From Candidatus Micrarchaeota archaeon (lineage in GTDB: Archaea > Micrarchaeota > Micrarchaeia > Anstonellales > Bilamarchaeaceae): a stretch of DNA of 61,173 bases. The stretch lies in contig JACRGB010000046.1 of the NCBI GenBank assembly GCA_016212505.1, forward strand, positions 1-61,173, in the 5' to 3' direction. Shown piece by piece: positions 1 to 61,173 of this stretch (position 1 is its first letter; each line of letters starts with the position of its first letter). Made by a program: the position numbers and the translations under genes. The notes beneath the pieces are model-generated. The model had not been told where the DNA came from, made no database searches, and was given only the letters and a program-made list of their open reading frames with translations.

Positions 1-295
1 AAAAGTTGGATCGTATATGTTGTGATGTCAGGATCAATTAGTTGATCCTGAGCATGCTCGTGATCTTTGCGAAGATCACGACATCGACGCTTCGATCACG
101 ACAGTCAAGAAACGCCATGCGTTTCTTGCCATCCTCGATCAGCTTATTGTTGATCGAGAATAATGGCTGCGCGCTGCGGCAATTGCGTTCCGAAACGCAA
201 TTGGTCGCCTTCGAAGGCGACCGGCTGCCCCGGGGCAGTCGCCGCATATTGGCGGCGCAGCCCGACGTGCCGCTGCTTGAAGCAATTCTACAGAG
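1..295. repeat. Tandem hairpin/palindrome array, family B copy 1 (probably continues past the window start)
   Basis: Stem-loops: TCAGGATCAA-ttag-TTGATCCTGA (28-51), CGTGATCTT-tgcg-AAGATCACG (59-80), CAAGAAACGC-cat-GCGTTTCTTG (106-128), CAATTGCGTT-ccga-AACGCAATTG (180-203). Perfect palindromes at 203-222 and 225-238. Positions 83-132 match the reverse complement of 7400-7450 except in one loop. Confidence 0.9.
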
Positions 296-296
296 C

Positions 297-1475
297 TCAC
301 TTTTCCACCTTGCCGCGTTTTCTAAGCAAATCCACATATAAGCGCACGGTCATATCTGCACTTTTTTCTATAGAATATTTTTCTGAGCTTCTTTGGCCCT
401 CCTTGCCCATTTTCGAGCGTAAATCATCATCCTCGAGCAGTTTTTCCATTGCTTTTGCAAATCTAGGGATATCGCCCGGACGGATCAGCAAACCTGTTTT
501 TCCATGTTCAATTACTTCTATAGGACCAAGCTTGCGGGCGGCAATTACCGGAATCCGGCAGTGCATTGCCTCAACAAAGGTAAGCCCGAAAGTCTCGCTA
601 TCCGATGCCGAAACGAAGACATCTGCAGAGCGATATGCCGCTCCAAGTTCAGATGATGGGACAAATCCAGTAAATACAATATTTTTTATCCCCAAGGCAT
701 GGGCAAGTTTCCTGAATTCTGAAACGTAAGGCCCGCCGCCAACTATAAGAAGAATGCGGTCAGGTGCTTCGACCAGGCTAAAAGCGTGTATGAGCTGGTC
801 GATCCGTTTCTCAAAACTTATCCTGCCCACATAAACAATGGTTTTCTTATTTTTGGGATTATACTTGCGCCTAAAAGCGCGGATTTGGTCGGCAGTGCAG
901 TCAAATTTGGAAAACTCGATCCCATTAAGCAGTAGAAGCGCGTTTTTGAGCCCGTAAGAGTTAAGTTCATCCACAAGCTTTTGTGTAGGCGCGGTGACGA
1001 TATCTGCCATTGTAAATGCGTGTTTTATGAGTTTTTTTACGGTGTAGTTGCTCAGTTCCTTAAGGAATGAAGGCAATTTGCGGTTCAAGAGGTGCGGAAC
1101 ATAATCCGGAAAATGGGTGTGGTAGGTTATTATGCAGGGCAGATTATGCTGCTTCGCCGCTATGACCCCCTGAAGGGCAAGAAGTACCGGTGCATGCGAA
1201 TGGACCAGATCAGGATTCTCTTTTTTTAGCAGGTCAGAGACTTTTTTGTAATTTATCGAAGAAATCCGATAACCACTATAGAATGGGAATGGTATCGAAT
1301 GGATCCAGTATATTTTGAAATTTTCCGAAAGCTGCTCCACCTTAAATGAGCCGCCACTTGGGGCAAAAAGTACGATCTGATGGTCCTTGGACAGTAATTT
1401 TATCAGGTCAACAAGGTAGGACACCACGCCATTTGTCTGTGGCAGGTAGGTATCAGTAAAGAAGGCGATTTTCAT
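297..1475 (-). CDS. Glycosyltransferase family 4 (GT-B)
   Basis: MKIAFFTDTYLPQTNGV N-terminus, HSHAP, YVGRISFEKRID, and the ETFGLTFVEAM GT4 signature. Start moved to ATG 1475 because the ORF-track extension runs into a hairpin array. Confidence 0.93.
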   Translation of the reverse strand: MKIAFFTDTYLPQTNGVVSYLVDLIKLLSKDHQIVLFAPSGGSFKVEQLSENFKIYWIHSIPFPFYSGYRISSINYKKVSDLLKKENPDLVHSHAPVLLALQGVIAAKQHNLPCIITYHTHFPDYVPHLLNRKLPSFLKELSNYTVKKLIKHAFTMADIVTAPTQKLVDELNSYGLKNALLLLNGIEFSKFDCTADQIRAFRRKYNPKNKKTIVYVGRISFEKRIDQLIHAFSLVEAPDRILLIVGGGPYVSEFRKLAHALGIKNIVFTGFVPSSELGAAYRSADVFVSASDSETFGLTFVEAMHCRIPVIAARKLGPIEVIEHGKTGLLIRPGDIPRFAKAMEKLLEDDDLRSKMGKEGQRSSEKYSIEKSADMTVRLYVDLLRKRGKVEK

Positions 1476-1488
1476 TTTTTCACCCAGA

Positions 1489-1740
1489 AAAAATGGAAAA
1501 ACTTGAACTTGTTCAAGCTGATTTTCATTTTCGACACCTCGAGGACAAAGTTTCACAAACTTTGTCCGCATTGGAATTATACAAATTCCAATACAAGGAC
1601 AAATTTCGCAAAATTTGTACGGTGGAAAAATTTAACGAATTTTTCCATAAGCGAACAAAGTTCGCTACTATTTGGAAATTCTCATAGAATTTACAAGACA
1701 AAAATGGAAAGATTTGAATGTAATTCAAATAGATTTTCAT
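1489..1740. repeat. Tandem hairpin array, family A copy 1, bounded by ~40-nt imperfect direct repeats
   Basis: Hairpins GGACAAAGTTT-cac-AAACTTTGTCC (1543-1567), ATTGGAATT-ataca-AATTCCAAT, ACAAATTT-cgca-AAATTTGT, GGAAAAATT-taacg-AATTTTTCC, GCGAAC-aaa-GTTCGC. Flanks AAAATGGAAA..TTGAA..TTCAA..GATTTTCAT at 1489-1528 and 1700-1740. Confidence 0.88.
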
Positions 1741-1743
1741 CTC

Positions 1744-2895
1744 TCAGCCCCCAGTTGATGAATTGGAAACATTTGATGAGTTTGAGTTAATTCCCGGAGC
1801 AGGGACAGGTTTGACTGCCGAAGCGCTCAGGCAGTTCTGGACTTTGGCACTATCAATAACCTTAGCGCAATAAGTCTTATCCTTGTATGCGCCTGCAAGT
1901 TCAATATAGCAATCGTCTTTGAAAGAGGAATCAGTTATTCCATCGCAGAGGCTAACATCCTTAGTTAGCGGAACCAACGAAACAAAGCAGCGGTCTTTTT
2001 TCTTATCAAGAAGAGTACAGACATTTTTATTTTCCAATTGCAATGCTAATTCCAAAACGCATCCTTCCCGCTCAGCCTTAACGTAGCAGCCAAGAATATT
2101 CTGCTCGTCCTGTTTTTCCAGGAGAAGGGTGGGGACAACATCTGCTGTTGCATTAGCAGGAGGCACAATTGGATCCAAACCAGTGGTCTTGAATTCTAAA
2201 ATCTTGTAGTTTGATGTGTGGGAGAGGTTATTGAGCGAGTAGGATAAGGACCGCACGTATTTGCCGCTTTTTGGGTCAAGACAAAGGGAAACGTTGAATG
2301 TTTTTGGTGAATCCGGGCCGATCCCGAACCGTACCGCTTCATCGTTTGTAAGGTTGGTATAATCCACCAAATAATTGACTTCGCTGCAAGGCGTACCATC
2401 GATGGTGATATTGGCGATGTCCGGACTTAACAACACATATCTGTTGTTCAGTATATACTCGAAGTTGGTCTTATGGATGGCGATATTATCCTTGCTCAGG
2501 AATATGGCGCGCAATGATTGTACGTAATTTGACAGTGAGGGGGTGGATGAGCCTGAACCACAGACATCTGGTCCGCCATAGGCCATGCAGATAACCGTAT
2601 CATTGTCAGTAAAATAGATTTTTTGTTTTGAAAGCGGATTCTCGATCGATAAGAAACTTAAATTGCCCAATTTTTCGCTTTTGTAAAGCGTGGTGTAGCC
2701 GTCAGAGGATTGGCTAAAGGAGTAATAGTAGTTTGTCGCATCGGACCCAAATTCCATTGCCTTCATTACAATAGCGAGAGCCGCATCGGTGCTCTTGGGC
2801 CCGGGTTTTGGGGCGCTCGAGGTATAAGCAATATAAATTGCAAAGGCCGCCACAATTAAAGTTACTGCTAATAAGATTTTTTCGGTGTTCTCCAT
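1744..2895 (-). CDS. Membrane-anchored extracellular protein with C-terminal Cys-rich helical repeats
   Basis: N-terminal TM/signal segment (ILLAVTLIVAAFAIYIAY), many N-x-S/T sequons, and repeated C..L/I....D.C(F/Y) units near the C-terminus. Family not recognised. Confidence 0.8.
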   Translation of the reverse strand: MENTEKILLAVTLIVAAFAIYIAYTSSAPKPGPKSTDAALAIVMKAMEFGSDATNYYYSFSQSSDGYTTLYKSEKLGNLSFLSIENPLSKQKIYFTDNDTVICMAYGGPDVCGSGSSTPSLSNYVQSLRAIFLSKDNIAIHKTNFEYILNNRYVLLSPDIANITIDGTPCSEVNYLVDYTNLTNDEAVRFGIGPDSPKTFNVSLCLDPKSGKYVRSLSYSLNNLSHTSNYKILEFKTTGLDPIVPPANATADVVPTLLLEKQDEQNILGCYVKAEREGCVLELALQLENKNVCTLLDKKKDRCFVSLVPLTKDVSLCDGITDSSFKDDCYIELAGAYKDKTYCAKVIDSAKVQNCLSASAVKPVPAPGINSNSSNVSNSSTGG

Positions 2896-3066
2896 AACGA
2901 TCTACCCAATTATCTAATCAAGTATTTATCCAATTATCTTCCTAATTACCTGCAATTACCTGCCAATAGTAAGCTAGTACTACACAAATACGGTTTATAA
3001 GGATTTTCGATGTATATAGCACCAACTAAATTCTTAAAAATTAAAAAAGAGTGTGAATACTATGGC

Positions 3067-3146
3067 TTTGAAATTTTGAAAAAATTTCAAATAGGACAAA
3101 TTTTCGCAAAAATTTGTCCGCATGGTAAATTATCAAATTTACCATA
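3067..3146. repeat. Tandem hairpin array, family A copy 2
   Basis: TTTGAAATTT-tgaaa-AAATTTCAAA, GGACAAATTTT-cgc-AAAATTTGTCC, ATGGTAAATT..AATTTACCAT. Same GGACAAA..TTTGTCCGCAT module as 1543-1571. Confidence 0.82.
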
Positions 3147-3185
3147 CAATAAAAATTTATTATTAAAATATGAGGTGAAATTTTT

Positions 3186-3620
3186 ATGGCTATGTGGGAT
3201 TCTAAAAACAACAAGGAAACAACCGTTAGTGCTACTGGTTCTGAAGTAAAAAGTACCAATCCATTCTCAATTCAGCTGTCTTTCTCGCCGCTAAGGCTTT
3301 CGTCAAATAGGATGAATTCGATTAATCTGGTTGTCAGGGTCAAAAACATTTCAAACGAAGCGCAGCTAGTATCTGTTGATGCCATGCTTCCAAGAAATTG
3401 TATGCTTGGATTCGACCAAGCATGCATAAACAAAACAACTGAAAAGCGCAGCGGTGAACTGGCACCAGGTGCGTTCAAGGACGTCCAGATCGAGATCTGG
3501 GCAAATAACCAGACCAAAAGCGGAAATTACCCAGTGGAAGTAACTGCTTTTGCCCATTATGTCGGATATGAAAAAGTAATTGGATACATTAAGAAGGGGA
3601 CTTCACTGCGAGTAGTTTGA
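3186..3620 (+). CDS. Hypothetical protein, probable Ig-like beta-sandwich
   Basis: 144-aa ORF after GAGGTGA RBS. Alternating beta-strand pattern (LVVRVKN, VQIEIWA, YPVEVTA). Confidence 0.75.
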   Translation: MAMWDSKNNKETTVSATGSEVKSTNPFSIQLSFSPLRLSSNRMNSINLVVRVKNISNEAQLVSVDAMLPRNCMLGFDQACINKTTEKRSGELAPGAFKDVQIEIWANNQTKSGNYPVEVTAFAHYVGYEKVIGYIKKGTSLRVV

Positions 3621-3660
3621 AATTTTTTTAAAAAGTTGGAGTCTAACCGAACACAATCAG

Positions 3661-3921
3661 TTACCCCGGCAATAAGTTCTTCAGTTCGTCAATCGCTTTT
3701 GCAACCGCCATCCCCTTATCGGTTAATTTTACCATCCGCTTGTTTCCTTTTGGTTCAATAGTCAGCAGGCCTTTTTCAGCAAGTAGCGGAATTAACTGAC
3801 TAATATATACGTAGGTGGTATCGCTTTGTTTTGCCAGTTTTGACATATGCCAACTACTTTCAGGTTCGCGCAAAAGCAGCATTATTTTACAGGGTTTGGG
3901 CCGGGCAAATATTGAAAACAT
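3661..3921 (-). CDS. Winged helix-turn-helix DNA-binding protein
   Basis: 86 aa; MSKLAKQSDTTYVYISQLIPLLAEKGLL..VKLTDKG wHTH pattern. Confidence 0.8.
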   Translation of the reverse strand: MFSIFARPKPCKIMLLLREPESSWHMSKLAKQSDTTYVYISQLIPLLAEKGLLTIEPKGNKRMVKLTDKGMAVAKAIDELKNLLPG

Positions 3922-4086
3922 GAACTAAACAGGACAGTATAATTTATAAAAACAGCACGCAAAACCTCGTAAAAATGGCATTTTTCGACGATAGCTTTAT
4001 AAAACATATCTCGGAAATACAGCTCGCGTCAATAAACAAGAGGCGCGAGTTAACCCGATAAAAAGGGATAAATGGAAGGTGACTTA

Positions 4087-4299
4087 ATGGCAGATAAAGT
4101 AGGAAGTGAAAAAATCTCAACGGAAAATGGATACCTATACTACGTCGGAAAAGACGGATATGTTTGGGCATCCCCAATGAAGCACAACAAGAAAGGAAAG
4201 AAGAAGAAAGTCGGCTCTGAGAAGATAGGAAAAGAAAAAGGATACATGTACTTCGTCAGGGGCGGATACGTTTACAAGACAAAAATGAAAAACTCATAG
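4087..4299 (+). CDS. Small very basic protein with internal duplication (possible nucleic-acid-binding protein)
   Basis: GAAGGTGA RBS before ATG 4087. Two repeats, KVGSEKISTENGYLYYVGKDGYVW and KVGSEKIGKEKGYMYFVRGGYVY, joined by a Lys run. Followed by a long T-tract. Confidence 0.8.
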   Translation: MADKVGSEKISTENGYLYYVGKDGYVWASPMKHNKKGKKKKVGSEKIGKEKGYMYFVRGGYVYKTKMKNS

Positions 4300-4300
4300 A

Positions 4301-4345
4301 AGTTTTTCTCTTTTTTTTCTTTTTATTTTCTTTTTTGATTTTTAT
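4301..4345 (+). terminator. T-rich intrinsic terminator region
   Basis: Several T5-T7 tracts directly after the stop codon at 4299. Confidence 0.55.
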
Positions 4346-4374
4346 TTATTCTTGATTTATTTAAGAACACTAAA

Positions 4375-5088
4375 TTATTCCGAATTTTGATGATCAAGCT
4401 CTGGGGCAATCAGGCGGGTTTTAACCTTTTCAGCAAAAGCAGGGTCGCTAATAAAGTCGATCGGCGCGCTCCTTGCATGATGACTTTCGACAATAAATGG
4501 GATAGCGTCAGGATCGAATTCCATCAGAGATAGCAAGTGGTTAAGACTTGAATGGAAAGAAGGGTCGTGAGATTGCCATTTGCCATCGACCTGGACTTCA
4601 ACCCACCAGTGACTATCATCCTCATCATCACCGAAAAAATGCGGGTGGCCCACCACACGAGCAGGCATCGAGTTTGCTCGGCAGACTGCTACCATTATAG
4701 AAGCACGATCGAAACACTGGCCGAGCCCGGAAACAAGCGCTTCGCTGGGGCTATCAGTAGCTGAGACAGGGTTACTAAACTGAGTAACAGCAAAAGCAAT
4801 TGAAAGGGTAAGTTCCGAAAGCCCCTCAACACTAAGACGCCGAATTGAGGATGGAAGGTTTGCAGTTTCAGGAAATGCATAACCTGGGACTGTGAGATGA
4901 CCATCCAATGCATCCATCACGCTATGAAATTGATCTGGGTCTGCCAGTTTTACAAGATGGGAACGAATCACATACGTATCTTCCTGGCGGACTGCGTAAA
5001 TCATCCTTTGGCCAATATCCCGGCCGACTGCAGCAGAAACATGATTGAAATCAAGTGAGGTTAAGCCATCAAATTTGCTTTGACACAT
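4375..5088 (-). CDS. Transglutaminase-like (Cys-His-Asp) domain protein
   Basis: GQCFDRASIMVAVCRANSMPARVV ... HWWVEV ... WQSHDPSF. Start codon uncertain. Confidence 0.8.
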   Translation of the reverse strand: MCQSKFDGLTSLDFNHVSAAVGRDIGQRMIYAVRQEDTYVIRSHLVKLADPDQFHSVMDALDGHLTVPGYAFPETANLPSSIRRLSVEGLSELTLSIAFAVTQFSNPVSATDSPSEALVSGLGQCFDRASIMVAVCRANSMPARVVGHPHFFGDDEDDSHWWVEVQVDGKWQSHDPSFHSSLNHLLSLMEFDPDAIPFIVESHHARSAPIDFISDPAFAEKVKTRLIAPELDHQNSE

Positions 5089-5323
5089 TGTAAACCAAAG
5101 TCTATTGGTTGAACCAGGAGGAGGTTGTCTTAAAAGTCGTTGCAGGTTGTCTTTTGTGTTTAGAATAGTTTAAAATCCATTGCAACACAGAGGAGCCAAT
5201 AATTTTAAAGCCAATCCTTCATTATCTTTCTTCTATTCTAAGCATGAGACATACTCATGGTTTTGGGGTGAAGCACTTTTGCCGTCAGAAAAGAGATGAC
5301 AAAAGGGCTCTTGAGGTGAATGA

Positions 5324-5710
5324 ATGCGAATTGTAATTAGTGAAGCTACTGGAAAGAGCTATCAGGCTGAAATTCCGAAGGACAAGGAAGCTATGATAGC
5401 AGGAAAGAAGATAGGCGAAAAGATAGAGGGAAACCTCGTTGGCGCAGCAGGATACATGCTGCAGTTAACTGGTGGAAGCGACGGCAGTGGATTCCCTATG
5501 AGGGAGGAAGTTGCAGGATCAGCCAGAAAATCAATATTGACCAGTGATGGCGTCGGTATGAAGGCAGAACGAAAGGGCGAGCGGAAGAGGAAAAATCTAA
5601 GGGGAAACACGTATTCTTCTGAAATCATGCAGGTTAATGCAAAAGTCGTAGCTGGAGGAGCAACACCACTTGAGCAACTCTTTCCAAAGAAGGAAGCAGT
5701 GAAGAAATGA
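5324..5710 (+). CDS. rps6e: 30S ribosomal protein S6e
   Basis: LTGGSDGSGFPMR and GERKRKNLRGN motifs. Confidence 0.96.
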   Translation: MRIVISEATGKSYQAEIPKDKEAMIAGKKIGEKIEGNLVGAAGYMLQLTGGSDGSGFPMREEVAGSARKSILTSDGVGMKAERKGERKRKNLRGNTYSSEIMQVNAKVVAGGATPLEQLFPKKEAVKK

Positions 5711-6900
5711 CGCAAGCTGAAATGAATCTAGGCATGCTGGGGCATGTCGACCATGGTAAAACCACCTTAACAGAAAAATTAACTGGAAAGTGGACCGACA
5801 CACATAGCGAAGAAATAAAGCGGGGCATCTCCATTCGGCTCGGTTATGCTGATGCTTATATTTACCATTGTGCAAAGTGCGACTTATTTTCAACAGAAGC
5901 AAAATGCCCAAAATGCAGCGGAAAAACGAAATTACTTAGGAAAATATCGATAGTGGACGCACCAGGCCACGAAACTCTGATGACTACGGTTATTGCAGCT
6001 ACAAGCATATTGAATGGAGTATTATTTCTCATAGCTGCAAACGAGCCTTGCCCGCAGCCCCAGACAAATGAGCATTTGCTTGTCCTAAATGCCACAGGAA
6101 TAAAAAATATCATAGTAGTCCAGACCAAAGTCGATTTGGTTAGTAAAGAAAAGGCAATTGAAAGCTATAACCAGATAAAGCAATTCCTTAAGGGTTCGGT
6201 TGCAGAAAATGCACCGATTGTCCCGGTCTCGGCAAATTATAACCTGAATATCGATGCATTACTAAAAACGATAAGCCAGGTCATGACCACGCCAAAATAC
6301 GATGATAGCGCACAACTTAGGATGTATGTTTCACGTTCTTTTGATGTTAATAAGCCGGGCGCGGAAATTAGCGCGCTAAATGGCGGCGTGCTTGGAGGTT
6401 CCATAGTTCAGGGATTGTTGAAAATCGGGGATGAACTTGAGATAAAGCCGGGCGTAATAAAAAAGGAAGGCGCAAAGCCATCAGCATTGAATTGCAAGGT
6501 AAAATTACTCATGGAAGAAACAGAAAAATTGGAAGTTGCTCGACCAGGGGGCTTAGTAGCAATAGGAACAACGCTCGATCCTTCATTGACAAAGGCAGAT
6601 GCATTAGTTGGCGCGGTTGTGGGCAGAAAGGGGGAAGTCCCGGACCCAGCCGAGATCGTAAAAGTAAAGTATACGCTCCTTACTAGGAAAGACATAGAAA
6701 ACCCTCCGTTAAGGGAAAGCGAGCCGGTAGTGGTTAATGTCCATACCTCAACAGCCGTTGGATTTGTTTCTGGGATAGCGAAAGGGATCGCAACGATAAA
6801 GCTGAAAAAATCGACGGTCGTGTATAAGGACATGCATGTTGCGCTTTCAAGAAGGTTCGGGCAAAGGTGGAGACTCTCTGCCTGGGGAACGATTGTTTAA
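5707..6900 (+). CDS. eif2g: Translation initiation factor aIF2 subunit gamma
   Basis: GHVDHGKTT, EEIKRGISIRLGY, Cys knuckle, DAPGHE, QPQTNEH, RRFGQRWRL. ATGA overlap with rps6e. Confidence 0.97.
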   Translation: MTQAEMNLGMLGHVDHGKTTLTEKLTGKWTDTHSEEIKRGISIRLGYADAYIYHCAKCDLFSTEAKCPKCSGKTKLLRKISIVDAPGHETLMTTVIAATSILNGVLFLIAANEPCPQPQTNEHLLVLNATGIKNIIVVQTKVDLVSKEKAIESYNQIKQFLKGSVAENAPIVPVSANYNLNIDALLKTISQVMTTPKYDDSAQLRMYVSRSFDVNKPGAEISALNGGVLGGSIVQGLLKIGDELEIKPGVIKKEGAKPSALNCKVKLLMEETEKLEVARPGGLVAIGTTLDPSLTKADALVGAVVGRKGEVPDPAEIVKVKYTLLTRKDIENPPLRESEPVVVNVHTSTAVGFVSGIAKGIATIKLKKSTVVYKDMHVALSRRFGQRWRLSAWGTIV

Positions 6901-7004
6901 TTTAAGAAATTTGAATTCAAGAAATCACATTGACTGAACTAAGGAAATAGGGTGGAAAAATAAAAGTAATCTCTGATGCTTATGGAGGAAGAGTAAAAAG
7001 AGAT

Positions 7005-7376
7005 TTGCATGCAGAACTTCGAAGATTTAGAGATCTTCTTGAGCGTGATGGAAACGGAAACCCTACTTTTGTTTTAGGTCATCAGGCAGAAAAGATGGTT
7101 CAGGCAGTTATGAATCGCGGTAATGAGTCAGCCAGAAAGTTATTCGAAGCAAATTTATTGACTAGAGATCTGGCACTTAGTGAACCTGAATCAGGTTTGT
7201 TAACCGTTTCAAGTGCAAAAAATACTTTTGTTGATGCATTAAATGCCTTGGAAACGGAAGGAATCGTTTCTACGATAAGAAGGGTATTGACGATAATACC
7301 AAAAGTATTTGCTGCTCTGGCAGAAGCAGGATGCGGATATGAACCTAGTTCTGGAGAAAGGGAAATGGATAATTAA
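7005..7376 (+). CDS. Hypothetical protein
   Basis: 123-aa ORF filling the gap after eif2g. TTG start uncertain; no motif recognised. Confidence 0.5.
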   Translation: MHAELRRFRDLLERDGNGNPTFVLGHQAEKMVQAVMNRGNESARKLFEANLLTRDLALSEPESGLLTVSSAKNTFVDALNALETEGIVSTIRRVLTIIPKVFAALAEAGCGYEPSSGEREMDN

Positions 7377-7381
7377 ATGAA

Positions 7382-7693
7382 TGTGACCGAAGAGACCCCA
7401 TGGCAAGAAACGCGCTAGCGTTTCTTGACTGTCGTGATCGAAGCGTCGATCACAACACTGCAAGCACTCGCCATTTGATGGCTTGTTCATGGCCGAAGTG
7501 TCGGCCATGGCACACACGCGAAATGCAGGGCATTTCGCTCGTGCGGTCGCTTCGCGACGTGGGGTACTTTGAGAACGACGATTCGTTCTCAAACCCTCAG
7601 GAACATTGGTAATGTTCCTGAAGTCCCTCATTCGGTCACAACTTTCCAAATTGGATCGCCGCAAGCGGCGGGGTATTCGACCCAATTTGGAAA
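7382..7693. repeat. Tandem hairpin array, family B copy 2, MITE-like with 10-bp terminal inverted repeats
   Basis: TGTGACCGAA (7382-7391) / TTCGGTCACA (7631-7640) enclose hairpins at 7404-7427, 7434-7453, 7488-7509, 7518-7538, 7568-7593 and 7597-7621. A further 12-bp stem follows (7643-7654/7682-7693). Confidence 0.9.
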
Positions 7694-7796
7694 TAAAATA
7701 ATACCTCATTTTTAAAATCTTCTTCAGAATATTAATTATCGAATTTTGAGTAAAATCAGAACTCTAGACTGTGAACCGGGAACAGAAAACATTACT

Positions 7797-7937
7797 GCTG
7801 GGGTCGCCTAGCCCGGTATGGCGGCAGGTTGCTAGTGCCTTTTAGTAAAAGGCACCCCAAAACGGGGTTGCTATTGCTAAGGCATGTGGAAACCTGTTGC
7901 GCGTGAGCGTTCGGGAGTTCAAATCTCCCCCCTAGCG
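7797..7937 (+). tRNA. trnS: tRNA-Ser(GCT) with 57-nt intron at 37/38 (7835-7891)
   Basis: Acceptor GCTGGGG/CCCTAGC, anticodon stem GCAGG/CCTGT, anticodon GCT at 7831-7833, long variable arm GCGC-GTGA-GCGT, T-arm GGGAG-TTCAAAT-CTCCC, discriminator G, no encoded CCA. Confidence 0.93.
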
Positions 7938-7997
7938 AACGAAGTGAGCTGGGGGGGTACTTGAACGAATCGTCGTTCAAGAAGACCCCCCTAGCGA
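7927..7997. repeat. 12-bp duplication of the tRNA-Ser 3' end around a hairpin insert
   Basis: CCCCCCTAGCGA at 7927-7938 and 7986-7997. Between them lie GCTGGGGGGG and TTGAACGA-atcg-TCGTTCAA. Confidence 0.8.
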
Positions 7998-8034
7998 CCT
8001 ACTTTTTGTTATTAATTTTAGCCCAACTAAAAAA

Positions 8035-8196
8035 TTAGCTTCTCTTTACCGCATGAACTGTGATTTCCATAGAACAGCTATTATGCGCCTTGCAGAAATC
8101 CTCACATTTCTGCGCATATTCTTTTTCCTTGTAGCCAAATCCGCAGACAACACAGAGGTGAATGTCTTTTCCTTCATATTTTTCTTTGCTAACCAT
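8035..8196 (-). CDS. Small Cys/His-rich metal-binding protein (53 aa, missing from the ORF track)
   Basis: Own translation: MVSKEKYEGKDIHLCVVCGFGYKEKEYAQKCEDFCKAHNSCSMEITVHAVKRS. CxxC plus CxxxC..H..C; co-oriented at the end of the copper cluster. Confidence 0.8.
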   Translation of the reverse strand: MVSKEKYEGKDIHLCVVCGFGYKEKEYAQKCEDFCKAHNSCSMEITVHAVKRS

Positions 8197-8298
8197 AAGA
8201 GTAATCACCCTGAGTCAAATTTTCATTTTCGGCTTAAACCCTCTCGTTAGCAAACTATTCGTCACTACGCCAACCGAACTAAACGCAGTTCGGTAGTT

Positions 8299-9087
8299 TC
8301 ACCCAAACGCGCTTTGGCCAAGTGGGACAAAATACATCCGATCCATACTAGTGTTGGTTTCCTCAAGAATCCCGTTAACCACAAAATGCTTACCGAAGAG
8401 GTCTTTTATGGTGTCGCCAGTTGTACCAAAGACTTTTTGATCTTGTAACAGCTTCGCCTGCTTATAACCAAGAATGATCGGGTAATAGACATTTCCTCCA
8501 AGATCATGGGTTGAGTAGCCCTCAGTGCCCCCTTCAATAAAACTGAAACGGCCAAGGAAATTATCTGATTGTTCCAACCGGAAAAACAAGTTTGGTAGGC
8601 CGTCTTTGGACATCATCACATATGCACGATTAGATTCCCCGGAAACAGCATCAAATTGTTCAGAACCAAGGAATACCAACTCATCAGCAAGATCATTTCT
8701 TTTTTGAAGAACTCCCTCTATGGTGGTGTTTATGCCAAAATAATTTACAAGATGGTTCCCGACCTTGGAAAATTTAGCCTGTTTTTTGAGGTTCGCTGCA
8801 GCTTCACTGCCCAGAACAATAGAGTTTGATTCTGGGATTGGGTTTCCCTGGGAAGTTTTAAGCTCAGCCAACTTGTTTGATTTGGCACTGACAAAAATAT
8901 TTAACGAGCCGTCAGGGCCAGATACTGTTTTGAATTTGGCGCCATCAAAAAGCCCTCCGGCCTCCTTTTGGCCTATTGCCAAGTTTTTTGGGCCGAGAGC
9001 AAAATAAAGCCCAGAAAGCAGGAGCATAAAAATAACACTAAATGCAATCGCACCCTTATTTTCCGAAATAAATTCCTTAAGTCCCAT
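8299..9087 (-). CDS. Membrane-anchored hypothetical protein with two similar extracellular subdomains
   Basis: N-terminal TM. (I)VLG..A..L......GVL......D motif occurs twice, loosely MacB-periplasmic-like. Directly downstream of copA. Confidence 0.7.
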   Translation of the reverse strand: MGLKEFISENKGAIAFSVIFMLLLSGLYFALGPKNLAIGQKEAGGLFDGAKFKTVSGPDGSLNIFVSAKSNKLAELKTSQGNPIPESNSIVLGSEAAANLKKQAKFSKVGNHLVNYFGINTTIEGVLQKRNDLADELVFLGSEQFDAVSGESNRAYVMMSKDGLPNLFFRLEQSDNFLGRFSFIEGGTEGYSTHDLGGNVYYPIILGYKQAKLLQDQKVFGTTGDTIKDLFGKHFVVNGILEETNTSMDRMYFVPLGQSAFG

Positions 9088-9106
9088 AATAACACCTGCA
9101 ATTAGC

Positions 9107-11266
9107 CTACAATTTAGTCCACCTTAACGTCAGGGCACTCGCAACTACCGAAACGCTCGAAAGAGCCATAGCGCCACCTGCAATAATTGGTGAAAGCAAT
9201 ATCCCATAAGAAAGATAGAGAACACCTGCTGCAACCGGAATGCCAAGAATATTGTAAATAAGTGCCCAGAACATATTCTGTTTTATTTTGTTTATCGTGG
9301 CTTTGCCAAGGCGGATCGCACGCACAACATCCATCGGATCATTCCTCATCAGAACTACTGATCCGGTTTCCATTGCAACATCGGTTCCGCTGCCGATTGC
9401 TATGCCGATATCTGCCTGGGCCAGAGCAGGTGCATCGTTAATCCCGTCGCCAACCATGGCCACCTTTTTGCCTTCATCCTGCAGGCGTTTTACATATCCG
9501 GCCTTATCAGCCGGAAGGACTTCTGCAAATACTTTTTCCATGCCAGCAGTACGGGCAATAGCGAGTGCGGTTCGTTTGTTATCTCCTGTAATCAGCCAGC
9601 TTTCAATGCCCATTTTTTTGAGTGCGGCAATAGTTTCGATGCTGGTCGGCCGAAGGGTATCGGCAACCCCGAATATTGCAATTGGTTTATTATCTAAGCG
9701 CACAACCATGGCAGTTTTTCCTTCTTCCTGAAGTTTGATGATGCCAGAACTCAAAGCTCGCTCATCATCATTTCCTTTAGGTTTGCCAATATAGACCAGG
9801 TTCCGCCCTATTTTTCCCTCGACACCGTGGCCAGGGATTGCCTTAAAATCAGTCATCTTGAGGATTTCTGCACCATTATCTTTTGCATAGTCCACAATTG
9901 CATCGGCTAGTGGATGCTCAGATTTATTCTCAATCGTCAAGGCCAGGTCAAGTACTTTTTTACCCTCGGTTTTGCCAACTAGCAACAAGTCGGTAACCTT
10001 GGGTTTTCCTTCAGTTATTGTTCCGGTCTTATCAAATATCACTGCATTTATCTTGTGCATTGTTTCAAGCGCTTCGGCATTCTTGATCAGGATACCTTTT
10101 TGCGCGCCCATACCGGTCCCAACCATTATTGAAGTCGGTGTCGCCAGACCAAGAGCGCACGGGCAGGCGATTACCAATACTGAAACCGCTATCACCAGGG
10201 CAAAGGAGAATGACTGGCCCAAAACAAAGTACCATGCTGCAAAAGAAATAATTGCAATAAGGATTACGATGGGAACAAAAACCGCGCTGATAGCATCGGC
10301 AAAGCGCTGAATATTCGCCTTGCTGCCCTGGGCATCTTCTACGAGCTTGACAATTTGGGCCAATACGGTGTCGGATCCGACTTTTTCTGCCTTGAATCTA
10401 AATGATCCGTGCTTATTTATCGAGCCCCCAATAACTTTGGAACCCATATTCTTTTCTACAGGAATACTTTCTCCAGTTATCATGCTTTCGTCAACTGCAG
10501 AGCTTCCTTCTATTATAGTACCATCAACTGGTATTTTTTCTCCGGGTTTTACTACGATTATGTCTCCAACCACTACATTGGCAATTGGGATTTCTATTTC
10601 AGAACCATTTTTAATTACTATTGCAGTTTTCGGGGCTAAGCCCATGAGTTTTCTTATTGCATCGGAAGTCCGGCCTTTGGCCACTGCCTCAAGATATTTA
10701 CCTAATATGACTAAGGTTATCAAAACAGCCGCAACTTCGAAATATTGGTCAGATACAAAACCAAACATGGAAGCAATACTATAGAAATAGGCAGCACTTG
10801 TCCCAACTGCGATCAATGTATCCATGCTCGCAGTCTTATTCATAAGGGCACTCCATGCACCTAGGTAGAAGTTCTTGCCAGAAATGAACTGGACAGGAGT
10901 TGTGAGGATAAAGAGGATTAGCAACGAATAGGGGATTTCCATGAAGAATGTGCCGAGTATAAATGCTGGAACAGAAAGTATTGCACTAAAGATGAGGATA
11001 AATTTAAGATCGGATATTTCCTTTTCGCGGATCTGTTTTTCGCGCTCCCGATCTACACCAACGGTGGCACCATAACCTTTGGACTTGATAACTTCAACAA
11101 GCCGATTTTCATCTATCGCAGTTTCATCAAATTCCACTAGCGCCTTGGCTGCCGCATAGTTAACATTGGCCATTTTTACTCCGGCAGTTTTTTGTAATGC
11201 CCGGCTAATTAGTACCGAGCAAGAAGCGCAATGCATTCCACTTATAGACAATTCTATTCGTTTCAT
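9107..11266 (-). CDS. copA: Copper-translocating P1B-type ATPase
   Basis: HMA GMHCASC, TGES, CPCALGLATP, DKTGT, HPL, GDGINDAPAL, YN and MALSS. Start set to ATG 11266 (ATGA overlap with the upstream gene). Confidence 0.96.
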   Translation of the reverse strand: MKRIELSISGMHCASCSVLISRALQKTAGVKMANVNYAAAKALVEFDETAIDENRLVEVIKSKGYGATVGVDREREKQIREKEISDLKFILIFSAILSVPAFILGTFFMEIPYSLLILFILTTPVQFISGKNFYLGAWSALMNKTASMDTLIAVGTSAAYFYSIASMFGFVSDQYFEVAAVLITLVILGKYLEAVAKGRTSDAIRKLMGLAPKTAIVIKNGSEIEIPIANVVVGDIIVVKPGEKIPVDGTIIEGSSAVDESMITGESIPVEKNMGSKVIGGSINKHGSFRFKAEKVGSDTVLAQIVKLVEDAQGSKANIQRFADAISAVFVPIVILIAIISFAAWYFVLGQSFSFALVIAVSVLVIACPCALGLATPTSIMVGTGMGAQKGILIKNAEALETMHKINAVIFDKTGTITEGKPKVTDLLLVGKTEGKKVLDLALTIENKSEHPLADAIVDYAKDNGAEILKMTDFKAIPGHGVEGKIGRNLVYIGKPKGNDDERALSSGIIKLQEEGKTAMVVRLDNKPIAIFGVADTLRPTSIETIAALKKMGIESWLITGDNKRTALAIARTAGMEKVFAEVLPADKAGYVKRLQDEGKKVAMVGDGINDAPALAQADIGIAIGSGTDVAMETGSVVLMRNDPMDVVRAIRLGKATINKIKQNMFWALIYNILGIPVAAGVLYLSYGILLSPIIAGGAMALSSVSVVASALTLRWTKL

Positions 11267-11688
11267 AGTGAACCCTCCGACCGGCCAGACCCTGCTGCCC
11301 CTGCGCAATATCTGCAGCAGAAGGGGGCTTTCCTCCCTTTAACTGAAGCATAATAGGCGTCCCCATATACCTTACAGGAACAATGGGCGCACGAAGTAAC
11401 CTTTGAAGCTATCATAGCATCGATTATTTTAGATAAGTTTTCAAGGATTTTTTTTGTGAACTTTTTGCCTTCGCCAGTTAGCACATATTTTTTCATTTCG
11501 CGCTTTCCAGTACGTCCAACCTCAACATATCCCTGGTCCATAAGGTCCTTCAAAAATGGGTAAACGTCTGCAGCGCTTGGTTTTTTCCCGATTGCCCCCT
11601 CCAATTCCTTTATGATCTCATAGCCGTGGCGCGGGGATTTTGATAGCAGCATCAGCGCATACAATCGTGAGAAACTTGTGATTTTCAT
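11263..11688 (-). CDS. PadR-family regulator with C-terminal TRASH-like metal-binding domain
   Basis: PRHGYEIIKELE...VYPFLKDL..GYV...KYVLTGEG (PadR) plus CAHC...CCRYC. Confidence 0.88.
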   Translation of the reverse strand: MKITSFSRLYALMLLSKSPRHGYEIIKELEGAIGKKPSAADVYPFLKDLMDQGYVEVGRTGKREMKKYVLTGEGKKFTKKILENLSKIIDAMIASKVTSCAHCSCKVYGDAYYASVKGRKAPFCCRYCAGAAGSGRSEGSL

Positions 11689-11748
11689 TTTATTTTTTCA
11701 CCCTGATCTTAACATAATTATTTAGTTATTGAACCGTATCGTTTTTAA

Positions 11749-11772
11749 ATATATCGGATTTCGATATATCGA
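11749..11772. promoter_or_regulatory. Candidate operator upstream of the PadR-copA unit
   Basis: ATATATCG-gattt-CGATATAT (11749-11769) overlapping the perfect palindrome TCGATATATCGA (11761-11772), beside TTTAAATA. Confidence 0.5.
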
Positions 11773-11860
11773 TTTAAGATAATGAAAAATGAAAAACAAA
11801 AATGAAACTGAAAATGAAAAAAACAAGGTAGAGTTCAGGACCTGGATCTAGGCATGGAAC

Positions 11861-12778
11861 CTAGCCATAGATAATTGGCCCTTTTGGAGCGTAGAGCATT
11901 ATGAGTAGAAGGGCGGTCAGGATATACCCGCCAAGCAGGGTGAAACGTCCAAAATCGATGTTGAGTTCAGCTTTTGAAGCAGAACCTGCTTCACGGAACA
12001 TCATATAACTTAGGCCAAAAAGCACAAGACCACATGCACCGAAGAAGAGGTAGAGAAAAGCGATTAGATTATCATTTACAAGCATCACTGAAGTCATTGC
12101 GCCCATAAGTCCGGACATTAGACCTGCCATAGCTCCTTCCATAGCGCCCATTATGCCGCACCATTTTCCCAAATGAAGGCCAATACCAATTCCGGCGCTA
12201 ATGCCTACTACCGAACCGATAAACATGCCATTGGTAGCGCCTATTAGGGCGCCAACCATAAAACCAAATAGCATACCTATAGTCATGCCCATCATCATGC
12301 CAAGATTACATGAAAGGTCTTTTCGATAGCAACGTAAATGGTAATAAGAAAAAACCGTTCCAACAGATAGCGGGATAATAAGGGTCAAAATTGGAATAAG
12401 TGCTGGGTTTATGTTATTAAATAAGAAAAGATATCCCAATGTTAATGCAATAATAAGGACAGCTGCAGAGCCGATTGCGTAGTTGAACAATTTCGATTCC
12501 ACTTGTACGTGCTCCTGGCCTGCGATTATTGAAAAAAGATAGGATTTGACACGCTCGGGGTTGCCCCGATCCTGAACAGAACCTTTTTCATAAAAGCCTT
12601 TATTTGCTAATTCAGTTTTTAGCTGGGCCAAAACTTGTTCATCAACATCTAGGACAACATAACCTTTCTGCGCATCTATTTCCTTTACTACTGCACCATT
12701 TGATTGCGCAACTCTTGAGATGATTTTTTCGCAGGAATTGCAGCTCATCCCATTTAGCTCTAACTTAGTCTCGCTCAA
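11861..12778 (-). CDS. HMA-domain multi-pass membrane protein with Met/Gly-rich helices
   Basis: N-terminal GMSCNSC; TM helices with CNLGMMMGMTIGM and CGIMGAMEGAMAGLMSGLMGAM. Confidence 0.85.
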   Translation of the reverse strand: MSETKLELNGMSCNSCEKIISRVAQSNGAVVKEIDAQKGYVVLDVDEQVLAQLKTELANKGFYEKGSVQDRGNPERVKSYLFSIIAGQEHVQVESKLFNYAIGSAAVLIIALTLGYLFLFNNINPALIPILTLIIPLSVGTVFSYYHLRCYRKDLSCNLGMMMGMTIGMLFGFMVGALIGATNGMFIGSVVGISAGIGIGLHLGKWCGIMGAMEGAMAGLMSGLMGAMTSVMLVNDNLIAFLYLFFGACGLVLFGLSYMMFREAGSASKAELNIDFGRFTLLGGYILTALLLIMLYAPKGPIIYG

Positions 12779-12978
12779 GATATCACCTTATAGCCCTCTT
12801 TTTCAATTGCTTTTTTGGCTAGACCTACTACGGACTCATCATTGCAAATCAATTGCACCTGGCCAGTTTTACTATCTGCAGATACTTTTTGCACTCCTGG
12901 AATTTCGCTTATTGAATCAGATAAAAGCATTTCACAGGATTTGCAGTGCATCCCGCTAACTTTGATTATTTTTTCCAT
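12775..12978 (-). CDS. copZ: Copper chaperone (HMA domain)
   Basis: GMHCKSC in a ~67-aa ferredoxin-like fold; GAGGTGA RBS before ATG 12978. Confidence 0.9.
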   Translation of the reverse strand: MEKIIKVSGMHCKSCEMLLSDSISEIPGVQKVSADSKTGQVQLICNDESVVGLAKKAIEKEGYKVIS

Positions 12979-12983
12979 AATTT

Positions 12984-13355
12984 TCACCTCATCATTCTTT
13001 CCATCATCTTTCGCATATCCACGTGATTTTCTGTTACTTCGAACAGTTCGTCAGCTTCAAGAAGATTGTCCTTCATCATTTTTTCCATAGCCTCATTTAT
13101 GCTTGCAGAGGAATTGTAGGCTTTATCAATTTTTTCAAAATCTTCCCTGGTGGTCAGATTGTTTCTCATCATCGAGACGGCCATCATACGCATCATTCCG
13201 GAGTCGATCAGATTCATATCACTGTTGGATTGCATCAGTGCATAGTTTGCCCTGCTCAACGAGCTTATGGCAGTATAGTTAAGCCAAAGCATTGCAATTA
13301 TTACTACCATCCCGAAAGTTGTCACAACCAAAAACCATTCCGGTATTTTTTCCAT
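12984..13355 (-). CDS. Met-rich membrane-anchored hypothetical protein
   Basis: N-terminal TM; GMMRMMAVSMM and MRKMMERMM; lies within the copper cluster. Confidence 0.75.
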   Translation of the reverse strand: MEKIPEWFLVVTTFGMVVIIAMLWLNYTAISSLSRANYALMQSNSDMNLIDSGMMRMMAVSMMRNNLTTREDFEKIDKAYNSSASINEAMEKMMKDNLLEADELFEVTENHVDMRKMMERMMR

Positions 13356-13625
13356 TCAATCACCTTTTTTATCAGTTTTATTATCCCATTCGGATAATTT
13401 CGAAAATATTGAGCCAATAACAAATCCTATGGCTGCCCATAAGAGCAGGCCTATAACAAAATTTATAGGATCAAATGGCCTTATTGCAAATTGCCAGGTG
13501 CTATGAGTTAGATAGCTCAAAAGAGTGTGGGCCATCCCTGGCACAGCATAAACAACAATGCCACAAACTAAAGAAATACCAGCAAAAAGAATTGCCAGAT
13601 TACGTCCTAAATTCTTATCACACAT
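13356..13625 (-). CDS. Small two-TM membrane protein
   Basis: 89 aa with two hydrophobic helices; abuts both neighbours with no gap. Confidence 0.75.
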   Translation of the reverse strand: MCDKNLGRNLAILFAGISLVCGIVVYAVPGMAHTLLSYLTHSTWQFAIRPFDPINFVIGLLLWAAIGFVIGSIFSKLSEWDNKTDKKGD

Positions 13626-14084
13626 TTATTTCACCTCACAGCGGCCTGAGGCCGATTTTAATGAATAATTTAAGGAAATAACGAGCAAACCAATGCTAAG
13701 TACTGCAAGATAATTGCTAAGTTCAACAAGAAATGCAGTTGCTGAGCCAAATCCAAGCCAAACCAACCATATTGGCTGGCACACCGGGCAGGTAGTCGTA
13801 AATAGTGCACCAACTGTTCCAAGTACAGTGGTTTTCTTTGAAGAAGCTGCCGCACGCTCGTAATTATGAAAAATCACTGAACCGTTAATTGCAATTAGCA
13901 GAGAAATAATGCCCATAAGTAAAATCTTAAGCGGATCTGCTATCGGATTAAGTACAAATTGCGGAAGGACTGTTATATCAGAAGTTATTGCCAAAATCGG
14001 GAGGAAAAAAAGCAATAGCAGTAAGAATGCAACCCGGTAACGAGTTTGCGCAAAAATACTGCTCAAGATATTAAACTGGTTCAA
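13626..14084 (-). CDS. Membrane protein with intramembrane CPVC motif (MerT/MerC-like metal transport or redox)
   Basis: LFTTTCPVCQP between TM helices. Probable TTG start at 14084 overlapping the upstream stop (TTGA). Confidence 0.75.
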   Translation of the reverse strand: MNQFNILSSIFAQTRYRVAFLLLLLFFLPILAITSDITVLPQFVLNPIADPLKILLMGIISLLIAINGSVIFHNYERAAASSKKTTVLGTVGALFTTTCPVCQPIWLVWLGFGSATAFLVELSNYLAVLSIGLLVISLNYSLKSASGRCEVK

Positions 14085-14527
14085 GAGGATACCACCATTT
14101 TTCCCCGGAACATATTCATGCTGCAATGGAACGCATAGGTTCCTTCCTTAGCAGGAGTAAACTCTGCAATTTGCTCTTCACCATTCCGTGAAAGGAGCTT
14201 AACATTAAATCCATCAAGTACAAGGTAGCTTCCACAACCAGCATCTTTTGCTGAAAAATGAAGCCTTACAGGGATTCCTTTTTTCACAGTGAGCTCAGGC
14301 TTGTCATAACCCGAAGGAGTTGCCTGTAAATATACTTCCTGAATATTGTTTTGGCCAGCAACCGAAGGTTGCGATGGAGATGGACCCGAAGGGGCAGCTG
14401 GTCCGGAAAAAGTACCGGAGTCATTTGATTTTGCGCCTAAAAAAACGAATCCGCCTACAATGCCTGCAACAACAAGCAGTCCAAAAACCAACAGAGTTGT
14501 TTTCGATATAGTTATTTCACTCATCAT
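14081..14527 (-). CDS. Membrane-anchored cupredoxin-domain protein (CupA-like)
   Basis: N-terminal TM, Pro/Ser linker, KKGIPVRLHF, GCG, EFTPAKEGTYAFHCSMNMFRG. Confidence 0.88.
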   Translation of the reverse strand: MMSEITISKTTLLVFGLLVVAGIVGGFVFLGAKSNDSGTFSGPAAPSGPSPSQPSVAGQNNIQEVYLQATPSGYDKPELTVKKGIPVRLHFSAKDAGCGSYLVLDGFNVKLLSRNGEEQIAEFTPAKEGTYAFHCSMNMFRGKMVVSS

Positions 14528-14569
14528 TTCACCTTATTTAAGATTTGGACTTTGATAAGCCCTTTTACT

Positions 14570-14615
14570 ATTGTTTCATTTAGCTGAAACAATATATATT
14601 AAATAATGAAACAAT
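14570..14615. promoter_or_regulatory. Inverted-repeat operator candidate in the divergent promoter
   Basis: ATTGTTTCATT (14570-14580) and AATGAAACAAT (14605-14615) are a perfect 11-bp inverted repeat flanking TATATATTAAATA. An extra TGAAACAA half-site is at 14585-14592. Confidence 0.55.
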
Positions 14616-14628
14616 CATTTTCAAACTC

Positions 14629-15114
14629 ATGGACATCAGAAAGCAGGCACTAGTTGGAATGACAATTGTCTCAGTATTTGTTTTTTTGGTTACTGTTTTG
14701 GTGGTTGTTTTCTCCCTTTATTCACAGGGGCAAGAAGTACCGGATTTACTAAAACCCTTCCTGGCATATCATGTCCAATTCATGATAGTAATGGGTCTTT
14801 TCGGGGTCGGATCGGGTTTAGCACTTTATACCATACTTAATTCAACACTCGAAAAACAGAAACAAATAGTAAAAACCAACAGCCAGATAATTATGAAATT
14901 CCTTGCAAAAGATGAGCGGGAAGTGGTCTCACTCCTCTTATCAAAAGATGGACGAACTACTCAAAGCGAAATTGCAAGCTTACCAAATATGAGCAGGTTG
15001 AAGGCTCATCGAATAGTTAAAAAACTTGAAGGCCAGGGAATAGTGCATGTTGAAAAATACGGGAAAATCAACATGATAAGGATAATTGATGAGTTGATGG
15101 AACTTGAAAACTAA
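14629..15114 (+). CDS. Membrane-anchored wHTH regulator
   Basis: Two N-terminal TMs with YHVQF, then TTQSEIASLPNMSRLKAHRIVKKLEGQGIVHVEKYGK. Divergent from the copper cluster. Confidence 0.82.
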   Translation: MDIRKQALVGMTIVSVFVFLVTVLVVVFSLYSQGQEVPDLLKPFLAYHVQFMIVMGLFGVGSGLALYTILNSTLEKQKQIVKTNSQIIMKFLAKDEREVVSLLLSKDGRTTQSEIASLPNMSRLKAHRIVKKLEGQGIVHVEKYGKINMIRIIDELMELEN

Positions 15115-15460
15115 AACTGATAAAAGTAATAAATATAAGATTAAGGAATTTGAACGCAGAGTTTACGCAGCATGCGCTAAAATCCCAAAAGGCAAAGTTT
15201 CCACTTATTCTGCAATCGCCCGCGCAATTGGAAAACCTGGATCGGCAAGGGCAGTTGGAAATGCATTAAACAAAAACCCACACTCATTCAATCTCAAAAC
15301 CCAAGACGCAAAACACAAGACACTTGTTCCTTGCCATCGGGTGGTTCGGTCGGATGGTTCGGTTGGCGGATATGCGCATGGAACTAAAGCAAAGATTGCG
15401 ATACTAAAAAAAGAAGGAGTGAAAATAGTGGCTGGGCGAGTAAGGTTAAAGAAAAATTAA
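15104..15460 (+). CDS. ogt: Methylated-DNA--protein-cysteine methyltransferase
   Basis: IPKGKVSTY, ARAVGNALNKNP, active-site PCHRVV. Confidence 0.93.
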   Translation: MKTKTDKSNKYKIKEFERRVYAACAKIPKGKVSTYSAIARAIGKPGSARAVGNALNKNPHSFNLKTQDAKHKTLVPCHRVVRSDGSVGGYAHGTKAKIAILKKEGVKIVAGRVRLKKN

Positions 15461-15463
15461 TAT

Positions 15464-16210
15464 TCATTTAATAGCTGATAAATCAACTTCAATGCCTTCG
15501 TGAGCCATTGAAAGGGCTAGAGTGTATTCTGCGCTATCTTTGGTAGTCTTAACAGTTACTTTTCTTCCCTCTAAGATAACGCATCCGTTGAAACCTTCCA
15601 CTGTAACTGAGATATCTTTGAATGGAATATTACAACTTCCAATAGAGCCTGCCAAAAGATCAGGGGATACTTCTGCACGTAGAGCAGCACCTACCTGCAG
15701 AACTTTTTTACCAAAGCCGGCTCTGAGATCTCTTGTGCTATTGTAAACCATATTCCTAAAATAATCAGTATGAAGATCGGGCAGAAAATCGCCAAAAAAT
15801 CTATCAAAATCCGAACCAATAGTGCGCCTAAACTCATCATCAGAAAAATGTTCTTTAGCTAGGACTTCTAACCTATCAAGAGACTCATTCGGAAGATAAG
15901 CAGCAAAAAGATGGAAACGAGATGAACCTGCCTCCATTATTATGATCGGATCCACATCAGTAGAATGTTGCCTAGGATAGCGTTTTTCATCAACAACAGT
16001 ATGGTCAAGATCTGCCGCTATCATCGCTTGAAGAAAGCCAATTCCACTTGCTCTTGCAAGAAAAGTACGAGCTGGATGGTTAGTTGGAGTAACTTTATTC
16101 ACCATTGCCCTTGCAAATCTCATATCCGCCCTACAATAAAGATATTTCATAATTTCCACCCAAACAGGATTTATGACCAAAACATTAATAACAAAACCTA
16201 ATTCGGCCAA
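15464..16210 (-). CDS. Hypothetical protein (ORFan)
   Basis: 248-aa ORF downstream of cdc6; start uncertain. Confidence 0.6.
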   Translation of the reverse strand: MAELGFVINVLVINPVWVEIMKYLYCRADMRFARAMVNKVTPTNHPARTFLARASGIGFLQAMIAADLDHTVVDEKRYPRQHSTDVDPIIIMEAGSSRFHLFAAYLPNESLDRLEVLAKEHFSDDEFRRTIGSDFDRFFGDFLPDLHTDYFRNMVYNSTRDLRAGFGKKVLQVGAALRAEVSPDLLAGSIGSCNIPFKDISVTVEGFNGCVILEGRKVTVKTTKDSAEYTLALSMAHEGIEVDLSAIK

Positions 16211-17439
16211 AGCAATTTATGCAAAATATCCTTTATCGACTTCGGGTCGCTACACATTTTTATCAAAGTGGTATGCCCGCGGATTCCTTTGCTGCTCGGG
16301 ATGGTACTAATAAGCCCAAGAACTTCCAGGTCATTAAGATATTCACGATACCAGCGTGTGCTCCTGGCCCTTTTCCCAAGCTTCTTGCAGGCACGTTCAT
16401 AATCTTCATAAACTTCCCCGGAAAATAGCAGTGCCCCTTCATCGCCACTATCCTTTTCCCGCTCCAACCGGGTGTATTTGCTTCCTGAAAGCGAAAGTGA
16501 AGCGATTGAATAGAGGACAATCTGGTGCATTTGCGGCAATGTGTTTATGGTTTCGGCAGTAAGGTCGAACTCAACTTTCTTTCGCGCGGCCTCAACTTCA
16601 GAATCGGAAATTTTCGTCTTATTTTCATGTTCTGCAAGTTCACCGGCCCGGTGCAAAAGCTTGAGGGCATAACGGGCATCGCCGGTTTCTTGGGACGTTA
16701 TCGCCGCGGCAAGGTTTATTGCGGAGGGGTCGACAACATTATCGACAAAACCTTCTTTCACGCGCTCGGAAAGTATCTTCTGAAGCTGCTCGGCAGAATA
16801 TGGTGGGAAAACCATTTCGGTCTCATATAAGCTGCTTCGGCTCCGCGGATCGAGCGCATCCTTAAACGAAAGCTTATTTGAAATGCCAATTATGCTAACC
16901 CCGCCATTTTGTATCTCATCGTTCGACCTGGTCAGGGTATAAACCAGTTCATCAAGGTCTTTTACCATATCAACTTCATCAAGGACAAGCACGATCTGCT
17001 GGCCACCAGAAGCGATTTCTATGAGTTTTTCATATAAGTAAGGGAGGCCAAACCCGGATTTTTCAAGCTCTGGAACGTAATTTTTCATTATTTTCTGTAA
17101 AATGCGGTAGCGTGAATTGTATATCCTGCAGTTGACATAATGCATGCTGCCATTTTTAGCAGCTTTGATAAATTCCTCCATAACATGCTTTACCGTACAG
17201 GTTTTTCCAGTCCCGGTTTTGCCGTAAATTATCAGGTTGCGGGGTTTCTGGCCACGAAGTGCAGAAGAAAGGATGGTCATTATTTCAGTTATCTGATGCT
17301 CGCGAAAGGGAAGGTCTTTTGGCACATAATGTGGAGATAGGACTGAGGCGTTGAGAAAGATAGATTTCTTTAGCATAACCTGATCAAAAGACGTCATAAA
17401 CTGCCCCTGAATTATTTTTAAATGATCTCTAAATGCCAT
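16198..17439 (-). CDS. cdc6: Orc1/Cdc6 replication initiator
   Basis: YVPKDLPFRE, Walker A GKTGTGKT, Walker B VLDEVD, sensor DARYAL, C-terminal wHTH. Confidence 0.96.
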   Translation of the reverse strand: MAFRDHLKIIQGQFMTSFDQVMLKKSIFLNASVLSPHYVPKDLPFREHQITEIMTILSSALRGQKPRNLIIYGKTGTGKTCTVKHVMEEFIKAAKNGSMHYVNCRIYNSRYRILQKIMKNYVPELEKSGFGLPYLYEKLIEIASGGQQIVLVLDEVDMVKDLDELVYTLTRSNDEIQNGGVSIIGISNKLSFKDALDPRSRSSLYETEMVFPPYSAEQLQKILSERVKEGFVDNVVDPSAINLAAAITSQETGDARYALKLLHRAGELAEHENKTKISDSEVEAARKKVEFDLTAETINTLPQMHQIVLYSIASLSLSGSKYTRLEREKDSGDEGALLFSGEVYEDYERACKKLGKRARSTRWYREYLNDLEVLGLISTIPSSKGIRGHTTLIKMCSDPKSIKDILHKLLWPN

Positions 17440-17556
17440 CTAAAATGGCAGACTATCTTCAAAGTAATATCTTATATTTATGAGGGATACTCAAGGGTTT
17501 TTAATACCTTTCTTCATCAGTATTGACAGATTCTTTTAATATTAAGAGGTGTTAGA

Positions 17557-17946
17557 ATGATTGTTGGAGAACGGATAATGGAAGTAACGGGTAACAAAAA
17601 AAGCATGGAGAACATCAGCGGTTTGAACATAAATATCACACTAGAAGATGTCCAACAGGCCAAAGATGGAAACTTGGAGCTTACCTACATCTACATGGCA
17701 ACTTATGAAAAAGATGTTGGAAACCTGAAAATAAAAGGAGTAATACTTGCAAAGGAAGATGACAAACTCACTAAAGAAATTATTGATGCATGGAAGAAAA
17801 ACAAGAGGGTTGTTGACTCTTATGCAGAAACAGTATTAGGTGCAGTAAATTACAGTGGAAGCGCAAACGGGACTTTGGTTGCGAGGGTCTTGGGATTAAC
17901 CGCACCACTCATTCCGCCAAGGATCCAGATGTCTCCGAAGAAATAA
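17557..17946 (+). CDS. Conserved archaeal hypothetical protein
   Basis: GAGGTG RBS; 129 aa; T-rich terminator follows. Function not assignable. Confidence 0.8.
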   Translation: MIVGERIMEVTGNKKSMENISGLNINITLEDVQQAKDGNLELTYIYMATYEKDVGNLKIKGVILAKEDDKLTKEIIDAWKKNKRVVDSYAETVLGAVNYSGSANGTLVARVLGLTAPLIPPRIQMSPKK

Positions 17947-18053
17947 TTTTCTTCCTAATTTTTCTTTCTAATTTTGGTTTTATTTTTTTAAATTTGCCCA
18001 GTATCCGGCTAGGTTATAACCATTTTTAAAGACCTCTTTACACAGATAAAGGC

Positions 18054-18920
18054 ATGAGATTACGGGCTGGGGCAATGGATTTACCATCAATAAGCCGAAG
18101 AGTCAGGATATTAGAGGGAAGCGCCAGCCATTTATTTGAAAAGTCTGATAGCATAAGATACATCGAACGGGATTTTAAGTTGATTAGCGGAAGGCTGCAA
18201 ATTGCAGCTGTTTTGATCAGAGCAGCAAACCCGGAAATAGAGCCAATTCGGATAAACCTTGGAGGCGCAGAAAGAAGAAGTGAGGAAGGCGTATGGCAAA
18301 AACCCCTTATTGGCGAGATTCCTCCAGAGCGCCTTGCAGGCATGAAAGCAAATAAAAAAATTGTTGAAGCACGCATAGAACATTTGAGCGCCTTGCAGGC
18401 GGAATTTTCCCGCATCATGCAAGAGAACACTGCTGCGGCCAATAGCTTGCTAAGTGAAGTCAGGGAGTACAGGAAGGCACTAAATGAAGGAACCTCTGGG
18501 CCAAACTCAAATGGAACTGCAATAAAAAACACGTTGACCATTGGGTTTGCATGCGGAGCGGCAATTTTTGCAGTTTCATCAAATGTTGCGGCACTGCGAA
18601 CAATAACAGAACCATTTTGGGTTGCGCTGGTCAGTTTTGTAATTAGCACAATTGCAGCTGCGGGAGCGTACCTTTCAAAAATCCAAAAAGCCCAGCAGAA
18701 AATATCTGATGCGGGGAAAAAGGAGTATGAAAAAGAAGTCGAAAAGCTATCGGTACCAATTTGGAACCGTTATACCGAATTGTTTGATGAGATTCATAGA
18801 GGACTAAATGAATCTAAGGAAGGAGTCGATGAATTGATAGCAAATCTGCTGGGCCAGGTAGTTCCGGCAAAAAGGGAAGAGGTGGAGAGGGCACTACGGA
18901 TTTTATCAGAACGAGGCTGA
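18054..18920 (+). CDS. Hypothetical protein with coiled coil and two TM helices (ORFan)
   Basis: 288-aa ORF with two hydrophobic segments (TLTIGFACGAAIFAV; FWVALVSFVISTIAAAG). Confidence 0.7.
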   Translation: MRLRAGAMDLPSISRRVRILEGSASHLFEKSDSIRYIERDFKLISGRLQIAAVLIRAANPEIEPIRINLGGAERRSEEGVWQKPLIGEIPPERLAGMKANKKIVEARIEHLSALQAEFSRIMQENTAAANSLLSEVREYRKALNEGTSGPNSNGTAIKNTLTIGFACGAAIFAVSSNVAALRTITEPFWVALVSFVISTIAAAGAYLSKIQKAQQKISDAGKKEYEKEVEKLSVPIWNRYTELFDEIHRGLNESKEGVDELIANLLGQVVPAKREEVERALRILSERG

Positions 18921-18934
18921 CCATACACTGGCAG

Positions 18935-19903
18935 TTATTTGCCCATCGGATAATACGAATACGTATGCTCTGCAAATACAAGTAAACTATCGTAATTTTT
19001 TATCAGGTTGCTGAACTCGGTCCGAAGCTGGATCATTAACTGGTGGAACGCCTGGTAGTTTTCTATTTCTACATCGATTTCAACATTCCATTGCCCCATA
19101 CATAGATCAATATCGATTACATTTGGATGCTGTGTGAGGTAGCCAATGAAGCGGCGAACTTCAGTTTCATCAAATGAATCAACCTTGACCAATACCTTGT
19201 AAGTAAGGTAGCCAAACTTATTGCGGTCCAGGACAATTCGCGCGCCTTGTATTACGCCATTGGCTTTGATCCCCTTGATCCGGTAACTGACCGCATTCGG
19301 GGTAATCTTCAGTGCCCTTGCAAGATCGACTAGTTTCATCCGGGCATCTTTCGAAAGGAGGCCGAGGATTTTTTTATCAGTTTCATCTATATTAATTTGG
19401 CCAACTGCGCCGCCAAATAGCGGGACTTCTGAGGAGGTGTATTTACCGATCAGATAGCCCCTTTTGGAATTGAATGCAGTCTCAACTATAGATACTGTAA
19501 TATCTTCAAAGAACTTCCCATAATCCTTGAATAAAGACTTGTAAATCGAATATAGTTCGTGCGTATCGTGTGCCCAGATGCCAACGTACATATCGTACCT
19601 GCCATCGCAGGTATCTACGAGCCCGACGTTATTGTTAGAATCAAAAAATTCGATCATCTCTTTTTCTAATTCCTTATTCACATTTTTGTATTTGAGGTAG
19701 AACTTGAAAAATGAAAGCCCGATCTTGGGCGTATTGACAATGACGCAGCACCTTCTCAAAATGCCCTTTTGAGTAAGGTCCAGCATCCGATAGCGGATAA
19801 CCTGCTTGGAAAGGCCGGTCGCCTTGGCCAGCTCAGGCAAAGATTGGAACGCATTCTCATCAAGCGCAAAAAGGATGCGGCGGTCTTTCTTATCCAGTTC
19901 CAT
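18935..19903 (-). CDS. Tandem (two-unit) Lrp/AsnC family regulator
   Basis: Two HTH-RAM units: LDKKDRRILFAL..ELAKATGLS and IDETDKKILGLLSKDARMKLVDLAR; CDGRYD and CMGQWN strands. Confidence 0.9.
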   Translation of the reverse strand: MELDKKDRRILFALDENAFQSLPELAKATGLSKQVIRYRMLDLTQKGILRRCCVIVNTPKIGLSFFKFYLKYKNVNKELEKEMIEFFDSNNNVGLVDTCDGRYDMYVGIWAHDTHELYSIYKSLFKDYGKFFEDITVSIVETAFNSKRGYLIGKYTSSEVPLFGGAVGQINIDETDKKILGLLSKDARMKLVDLARALKITPNAVSYRIKGIKANGVIQGARIVLDRNKFGYLTYKVLVKVDSFDETEVRRFIGYLTQHPNVIDIDLCMGQWNVEIDVEIENYQAFHQLMIQLRTEFSNLIKNYDSLLVFAEHTYSYYPMGK

Positions 19904-20053
19904 AACTAATCTAGTGAACAATAACGAATAAAGTTTAAATTCATTTGTTTTAGCAAAATCTTTCCAAAACTAAAATTATTTATTAGAAAATTGCTTTTTG
20001 TAAAATTTTTAGATGATTAATTTAATATACCACATTTTACTATAAATAAAAAC

Positions 20054-21928
20054 ATGACAGGATTGCTTTACGATAAAATAAAACCGATGAGGGCAAAAGG
20101 AGAGGTTTCTGTTGCATTGGTCAGTTGCCCGACTCCAGTCTTATTAGATAAAAATGGCAGACCCTACAGTCCGGTAAGGACAAATTATTTCCCTCAGGCA
20201 CAAGTCCTATTAGGGACAGAAGCTAAATGCGAAATGGAAAAAAAGGGAATAAAAGGAGACGTAAAAGTTGTTGATTTAAAATCAGTTGAGGAGCCGGACC
20301 AGTGGCGATCGAATGTCCAGGAATACGGCGCTTTGCAGTATGGCGATAAGACCTTGACCAAATTCTTTGTGGGAGATGGCATGGATAGGGTTCACGAACT
20401 TGAAGGGTTCGATATCATAGGCATAACTTCTAATTTTACTGCTGAATCAGCCGGGGTCATAAGGGTCATCGAAAGGATAAGGCAGATAAATAACAATGCC
20501 ATACTGCTCGTTGGCGGAAGGGATGCCAATGCAAGGCCTGAATTTTATAGAAACGCAGGAGCAGATATCGTCGCTTTGGGTGATAGTGATGCAAGTTTTC
20601 CTAACTTTGTTTGCGATACAGTCATGGGAAAAAGAATAATGCTAACACCACTAGAACTCCTCAATTCGCAACCATTTCGCGGTTTACCCCAACATGATTT
20701 CAGTTTATTGCCCAATCTGCACAGATATCGGGAAAGCGGTAGTGGATATTTTTTTAAGGAAACAAAAAAAAGAAAAAGACCAAAAGTTGCTTACATAGAA
20801 TTATCACGAGGCTGTGACCGAGACTGTAATTTTTGCGATTCGCGCCTAACCAAAAGAAAAAACTTTGAAATCGAATTCATAAAAGAAAATATCAGGAATC
20901 ACAAAAGAAATGGCGTAGGAATCTTACTTTTTAGTGATGATAATCTATTACAATGGTTAAATTCTCCAAACGGGGAAAAAGAACTAATTGAATTGTTTGA
21001 ATTCCTAAGAGCAGAGGGAATGGCCTGGGAATTTTCAGTTGGACTAGAAGTAGGAAGATTTTTTGATACGAATGGCAAACTACGAAAAGAGTTATTGGAA
21101 GCAATGTTCTGGAATAATGGGGATCCTGAAAACTGGCAGGGGGCATTTAGAACATTAATACCCCTGGAAAATCCCCAAAGCACTGAAAGAAGGTATAAAA
21201 AACTTCGGAGTTGGGAGGATGAAATGCTAGTAATGGAAGCCATAGTCAGGATGGGCATACCTCAGATAAATATTGGCATAATGCTAGGTTGGCCCGAAGA
21301 GAATTGGCAAAGTGTCAATCTTATTAGAACTAAATATTTGGAAATAAGAAAAATGGTGGAAGGAGCAAATGCTCGGCAGGATTTAGTTGTTAGCGGCACA
21401 AACCTAAGCTTATTTTGTGTAATGCCTTTGCCTAATACGCCTTTGCATGATGAAATGATCGGGCAGGGAAGAATAGTTTACCCAATTGAAGAACATCCGG
21501 AATTAGTGAATATCTTTACTTCAGTAATTAGAGGAGATCATTTTAGGCCAGAAGAAATTACAGATATACGGATGAACTTGATTAATGGCGCTGGAAGTGA
21601 GCAGCCTGAAGGAAAAGTAAAGTTTCAAGGCAGGGTCAGGGATGAAAAAGAGCGGGAGCTTAGGGCTGCAACTGGCAATTTCGATTTTGCCCTAGCAGAG
21701 GTTATTGACACCTACCTGGCAGGAAATGAAAATTTGATTTATCATACGGATAAGGGGAGAAAACTCCTGAGAGCCAATGAACTAAAAGAAAGTATGGAAA
21801 AATTTCGAGGGGATTGGCGTAGAAGAATAAAAGATAGAACGGAACTCTATAAAAAAATACTAGAACTAGAAATTGCACAAGGAAAGACCAGTGAGTTTGA
21901 TCAAAAATATAAGACAAATGACGAATAA
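20054..21928 (+). CDS. B12-binding-domain radical SAM enzyme
   Basis: CxxxCxxC (SRGCDRDCNFC), N-terminal DIIGITS..LLVGG cobalamin-binding-like domain, FSDDNL, PLPNTPL. Confidence 0.88.
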   Translation: MTGLLYDKIKPMRAKGEVSVALVSCPTPVLLDKNGRPYSPVRTNYFPQAQVLLGTEAKCEMEKKGIKGDVKVVDLKSVEEPDQWRSNVQEYGALQYGDKTLTKFFVGDGMDRVHELEGFDIIGITSNFTAESAGVIRVIERIRQINNNAILLVGGRDANARPEFYRNAGADIVALGDSDASFPNFVCDTVMGKRIMLTPLELLNSQPFRGLPQHDFSLLPNLHRYRESGSGYFFKETKKRKRPKVAYIELSRGCDRDCNFCDSRLTKRKNFEIEFIKENIRNHKRNGVGILLFSDDNLLQWLNSPNGEKELIELFEFLRAEGMAWEFSVGLEVGRFFDTNGKLRKELLEAMFWNNGDPENWQGAFRTLIPLENPQSTERRYKKLRSWEDEMLVMEAIVRMGIPQINIGIMLGWPEENWQSVNLIRTKYLEIRKMVEGANARQDLVVSGTNLSLFCVMPLPNTPLHDEMIGQGRIVYPIEEHPELVNIFTSVIRGDHFRPEEITDIRMNLINGAGSEQPEGKVKFQGRVRDEKERELRAATGNFDFALAEVIDTYLAGNENLIYHTDKGRKLLRANELKESMEKFRGDWRRRIKDRTELYKKILELEIAQGKTSEFDQKYKTNDE

Positions 21929-21964
21929 ACTGCCATTAAAATTCCTTTTGTCCTATTGGATTGC

Positions 21965-23053
21965 ATGCGAATTGTAGTAAAAATAGGAAGCACACTCATT
22001 ACTGGAAACCAGGGTGTGAACCATATTTTCCTCCAGCAGCTAGCCAGTAAGATCCTTGCGCAGAAAGAGCATAGTTTTGCAGTAGTAACTTCAGGGGCAA
22101 TTGCAACTGGAATGGTAAAGATGGGAGTTAGGGAAAAACCCAAAGGCGTAGTTATGCTTCAGGCCCTTGCTGCAATAGGTCAGAGCGATCTGATAAAGGC
22201 ATATGAAGGCGCATTTGATGAGCGAAAAATCCTTGCCCAGGTGCTCCTGACTAACCACGATTTTTCAGATAGGATGCGGTACCTTAACATAAGAAATACG
22301 CTTAATATGATACTTACTAAGTCGATAATCCCGATAATAAACGAGAACGATACGGTAACTGTAATGGATATTAAAAAAGCCGCTTTCGGGGACAATGATA
22401 CTTTGGCCGCACATGTGGCAACTGCAATTGACTCCGACCTGCTAATCATATTGACAAATGTTGAGGGGTTATATGACCGGAATCCTGAAGAGAAAGGGGC
22501 CAAACTAATCAGAAAAATTGAGCAGATAACTGATAAGGAACTGGATATGTGCAATGGCAAAACAGCCCTCGGCCGGGGAGGGATGGCAACCAAGCTCCAG
22601 GCAGCAAAAATCGCAAGTGAAGCGGGTATAAAGGTGGTAGTCTGCAATGGAAATTGCCCAGATTATCTGAATGCTGCCATATCCGAAAAAATTGGGACAT
22701 CTTTTTTACCAATGAGGGAAGGCGCAAAATTATCTGAGAAAAAGCACTGGATCATGTTCGCATCAGAGCCCAAAGGCAAAATAAAAGTAAATGAAAATGC
22801 GATGAAATGCGCAATTGGTAAAAATTGCGGCATAACCCCGGATGGCGTATTGGAAGTTGAGGGACAATTTGAAAAGGGCGCAGTAATAGAGGTAGCGGAC
22901 AGTGAAGGCAACGTCCTTTGTAAAGGCATAACTAATTATTTTTCATTTGAGCTTGAAAAAATAAAAGGGAAAAACCATAATGAAATTGAAAAAATACTTG
23001 GATTTGTCTATGAGGAAGTCATAAGCGGCTCGGACATGGTAGTTGCAGGATAG
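21965..23053 (+). CDS. proB: Glutamate 5-kinase
   Basis: VVKIGS, VTSGAIA, AAIGQ, INENDTV, FGDNDTLAA, GGMATKL, C-terminal PUA domain. Confidence 0.97.
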   Translation: MRIVVKIGSTLITGNQGVNHIFLQQLASKILAQKEHSFAVVTSGAIATGMVKMGVREKPKGVVMLQALAAIGQSDLIKAYEGAFDERKILAQVLLTNHDFSDRMRYLNIRNTLNMILTKSIIPIINENDTVTVMDIKKAAFGDNDTLAAHVATAIDSDLLIILTNVEGLYDRNPEEKGAKLIRKIEQITDKELDMCNGKTALGRGGMATKLQAAKIASEAGIKVVVCNGNCPDYLNAAISEKIGTSFLPMREGAKLSEKKHWIMFASEPKGKIKVNENAMKCAIGKNCGITPDGVLEVEGQFEKGAVIEVADSEGNVLCKGITNYFSFELEKIKGKNHNEIEKILGFVYEEVISGSDMVVAG

Positions 23054-23088
23054 TTAGTACTGAAGGAGCGGCAGGGGCGAGGGAGGAT

Positions 23089-24348
23089 ATGAACGAGAAT
23101 AGTTTTGATCTGGAAGAAACTTTTGTAAGTGCAAAAAAGTCCGGCAGCAGGCTCGCTTTGATGGATAGCACGGAAAAAAATGCAGTTTTGGAAAAAATGG
23201 CGGGCGCACTTGAAAATAACGAGACGGAGATACTAGCTGCAAATAAAATAGACCTTGAGAATGCGAAGGTTAAGGACAAAACTAAGGTAAAAGAAAGCGA
23301 ACTGGACCGCCTGATGCTAAATAGCCAGAGGCTAAAGGGAATTGCACAGGATATCCGGATGGTCGCGGCACTTCCGGACCCAATTGGAGGGGAAGAAATG
23401 TGGACCCGGCCGAACGGCCTCCAAATAAGGCGCGTCCGCGTACCATTTGGGGTTATTGGCGCGATCTATGAGTCGAGGCCAAATGTCACAGCAGATATTG
23501 CATCATTATGCATAAAGAGCGCAAACGCCTGCGTATTAAGGGGCAGCGCAAGCGCGCTGAACTCGAACAGGGCAATAGTTAAGGCGATAAAATCAGCACT
23601 GCCAAAGGACATCGAAGGCGCAGTTGCATTTGTTGATACACCAGACCGAAGTGCAGTGGAAAGGATGATGAATGCAAGGGGAAAATTAGACCTCCTGATC
23701 CCGCGGGGCGGGGCGGAACTCATCAAACGCACGGTTGAAAATTCAATCGTGCCGGTTATTGAAACAGGAACCGGGAACTGCCATGTATTTGTTGATGAGG
23801 ATGCAGATCAGCAGATGGCAGAGCAGATTATTATCAATTCCAAATGCCAAAGGCCAGGGGTTTGTAATGCAGAGGAAAAACTGCTCGTTCATGAAAAAAT
23901 AGCAAAGGAATTCATACCTAAAATTGCAAAGCGATTGCAGCAAAAAGGGGTCGAGATACGGGGCTGCGAAAAAACGCTCAGGATATTGCCGAGAATAAAG
24001 GCGGCAAATGAGGAGGATTGGCCAAGGGAATATCTTGACTTGATAATTGCAATAAGGATAGTACGCAATGTTGCCGAAGCAATCGAGCACATAAATAAGT
24101 ATAACAGCAAGCACACTGAAGCGATAATTACTAAAAATCATAAAAATGCGGAATTATTTACAAAGTCAGTTGATGCTGCGGTAGTGATGGTGAACGCATC
24201 AACCAGGTTTACGGACGGGGGTCAGTTTGGTTTTGGCGCTGAAATTGGCATAAGCACGCAAAAGCTCCATGCCCGGGGACCAATGGGGCTGCGCGAGTTA
24301 ACTACATACAAGTATATTGTCCAGGGAAGCGGGCAGGTGAGGGCATGA
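23089..24348 (+). CDS. proA: Gamma-glutamyl phosphate reductase
   Basis: IYESRPNVT, LLIPRGG, GNCHVFVD, GVCNAEE, NASTRFTDG, ISTQKLHARGPMGL. Confidence 0.97.
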   Translation: MNENSFDLEETFVSAKKSGSRLALMDSTEKNAVLEKMAGALENNETEILAANKIDLENAKVKDKTKVKESELDRLMLNSQRLKGIAQDIRMVAALPDPIGGEEMWTRPNGLQIRRVRVPFGVIGAIYESRPNVTADIASLCIKSANACVLRGSASALNSNRAIVKAIKSALPKDIEGAVAFVDTPDRSAVERMMNARGKLDLLIPRGGAELIKRTVENSIVPVIETGTGNCHVFVDEDADQQMAEQIIINSKCQRPGVCNAEEKLLVHEKIAKEFIPKIAKRLQQKGVEIRGCEKTLRILPRIKAANEEDWPREYLDLIIAIRIVRNVAEAIEHINKYNSKHTEAIITKNHKNAELFTKSVDAAVVMVNASTRFTDGGQFGFGAEIGISTQKLHARGPMGLRELTTYKYIVQGSGQVRA

Positions 24349-25103
24349 GGATAGCACTAATAGGGATAGGAAGGTTGGGAAAAGCGCTTGCAACGGCACT
24401 ATCAAAAAAACATGAACTTATACTCGTTGATAAGGATTTTGAAGAAACCAAAAAAAGCGCAGAAAAAACCGGTGGAAAGGCAGCTAAAGGCCTAAATGAA
24501 ATAAAAAATCCGGAAATGATAATCATAGCAGTTAAACCAGCCCATGTGCAGGAAGTTATTGGCCAGATAAAAGGCCCGGCAACAGTTGTTTCGTGTGCTG
24601 CCGGAATACCAATACGAAAACTTGAAGAATGGGGAACCGGAACCAGGAATATTATACGGATAATGCCAAATATTGCAGCGGAATGCAACGAGGCAGTGAT
24701 TGCTTATGCTACCAATGATGAGCAAAATGAGAAAAGATTTTTGGCGGCTTTTTCAAGCGTCGGGGTATGCCTAAAAGTTGAGGAAAAAAATCTCGACCCT
24801 ATTACGGCTATTTCCGGCTCTGGGCCTGCATTTTTGGCATTTTTTGCCAAAGCAATGATTGCTGAAGCAGTAGCAGAAGGATTAGATGAAGCGACTGCAC
24901 AAAAGGCAGTTGCACAAACATTGATTGGGACAGGGCAGCTCATGCTATGGGACTGGAGCCCTCAAAAGATAATTGAAACGGTTGCAAGCCCAGGTGGAAC
25001 GACCGAAGCAGGATTGAAAATGCTTGAAGCGGATAAAGCTAGTGAAGCGGTCAAAAAAGCAGTAAAATTTGCAACGGAAAAGGCACGGGAACTCGGAAAA
25101 TGA
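24345..25103 (+). CDS. proC: Pyrroline-5-carboxylate reductase
   Basis: GIGRLG, AVKP, RIMPN, ISGSGPAF, ASPGGTT. Confidence 0.96.
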   Translation: MRIALIGIGRLGKALATALSKKHELILVDKDFEETKKSAEKTGGKAAKGLNEIKNPEMIIIAVKPAHVQEVIGQIKGPATVVSCAAGIPIRKLEEWGTGTRNIIRIMPNIAAECNEAVIAYATNDEQNEKRFLAAFSSVGVCLKVEEKNLDPITAISGSGPAFLAFFAKAMIAEAVAEGLDEATAQKAVAQTLIGTGQLMLWDWSPQKIIETVASPGGTTEAGLKMLEADKASEAVKKAVKFATEKARELGK

Positions 25104-25221
25104 AAAAAACAAAGAAGTTTATTTTCGGGTTTCTGAGAGCGCAATTATCGTTTCGGTTTGAACGTATTGCAGCGCGTTCAACATAGTTGCTTTTTTAACC
25201 TCGTCTTAACACAATTAATTT

Positions 25222-26190
25222 ATGAAAATCTGCACTCTGGCAGCTTATGCTTTACTCGGACCTGCGCAAGAAACCAGAAAGATCAGGCTTAGAGATAGAA
25301 TTCTGGATCGAACTAAACAGCAACTATCCAAAGGAATAGATTCAAGAATACCTTTTTTGAAAATAGCACTTTGCAATCAGAATGTATCGCTCGTTGCCAG
25401 TAGACGAAATACTGCGTTTGCTACTCCTGATTTTCATGAAGGTGAGATGATTGTACTGCCCAGAAAACTAAGTGCTGTTTTGAAGTTTGAAGAATATTTC
25501 GACACATTATCGCGTTTTAATCAGGCTAAATTTTCCTCTGGGCTACAGGCAGTCCCTTCACCAAAAATATATGGTGAATTCGAAAGATACACTGTTGTAA
25601 AATGTAGTACAGAACTAATGGGGGGCTTAAGAATTTCCACCGTTCCTGCTGATGTATTAGATATGCTAACTGGAACTACTGCAGTATATACAGTAGGTAC
25701 GAACCAGATATTTATCTCGGGCACGTTAGACTCAATCGATAAATGCAGTGCTCTGGCGCATGAAGTAGAACATGCTATTCATTATACGCTTTTAGAGTTT
25801 TCAGAATTGCCATTAGTATTGGTGCCAAAAATGTATGTTGAATATTTAGCAATGCTTGTTGAACTTTCTAAATTCGGAAGCCCGGATTTATTTATTTTCA
25901 GCTATGCTCGGGCACCTGCCTCGAAACAGAGTTTGCATGCCAAAGCAGCTCTTCTTTTTATCGAGCGATTTAAGCGTGAATACGGGATAACAGATGAAGA
26001 CGCGCGTCGTATAACATTTGACCTGATTGATTTTCAAACAGATGTAGTGCTTTCTGCTGAAAAACGTGATTTTTTAACCAGAATAAGGGCATTCGCAATA
26101 AGAGAACATTCTAAATTCTACGAGAAAATTTTTGGTTTGAACATAGATGATATCCGAGAAGTAGTTGACCGGCTTCCTAATCTGCAATAG
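25222..26190 (+). CDS. Hypothetical protein with HExxH zincin-like motif (ORFan)
   Basis: QIFISG..LAHEVEHAIH...EYLA. Overlaps the priS 3' end tail-to-tail by 14 nt. Confidence 0.65.
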   Translation: MKICTLAAYALLGPAQETRKIRLRDRILDRTKQQLSKGIDSRIPFLKIALCNQNVSLVASRRNTAFATPDFHEGEMIVLPRKLSAVLKFEEYFDTLSRFNQAKFSSGLQAVPSPKIYGEFERYTVVKCSTELMGGLRISTVPADVLDMLTGTTAVYTVGTNQIFISGTLDSIDKCSALAHEVEHAIHYTLLEFSELPLVLVPKMYVEYLAMLVELSKFGSPDLFIFSYARAPASKQSLHAKAALLFIERFKREYGITDEDARRITFDLIDFQTDVVLSAEKRDFLTRIRAFAIREHSKFYEKIFGLNIDDIREVVDRLPNLQ

Positions 26191-27280
26191 TCGCACTTCC
26201 TTTTAGGACAAAAAACAATCCGATTGGCAATTGGAAAGTTTGAAGTTCATCTTTTTTGAATGGCCCGATGGGAGAACCACCAACAGCCACTACGGGCACA
26301 TCTTCGGTAAATTGGACTTTTAATTCCCGCCCATCTTTATTGGGAATAAGCGCATCTCTTAATGGGTCAAAAGATTCGATTGGCCCGGCAACAATTTTGG
26401 CAATAAACCCGCTTTCCCCGTGGATCGAGTTGGGCACACGGATAAGCTTACTAAGATCATGTGTCACTGCAGCATCGGTATCAATCGAATTGACCGACAG
26501 CTCTTTGGCTATCGGCTCTAAGCGGGATAGGAGGTCACTGAGTTTCAACGAGGTTTTGCTCCAGTTTCCTTCGTTTATGCCGCTGATGAAAAACTCCCGT
26601 TTTTTTTCATCATTAAATATTCTTGAGAGTGCTGAAGGATTTTCACGAACCAATTTTATGGTGGAACGGGCCAGCCTGCCACGATAGCCCCCTTCCTCTG
26701 CCGAAGGCCCTAGTAATTTAGGGGGCTTGCTATCTGAAGGCGCAAAAAAATCCCGATAATTAAGCCCAAGTCCCATCACATATTCAACAAGTTCCCGCCG
26801 CTCCTCGCCACCAAGTTTGATGAAATTTTTATCGCGGATATGGACATGGTATCCCCGGTTTCCTGAAAAAACAGCTGCAATATCATTTCTGCTAATCCCA
26901 AAATCATTCACAATAAAATCGTCAACTAAGCGGATGAGCTCCTGCTTAAGGGGCTCGAGCTTTGGGTATGCGCCGTATTTGCCCTCTGCATGGATATCAA
27001 GGTCAAAAACAATGTCAGCAGCAGTCCAGATTTTCTTCTGGATCGGGGTTGCGCCCGGAAACTCGTAATATGCAGTAGAGTGTGATACAAAAAACGGCGT
27101 GTTATTGCAGAGGTAGTTTCTGAATTCGCTAACGTTCGCAAAACAAAGGTGCCGAGAATCAATTTTCTTTATATTCCCAATTCCAAATTCCCTTTTTTCA
27201 ATTTTAGGTATGCTAAACTCAGCCTCTCGATAATAGTCTGCAAAGACTTTAGCTGCAAATTGGCGGTCGTTTAGCTTCAT
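26177..27280 (-). CDS. priS: DNA primase small (catalytic) subunit
   Basis: REFG, IVFDLD, FSGNRGYHVH, DAAVTHDLSKLIRVPNSIHG. Confidence 0.96.
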   Translation of the reverse strand: MKLNDRQFAAKVFADYYREAEFSIPKIEKREFGIGNIKKIDSRHLCFANVSEFRNYLCNNTPFFVSHSTAYYEFPGATPIQKKIWTAADIVFDLDIHAEGKYGAYPKLEPLKQELIRLVDDFIVNDFGISRNDIAAVFSGNRGYHVHIRDKNFIKLGGEERRELVEYVMGLGLNYRDFFAPSDSKPPKLLGPSAEEGGYRGRLARSTIKLVRENPSALSRIFNDEKKREFFISGINEGNWSKTSLKLSDLLSRLEPIAKELSVNSIDTDAAVTHDLSKLIRVPNSIHGESGFIAKIVAGPIESFDPLRDALIPNKDGRELKVQFTEDVPVVAVGGSPIGPFKKDELQTFQLPIGLFFVLKGSATIAD

Positions 27281-28212
27281 CTTTGTATTGCCTCTTTTCT
27301 TTCCTTGGTTAAGCTATGCCAGTTAAGCGGATGGCCAATCCGGCATACTGCGCAGCAAAGGCCGTAAGTCATAATAGTTGCGCAGGAGGGGACAGAATAG
27401 CCTTTTTTCTTGATATGGCTAACCTGGTACCTCGTGATTTTCTCATCAAAATCAGGCAAATCAGAGTATAATTTCGTAACATCATCTTCGCTCGTACCAA
27501 TGGCGAGCAGATAGGTTGCAAGGTACCAGCGCGCATGATGGGCAAGGTTCTGGTGCCTTTTCATTTCCTCTAAAAGTTTTTCAATACACGGGGGATGGTT
27601 TTCTACTTTTATAGTAACCCGAGTTTCACTCTTTGGCATCTCTGAGATTATCTTTGCACCTGCAGTTTTTATCAGCTCAGGAGGATCCCTTACTAAAGGA
27701 ATATCTTCTACATGGTCCTTTATTGCCTGCTCGATTAGCCTCATCTTCTCGGTTGCCTTTATCTCAACAAAGCCGTTTATTAGCTTCTTGTTAATCAGAC
27801 GATACTTAATATCACGGGGACTACAGCGTAAATAGGATGGAAGATCAACAAGCAGCCGCTCGCCATCTTTTTTTGTTATTATTCCAAAACGTGCTGCGAC
27901 AAGTTCGGCCAAGGGCTCAGTTTCCCGATCCAGGTAGCCTCTTGCGGTTTTTGATTCATTAACTGCAAAGCGGCTGGTGAGAAATTGGTTTCTTAGCGTG
28001 CCAAGAATCATCCTTGCGGCCGCAAAAGAAGCGATCTCTTCCTGCTTGTCAGTTTCATGCAAAAGCATTCTGGCCGTAGTCTGCCCACCTACCGCTTTTT
28101 TTATCCTTTCAACTGCTAGCTCTACAATTCGCTCAGTGAGAGTCAGATCTTTAATGAATAATTTTGCCTCCTGGCTAAAAGGATATTTAGTGGCAAAATC
28201 AAGAGATTCCAT
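27277..28212 (-). CDS. priL: DNA primase large subunit
   Basis: KYPFS N-terminus, HPPCI, DFDEKITRYQVSHI, YSVPSC...LC Fe-S cysteines. Confidence 0.94.
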   Translation of the reverse strand: MESLDFATKYPFSQEAKLFIKDLTLTERIVELAVERIKKAVGGQTTARMLLHETDKQEEIASFAAARMILGTLRNQFLTSRFAVNESKTARGYLDRETEPLAELVAARFGIITKKDGERLLVDLPSYLRCSPRDIKYRLINKKLINGFVEIKATEKMRLIEQAIKDHVEDIPLVRDPPELIKTAGAKIISEMPKSETRVTIKVENHPPCIEKLLEEMKRHQNLAHHARWYLATYLLAIGTSEDDVTKLYSDLPDFDEKITRYQVSHIKKKGYSVPSCATIMTYGLCCAVCRIGHPLNWHSLTKERKEAIQR

Positions 28213-28278
28213 AATTAGTATTTGATTTCATAATTTATAACATTTGTGAATAGGAGTTTTGGTCCATTTAGGGTACAG

Positions 28279-28809
28279 TTACTTAACTTTGTTCTTTTTG
28301 TCCTTTTTCGCAACAAACGAATTTGCAAGCGGCTCGCTTGCGAAGTAGCCGATATCAAATATCAGTATCCCAATGAGAAAATCGATCCGTCCAAATAATA
28401 TAAATGGCACTGCACTAAGCGGAAGAAGCGGGCGGTAGGTGGAAATAAACTCAAACTTGCCAACGTATTCGATCTCATCCAAAAATGCGAAAATAAGGAA
28501 ATAGCCGAATAGTGCAATATCGATAGCTGGAAAACCGAATGCAAAAAGGCAAACTGCTGCGACAACATAACCTAGGAGATGGGAATTTTTATCTACTTTG
28601 CCTGCAAATACCTGCGCGATAAGTGCGGCAAGGAAAAGAACGGAAAACGTTGCTACGCTTATAGTATAACCAAGAAGCACCCCATATAAAATGGCAAAAA
28701 CATATTTGATCGGATGGTTGCTTTTTCGCTCATCCTCTAGCCAGTCGGTAATTTTTACTGCTAGGCCCGCCAAAAACGCGAGAAGGTACTCGATTAGCAA
28801 AGGCAACAT
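28279..28809 (-). CDS. Multi-pass membrane hypothetical protein
   Basis: 176 aa, about 6 hydrophobic segments. Confidence 0.75.
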   Translation of the reverse strand: MLPLLIEYLLAFLAGLAVKITDWLEDERKSNHPIKYVFAILYGVLLGYTISVATFSVLFLAALIAQVFAGKVDKNSHLLGYVVAAVCLFAFGFPAIDIALFGYFLIFAFLDEIEYVGKFEFISTYRPLLPLSAVPFILFGRIDFLIGILIFDIGYFASEPLANSFVAKKDKKNKVK

Positions 28810-28864
28810 AAACTAGGTACACTAGCAGGCCTTTTAAATCTAGTGTTATAAAAGGCATAAGTAT

Positions 28865-29854
28865 ATGCAATATCAGGCTCAAAAAGCAACCTCACCGATA
28901 AGTACCCTACAATTTAATGCCCGAGTACTCAATGCAAGGGATTTTGGGTTATTAGGCACAACTGATGGGATGATCGCAGCGATAAGAAAATTTCTTGCAA
29001 TAAATGAGCCTGAAAGGGCCCGAATTATTAAAATGGCCGTGACGTCCAAAGTAATAGAGGATGAGCACCCGTTTTCATACCGGTCGCTTTCATTCAAATT
29101 AGGTGCAATGGAAAAACTTCACGCGCTTCTTAGGCAAAATGGCCTACCATTACTTCCTAACCCCAGGACAATGAATAGTGGCGAGGAGAGCACCGAATGC
29201 ACATTTGAGGGAAATACATACATATTCAGTGAACCATTCGGATCAACAGGCAATTATTGTGCAACCTTTAGTGCCGCCTATGGAATAGAAGAAGATCAGG
29301 GGCTTCAAGTTCATGCAGTTTTTAATGGGGATAAGAATGAACAGGTGGTTGCTTCTGAAAAAGCAGCCGCAATGGTTGAATTTGCATGCAAGCTTGGATT
29401 AACTTATGATGTTAAGCACCTGATGTTGATCTTAGATGGGATGGATTTTGAGCTTAAGAGGATGAAGTTATGGGCCGAAGCGGCAATAATTAGCAGGTTT
29501 GGCAAAAAAGTCATATTAGTTGCTGCAGGAAATCTGCCAGTTTTGCTAGTTCGGGGGCGGGATTTGGGTATGCTCACTCAAATGACGCATCCACTTGGCC
29601 AGGTAAATGGTGATAAAGATCATTTTGGAAAAATGATAGAGGTTCAGGAAAAAGACGCCATTGTACTTGCGAGCAGAGGTTTTGTGAGGATGGGTGATGA
29701 GGAAGCAGTAGCAGATAAAATAGCCAGAAGGGTTAGCAAAGGATCAAGTATGATGGGTTTTGGTGGAGGATGGCTCCTAACGCGCGGGCAACTTATCGAA
29801 CGAAAACTTGATGAAGGATCCGGGGACGCGACAACAATAATCAGCTTCTTTTAA
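28865..29854 (+). CDS. Degenerate PPM/PP2C-like protein
   Basis: VHAVFNG, LVAAGNLPVLLVRG, IVLASRGF and GDATTII align by eye with PP2C motifs (aVxDG, vanvGDsr, llcSDGl, DNxTvi), but with Asp changed to Asn/Arg. Confidence 0.55.
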   Translation: MQYQAQKATSPISTLQFNARVLNARDFGLLGTTDGMIAAIRKFLAINEPERARIIKMAVTSKVIEDEHPFSYRSLSFKLGAMEKLHALLRQNGLPLLPNPRTMNSGEESTECTFEGNTYIFSEPFGSTGNYCATFSAAYGIEEDQGLQVHAVFNGDKNEQVVASEKAAAMVEFACKLGLTYDVKHLMLILDGMDFELKRMKLWAEAAIISRFGKKVILVAAGNLPVLLVRGRDLGMLTQMTHPLGQVNGDKDHFGKMIEVQEKDAIVLASRGFVRMGDEEAVADKIARRVSKGSSMMGFGGGWLLTRGQLIERKLDEGSGDATTIISFF

Positions 29855-30738
29855 GATTTGAACCCGGAGAGCCTGGATAAAATCAGTGGAAATGCAATCG
29901 TTGCATCGCAATCTACAGTAACGAATTTTGATTCTTCTTTTAGTTTTCCCCAGGAAATTGCTTCTTGTGTCCTGGCACCACTCAAACTACCATCCCAGGG
30001 ACCTGAGGTTGTAACATAGACAGCATAATCCAATCCGCCCCGTAGTATGTTAACAGCAATTGTATGGTGTTTTGATATTCCACCGCCCAAAACAATCGCG
30101 GCGGTCTTATCAGCATTAAGCACCAGCTGCGCCAGATCATTCATGTCTTTTGTGACATCAATGCCAAAATCTTTTTTCTTCTGCTTGAAAAAATAAGCCT
30201 GCAAGCCAATTGCCGAGTCGGTTATTCCGGGGCAGAAAACCGGAATCTTGTTTTTGTTAGCCCAATACAAGAATGAGTCGGATTTTGTTTTTTCGCCAAT
30301 TTTTCTTGCAATCTGGGAGGGCGATAGGATTTTTTCTTTTTCATAAAGTTCGGAAAATACATCCTGCATGAATTCTTCCAGATAAACATAGCATTCATTT
30401 GGAACCAGAATATTTCCTATTCTGTTCATGCTTTTTTGATGGAGAGCCTTATCATCCATCATAAAGTCTCCAAGCCCGTATTTCTTAGCAGATTTAATCA
30501 GGTCATGATCCAAACTTCCGCCAGCAGTTATTATGCAATCGATGAATTTTTCCTTGCATAATTCAGCAAAAAGGCCACGCAAGCCGGACGCAACCATATT
30601 CGAAGTAAACGAGAGGAAAATTGTTGCTTTTTCCTTTTTCATTTTCTTTATTATTTCAACTGCCCGTGATATTTGGGTTGCCTGGAAGCCGGTTGAGGTA
30701 AAGTCGAAATCTCCAGTTGATAAGTCCTTTATATTCAT
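29851..30738 (-). CDS. dys: Deoxyhypusine synthase
   Basis: GFQA, FTSNMVASG, RIGNILVP, GGGISKH, DGSLSGARTQEAISWGK. Confidence 0.95.
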   Translation of the reverse strand: MNIKDLSTGDFDFTSTGFQATQISRAVEIIKKMKKEKATIFLSFTSNMVASGLRGLFAELCKEKFIDCIITAGGSLDHDLIKSAKKYGLGDFMMDDKALHQKSMNRIGNILVPNECYVYLEEFMQDVFSELYEKEKILSPSQIARKIGEKTKSDSFLYWANKNKIPVFCPGITDSAIGLQAYFFKQKKKDFGIDVTKDMNDLAQLVLNADKTAAIVLGGGISKHHTIAVNILRGGLDYAVYVTTSGPWDGSLSGARTQEAISWGKLKEESKFVTVDCDATIAFPLILSRLSGFKS

Positions 30739-30778
30739 GAATTCACGTTGAACTAATATGACAATGAATTATTAATAC

Positions 30779-30799
30779 TTTGTATACAAAGTATACAAA
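30779..30799. promoter_or_regulatory. Candidate toxin-antitoxin autorepression operator
   Basis: Perfect palindrome TTTGTATACAAA (30779-30790) followed by a second GTATACAAA, directly before the antitoxin ATG at 30801. Confidence 0.6.
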
Positions 30800-30800
30800 C

Positions 30801-31034
30801 ATGGGAAAAACACTCAGGGTTTCTGAAGATACTTATGCATTGGTAATGGCTGCAGTAGGACAATCCCAGATAGAAAAGAGAAAAAAAGTCAGTGTGGATG
30901 AAGTGCTTAAGGAACATTTTTTAGAAGGAAGATTAAAATTCAAAAAAGACCCTAAAGCATGGGAAAAACTTGAAAAAATGATTTTTAAAGGCCCGAAAAA
31001 TATTGATTGCCTAGAAATTGATTTGCATCAGTGA
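30801..31034 (+). CDS. vapB: Antitoxin (VapB-like, RHH/CopG type)
   Basis: MGKTLRVSEDTYALV..SVDEVL; precedes a PIN gene. Confidence 0.8.
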   Translation: MGKTLRVSEDTYALVMAAVGQSQIEKRKKVSVDEVLKEHFLEGRLKFKKDPKAWEKLEKMIFKGPKNIDCLEIDLHQ

Positions 31035-31038
31035 GAGC

Positions 31039-31437
31039 ATGGTTCTTGTAGATTCCAATGTTTGGATTGGGTATTTCAATAGCAATGACAGACACCATGA
31101 AAAAGCCCTGCAAATTATTAGTTCTTTTCGAACAAATGGCGATAGGGAGATATACATAACTTCAGGAATCATCCATGAAGTGATAAATCATTTATTTAAG
31201 ATAAAGGGAAGCCAATTTGCACGAAAAACTTTAGAAACGGTTCTTAGCCTCCCGAATTTGCGTATTTTATTTTTGAGCGATAGTTTATGGCAAAGAACAA
31301 TTGAAAATTTCAACTTATATGAGATGGGGTTAACAGACGCACAGATTGTCTCAGTAATGGAAGAAAAAAAGGAAACCATACTTTATTCTTTTGATGGCCA
31401 TTTTGATCAGGTAAAATGGATTAAACGGGTTTTTTAA
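31039..31437 (+). CDS. vapC: PIN-domain toxin
   Basis: VLVDSNVWI, IHEVINHL, LTDAQIV, SFDGHF. Confidence 0.92.
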   Translation: MVLVDSNVWIGYFNSNDRHHEKALQIISSFRTNGDREIYITSGIIHEVINHLFKIKGSQFARKTLETVLSLPNLRILFLSDSLWQRTIENFNLYEMGLTDAQIVSVMEEKKETILYSFDGHFDQVKWIKRVF

Positions 31438-31946
31438 TCTAAAGTAACTCCATCTGCCCTAAGTTCGTTAGCTGCTTGAGCAGTTAATGGTTGAAAGTTT
31501 CTATCCTGATTTAGATCTACAAGTTTTCCAACTCTTTCCAAGGAATTTAGGAATTTATTTCTAGCTGAAAAATAAATATAAAGTTCACCAAGTGAAGAAA
31601 ATATAGTAGCTGCAAGAAAAGCAAGGGCGGTCTGCCCTATTGATCGGTAAGTTTGAGTGGCTATTGTAATCCAGGACAGAAGTCCGGTCATTACAATCGA
31701 TTCTGCAAGAGGAGTTATTGTCATATGGAGATAGAATGGAATGCCCGAGGTCCTGCTTATAGAGGCAAGAGTAAAAGCATCTAAATTTTCATTATAAATG
31801 CCAAGCATTAGTGCGGCATGCTGGGCTCTTGGAGTAAGTGCCGGAACAAGATTCCCGAATCTATCTTCCTGCAAAATTGAGTGATGTTTTACTAAAAGGT
31901 CATGCATGCGTTTTGAAGAAGCACCAGAAAACAGGCGAAATTTCAT
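31434..31946 (-). CDS. Hypothetical membrane protein (ORFan)
   Basis: 170 aa with two TM helices. Confidence 0.6.
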   Translation of the reverse strand: MKFRLFSGASSKRMHDLLVKHHSILQEDRFGNLVPALTPRAQHAALMLGIYNENLDAFTLASISRTSGIPFYLHMTITPLAESIVMTGLLSWITIATQTYRSIGQTALAFLAATIFSSLGELYIYFSARNKFLNSLERVGKLVDLNQDRNFQPLTAQAANELRADGVTLD

Positions 31947-31968
31947 TTTAACAACTCATTTTAGCAGC

Positions 31969-33060
31969 TCATTTCCCCAGTCTTTCAAGGACTGCTTTTA
32001 CAATCATTGGCCAGGCAATTGTTGCATCATCGAAAACTTCGACATACTTGCCACCTTCATTTTGCGGGACGATTTTACCCCAGCTCACTCCTTCGCTGTA
32101 GGTGCAACCGGATAATCCGCCCCAGTGAACAGGCTCTGGACAAATCCTAACTGCATAGGAATATCTTTTGAAATCGCCGCCATGGCCTATCCGGCTGTTG
32201 ATCAGGTCAAGATAGCAAGCACCTTGCTGGGCCCAATTTCTTGGAACGCCACCGCCAATTGTAAAGATACCGAGTTTTTTCGCGCTTCGCACCCGCTCGG
32301 TAAAGTGTTCTAAATCATAAAATGGGTTGAACATCAGGGGTTTTTTGCCTGATTCGACCCGTCTCCGATTATGTAGTGCCACATCCAAACCAACTTCTGA
32401 ATCAGTAAATGCAGGAATGTAAACAGGCACCTTTTTTTCATAGGCTGATTTGAGGATCCCCCTGCCTTTTGTTTTTTTAGCCAGATATTCTCCAAGAAGA
32501 TGGTTGATTTTTTGGCTGTATAAGACTTCATCATCCTTTGCCTTATCCAGAACCTCATCAACGATAAAAGATACATCATCCAGGTTTTTTTCTAATTCAA
32601 GCGTATCATAAACCCGATCGTACCCTTTTTCATAAAGCTCCTCATCTTCCATGTTCCAGGTATATTTGAAATGCCGCATTCCAACCGATTCGACAAATCC
32701 GTGTGCCTGGAGCGCGCCGGTACTGACAATTGCGTCAATTAGCCCATGGTCCATCATATCGCAGATGACCAAGCCCATTTTCGCAATGGTCATGGCACCA
32801 GAGAGTGTCAGGACCTTGAAACAATCCTTATCTTTTACCATTGCCTCAAGCACATCAGCTGCTTCACCAACATTTCGGGCTCCAAAAGCGCAGTTTTTCA
32901 TTCCCTTGACTAAATCGTCGACGGTTTTTACTTTGGATAAGTCCAATGGCTCTAACGGTTCGTAATGGTCCGAGTATCCAGTACCGAGCTGGCCGTGTTT
33001 TCGCTTATTTTCATCAGGATTATTTTGCATTTTTTCATGCGAATGATGTTTGTCTTTCAT
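31969..33060 (-). CDS. Deoxyhypusine synthase family protein (second paralogue)
   Basis: FGARNVGEA, TLSGAM, RVYD, PAFTDS, GGGVPRNW, WGGLSGCTYSEGVSWGK. Confidence 0.92.
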   Translation of the reverse strand: MKDKHHSHEKMQNNPDENKRKHGQLGTGYSDHYEPLEPLDLSKVKTVDDLVKGMKNCAFGARNVGEAADVLEAMVKDKDCFKVLTLSGAMTIAKMGLVICDMMDHGLIDAIVSTGALQAHGFVESVGMRHFKYTWNMEDEELYEKGYDRVYDTLELEKNLDDVSFIVDEVLDKAKDDEVLYSQKINHLLGEYLAKKTKGRGILKSAYEKKVPVYIPAFTDSEVGLDVALHNRRRVESGKKPLMFNPFYDLEHFTERVRSAKKLGIFTIGGGVPRNWAQQGACYLDLINSRIGHGGDFKRYSYAVRICPEPVHWGGLSGCTYSEGVSWGKIVPQNEGGKYVEVFDDATIAWPMIVKAVLERLGK

Positions 33061-33815
33061 TTTTCATTTCCCTCCTTAGTATAGAGATGGCTAAGACTTT
33101 CGGCAAGCATTTCAGCCAAATCGCTCGCAGAGAAATTATAGCCATATTTCTTCATAAGCATATTGCCTGCATTGCCATTTACTTTTGCAGCGGCAACAGC
33201 AGCATTGAAGGAAGAATTTTTGCAGCAGAGTGCAGCCACAAGGCCAGATAAAACATCTCCGGTTCCGCCTTTTGTCATGCCCTGATTATGGGTTTTGTTG
33301 GTTTTGAGTTTTGACCCATCGCTGATAATATCTATTGGACCTTTTTTCAGAATAATACAATTATTTTTCTTTGCCGCATCCTGAACATTGCGCTTGGTTC
33401 CATCAGCACCAAACAAAAATTTGAACTCGCCTTCGTGCGGGGTAAGGATTGAGTTTTTGGGGATGTTTCCCTTAATTAATTTCAAACCGTCGCCATCAAT
33501 TACGAGTTTTTTAGCATTCCTTAATCGGGCAATGTCAAATTTGGCATCACTAAGACCAATTCCAAACAAAACGCAGTCGCATTCAGCTAATTTTTCAAAA
33601 TCATTAACAACAATAACTTCTGGGATGTTTTTTACTGCACTAATAAGGTATGGATCGGCTTCTGCAGGATAAAAGTAAAGTAAGTCAACAAACCTTCTTG
33701 CAGCAAGCAAAGAAAAAATCGGGGCTCCGTGATATTTTTTGCTTCCTCCAATTACAAATAACTTGCCGTTTTGCCCCTTATGGGAATTTTTTGGAGGGGA
33801 ATAAAGTTTAAGCAT
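33057..33815 (-). CDS. nnrD: NAD(P)H-hydrate dehydratase
   Basis: SHKGQNGKLFVIGGS, IDGDGL, LTPHEGEF, KGGTGDVLSG. Confidence 0.92.
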   Translation of the reverse strand: MLKLYSPPKNSHKGQNGKLFVIGGSKKYHGAPIFSLLAARRFVDLLYFYPAEADPYLISAVKNIPEVIVVNDFEKLAECDCVLFGIGLSDAKFDIARLRNAKKLVIDGDGLKLIKGNIPKNSILTPHEGEFKFLFGADGTKRNVQDAAKKNNCIILKKGPIDIISDGSKLKTNKTHNQGMTKGGTGDVLSGLVAALCCKNSSFNAAVAAAKVNGNAGNMLMKKYGYNFSASDLAEMLAESLSHLYTKEGNEK

Positions 33816-33845
33816 AAGAAATACTCCCCGAACAAGCTTAAAAAA

Positions 33846-34856
33846 CTAGAGATTAAGATGGGTTATCGGTTCTTCGGTTTTGGAATTTGTAATTGGCACA
33901 GTTTCAATTATCCTGCCTAAAACAGAAGTTTGAAAGGCTGAATAGGCCTTTTCAGGAGTAAACGACTTTCTTTTTGCAAGATTGCCAAGCTGATCCTTAA
34001 GCGCCCTAAGCCGCTCGATGGATTCCTTAGCGCTTTCAGTGTTTCGGTAAAGGGTTAGCGGACAACCGCTTGGGGCAGGGTTTCCTACAACTAAAAGATG
34101 AAGTATCGGCCTTTCACCAAGAAGAATTCTCGCCTGGATCTGGGCCTCTTCTTCGCTCATTTTGATTAAAGCGTCCAAAGTAGGCAGATTATGGGGCCAG
34201 GTCGCCCTCCGGTACAGTAAATAATTATCCACGTCAAATAATTGAGGTGCAGTTGGGATACCAACTAGCAGATTTATCTTTGCATGGACAATATTGAGGA
34301 TAGGCAAGGAAGAGACCTTTCCGCTCTGATGAAAGGCAAGAACGCCTGCGCCAAGCAACGGAAAAGTGCCTACTAATTGGTTTGTTCTCCAGTACCTGGC
34401 AACTAATTGTGTGAGAAGGCCATTCTCTACGTTTGCATTTCTCACATCACCACTAGAAGGCAGGGTCGCTGAAAAAGCGCCCCAATCCCTCAGTTCAACA
34501 AGTCGGTTATGTTCCAAGTCAATAAACTTTTGTTCTTTTAGAATCATTACCACCCCTATTGGCATAGTGGCAGAATTAGTTCCAACTCGCTTAAGGCCCG
34601 CATTAGTAGTAAAATCATCTACCCAGGATTCTTTTTCTGTAAGGGGAGGACATCCCTCCAAATTCCAAACCCAGACAAAAGAGTGCCTGCCGGCAATATC
34701 CAAACCCATAACTTCTCCGGGTTGAATATGTCCTTTTGACGCTCTTTTAAGATCGGACGCTATATAATCTATTGCAATAGGAGGAAGCGAAAATTTAGAT
34801 GGACGAGTGACCATTGCTGGTGCTGATGCTGCAATAACTTTTCCCTGCGGATTCAT
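33846..34856 (-). CDS. Hypothetical protein (ORFan)
   Basis: 336-aa ORF; no motif recognised. Confidence 0.7.
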   Translation of the reverse strand: MNPQGKVIAASAPAMVTRPSKFSLPPIAIDYIASDLKRASKGHIQPGEVMGLDIAGRHSFVWVWNLEGCPPLTEKESWVDDFTTNAGLKRVGTNSATMPIGVVMILKEQKFIDLEHNRLVELRDWGAFSATLPSSGDVRNANVENGLLTQLVARYWRTNQLVGTFPLLGAGVLAFHQSGKVSSLPILNIVHAKINLLVGIPTAPQLFDVDNYLLYRRATWPHNLPTLDALIKMSEEEAQIQARILLGERPILHLLVVGNPAPSGCPLTLYRNTESAKESIERLRALKDQLGNLAKRKSFTPEKAYSAFQTSVLGRIIETVPITNSKTEEPITHLNL

Positions 34857-34880
34857 GTTGCAAATATTGTATAAAAGCGT

Positions 34881-35723
34881 TTAAAAGTATTTCCTTATCT
34901 CCTTATTGAGTTTTTCTGCTTCTTTTAATGCAGCAGCTGCAGGGTTTCCGCCTGCTTTCCGGTACGCATAAGCAATTGAAGAGGATGCGTTTATTCTATG
35001 AGTTGCGAAATCCGGTCCTTTCAAAGCCTGAAGGACCAGTTCAAGGTCACCGCCTTGCGAGCCAACTCCGGGAATTAGCATTGGTAATTTTCCCTTAGTG
35101 ATTCCCATCACCCGTTTTATGGAATCATCAGTTGCGCCAACAACCAATCCGACAGAGCCGTTATTTTTATTTGACCAGTCCAGGGTTTTTTCGGCAACCA
35201 GTTCATAAACAAATTTTGCATTTTTACCAGACCCAACTTTTAACTTTTGGAAATCGTTAGAACTTTCATTTGATGTTTTGCATAGCACATATGCGAGTTT
35301 GCCTTCTCTCAAGAAAGGGGTAACAGAATCCGTTCCCATATAAGGACTGATAGTGGTTGCATCAGCACCCCAAAAGTCATAAATCTCTTTTGCATAAGCC
35401 TCGCTGGTTTTACCAATGTCCCCTCGTTTACCATCAAGAATAATCGGAATTTTCTTTGAATAGTCCTGGAAGAGATCCTCTAATACGAACAGGCCGTCAA
35501 AACCATATTGGGCAAAGAAAGCGTAATTGGGTTTTAACGCGCTAATCGCATTTTCATCAAGAAGCTTATCGATAATATTGTGGAAGAAAGGGCCAATTGT
35601 TTTGTCAACAATACTCCCACTTGGCATTGCAGGCTGGACCTTGATTAAATCCGGATCTACCCCAAAACAGAGGATAGTTTTGTTTTCCTCTGCAGTTTTA
35701 ACAAGACGATCGATAGTGTTCAT
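34881..35723 (-). CDS. pyrF: Orotidine-5'-phosphate decarboxylase
   Basis: CFGVDP, KPNYAFF, ILDGKRGDIGKT, SPYMG, LCKTSN, VVGAT, LIPGVGSQGG, INASS. Confidence 0.95.
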   Translation of the reverse strand: MNTIDRLVKTAEENKTILCFGVDPDLIKVQPAMPSGSIVDKTIGPFFHNIIDKLLDENAISALKPNYAFFAQYGFDGLFVLEDLFQDYSKKIPIILDGKRGDIGKTSEAYAKEIYDFWGADATTISPYMGTDSVTPFLREGKLAYVLCKTSNESSNDFQKLKVGSGKNAKFVYELVAEKTLDWSNKNNGSVGLVVGATDDSIKRVMGITKGKLPMLIPGVGSQGGDLELVLQALKGPDFATHRINASSSIAYAYRKAGGNPAAAALKEAEKLNKEIRKYF

Positions 35724-35838
35724 AAATTATACTAAGGCACCAATAGATTTAATGATTTTGAACACTTTGAAATAACGAAAAAGTGATAAAATATGAAATA
35801 AAATAGGCTTAAAATGTTTTCCTGAGATAATACTGTTC

Positions 35839-36534
35839 ATGCTTCAGCGAATTCCTGCAATAGTTACTCTGTCTAGTTTGGGAAAACATACTCCAATAAA
35901 GGTGGCCATAGACCGATGTAGAGCACAAAATAGGCCAGCGATCGATGCGATAGTTGGACAGACAAAAACAATCCCTGCACCTTCAAGGCGACTGCCATTT
36001 GCAGACTTGCCTCCAAAAATGATAAACGGGCCAATGAGTAGTTTCAGAATTCTCCCAGTGCCTGAAGAAGAAATTACACTTTTTGGCAAAGAAGTTGGAA
36101 AGGTTTGGGATCGAACAGCAATCGGGGAAAGAAGAACTTATGGCTTAAGCGGCGCATTATTGATACCTGGTTCTGATATTAGCAACATGTTTTCCTTAAG
36201 GAGAATTGGGGTGAATCTGGGAAGCCTTCTTGCTGAGATAGAACAAATAGGGGAGGAAAAGCGCGCCCTGGAGATATTATTAAGACTAAAAAGAGGATTA
36301 ATAGGAGGCCATTCTCTACAAACTACGCCAGAAGAAGCATTAGGAGCAATAAGTGAGTTTGTTCGAAGAACCAGAAATGAGTTAGCCAGTAGAGGAGTAA
36401 GTACACTAGGAGCAAACGCGGGATTTCCTGAAGAGGAGATCCGAGGGGCAATGGCACGAGATAGTGGCAAAATATCCACTATCGGAAAAGTCCTCACGGT
36501 AATACTTGCTTTTGGTTTTGCTGATTGTTGGTAG
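35839..36534 (+). CDS. Hypothetical protein (ORFan)
   Basis: 231-aa ORF just upstream of tRNA-Trp. Confidence 0.6.
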   Translation: MLQRIPAIVTLSSLGKHTPIKVAIDRCRAQNRPAIDAIVGQTKTIPAPSRRLPFADLPPKMINGPMSSFRILPVPEEEITLFGKEVGKVWDRTAIGERRTYGLSGALLIPGSDISNMFSLRRIGVNLGSLLAEIEQIGEEKRALEILLRLKRGLIGGHSLQTTPEEALGAISEFVRRTRNELASRGVSTLGANAGFPEEEIRGAMARDSGKISTIGKVLTVILAFGFADCW

Positions 36535-36595
36535 CTTGGTTTTGCTAAAATCTAATTGTTTAATAAAACATCGCAGCATAAAAGGGAAAGTAATT

Positions 36596-36862
36596 GGGGT
36601 TATGGCGTAAGTGTTACCAGTTTTGAGTCTTGAGTTTTGTTTTTACAAAACGAAGCAAAACGGAAAACTCGAAACTGTGCACAGCGTGGCCAGGTAGCGC
36701 GGCAGTCTCCAGATCAACTCTCGCCTAAAACGGCGAGAAATTTAGCCGCGAAAACTGCATGTCGGAGTTCAAAAGAGTTTTCAGTCCTGTGTTTTGAGTC
36801 TTGACGAATCGTTCAAAACCCAAAACGGAAAACTGGAAACGCGGAAGTTCTCCGTGACCCCA
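36596..36862 (+). tRNA. trnW: tRNA-Trp(CCA) with three introns (about 36610-36688, 36713-36752, 36774-36848)
   Basis: Joined exons give 73 nt: GGGGTTATGGCGTA|GCCAGGTAGCGCGGCAGTCTCCAG|AACTGCATGTCGGAGTTCAAA|TCTCCGTGACCCCA. Acceptor GGGGTTA/TGACCCC, D stem GCGT/GCGC, anticodon stem GCAGT/ACTGC, T stem CGGAG/CTCCG. Intron 1 boundary was placed to keep A14; its BHB is weak. Confidence 0.88.
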
Positions 36863-36878
36863 ATTTTTAGGTGAAAAA

Positions 36879-37682
36879 ATGAAAGTTTACATCGGTTTGG
36901 CATTGTTGTTGGTAGTACTTTTCGGATGCAGCCAGCCCGTGAACCCGCAGAATAATACGACTCAGAATAATTCCCAAAATAGTGGGCCAATAGTCGTCGC
37001 ACTTGGCGATAAAGTTTCGGTTGATTATGCTCTTTATGTAGATGGTAAAATCGTGGATACCAACAATTTAACAGTAGCAACCCAAACCGATACGGTCAGC
37101 GCATTCAAAAAATACGAACCATTAGAATTTTTCATGACCTTTGAGAGTAACTTGATTAGCGGGTTTGTGGCAAATATAGTCGGGATGACGGTAAATGAGA
37201 CAAAGAACTTTACGGTAGCACCCACCCTAGGTTACGGGGCTTATGATCCGCAGAAAACTGCCACGATAGGAAGGTATTACCAAAAAAATATGCTTGAAAA
37301 CGTTTCGAGAAAGGAGTTGGAAGCAGCAGGGATCAATACAACCAAAGGAATCTCTTTTAACACTGCCTCTGGAACCGTTTTCATAAATGATGTCGATGAG
37401 AATAACGTTACTTTATTTTACCTTGTTAAAGCTGGGGACGAATTTAACATTGGCGGGGTGCCCCAAAAGGTCATCAGCACAGATAATCTTACGGCAACAA
37501 TAGAATATGCATTTTACTCAAATAGGACATATACAATAGCCGACCCGAATACGGGCGTACAAAGGCAATATCGATTGCTGAATAAAACTAATGATTCGGT
37601 AACGCTTGATTACAACCACCCACTAGCTGGGAAAACGCTGAATTTTGTTGTGACGGTTCTTAGCATACAAAAACAAAAATGA
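36879..37682 (+). CDS. Exported FKBP-type (SlyD-like) peptidyl-prolyl isomerase with long insertion
   Basis: Signal with lipobox-like LFGC; GDKVSVDY, DTN, PTLGYG, LDYNHPLAGKTLNFVVTV. Confidence 0.88.
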   Translation: MKVYIGLALLLVVLFGCSQPVNPQNNTTQNNSQNSGPIVVALGDKVSVDYALYVDGKIVDTNNLTVATQTDTVSAFKKYEPLEFFMTFESNLISGFVANIVGMTVNETKNFTVAPTLGYGAYDPQKTATIGRYYQKNMLENVSRKELEAAGINTTKGISFNTASGTVFINDVDENNVTLFYLVKAGDEFNIGGVPQKVISTDNLTATIEYAFYSNRTYTIADPNTGVQRQYRLLNKTNDSVTLDYNHPLAGKTLNFVVTVLSIQKQK

Positions 37683-37779
37683 GATTAAGATTTTTGCTCT
37701 TATAATTTTCCAAAGTCCAACAGATTTAAAAACTCTGCCATGCACAAATTAATATGAACTTTTTCTCCCGAGTGATGTT

Positions 37780-46806: not shown

Positions 46807-47982
46807 ATGATAAAGCTTGAGCTGGACCGCAAAAAGCGCCTGATAATGGTTAAGGAGCCATCTGATGTCTCCTCATTGCAGAACGGTTTTTACGGCCAGA
46901 TGAAAAAAGGAATAATTTACCTATCCCCAGAAGAAGCGTTGTATGTGATGGATATTCGGAATGGAAAATGCTACGACGATGCTGGCAACCCGTTTACATT
47001 CAATGACATTGCCTCGCTATTTCTCAAAAACAAAAAATTGCTCGCCCGCTGCCTCACATATAAGGATTGGCGCGATAAAGGGCTGGTGCTTCGGTACATT
47101 AGCGAAGCAGAAGGTGGGTATGGCAGGACAGTTCTCAAAAAATACACGAGTGCGCCATTTAGGTTAGATGCTTTTGGTTTTGAAGGGTTATTTTTTCCCA
47201 ACGACCTTATTACAATGGTTGATGACCAAACGGTCGGGAAAGAGCTCTATGAGCGGTATTGGATCGGGCAGTTTGGAACCTATAAGGCATCCCATCGCGG
47301 GACAGTAGCCAAATATGATATTTATGAGACTATTTTCCTGCTAAAAAGCGGAAACCTCATGCTTAAGGGCTGTAACCTTGCAACCGTAGAGAAAGTTGCA
47401 AAGAAAAGGATCAAGTTCTTTGAGGATATTTACCTTGTTTACGAAGACTGGCGATCCCGCGGGTATGTGATTAAGACCGGCTTTAAGTTCGGGACGCATT
47501 TTCGGATTTATTTCCCTGGGGCTTCGCCAGTCCGAAGCGAAGACGAATGGATGCACTCGAAGCACGTTATCCATGTTTTCCCGAGGAAGCATAAACAGCT
47601 GATTTCGGAATGGGCCCGTGCGATCAGAGTGGCCCACTCGGTCAAGAAAACGTTCATCCTCGCGATTCCCGGAAAGAAAAAAGAAATCAAACTTAGCAAA
47701 ACCAGATCGCGGCTCGATTTTTTACTATACCATAGGAAGAAGGGCGGTATCGAAACGCCAAAAGACGGTTCGCCAAAATACCTGATGTATTCCCTGACCG
47801 AAGACGAATACATTGGTGGTGAAGAATTGTACGAAGCATTGGCAGAGTGCAAGCAGTTTGGTTTGGAAATGGTGGTTGCAATTAGTGATCGGGAGAGCAG
47901 CGTAACATATTATATAATTAAGGAATTGGAACTTCCTGGAAGCGAATATGAGTACTATGAGATTGAGTGGGTTCAGCCTTAA
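46807..47982 (+). CDS. endA: tRNA splicing endonuclease (multi-unit, epsilon-type size)
   Basis: LSPEEALY, YKDWRDKG, YEDWRSRGYVIKTGFKFGTHFRIY, HSKHV, AHSVKK (Tyr/His/Lys triad); 391 aa from ATG 46807 after GAGGTG. Confidence 0.93.
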   Translation: MIKLELDRKKRLIMVKEPSDVSSLQNGFYGQMKKGIIYLSPEEALYVMDIRNGKCYDDAGNPFTFNDIASLFLKNKKLLARCLTYKDWRDKGLVLRYISEAEGGYGRTVLKKYTSAPFRLDAFGFEGLFFPNDLITMVDDQTVGKELYERYWIGQFGTYKASHRGTVAKYDIYETIFLLKSGNLMLKGCNLATVEKVAKKRIKFFEDIYLVYEDWRSRGYVIKTGFKFGTHFRIYFPGASPVRSEDEWMHSKHVIHVFPRKHKQLISEWARAIRVAHSVKKTFILAIPGKKKEIKLSKTRSRLDFLLYHRKKGGIETPKDGSPKYLMYSLTEDEYIGGEELYEALAECKQFGLEMVVAISDRESSVTYYIIKELELPGSEYEYYEIEWVQP

Positions 47983-48041
47983 CTGAACCCACTGCCCACG
48001 AAAACCTGCGGGTTTTCATGGTTGAATGGGTTCAGCCGTAA
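47963..48041. repeat. Duplicated endA 3' end around a hairpin insert
   Basis: TTGAGTGGGTTCAGCCTTAA (47963-47982) vs TTGAATGGGTTCAGCCGTAA (48022-48041). Inverted copy CTGAACCCAC at 47983-47992. Confidence 0.8.
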
Positions 48042-48107
48042 GAGTTTTGAGTTTTTGTGTTTAGGGTTTCGAACAAATTGATATGAAACAAAAATGGAGT
48101 TGATAGT

Positions 48108-48377
48108 ATGGTTAGAGCAAGTCACATATTGGTGGAAAATGAGCAATTGGCAAAAAAAATAAAGGGTGAGATACAAAGTGGTGCGGACTTTGCAAAAATG
48201 GCGAAAAAATATTCCATTTGCCCGAGCAAAGCCCAGGGCGGGGACCTTGGAGATTTCGGTAAGGGCCAGATGGTTAAGGAATTTGAAGATGCAGCATTTT
48301 CACTTCCCATTGGGATAGTATCGAACCCTGTGAAGACCGAATTTGGATATCATTTGATTATGGTCACTAAAAAGTAA
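48108..48377 (+). CDS. ppiC: Parvulin-type peptidyl-prolyl isomerase
   Basis: [47 protein letters not shown]. Confidence 0.95.
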
Positions 48378-48380
48378 AAA

Positions 48381-48480
48381 CAAGGACAAATTTGAAAAAT
48401 TTGTCCGTGGAGAAATTCGGAAGAATTTCTCCTGTAGCGAACCGATTTTCGCTACGAATTGGAATATACAAATTCCAATA
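48381..48480. repeat. Tandem hairpin array, family A copy 3
   Basis: GGACAAATTT-gaa-AAATTTGTCC, GGAGAAATTC-ggaa-GAATTTCTCC, GTAGCGAA-ccgatt-TTCGCTAC, ATTGGAAT-atacaa-ATTCCAAT. Collinear with about 1593-1680. Confidence 0.88.
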
Positions 48481-48547
48481 AGATAAAAATGGCATGGAAA
48501 AGCAGCCTTTTTAAGGCGTTTGACCCATGGATTGTAAGGGTGTGTGT

Positions 48548-49162
48548 ATGAAAACAATCATAGGGTTAATGTTTTTACTTATAATAAGTGCCAGCTTTGC
48601 GCAAATAATTGAAACGCAGCCTGGAGATAATGGAAAGCAGTTTGCATCAGATACTTCAGCTGCAAAATGCAAGGACACAAATGCAAAAGCAGTCTATGTT
48701 TGTTATGGTAATGTCGTAAAGGTAGTTTGGAAAGACTCAGCGCAGGGAAGTACGTTCTATAAGCCAGATGGCCAGGTAGTAAACTGCCCCCCTGGAACAC
48801 CCGCGCAGATGGGAGCACAATGCCTTCAGATGATGACGCCTAATTATTGCCCGGGCAGTTCGCAGTGTGGAAGTTCGCCACCAGAAACATTCCCGGGGTT
48901 AAATCCAGTACCTTCTGATAATACCAGCAAAAATGTAACTCCCACTACCCCGGCACCTGAACCTACTCCGGTAGTTAAGCCAACTCCTAATCCCGAGCCA
49001 ACTCCGGCAAAAAACAACACAATTGTTGATAACAGCGGATCGCCATCATATCCGGCGAACGTTGATAATAATTTCAACAATCTCATACTGGTCCTGATAG
49101 TCATTGCGATTGTTGCAATTATTGTGCTCTTTACAATGTTTAGGAGCAGCTTGCATACCTAA
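48548..49162 (+). CDS. Cell-surface protein: Cys-rich domain, Pro/Thr linker, C-terminal TM anchor
   Basis: Signal peptide MKTIIGLMFLLIISASFA, 6 Cys, TPTTPAPEPTPVVKPTPNPEPTP, C-terminal hydrophobic helix. Confidence 0.82.
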   Translation: MKTIIGLMFLLIISASFAQIIETQPGDNGKQFASDTSAAKCKDTNAKAVYVCYGNVVKVVWKDSAQGSTFYKPDGQVVNCPPGTPAQMGAQCLQMMTPNYCPGSSQCGSSPPETFPGLNPVPSDNTSKNVTPTTPAPEPTPVVKPTPNPEPTPAKNNTIVDNSGSPSYPANVDNNFNNLILVLIVIAIVAIIVLFTMFRSSLHT

Positions 49163-49252
49163 ATTTTATTTTTTCTTCAGTTTTTTTAGTTTTTTAGTCT
49201 TGTTTCTTCCTCGTTTCTTTTTTGTTAGTTTTCATAACCATAGGGAGTAATT

Positions 49253-50011
49253 ATGCGTCCAATAACAAGAACCGGCCAAATGGCTACTTCATACAAAAAG
49301 CCAAGCGAAATTATTAGAGAACAGGTCGAAGGGATAGCAAAAGTAGCTTTTTTGGTTAATGGCCGTCATCCAAAAAGAGGCTACGCTGAACCAATAGATC
49401 AGGGGAATGTTAACGCCTCTGCGAGCTGGAAGGTTCGGCAAAATAGGCGAATATATGAGTTTTATGAAAAATTAGCTCCGCTTGGATTTATGGTTTTTCC
49501 TCATTTTACTTCTACAGTTAGCAGTGAATTGTTGGGAAGTAATTTCAATGGAGTCAGAGACTGGGCAATAGAGCTGCAACAGAGTGATTATCCCAAATTT
49601 TTATCAATGTTTTTCTTATCCACTCATGGCCAAAAGGATGGAACGCTCATGATAGGAAGTTCCGAAATTAGGTTAGAGGAGTTATTCAAAGAATTGGATA
49701 AATTTAGCGGAAGGAAGTTAGTCATAATTCTTTCCTGTCATAGTGGAATGGCAATAGAAATATTACGGGCAAGAGCATCGAGGGATAGCTACTATCTGAT
49801 CACTTCTTCTGGCCCGGACAAAGCATCAAGCTGGGGAGAGGATGACATGGTTAGTTTGTTATACAAAACTTTTCCTGCGATTCTGGATCATCCTGAGATA
49901 TTCCAAGAGTTGCGGGTGGATGAAGGCGGAAGAGTCCTGGATCCTCAGTTTTTCATAGGAAAAGAGTGGGGCGAGAGTGAAATGGTTAGTTTTGGATTTA
50001 GAAAAAGATGA
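49253..50011 (+). CDS. Caspase-like (clan CD) cysteine peptidase domain protein
   Basis: FFLSTHG and VIILSCHSG, each after a hydrophobic strand (His-Cys dyad pattern); LITSS follows. Confidence 0.68.
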   Translation: MRPITRTGQMATSYKKPSEIIREQVEGIAKVAFLVNGRHPKRGYAEPIDQGNVNASASWKVRQNRRIYEFYEKLAPLGFMVFPHFTSTVSSELLGSNFNGVRDWAIELQQSDYPKFLSMFFLSTHGQKDGTLMIGSSEIRLEELFKELDKFSGRKLVIILSCHSGMAIEILRARASRDSYYLITSSGPDKASSWGEDDMVSLLYKTFPAILDHPEIFQELRVDEGGRVLDPQFFIGKEWGESEMVSFGFRKR

Positions 50012-50015
50012 GAAT

Positions 50016-50525
50016 TTACTTTTTATCTAAAACATCTGTGCCAATTTTAAGAAGCACCCGATCATCCTGAGGATTGGCAACCAGAACCACAACTCCTTCA
50101 TCTGCGAGCGGCCTAACTGCAGGAAGGATATTAGGATCAAAAAAACCTACAACTATTACGGAGTTAGGGTTTGATTGTTTCAATTGTCTTAAACGTGATA
50201 CCAGTTGATCAGTCCTCAGGGTAAAGATTCTCGAACTTCTAAGTGCAATTACATCTGCGCTTTGATCCTTAGTAGAAAACGTATCTAAGAAGAAAACAGG
50301 ATAAGTAACTGGTTTGCTATCCGGGTGGGCACCTACAGAATGAAAAACGTGGGGCATTACTATTCGTTCCATGCATAGGTCAGGATCATCAATGACAATT
50401 ATGGCTCTCCTGCCTGCCATAAACATTGATTGTTCGAAAGCAGCTGCAGATCCTCTTGAATGAGGAGTAAATGTAGTTCTGCTAAGAAAAAGCAGAGGCT
50501 GGACACCAGATTTTTGGGAAGTCAT
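50016..50525 (-). CDS. Hypothetical protein, possibly degenerate NYN/PIN fold
   Basis: VIVVGFFDPNILPAVRPLADEGVVVLV resembles the NYN motif SGDxDF.P.v..l...G..V.v but lacks the acidic residues. Confidence 0.5.
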   Translation of the reverse strand: MTSQKSGVQPLLFLSRTTFTPHSRGSAAAFEQSMFMAGRRAIIVIDDPDLCMERIVMPHVFHSVGAHPDSKPVTYPVFFLDTFSTKDQSADVIALRSSRIFTLRTDQLVSRLRQLKQSNPNSVIVVGFFDPNILPAVRPLADEGVVVLVANPQDDRVLLKIGTDVLDKK

Positions 50526-50666
50526 AATTACATATTGTGGGAGACTATTTAAAAACAGTAGTATAGGGTTTTGATGAAAAATTGCTAAATTAAAGAAGAG
50601 AAAGAATAGATAGAAAATAAAGAAATAAAAGTTGAAAAAATAAATTTCGAAACGGAAAAGCGAAAC

Positions 50667-52325
50667 CTAATCCATTCCTTCCATGCCGCCCATTCCTGGA
50701 GGCATGCCGCCTGGACCGCCACCTCCGCCTCGACCTCCTCTTGAACTGATAATATCATCAATTCTAAGGACCAATCGCGAGGTTTCAGTAGCAGATACTA
50801 ATGCCTGTCTCTTTACCTTCATAGGTTCGTAAATGCCTAGTGGCTTAAGATCAGAGACTTTTCCAGCAAGTACATCAACGCCAAATGTTTTACCATCCTT
50901 TTCCTTGTGCTTGTTTCGTAAGGAAACGATAGTGTCAATTACATCCATACCGGCATTTTCAGCGAGTGCTCTTGGAATTGATTCCATGGCTTCAGCATAT
51001 GCCTGGATGGCCAATTGCTCACGGCCACCGATCTGAACTGCATAAGCATGCAATTCTCGGCTAATTTCCATTTCAACAGAACCGCCGCCAATAACATATT
51101 TGCCATCTTCAAGAGCGCTTGATACTGCTCCACGGGCATCAACTACAGCCCGCTCGACTTCGCTGACAACATGGTCAGTTCCAGCCCGGACAAAAATCGT
51201 AACGGATTTTGGATCCTTACATTTTTCAACAAAGACCATTGCTTCGCCGCCAACCTTTCGCTCTTCAACTGATCCTGCATAACCAAGGTCGGATTCTTTC
51301 ATGCCTTCAAGGCTTGAAGAAACTGATGCACCAGTGGCCCGGCCAAGTTTTTCCATATCGGATTTTTTAACTCGCCTTACTGCTGAAATACCTTTCTTTG
51401 CTAAGAAATGTTGAACCAAATCATCAATGCCCTTTTGGCAGAAGACAATTGTTGCTTTTGTTGCAGCAATCTTATCTACCATATCGCGCATCATCTTTTC
51501 TTCCTGCTGCAAGAATGCTTCCATCTTATCAGGAGAAGTTATCTCGATTTTTGCATCAGTTTCAGTTTTTTCAATCTCTAATGCTGCATCCAAAAGAAGG
51601 ATTTTTGCATCCTTAATTGATTTTGGCATTCCTGTGTGGACAATTTCCTTGTCGATAAGGACTCCTTGGATCAATTGTGTGTCCATTACTTCTCCTCCGG
51701 CTTTCTTCTCAATCTTGACTAGGTCAAGGTCAACCTTGTGCTTTCCACCTTTTGTTTCAGCAACCTGAAGAAGTGCGGTGCTGACAATTTCTGCAATTTT
51801 TCTTTTTTCAGAATCGTTTCCAATGCCTTTTGAACCCATAGAAACAAGACCGATCTTGTTCAATGTTTCAACGTCAGTAGATTTTACGGGTTCAGATACC
51901 CTCTCAAGGGCTTCTTCTGCCTTCTTGACCGCAAGCTCGTATCCTTTTATGATAACTGTTGGGTGGATATTTTGGTCAATTAGTTCACCTGCTTTTCTAA
52001 GCAAGTTGCCGGCCAACACGACACTCGTGGTGGTTCCGTCACCAACTTCCTTGTCCTGTGTTTTTGCAATTTCAACCATCAATTTTGCAGCTGGATGATC
52101 AACGTTCATTTCTTCTAAAATAGTCGCACCATCATTAGTTATGACGATGTCTCCCAAATCAGAAACAAGCATCTTGTCCATACCTTTTGGGCCTAAAGTG
52201 GTCTTGACAATGTTTGCTACGGCGTAGCAAATTGCAATGTTTATCCGCATTGCATCACGACCTAAAACTCTCTGAGCGCCTTCTGGCAACACATAAACTT
52301 GTTCTCCACTTACCTGTTTAGTCAT
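50667..52325 (-). CDS. ths: Thermosome (group II chaperonin) subunit
   Basis: [41 protein letters not shown] tail. Start 52325 chosen by GGAGG spacing. Confidence 0.97.
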
Positions 52326-52527
52326 AAAACTCATCCTCCAAAAATTCTGTATTAGTATTGATTTACACTAATGATAATTAGCAGAATACTATCTCACAAA
52401 ATGTTTAAAAAGCTATATTATTTTGCTAGTTCTAAACCAAGTTCTTCTCAGATGCTATCGCCGAGAGAGGGCGTTGGCCTAAGTGAAGAAACGCGAAAAA
52501 GAAAACTGGACACTCGGAACCGGACAC

Positions 52528-53283
52528 TCAGAGGTGTGCCGTCCATCCGCCATCAACCACGATTTCTGTCCCGGTAACATAGCTTGCTTCTTCGCTCGCA
52601 AGGTAAAGTGCAGCATTCGCAATGTCTTTCGGCATACCGGCCCGCTTAACTAAAAAGGATTGCTCCATGGTTTGAAGAATAGATGGATCATTTGTAAATG
52701 CCTCGGTCATTTTTGTCTCTATTAGGCCAGGGCAGATGGAATTTACAGTAATTCCATAAGGGGCCAAGTCGATAGCTGCTGCTTTTGTAAATCCCCTTAC
52801 ACCGAATTTTGCAGCGCAATAGGCAGCAGATCCGCCAAAGCCCATCAGGCCTGCAACAGAACTGATGTTTATTATACGGCCCCAGTTTTTCTTTTTCATT
52901 TGCAATGCAGCGTATTTTGTGCCAAAGAATACCCCATCAAGATCAACTGCCTGTACTTTTTTCCAAAGGGCAGTATCCATCTCATCAACGGGTTTTTGCT
53001 CAAATACCCCTGCGTTATTTACCATTATATGAAGGCCACCGAATTTTTTGACAGTGTCATTTACAAGGGACTGGACCTGATCTTCATTAGAAACATCGCA
53101 CACTTCACAAAATACTTCGTGACCTGCTTTTTTTATTTCGCCAACTACAATATCGCATTCATTTTGATGTCTTGAAGTAATTACTACTTTTGCTCCTGAT
53201 TCAGAGAATGTTTTTGCAATTCCAGCACCAATACCCCTTCCAGAACCGGTTATTATAGCTACTTTGCCAGTGAGATCAGACAT
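52528..53283 (-). CDS. Classical SDR oxidoreductase (FabG-like)
   Basis: TGSGRGIG, NNAG, NISS, YCAAK, NSICPG, TGTEIVVDGG. Start moved to ATG 53283. Confidence 0.94.
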   Translation of the reverse strand: MSDLTGKVAIITGSGRGIGAGIAKTFSESGAKVVITSRHQNECDIVVGEIKKAGHEVFCEVCDVSNEDQVQSLVNDTVKKFGGLHIMVNNAGVFEQKPVDEMDTALWKKVQAVDLDGVFFGTKYAALQMKKKNWGRIINISSVAGLMGFGGSAAYCAAKFGVRGFTKAAAIDLAPYGITVNSICPGLIETKMTEAFTNDPSILQTMEQSFLVKRAGMPKDIANAALYLASEEASYVTGTEIVVDGGWTAHL

Positions 53284-53344
53284 AGGGCCACCATAAATTA
53301 TGCGCAGCGAAGAATAATAAATACGTGTGAATAAAATTTCACAT

Positions 53345-53761
53345 ATGAAAATTGGGAATGCTGCGGATTCTGGAAAAACCGGAAAAGCTGATGGCGGATT
53401 TTGTTCAGGATTTTTCTCGGCCCTGGCAAACCGAGAGCGGGTAAGGATACTACAGGAACTTTCCCTTAACCATATGAGCGTAAATAACCTAAGTGAAAAG
53501 ATAGGGATGGAAAGAACGCTGGTCTCCCATAATCTTGCCATGCTTGCAAAAGCAGAGCTAGTAAGCCACACTAAAGTTGGCAAAAGCAGAATATATAAAA
53601 CAAATGAGCATGTTGTTCCGTATGTTTTTTTTCTTCTTGAGCGAGTTGTTTGCTCCAGATGTTCAATAAGAAAAATATGTCAAAAATTGCGGGAAAAAGA
53701 AATCATCCCTCCTCTGGCAAGACAACACAATATTCGTCCACCATGTGAGGCTTGTAGGTAA
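53345..53761 (+). CDS. ArsR/SmtB family regulator with Cys-rich ends
   Basis: FFSALANRERVRILQEL..SVNNLSEKIGMERTLVSHNLAML; CSRC..C and CEAC. Confidence 0.88.
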   Translation: MKIGNAADSGKTGKADGGFCSGFFSALANRERVRILQELSLNHMSVNNLSEKIGMERTLVSHNLAMLAKAELVSHTKVGKSRIYKTNEHVVPYVFFLLERVVCSRCSIRKICQKLREKEIIPPLARQHNIRPPCEACR

Positions 53762-53766
53762 TTGAT

Positions 53767-54678
53767 ATGGTACTTTGTATTATCGCGATCATCATATTTT
53801 CAGTAATGTCGTTATTCTCGGCAAAATACCGCCCGCTTGCAAAAGAAAGCTTCAAGTGCGTTTTCAAAATGCTCATGATGAAGCCTTGCGATACTGGAAT
53901 AGATGACCAATTAAAAGCACAAATAGTTTCCAATCTTCTGAAGATTTCTCCCTTGGCAGCCCGGGTGGTAAACAGGAATTTTGTCCTCTTTTCATGGATT
54001 TTGGTACTCTTAACCGTTGCCAGCTTTGGCTACACCATCTATGGGGCATATAATTTCTACGTTTATGGGAATTGTGATGGGCCCAATGCAACCAGCGCGT
54101 GCATACTTAACGATATCACTGGCGACTATGGACGGTTCAGCAGCCCGACCGACCTGATCCCGCCAAATACGCTCGATGGGATTTCTGAGGGCAATATCAG
54201 TGCAAAGGTAAAGATTATTGAATTTGGGTGCTTCACCTGCCCATACACAAAAAAAGCAGAGTCAACCATGCAGCAGATCCTTGCCAAATACAACGGCTCG
54301 ATATATTATACGTTTAAACCGTTCCCCCTTCCAAACCATGCCTTTAGCAAACAGGCAGCAATGGCAGTGCTTTGCTCAGCAAGGCAGGGAAAAGAATGGG
54401 AACTGCGTGGCGCAATTTTTGAGCACCAGGAAGAGTGCACGGCAGATGGCACATTTGCAGTAAAATCTCTTGCTGAAAAAGCAGGACTCAATATGAGCCA
54501 GTTCAACGAATGCTATGACAAGAATCAGAGCGCAGCGGAACTTGAGCGATACATCCAGCAGGGAAAAGACGCGCACATTTACGCAACTCCCACATTTTTC
54601 ATAAATGGAAAAGCTATTGTCGGACCAAAACCGATCGAGGAATTTGAAAATGCCATAGCTAGTGCGAAGGGGAGTTGA
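53767..54678 (+). CDS. Membrane-anchored DsbA-family thiol-disulfide oxidoreductase
   Basis: IIEFGCFTCPYT, FPLPNH, cis-Pro ATPTFFING; N-terminal TM domain with extra Cys. Confidence 0.88.
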   Translation: MVLCIIAIIIFSVMSLFSAKYRPLAKESFKCVFKMLMMKPCDTGIDDQLKAQIVSNLLKISPLAARVVNRNFVLFSWILVLLTVASFGYTIYGAYNFYVYGNCDGPNATSACILNDITGDYGRFSSPTDLIPPNTLDGISEGNISAKVKIIEFGCFTCPYTKKAESTMQQILAKYNGSIYYTFKPFPLPNHAFSKQAAMAVLCSARQGKEWELRGAIFEHQEECTADGTFAVKSLAEKAGLNMSQFNECYDKNQSAAELERYIQQGKDAHIYATPTFFINGKAIVGPKPIEEFENAIASAKGS

Positions 54679-55886
54679 GACTTTTGATTGGCAACGATAT
54701 TAGAAACGATTTTCCGCTCCTGAAGAATAATCCCAATCTTATCTATTTTGATAGCGCATGCACTGCGCTAAAGCCAAAATCAGTCATAAATGCTGAAGCA
54801 GAATATTATGAGCAGTTCGGAGCGTGTGCAGGAAGAAGCTCGCACCAGCTTGGCAGAAAAACAAACGAAAACATAGATTTGTGCAGGGAAAGCGTTGCCA
54901 GGCTAGTTGGCGCTGATCCGCAAGGGCTGATTTGGACGAAAAACACTACAGAAGGCCTCAATATCATAGTCAATGGTCTTGATTATTCGAAAAGAAAAAA
55001 AGTAGTCACAACAAATATGGAGCATCATGCAGTGCTGCTTCCCTTGATAAGACTTCGGGACAATGGAACAATAAATCTCGAAATACTCCAGTGCAATAAT
55101 GATGAGGGAAAAATCGGAATCGAGCAATGGAAAGATAGCATAGATAAGGAAACTGCCCTGATTGTTACAAACGGGGCAAACAATACCACTGGCCAAAGAC
55201 AGGACATCAGGACAATTGGAAAAATAGCCCGTGATGCTGGCGCGATGATTGCAGTTGATGGCGCGCAAAGTGTACCGCACCATAAGGTGGATTTCAAATC
55301 GGAAAATATTGACTTCCTCTGCTTTTCCGCGCATAAAATGCTAGGGCCAAGCGGCATTGGCGCTCTGGTGGCAAAAAAGGAACATTTAGCAAAAATAAAG
55401 CCGCTTGCAGTTGGCGGAGGAAATGTGAAAACAGTTTCGCTCGGGAAAATTGAGTGGATGAATGATAATACTCGTTTTGAAGCAGGAGTGCAGCATTATT
55501 CCGGGATTTTTGGGTTTGCTGCAGCAGTTGAATACCTCAAAAAGATTGGGATGGCCAAAATAGAAGAGCACGAAAAACGCTTGACTGCGTTAATGCTAAA
55601 AGAACTGCAAAATGCAGGAGTACAGGTCTATGGTGATGCCAATCGGATAAATCATGGCGCGTTATTCTCATTTAATTTTAAGAAGGCAAAGCCGCATGAT
55701 GTTTCACTCATGCTGGATCAGAATAACATTGCAGTGCGGAGCGGGTTTTTCTGCGCACAGCCTGCAATGGAAGCGATTGGCGCAAAGGACGGCGCGGTTC
55801 GGGCGAGCGCGTACATATACAATAACGAAGAGGAAGTAAGGAAGTTCGGACAAGTCCTGCAGAAGATCGGCGTTGTTTATAGATAA
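54675..55886 (+). CDS. sufS: Cysteine desulfurase, SufS/CsdA group
   Basis: IYFDSACTALKP, MEHHA, VDGAQS, PLP Lys HKMLGPSG, RFEAG, RSGFFCA, RASAYIYN. Confidence 0.93.
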   Translation: MRLLIGNDIRNDFPLLKNNPNLIYFDSACTALKPKSVINAEAEYYEQFGACAGRSSHQLGRKTNENIDLCRESVARLVGADPQGLIWTKNTTEGLNIIVNGLDYSKRKKVVTTNMEHHAVLLPLIRLRDNGTINLEILQCNNDEGKIGIEQWKDSIDKETALIVTNGANNTTGQRQDIRTIGKIARDAGAMIAVDGAQSVPHHKVDFKSENIDFLCFSAHKMLGPSGIGALVAKKEHLAKIKPLAVGGGNVKTVSLGKIEWMNDNTRFEAGVQHYSGIFGFAAAVEYLKKIGMAKIEEHEKRLTALMLKELQNAGVQVYGDANRINHGALFSFNFKKAKPHDVSLMLDQNNIAVRSGFFCAQPAMEAIGAKDGAVRASAYIYNNEEEVRKFGQVLQKIGVVYR

Positions 55887-55962
55887 TTATAGATAACGAT
55901 AGAAAAGATAAAGAGGAAAACAGAAACATGCATTTTTAAACACTTTTATCTTTAATCAAACT

Positions 55963-56952
55963 ATGCGACGAAGATTGGATAACCATCACTTTGATGCAAG
56001 AAAAAATAGCGCGATGGAACGTCGAGTGCAGATGCAGAGAGATTTAGCTGCCTTAGGAAGGGAAGGGCAGAAAAAAGAACGGCCAGGCCAAGGTTATATA
56101 ACAAGTATTTTGATAACTGTTCCTAATCCGCAATCCCCATCCATGCGATTTGAAATCCCTAATCAGCTAGAGGGGCCTGCCAATACCGAACCAAAACCGA
56201 AAGAAGTAGCTGTGACTGCTCCAGTAACTCCTTCAGTAACTACTCCGGAAACAAGTTTGGCCGTACAACCATCAAATGCGGTTGCATTAGCTACGGAAAG
56301 TCCAGTTCAAATGTCCTTAGCCAGAAGAGTTGGCACTGCACTTGAAGCATTTTTTGGTCCTGGAATTGCAGGGTCAGTAATAGGGTTTGGTGCAGGAGGG
56401 GCAGGGATTCTTACCCTTCACGCTTTTGCTTCAGAAGCAAGCATAACAGCAGCAGGAATCTTGGGATTAGCTGCTTTTATTGCAGGTTTAGTGTGGTTTA
56501 AATTTTTCAGAAGCATGGTTAGAATAGGTGAATGGGCATATGAAAGAAAAACAGGGCAAGAACTGCCTGAGCGGGATGAACCAGAATTAACTGGCAGAGC
56601 TGGAAGAGCTGGATTTTATCTTGGAAGTGGAATTGGAGCAGCCTTTTTAGAATTATTACATCGGATGGCTCAAGGTGGAGGGGAGGTCGGTTTCGTGGTA
56701 TTTTTAGCGCTTGGCGGAATTGCGGGAAGTTTAGGATACCTGCACAAAACCGAACTGCCACGACCAAAAAGAATACGCGCGAAAGCACCGCCAGACCCGA
56801 ATGAACTAATAGTACTTCCGGAAGGCGAAGCTTTGGAAAGCTTAGTTGATGATCAAGAACGATTTAGGCAGTTTGTAAGGGCACTACCTCCAGCACAAGT
56901 AGACGAATTTGAAGAAAGATTATCTCGAATACGCAGGAAAAAACCCGAGTAA
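55963..56952 (+). CDS. Hypothetical membrane protein (ORFan)
   Basis: Pro/Thr-rich N-terminus, four Gly-rich TM segments, charged C-terminus. Confidence 0.72.
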   Translation: MRRRLDNHHFDARKNSAMERRVQMQRDLAALGREGQKKERPGQGYITSILITVPNPQSPSMRFEIPNQLEGPANTEPKPKEVAVTAPVTPSVTTPETSLAVQPSNAVALATESPVQMSLARRVGTALEAFFGPGIAGSVIGFGAGGAGILTLHAFASEASITAAGILGLAAFIAGLVWFKFFRSMVRIGEWAYERKTGQELPERDEPELTGRAGRAGFYLGSGIGAAFLELLHRMAQGGGEVGFVVFLALGGIAGSLGYLHKTELPRPKRIRAKAPPDPNELIVLPEGEALESLVDDQERFRQFVRALPPAQVDEFEERLSRIRRKKPE

Positions 56953-57037
56953 CATCGATTTTTCAAGGAATTTTCAAGAGTTTTCAAAAAGTCGTGAATT
57001 AGAATAATCTTATTAAACACAAAGCAAAATCATAATT

Positions 57038-57397
57038 GTGAATTTTAGCGAAAAATTAATCTATCATCAAATAGTTCCGGTTAAATTAGCGGTCGACATT
57101 GTTGCTGGCCTCGCAGCATTGCCACTTTGTTGGGATCATGAAGTTTTGCTTAGTTTGGCTGTTGGGGCTGGACCACCAGTTGTTGTTTCTGCATTCCTCC
57201 TGGCTTTTGTGGACCTTGAAAAATATAAAAAATCAGACCTTGGCAAAAAGATGAAGAACTCTGATCCGATACTTCATGCCGCCAGGCTGCTCGGATTTGC
57301 AATTTCAGCCACTGGCGCATGGTACCACGATATTTGGGTCATTGCAGCAGGCCTTGGCGTAATCGGAATGTGCTGGGCAATAATAGTCAAAAAATAG
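57038..57397 (+). CDS. Small membrane protein
   Basis: EKLIYHQIVPVKL, four hydrophobic segments; GTG start. Confidence 0.7.
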   Translation: MNFSEKLIYHQIVPVKLAVDIVAGLAALPLCWDHEVLLSLAVGAGPPVVVSAFLLAFVDLEKYKKSDLGKKMKNSDPILHAARLLGFAISATGAWYHDIWVIAAGLGVIGMCWAIIVKK

Positions 57398-57442
57398 CAA
57401 GCCAATTCCATCTATTTTTAATTTTTCATATACACTAATTGG

Positions 57443-58342
57443 ATGATTAAAATGGAAGAACTAGACAATTTCAGGCAGGCAGGAAAAATAGCTTCAAAAA
57501 TACGCAATGAAAGCAAGGGCCTGGTAATGGTAGGCGCATCATTTTTGGATATTGCAGAAACAATAGAGCAAATGATCCACGATGAAGGGGCAAGGCCGGC
57601 ATTTCCGGTCAATATTTCGGTTAATGAAATAGCAGCGCACTACACGCCTGAGTTTGAGGCAGAGGGAACGCTGGGAGAAAAGGATTTAGTAAAAATTGAT
57701 TTGGGTGTGGAAGTAAATGGCGCACTTTCTGATACTGCCCATACGATCGACCTTAGCGGGGATTACGAGAAGTTGGTCACTGCGTCGCAAGAAGCACTTG
57801 AAAATGCGATAAAAACAATAAAACCAGGAGTAGCGGTTGGCGAAGTTGGCGGAGTGGTTGAGGATACCATAAGAAAATACGGCTATAAGCCGATCTCAAA
57901 CCTTTCGGGCCATATGATAAAATCCAATGAGCTTCATGCTGGAATAGACATTCCGAACATACGGACCCGCGATCCTTACCAGTTTAAGGAAGGGGAAATC
58001 TTTGCGGTTGAACCTTTTGCAACCAATGGCGCGGGCCATGTGGAAGACCTTGAGCAGGTTGAAATTTTCTCACTATATGCGCCGTCAACGGTAAGGATGA
58101 GGCAATCAAGAAAGATAGTGGAATTTGCACTAAAGAATTTTGGGATGCTCCCATTTGCTGAAAGGTGGATAAGAAAGGAATTTCCATCCAAGCTTCTGGT
58201 GAGCGCTGCACTGAAAGAATTATTGCAAAGCCAGATGGTACGGGGCTATCCGGTTTTACGTGAAAGCGGAAAAGGAATGGTAGCGCAGACTGAGCATACG
58301 ATATTGGTAACAAATGATGGGTGCGAAGTTTTGACGAAATAA
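57443..58342 (+). CDS. map: Methionine aminopeptidase type II
   Basis: AFPVN, AAHYTP, KIDLG, DTA, NLSGH, AVEPF, QTEHT. Confidence 0.96.
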   Translation: MIKMEELDNFRQAGKIASKIRNESKGLVMVGASFLDIAETIEQMIHDEGARPAFPVNISVNEIAAHYTPEFEAEGTLGEKDLVKIDLGVEVNGALSDTAHTIDLSGDYEKLVTASQEALENAIKTIKPGVAVGEVGGVVEDTIRKYGYKPISNLSGHMIKSNELHAGIDIPNIRTRDPYQFKEGEIFAVEPFATNGAGHVEDLEQVEIFSLYAPSTVRMRQSRKIVEFALKNFGMLPFAERWIRKEFPSKLLVSAALKELLQSQMVRGYPVLRESGKGMVAQTEHTILVTNDGCEVLTK

Positions 58343-58355
58343 TTTTTCTTATAGC

Positions 58356-58443
58356 CGCCGCAGGAAAAAATGCGGCGTCCATAGCAAGCCACGCTGAGGT
58401 AAACACCACTAGACTGAGTCGCAAAACTTTCGTGGCTTGCTAT
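58356..58443. repeat. Two stem-loops between convergent genes (terminator or hairpin module)
   Basis: CGCCGCA-ggaaaaaa-TGCGGCG (58356-58377) and the 13-bp stem ATAGCAAGCCACG/CGTGGCTTGCTAT (58381-58393/58431-58443). Confidence 0.72.
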
Positions 58444-58462
58444 AATAGAAAGAAGAAACAGA

Positions 58463-59815
58463 TCAGCGAAGAACTCCGGAAGTTACAACTGCTTCAGTGA
58501 CTATTCTTGCAAATGCATCCATAAAGTATTTTTTCGTCCGCTCTGCGTTCGCTTCAATTTGGGCTGCAGCATTAGGATCTCTTGCGCGTACCATTTGTGC
58601 AAATGAAGCAACATCCATCTGCTGAACAAATGGATTGCCTGAACTTACGGTCTTGCAGTCTAGCCATTCCAGAGTTGCAAATGTCATTAAAAGTTCACTA
58701 TCGATAAAATGGAATGTGTTCTGCACAAAAGGAACTAGTTCAGGACAATAAGTATATGCCTTGACTATTTGCTCGGCAATTCTGCGGAATGTCCTTTCGA
58801 TTTCTTCTTCTGGAACCACTCTATCCTCGCTGATTCCTGTTGCTGAAGGATTTAATGCTGCATCATATGCACGTGTTGCAATTTTATCAGTAAGTAGTTT
58901 TAACTTAATTTCAGCATGGATAATATGGAGGATGCCCATCATCGCCATATCACTCAAGAGGTCAACTCTCCCGACCGGCGGATGTGCCCGTTTTAATGCA
59001 AAAGTGCTCATTGGAGCTTGCTGGGTTAAATCAACTAATGCAATAATTGGGCTGAGGAAAACCTGCCGGTCAGCAGATGAGAAAAACGGAAGGCCAAAAT
59101 GCTGAAGAAGGCCGAAATTATTATTTGATGCAGCAGATAATGCAATTGCTGGATAAACCTGGCGGGAAGGATTATGATTTTGCTGGGCAAAATAATGGCG
59201 TAAGAAACTTGTTGCAAGGCAATATGCTTCCATCATATGAACTTGCATTATTGCTGAACTGCTATCCATTGGATTTCTTTGTCGCCTCTCGGGTTGGGTA
59301 AGTATTTGTCCTGCAACAGGAAGAATATCAGGAACTTTCCTATAGGGCCTTAAAAGCGTAAAACCATAATGAGCATTTTGGGGTATTTTTGGGAAAGCTG
59401 CTGCACCTTCTTCTCCAAGTGGATCTTCTGGCCGGAAAGAATCGACAACCGTGTCAATTAGATCCCCAACAGGCAAATTTTTACGGCCCCGAACGATTTC
59501 TGGAATACGATTTGCAATAACTCCCATCTGATCGGCAAAAGGGCCTTTATCCAAAGGAAGCGACCTGCCGGGTTCGTTTAATTTGGCATGGGCATCCCGA
59601 ATAACCGCAAATAGTTCATCTGGGGTTAACGGACGATCGGCTTGGGCAGGAAGCGCATGAAGCCTATCGGCATCAACTAAATGAGGGGCAAATATTTTTT
59701 GAGGGCCTTGTGGACGTGAACCATAAGAAACGACATAATGGTCATGACCTGGATGAGGGGTTAATGTTTTGCCTAAACGAATTTTCATTATCTGGTCTTT
59801 TGGGATTGGCATCAA
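58463..59815 (-). CDS. Hypothetical protein (ORFan)
   Basis: 450-aa ORF; no motif recognised. Confidence 0.75.
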   Translation of the reverse strand: MMPIPKDQIMKIRLGKTLTPHPGHDHYVVSYGSRPQGPQKIFAPHLVDADRLHALPAQADRPLTPDELFAVIRDAHAKLNEPGRSLPLDKGPFADQMGVIANRIPEIVRGRKNLPVGDLIDTVVDSFRPEDPLGEEGAAAFPKIPQNAHYGFTLLRPYRKVPDILPVAGQILTQPERRQRNPMDSSSAIMQVHMMEAYCLATSFLRHYFAQQNHNPSRQVYPAIALSAASNNNFGLLQHFGLPFFSSADRQVFLSPIIALVDLTQQAPMSTFALKRAHPPVGRVDLLSDMAMMGILHIIHAEIKLKLLTDKIATRAYDAALNPSATGISEDRVVPEEEIERTFRRIAEQIVKAYTYCPELVPFVQNTFHFIDSELLMTFATLEWLDCKTVSSGNPFVQQMDVASFAQMVRARDPNAAAQIEANAERTKKYFMDAFARIVTEAVVTSGVLR

Positions 59816-59888
59816 AATTCACAAATATATTGTGGACGAAACGGTTTTTAAATAGTTGTGTTAAAAGAAATAATTAAGTGATACTGCT

Positions 59889-60959
59889 ATGCCTCAACCT
59901 CAAGTCGCAATAAGGGAATTAGTTCCAAACGGATGGAAAACAGTAGCCAGAAGGGGAATTACTGACATCGATAATATTAGAGCAAGAGGTTTCAGCCAAA
60001 TACGCGCGTTTGCACAATTTAGATCTGCTCTGGAGAGAATAGAAAGAACTGGAGATCCTAGGCTAGTATCTGGACAGGTTGATCGTTTAATAAGAGTGTT
60101 TGATGGTGGAGAAAATGCCTTAAGAACGTTAAAAGGAGTAGCGGCGGATTTGGGATCTTTTACTGCGTTTTGCTTAGAAGTAGTTGGAAGTGCCTATGGA
60201 GAATCGGTTCCAATTTTGTTGGCAAGACAGGGCATATTTCCTGCAATAGAAGCAGAAGTGGGAGATAGACCATCTCAAATTTATGTCATGCATGAAGGAG
60301 ATTTAAAATATATTGCAGGTAAATTTGTTTACAATCCAGATAAGCCAGCTTACTTTGCCTTAACTAACATAAAACACTTAAGTGCTGTGTGCGCGTACAG
60401 AAATCAATTGGAAATAAAAGATGCAATTGATGAAATTTTTAATGAACACCCTATTATTGACTTGTTAAAGGAAATTCAGAAACATAAAGATGGCAAACAC
60501 TCAGTATTAGATAAAATGTATAGGCAAGATATGTTCGACGTGCACCCTGTAGTATTTTTAGTTAGAAAAGAAGTAATAAAATTGGCCAGAGAACTTGGTC
60601 TAGATATAGATGACTATTTAAGAAAGGTTTCATTAGCTGTACCAAAAGTTACAGTATTGTACTGTCTTGCTTCAGCACACAATTTCGCAAGTGTTTTTGA
60701 TGGGTTAACCAAATCAGAATTTTTTGGAAGTCCTGACCGTGCACTAATATTGCAATTATATAGAACAATGTTTCTTGCAAACCAGTTATTTAATGCCCAA
60801 AAAGTCGATGTGGAAACTATAGGTTTCGCATTAGGCGGAAATTTTGAAGAGACATGGGCACAGTTGGAGCAGATAAAGGCTGATCCAGTATTACAAGTTG
60901 AATTCACACGAACATATTTTCCCAGCTTATTTATTCCTACAATCCATACCCCAAAATAG
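59889..60959 (+). CDS. Hypothetical protein (ORFan)
   Basis: 356-aa ORF; LLARQG segment weakly PRTase-like but no PRPP motif. Confidence 0.72.
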   Translation: MPQPQVAIRELVPNGWKTVARRGITDIDNIRARGFSQIRAFAQFRSALERIERTGDPRLVSGQVDRLIRVFDGGENALRTLKGVAADLGSFTAFCLEVVGSAYGESVPILLARQGIFPAIEAEVGDRPSQIYVMHEGDLKYIAGKFVYNPDKPAYFALTNIKHLSAVCAYRNQLEIKDAIDEIFNEHPIIDLLKEIQKHKDGKHSVLDKMYRQDMFDVHPVVFLVRKEVIKLARELGLDIDDYLRKVSLAVPKVTVLYCLASAHNFASVFDGLTKSEFFGSPDRALILQLYRTMFLANQLFNAQKVDVETIGFALGGNFEETWAQLEQIKADPVLQVEFTRTYFPSLFIPTIHTPK

Positions 60960-61173
60960 TGAAACCCGCTAAAATAAAAAAGTAGCACCATCTATTTCTT
61001 ATCAAGGACTCGTGGTCTAATTACCTCAGACGCCGCGGTAGCTGTTGAAAAAGTCAATGAACTCTCTGATCTAATATTAAAAAAATAAGCTGAAGCTTAG
61101 GAAGCCACTGGCTTCCAGCTTAATTTTACAAATCTCTTCAGATTTACCACCATTGATATAAGTGAAACCTGAA

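Follow-up and report, generated by a model that had tools for sequence, protein, structure and literature searches.

The question raised by this locus is whether intron sequence has been copied from one position of a tRNA gene to another and, if so, how much of it and in which direction. The DNA analysed, referred to below as the window (the whole stretch of 61,173 nucleotides), derives from an uncultured Micrarchaeota (DPANN) archaeon of a groundwater metagenome and has a GC content of about 42%. It carries a tRNA-Trp gene interrupted by three introns and a tRNA-Arg gene interrupted by another three. An earlier note on this DNA, made from the sequence, proposed that Trp introns 1 and 3 are homologous, that intron 3 begins like Arg intron 2, and that intron sequence had been copied both between positions and between different tRNAs.

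Source sequence and relatives compared

The sequence occurs only in DNA runs of a groundwater metagenome. In the independent Logan assembly of the source run, positions 36300-37100 are identical (0 differences, depth 17); since, in addition, the repeats are shorter than the assembly k-mers, those in the Trp introns are not an assembly artefact.

Relatives were represented by 80 loci around the FttA gene (numbered with the prefix L), whose FttA proteins are 53–88% identical in amino acids to that of the window. Orthologs of tRNA-Trp and tRNA-Arg(TCT) in these loci were mapped with a spliced aligner, which was applied to those two tRNAs only. The comparison thus covers 61 kb of the genome in question and, in the relatives, the flanks of one gene. 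The collections yielded no relative closer than 88% FttA identity, so the gain of intron 3 is not tightly bracketed. A search through the neighbouring FKBP protein brought no closer relatives either: the window's protein is a singleton and its best match is 55% identical.

The tRNA-Trp gene and its introns

Removal of the three introns (Table 1) leaves a 73-nt tRNA-Trp(cca) with a canonical cloverleaf, as called by ARAGORN on the spliced sequence. The exons match intron-free or single-intron orthologs in relatives, and the syntenic orthologs lie upstream of an FKBP lipoprotein gene. Neither tRNA-Trp nor tRNA-Arg was found in the window by ARAGORN in default mode or by Rfam at its gathering threshold; the E-value mode of Rfam returned only miRNA-like matches on the intron hairpins, which were judged spurious.

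Table 1. Positions in the window of the tRNA genes, their introns, the repeated blocks and the splicing endonuclease
Feature	Position	Strand	Description	Basis
tRNA-Trp(CCA) gene	36596-36862	+	4 exons, 3 introns	exon mapping against orthologs
tRNA-Trp exons	36596-36610, 36690-36712, 36753-36773, 36849-36862	+		exon mapping
Trp intron 1	36611-36689	+	79 nt, D-loop, 15/16	BHB table, fold
Trp intron 2	36713-36752	+	40 nt, canonical, 37/38	exon mapping, orthologs
Trp intron 3	36774-36848	+	75 nt, T-loop, 59/60	exon mapping, BHB table, fold
Shared 5' block, intron 1	36620-36633	+	GTTTTGAGTCTTGA, two heptads	exact repeat
Shared 5' block, intron 3	36791-36804	+	14/14 identical	exact repeat
Shared 3' block, intron 1	36656-36675	+	CAAAACGGAAAACTCGAAAC	repeat comparison
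Shared 3' block, intron 3	36821-36840	+	19/20 identical	repeat comparison
Outer diverged copy of 5' block, intron 3	36777-36790	+	GTTTTCAGTCCTGT, 11/14 (79%)	repeat family D1; pairing from fold
tRNA-Arg(TCT) gene	41141-41439	+	three introns	exon mapping, BHB table, ARAGORN on spliced sequence
Arg intron 1	41158-41256	+	99 nt	
Arg intron 2	41279-41347	+	69 nt, heptad type, 37/38	
Arg intron 3	41369-41424	+	56 nt, 58/59	
12-mer at 5' junction of Arg intron 2	41278-41289	+	AGAGTTTTCAGT, first base is exon A37	identical to 36774-36785
EndA splicing endonuclease	46807-47982	+	391 aa, three-unit epsilon2 type	Pfam tRNA_int_endo, 1.2e-29

Intron 1 has a strict hBHBh' motif, with a central helix H of GCGT/GCGT (4/4), bulges AA|G and GG|C, and 3/4 pairs in each of h' and h. 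The arms of its long hairpin have a 7-nt period, and the fold has an energy of −28.2 kcal/mol (z −3.9). The motif of intron 3 is relaxed (H 3/4, h' 3/4, h 4/4), and its outer helix is the T stem. Judged by their sequence, the Trp introns are probably ordinary archaeal BHB introns that would be excised from the pre-tRNA, a view that forms part of the explanation preferred below.

Intron 2, whose central helix is poor (H 2/4), fits neither a canonical BHB nor a box C/D guide. Its 3' end carries GCCGCG (36745-36750), complementary to CGCGGC at exon positions 23–28 (36703-36708), and this helix is part of the minimum free energy structure of the pre-tRNA (RNAfold), although it cannot belong to a BHB. 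In relatives whose D stem reads GTAC the canonical Trp intron reads GCCGTA, a double compensatory change (orthologs L002–L051 and L022–L036).

The endonuclease gene lies about 10 kb downstream of the tRNA-Trp gene. EndA aligns over its full length to PDB entry 4fz2 (E 1.5e-132), which we take to be the three-unit epsilon2 endonuclease of ARMAN-2; the PDB table labels the entry as a tRNA intron endonuclease, nothing more. Enzymes of the epsilon2 type cleave relaxed motifs in vitro, including one at 59/60 (PMC3239211). At 48041-48075, right after endA and a duplicate of its last codons, stands AGAGTTTTGAGTTTTTGTGTTTAGGGTTTCG, a heptad-like array that begins with a one-mismatch copy of the 12-mer AGAGTTTTCAGT.

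A hairpin core common to Trp introns 1 and 3

Two blocks are common to introns 1 and 3 and stand in the same order in both. The pair of exact 14-mers reported in the earlier note (36620-36633 = 36791-36804 and 36656-36669 = 36821-36834) is confirmed, and the second extends to a 3' block with 19 of 20 positions identical, CAAAACGGAAAACT[C/G]GAAAC, in which 36656 corresponds to 36821. The Smith–Waterman score of the two introns is 48, against 16.1 ± 2.7 for dinucleotide shuffles, and none of 1000 shuffles reaches 48. A 14-mer common to any of the 21 pairs that seven introns form was present in 6 of 3000 shuffled sets, a family-wise rate of 0.2%. Matches of this length are rare between shuffled introns. 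All members of the heptad family have an autocorrelation peak at lag 7, and this 7-nt periodicity lowers complexity, so that shuffles which ignore it overstate the significance of these values somewhat.

On the sequence comparison, homology is confined to the hairpin core. Identity is about 72% over a 57-column core alignment and lower over the whole introns, and an 80% whole-intron clustering rule would therefore miss the pair. The ends (terminal 9 + 14 nt of intron 1, terminal 17 + 8 nt of intron 3) are unrelated, so the proposed homology stands for the core and not from end to end. Splice-site ends are not shared because the 3' end of each intron must pair with its own upstream exon; the same BHB pairing requirement explains why the 3' end of intron 3, CGGAAGTTC, resembles the exon sequence CGGAGTTC. 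Complementarity also exists between the 5' arm of intron 1 and the 3' arm of intron 3, at 81% over 27 nt.

No direct repeat of the kind left by a target-site duplication flanks intron 1 or intron 3. Among the contigs of the source metagenome run, only the parent contig is at least 80% alike to either intron over its length, and a scan of metagenome contigs for the 20-mer CAAAACGGAAAACTSGAAAC gave 21 matches, all of them unrelated chance hits.

The fold shows intron 1 and intron 3 each as a single long hairpin that carries the blocks on its two opposing arms. To this extent the proposal that the blocks form the arms of the same long stem is borne out, but the pairing registers are offset by two heptads. 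In intron 1, GUUUUGAGU, the leading heptad of the 5' block, pairs with ACUCGAAAC, the heptad that closes the 3' block. The 5' block of intron 3 pairs instead with the first heptad of the 3' block, UCAAAACCCAAAAC, and ACUGGAAAC, at the end of the 3' block, is paired with an additional outer arm, GUUUUCAGU. This outer arm matches the 5' block at 11 of 14 positions, so that the 14-nt unit is present as a tandem duplicate in the 5' arm of intron 3. A G-to-C change within the outer arm is matched by the sole C-to-G difference between the two 3' blocks; the exchange of G:C for C:G between the outer stem of intron 3 and the homologous stem of intron 1 is compensatory.

History of the two introns in relatives

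The D-loop site of tRNA-Trp is occupied in L002, L003, L005, L009, L012, L013 and L051 as well as in the window. On the FttA tree this intron extends throughout a 21-taxon clade, with a loss in L017, and it is absent from the outgroups that have a clear Trp ortholog (L022–L025, L029–L032 and L036); a weaker deep-branching candidate, L033, may carry it (score 71). Its long form, of 77–82 nt, is found in four lineages and has arms of GT[TC]TNNN units. The order of units at this site, GTTT.. GTCT.. GTTT.., is common to L013, L051 and the window, which indicates that intron 1 is the resident copy. The heptad consensus itself varies by genome, being GTTTTGA in the window and GTTTCCG in L051 and L015. 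Arrays of at least three heptad units number 19 in the data, mostly in tRNA introns, against 0–4 in shuffles.

A T-loop intron of tRNA-Trp was found in four genomes only: at 59/60 in the window, at 58/59 in L005 and L013, and in L029, for which the exact site is not resolved. The sequences in L005, L013 and L029 are unrelated to that of intron 3. None of the relatives has a Trp intron at 59/60, and the T-loop is intact in L017, L002, L003, L009, L012 and L051. Comparison among relatives, which the earlier note had recommended as a means of timing the gains, thus points to a recent gain at 59/60.

Against intron 1 of the window, the orthologous D-loop introns of L003, L013 and L051 score 15–26 and its paralogue, intron 3, scores 48, a similarity above the background of the heptad family. 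On this basis the intron 3 core would be a far more recent copy that postdates the divergence of this lineage from the sampled relatives, and intron 1 is probably its donor, as the 59/60 intron is unique to this genome. The FttA node that joins the window to L013 and L017 has only moderate support (92/85). If a T-loop intron was ancestral at that node, the event would have been a replacement of content with a shift of 1 nt and not a new insertion. Taken with the shuffle tests, the sites empty at 59/60 and the more diverged orthologs uphold the claim that intron sequence was copied between positions of tRNA-Trp.

The 12-mer at tRNA-Arg intron 2 and similarity between tRNAs

The spliced tRNA-Arg, likewise a canonical cloverleaf, is called by ARAGORN as tRNA-Arg(tct) of 75 nt. 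In the window the 12-mer has two exact copies and no more, at the positions given in the earlier note (36774-36785 and 41278-41289), with the qualification that in tRNA-Arg one of its bases belongs to the exon. As an unanchored match it is reached in 12 of 1000 shuffles for this pair, and an exact match of at least 11 nt arises in some intron pair in 8.7% of shuffled sets (family-wise, 21 pairs), so that on its own it is not significant. Window-wide searches with shuffled introns give scores equal to that of the 12-mer. What makes it unusual is solely a post hoc criterion, a start within 3 nt of both 5' splice sites, which was reached in 0 of 3000 shuffled sets. Moreover, GUUUUCAGU may be a one-step variant of GUUUUGAGU of intron 1. 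The 12-mer is suggestive of membership of the same heptad family and is not proof of transfer.

Copying between different tRNAs, which the earlier note had derived from the 12-mer, does not follow from it; the general claim is upheld by other intron pairs. When the 57 introns of Trp and Arg orthologs are compared, z is at least 5 for 44 pairs from different genomes and for 4 pairs from the same genome, the two introns of each pair occupying different sites. Arg intron 3 of the window, in the T-loop, matches Arg intron 1 of L008, in the D-loop, at 33 of 34 positions, whereas the FttA proteins of the two are only 85% identical. The T-loop intron of tRNA-Trp in L005 matches the D-loop intron of tRNA-Arg in the same genome (33/38), and in L051 the D-loop intron of tRNA-Trp matches the anticodon intron of tRNA-Arg (42/57).

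The bodies of window Arg intron 3 and L008 Arg intron 1 align, but the tetranucleotide that pairs with the exon differs. In the former GAAC pairs with GTTC of the exon. The orthologous type of Arg D-loop intron ends in …GTTTGAGCAAC (L008 and L074), whose TGAG is read as pairing with exon CTCA, as worked out on the end of the L074 intron and not computed for L008. The pattern is the same as in Trp introns 1 and 3, a shared core with site-specific ends. Such a pattern argues against reverse splicing of a whole intron and favours copying, at the DNA level, of a core into, or together with, a splice-competent frame.

Arg intron 1 contains tracts of five and six T (CCTTTTTGGCTTTTTT, 41161-41175) inside the tRNA gene. 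Tracts of this length normally act as archaeal transcription terminators.

Hairpin modules in the window and its relatives

Three types of hairpin module can be distinguished: 7-nt-periodic stems, a TTTT-NNN-AAAA hairpin followed by CCAAAAC, and a hairpin of the form TTGAACGAA..TCGTTCAA. The second, more fully N4–8 TTTT NNN AAAA N4–8 and then C1–3 AAAA C, is a real, non-random class: 26 copies were found in the window and the 80 loci, against far fewer than one expected. Two of these are in the window (7835-7863 and 41369-41401) and 24 in L002–L074. The 23 copies flush with a splice junction are in forward orientation at 5' junctions (D-loop, 37/38 and T-loop) and appear as the reverse complement where they adjoin the 3' junction of the Arg anticodon intron. 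In L051 (~4740-4790, minus strand) the module GCGCCTTTTAGGAAAAGGCGCCCCAAAACGGGG lies in frame in pyrF, in a loop that exceeds that of most orthologs by 7 residues; the module would be a translated insertion or else an intron that has escaped recognition. In L046 an intergenic element of about 270 nt (3393-3660) is bounded by two inverted copies; it has no Rfam match and no tRNA was recognised in it.

A heptad array occurs in coding DNA as well. The ogt gene (15104-15460), for an O6-alkylguanine transferase, has an 11-residue insertion relative to solved structures, FNLKTQDAKHK, just before the PCHRV active site. Its DNA (15288-15321) is a four-unit array, TCAAAAC CCAAGAC GCAAAAC ACAAGAC, that matches the 3' arm of Trp intron 3 at 18 of 21 positions. 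Matches of intron pieces to coding regions (33301, 25794, 52255 and others) are at the level of chance in a window-wide search. Positions 1-260 and 1480-1720 consist of arrays of many consecutive, different short hairpins of about 20–25 nt each, in which 1-18 and 1542-1559 agree with segments of Arg introns 1 and 3 at 17 of 18 positions, on the edge of chance.

Partial repeats were also noted beside tRNA genes. The last 12 nt of tRNA-Ser (7796-7998) recur 59 nt downstream, after a hairpin; its anticodon is ambiguous, as ARAGORN calls GGA with a non-canonical intron site and a 37/38 intron would give GCT. Likewise CGGGCCCG of tRNA-Arg recurs 79 nt downstream (41432-41518), and both downstream inserts contain GAACGAAGTG. 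In L025 (~5400-5490) a second copy of the 10 nt with which tRNA-Trp begins (GGGGTCATAG) lies about 60 nt upstream of the gene, and a hairpin separates the two copies.

Origin of the intron 3 core

The explanation preferred here, to which we assign a probability of roughly three in four, is that the core of intron 3 was copied at the DNA level from intron 1, both being BHB introns cut by the epsilon2 EndA, an enzyme of broad specificity. The homology, the intron positions, the BHB geometry, the presence of the endonuclease and the phylogenetic distribution are observed; the direction of copying, its DNA level and the occurrence of splicing are what we infer from them. The hairpin cores of 7-nt units (GTTTTNN in the 5' arm, NNAAAAC in the 3' arm) would be passengers that EndA does not read, and they may evolve by duplication and recombination between introns at the DNA level. 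The D-loop intron at 15/16 would be old and clade-wide, and the T-loop intron at 59/60 would have arisen in the lineage of the window only. The core of the T-loop intron, which takes in two heptads from the 5' arm and about three from the 3' arm (33/34 bases), would have been copied from intron 1, located 165 bp away in the same gene, at a time long after this lineage had separated from the sampled relatives. A later expansion by two heptads would have shifted the pairing register.

Intron 1 might alternatively not be the donor at all, if both cores came from a third source, a MITE-like family of mobile hairpins whose modules in Micrarchaeota would settle in tRNA introns and the flanks of tRNA genes, in intergenic arrays and even in coding genes; a third donor may lie outside the 61 kb read. 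Intron 3 does look mosaic: its outer 5' end is identical to the start of Arg intron 2, and its apical hairpin, AGTCTTGACGAATCGTTCAA, resembles a segment of the Arg D-loop intron of L014 (20/24) and, on the opposite strand, the hairpin after tRNA-Ser (7961-7974, 13/14). The different TTTT-NNN-AAAA module, with 23 of its 26 copies flush with a tRNA splice junction, in both orientations, and others in frame in L051 pyrF and as an inverted pair between genes in L046, points the same way, as does the near-identity of window Arg intron 3 to part of the L008 Arg D-loop intron despite the more distant FttA. Yet the source run has no further contig at least 80% alike, the 20-mer scan of metagenome contigs gave chance hits only, neither a target-site duplication nor a transposase was seen, and the unit order of intron 1 is kept in its orthologs, which marks it as resident and not newly arrived. 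This origin is considered unlikely, though worth keeping in view. The possibility that no copying took place, and that the cores converged by independent slippage from similar heptad seeds or under selection for one genome-specific motif that serves a binding factor or mutual pairing, is consistent with the lag-7 autocorrelation of all family members, with the genome-specific consensus and with the complementarity of the intron 1 5' arm to the intron 3 3' arm. Slippage, however, gives identical neighbouring units, whereas here two and then three different units follow in the same order, and identity at 33 of 34 bases across non-periodic details is not expected; convergence is accordingly held to be improbable.

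Transposition at the RNA level, the classical proposal for intron mobility, would start from excised intron 1, inserted by reverse splicing into the T-loop of a pre-tRNA; a reverse transcript of that RNA would then have recombined into the gene. In archaea, excised tRNA introns form stable RNA molecules that are often circular. This route predicts the arrival of a whole intron, but intron 3 lacks the terminal 9 + 14 bases of intron 1, and no reverse transcriptase came to notice in those window genes that were examined; it appears very improbable. A chance resemblance between two T/A-rich hairpins of low complexity and shared composition can be given hardly any credence: it is refuted by the shuffle tests given above, to which the collinear 19/20 block adds.

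A wider proposal, held only tentatively, is that the hairpin modules of Micrarchaeota behave as mobile DNA that assembles and reassembles tRNA introns in either orientation, working inward from the splice junction. The same modules would also land in tRNA flanks, intergenic arrays and, in frame, in protein genes, and would be exchanged between genomes.

Relation to known systems and significance

Intron transposition in the Thermoproteales, in which intron sequence is common to different positions and tRNAs, is the nearest precedent (Fujishima 2010 Mol Biol Evol 27:2233 and Sugahara et al. 2008, as represented in PMC4090602 and PMC3239211). As far as these accounts go, the likeness extends to similar intron sequences at different positions of one genome, to gains that are recent relative to speciation and to a mechanism presumed to act at the DNA level. 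The differences, within the same accounts, are that the window belongs to the Micrarchaeota, of the DPANN, with an epsilon2 and not an (alpha-beta)2 endonuclease, and that its copy is intragenic and restricted to a 7-nt-periodic core with differing ends.

ARMAN-2 (Candidatus Micrarchaeum acidiphilum), in which 56% of tRNA genes are disrupted and the enzyme is of the epsilon2 type, shares with the window its phylum, its EndA architecture and many non-canonical and multiple introns (PMC3239211, PMC3488258). It, too, has a 59/60 intron with a relaxed motif, which is cleaved in vitro; that work reported no sequence families between intron positions and cited the Thermoproteales case only as a possibility. 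Our search of the literature found no report of intron families in Micrarchaeota. A census of Asgard tRNA introns found copying between tRNA genes undetectable (1.5%, against 0.6% in shuffles), together with repeated lineage-specific gains and many D-arm introns missed by standard callers, both of which recur here (bioRxiv 10.64898/2026.10.13.758758). Unlike in the Asgard lineages, cross-site similarity is frequent in the Micrarchaeota clade of the window.

Rickettsia palindromic elements and other MITE-like repeats are short hairpin modules that recur in RNA genes, intergenic DNA and, in frame, coding sequence. The in-frame pyrF module of L051 resembles the Rickettsia elements as they are generally described. 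Unlike them, the present modules have shown no target-site duplication, high copy number or partner transposase, and the core of Trp introns 1 and 3 exists in only two copies in the data available.

The Trp pair is a clear but not unprecedented case of an archaeal intron spreading to a new position; what is new is its occurrence in Micrarchaeota, the heptad-periodic cores and the restriction of copying to the core. The Thermoproteales have so far been the only lineage with clear evidence of copying, the 2026 Asgard census having found none, and the window adds a third lineage, in the DPANN. It is also a clean example, with donor and recipient in one gene, the history of the donor dated in relatives and the recipient site empty elsewhere. 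Copying of the core alone constrains the mechanism, in favour of recombination or insertion at the DNA level into a splice-competent frame. If the modules do behave as mobile DNA, Trp introns 1 and 3 would represent one visible step in the arrival of BHB introns, a route that no study has pinned down.
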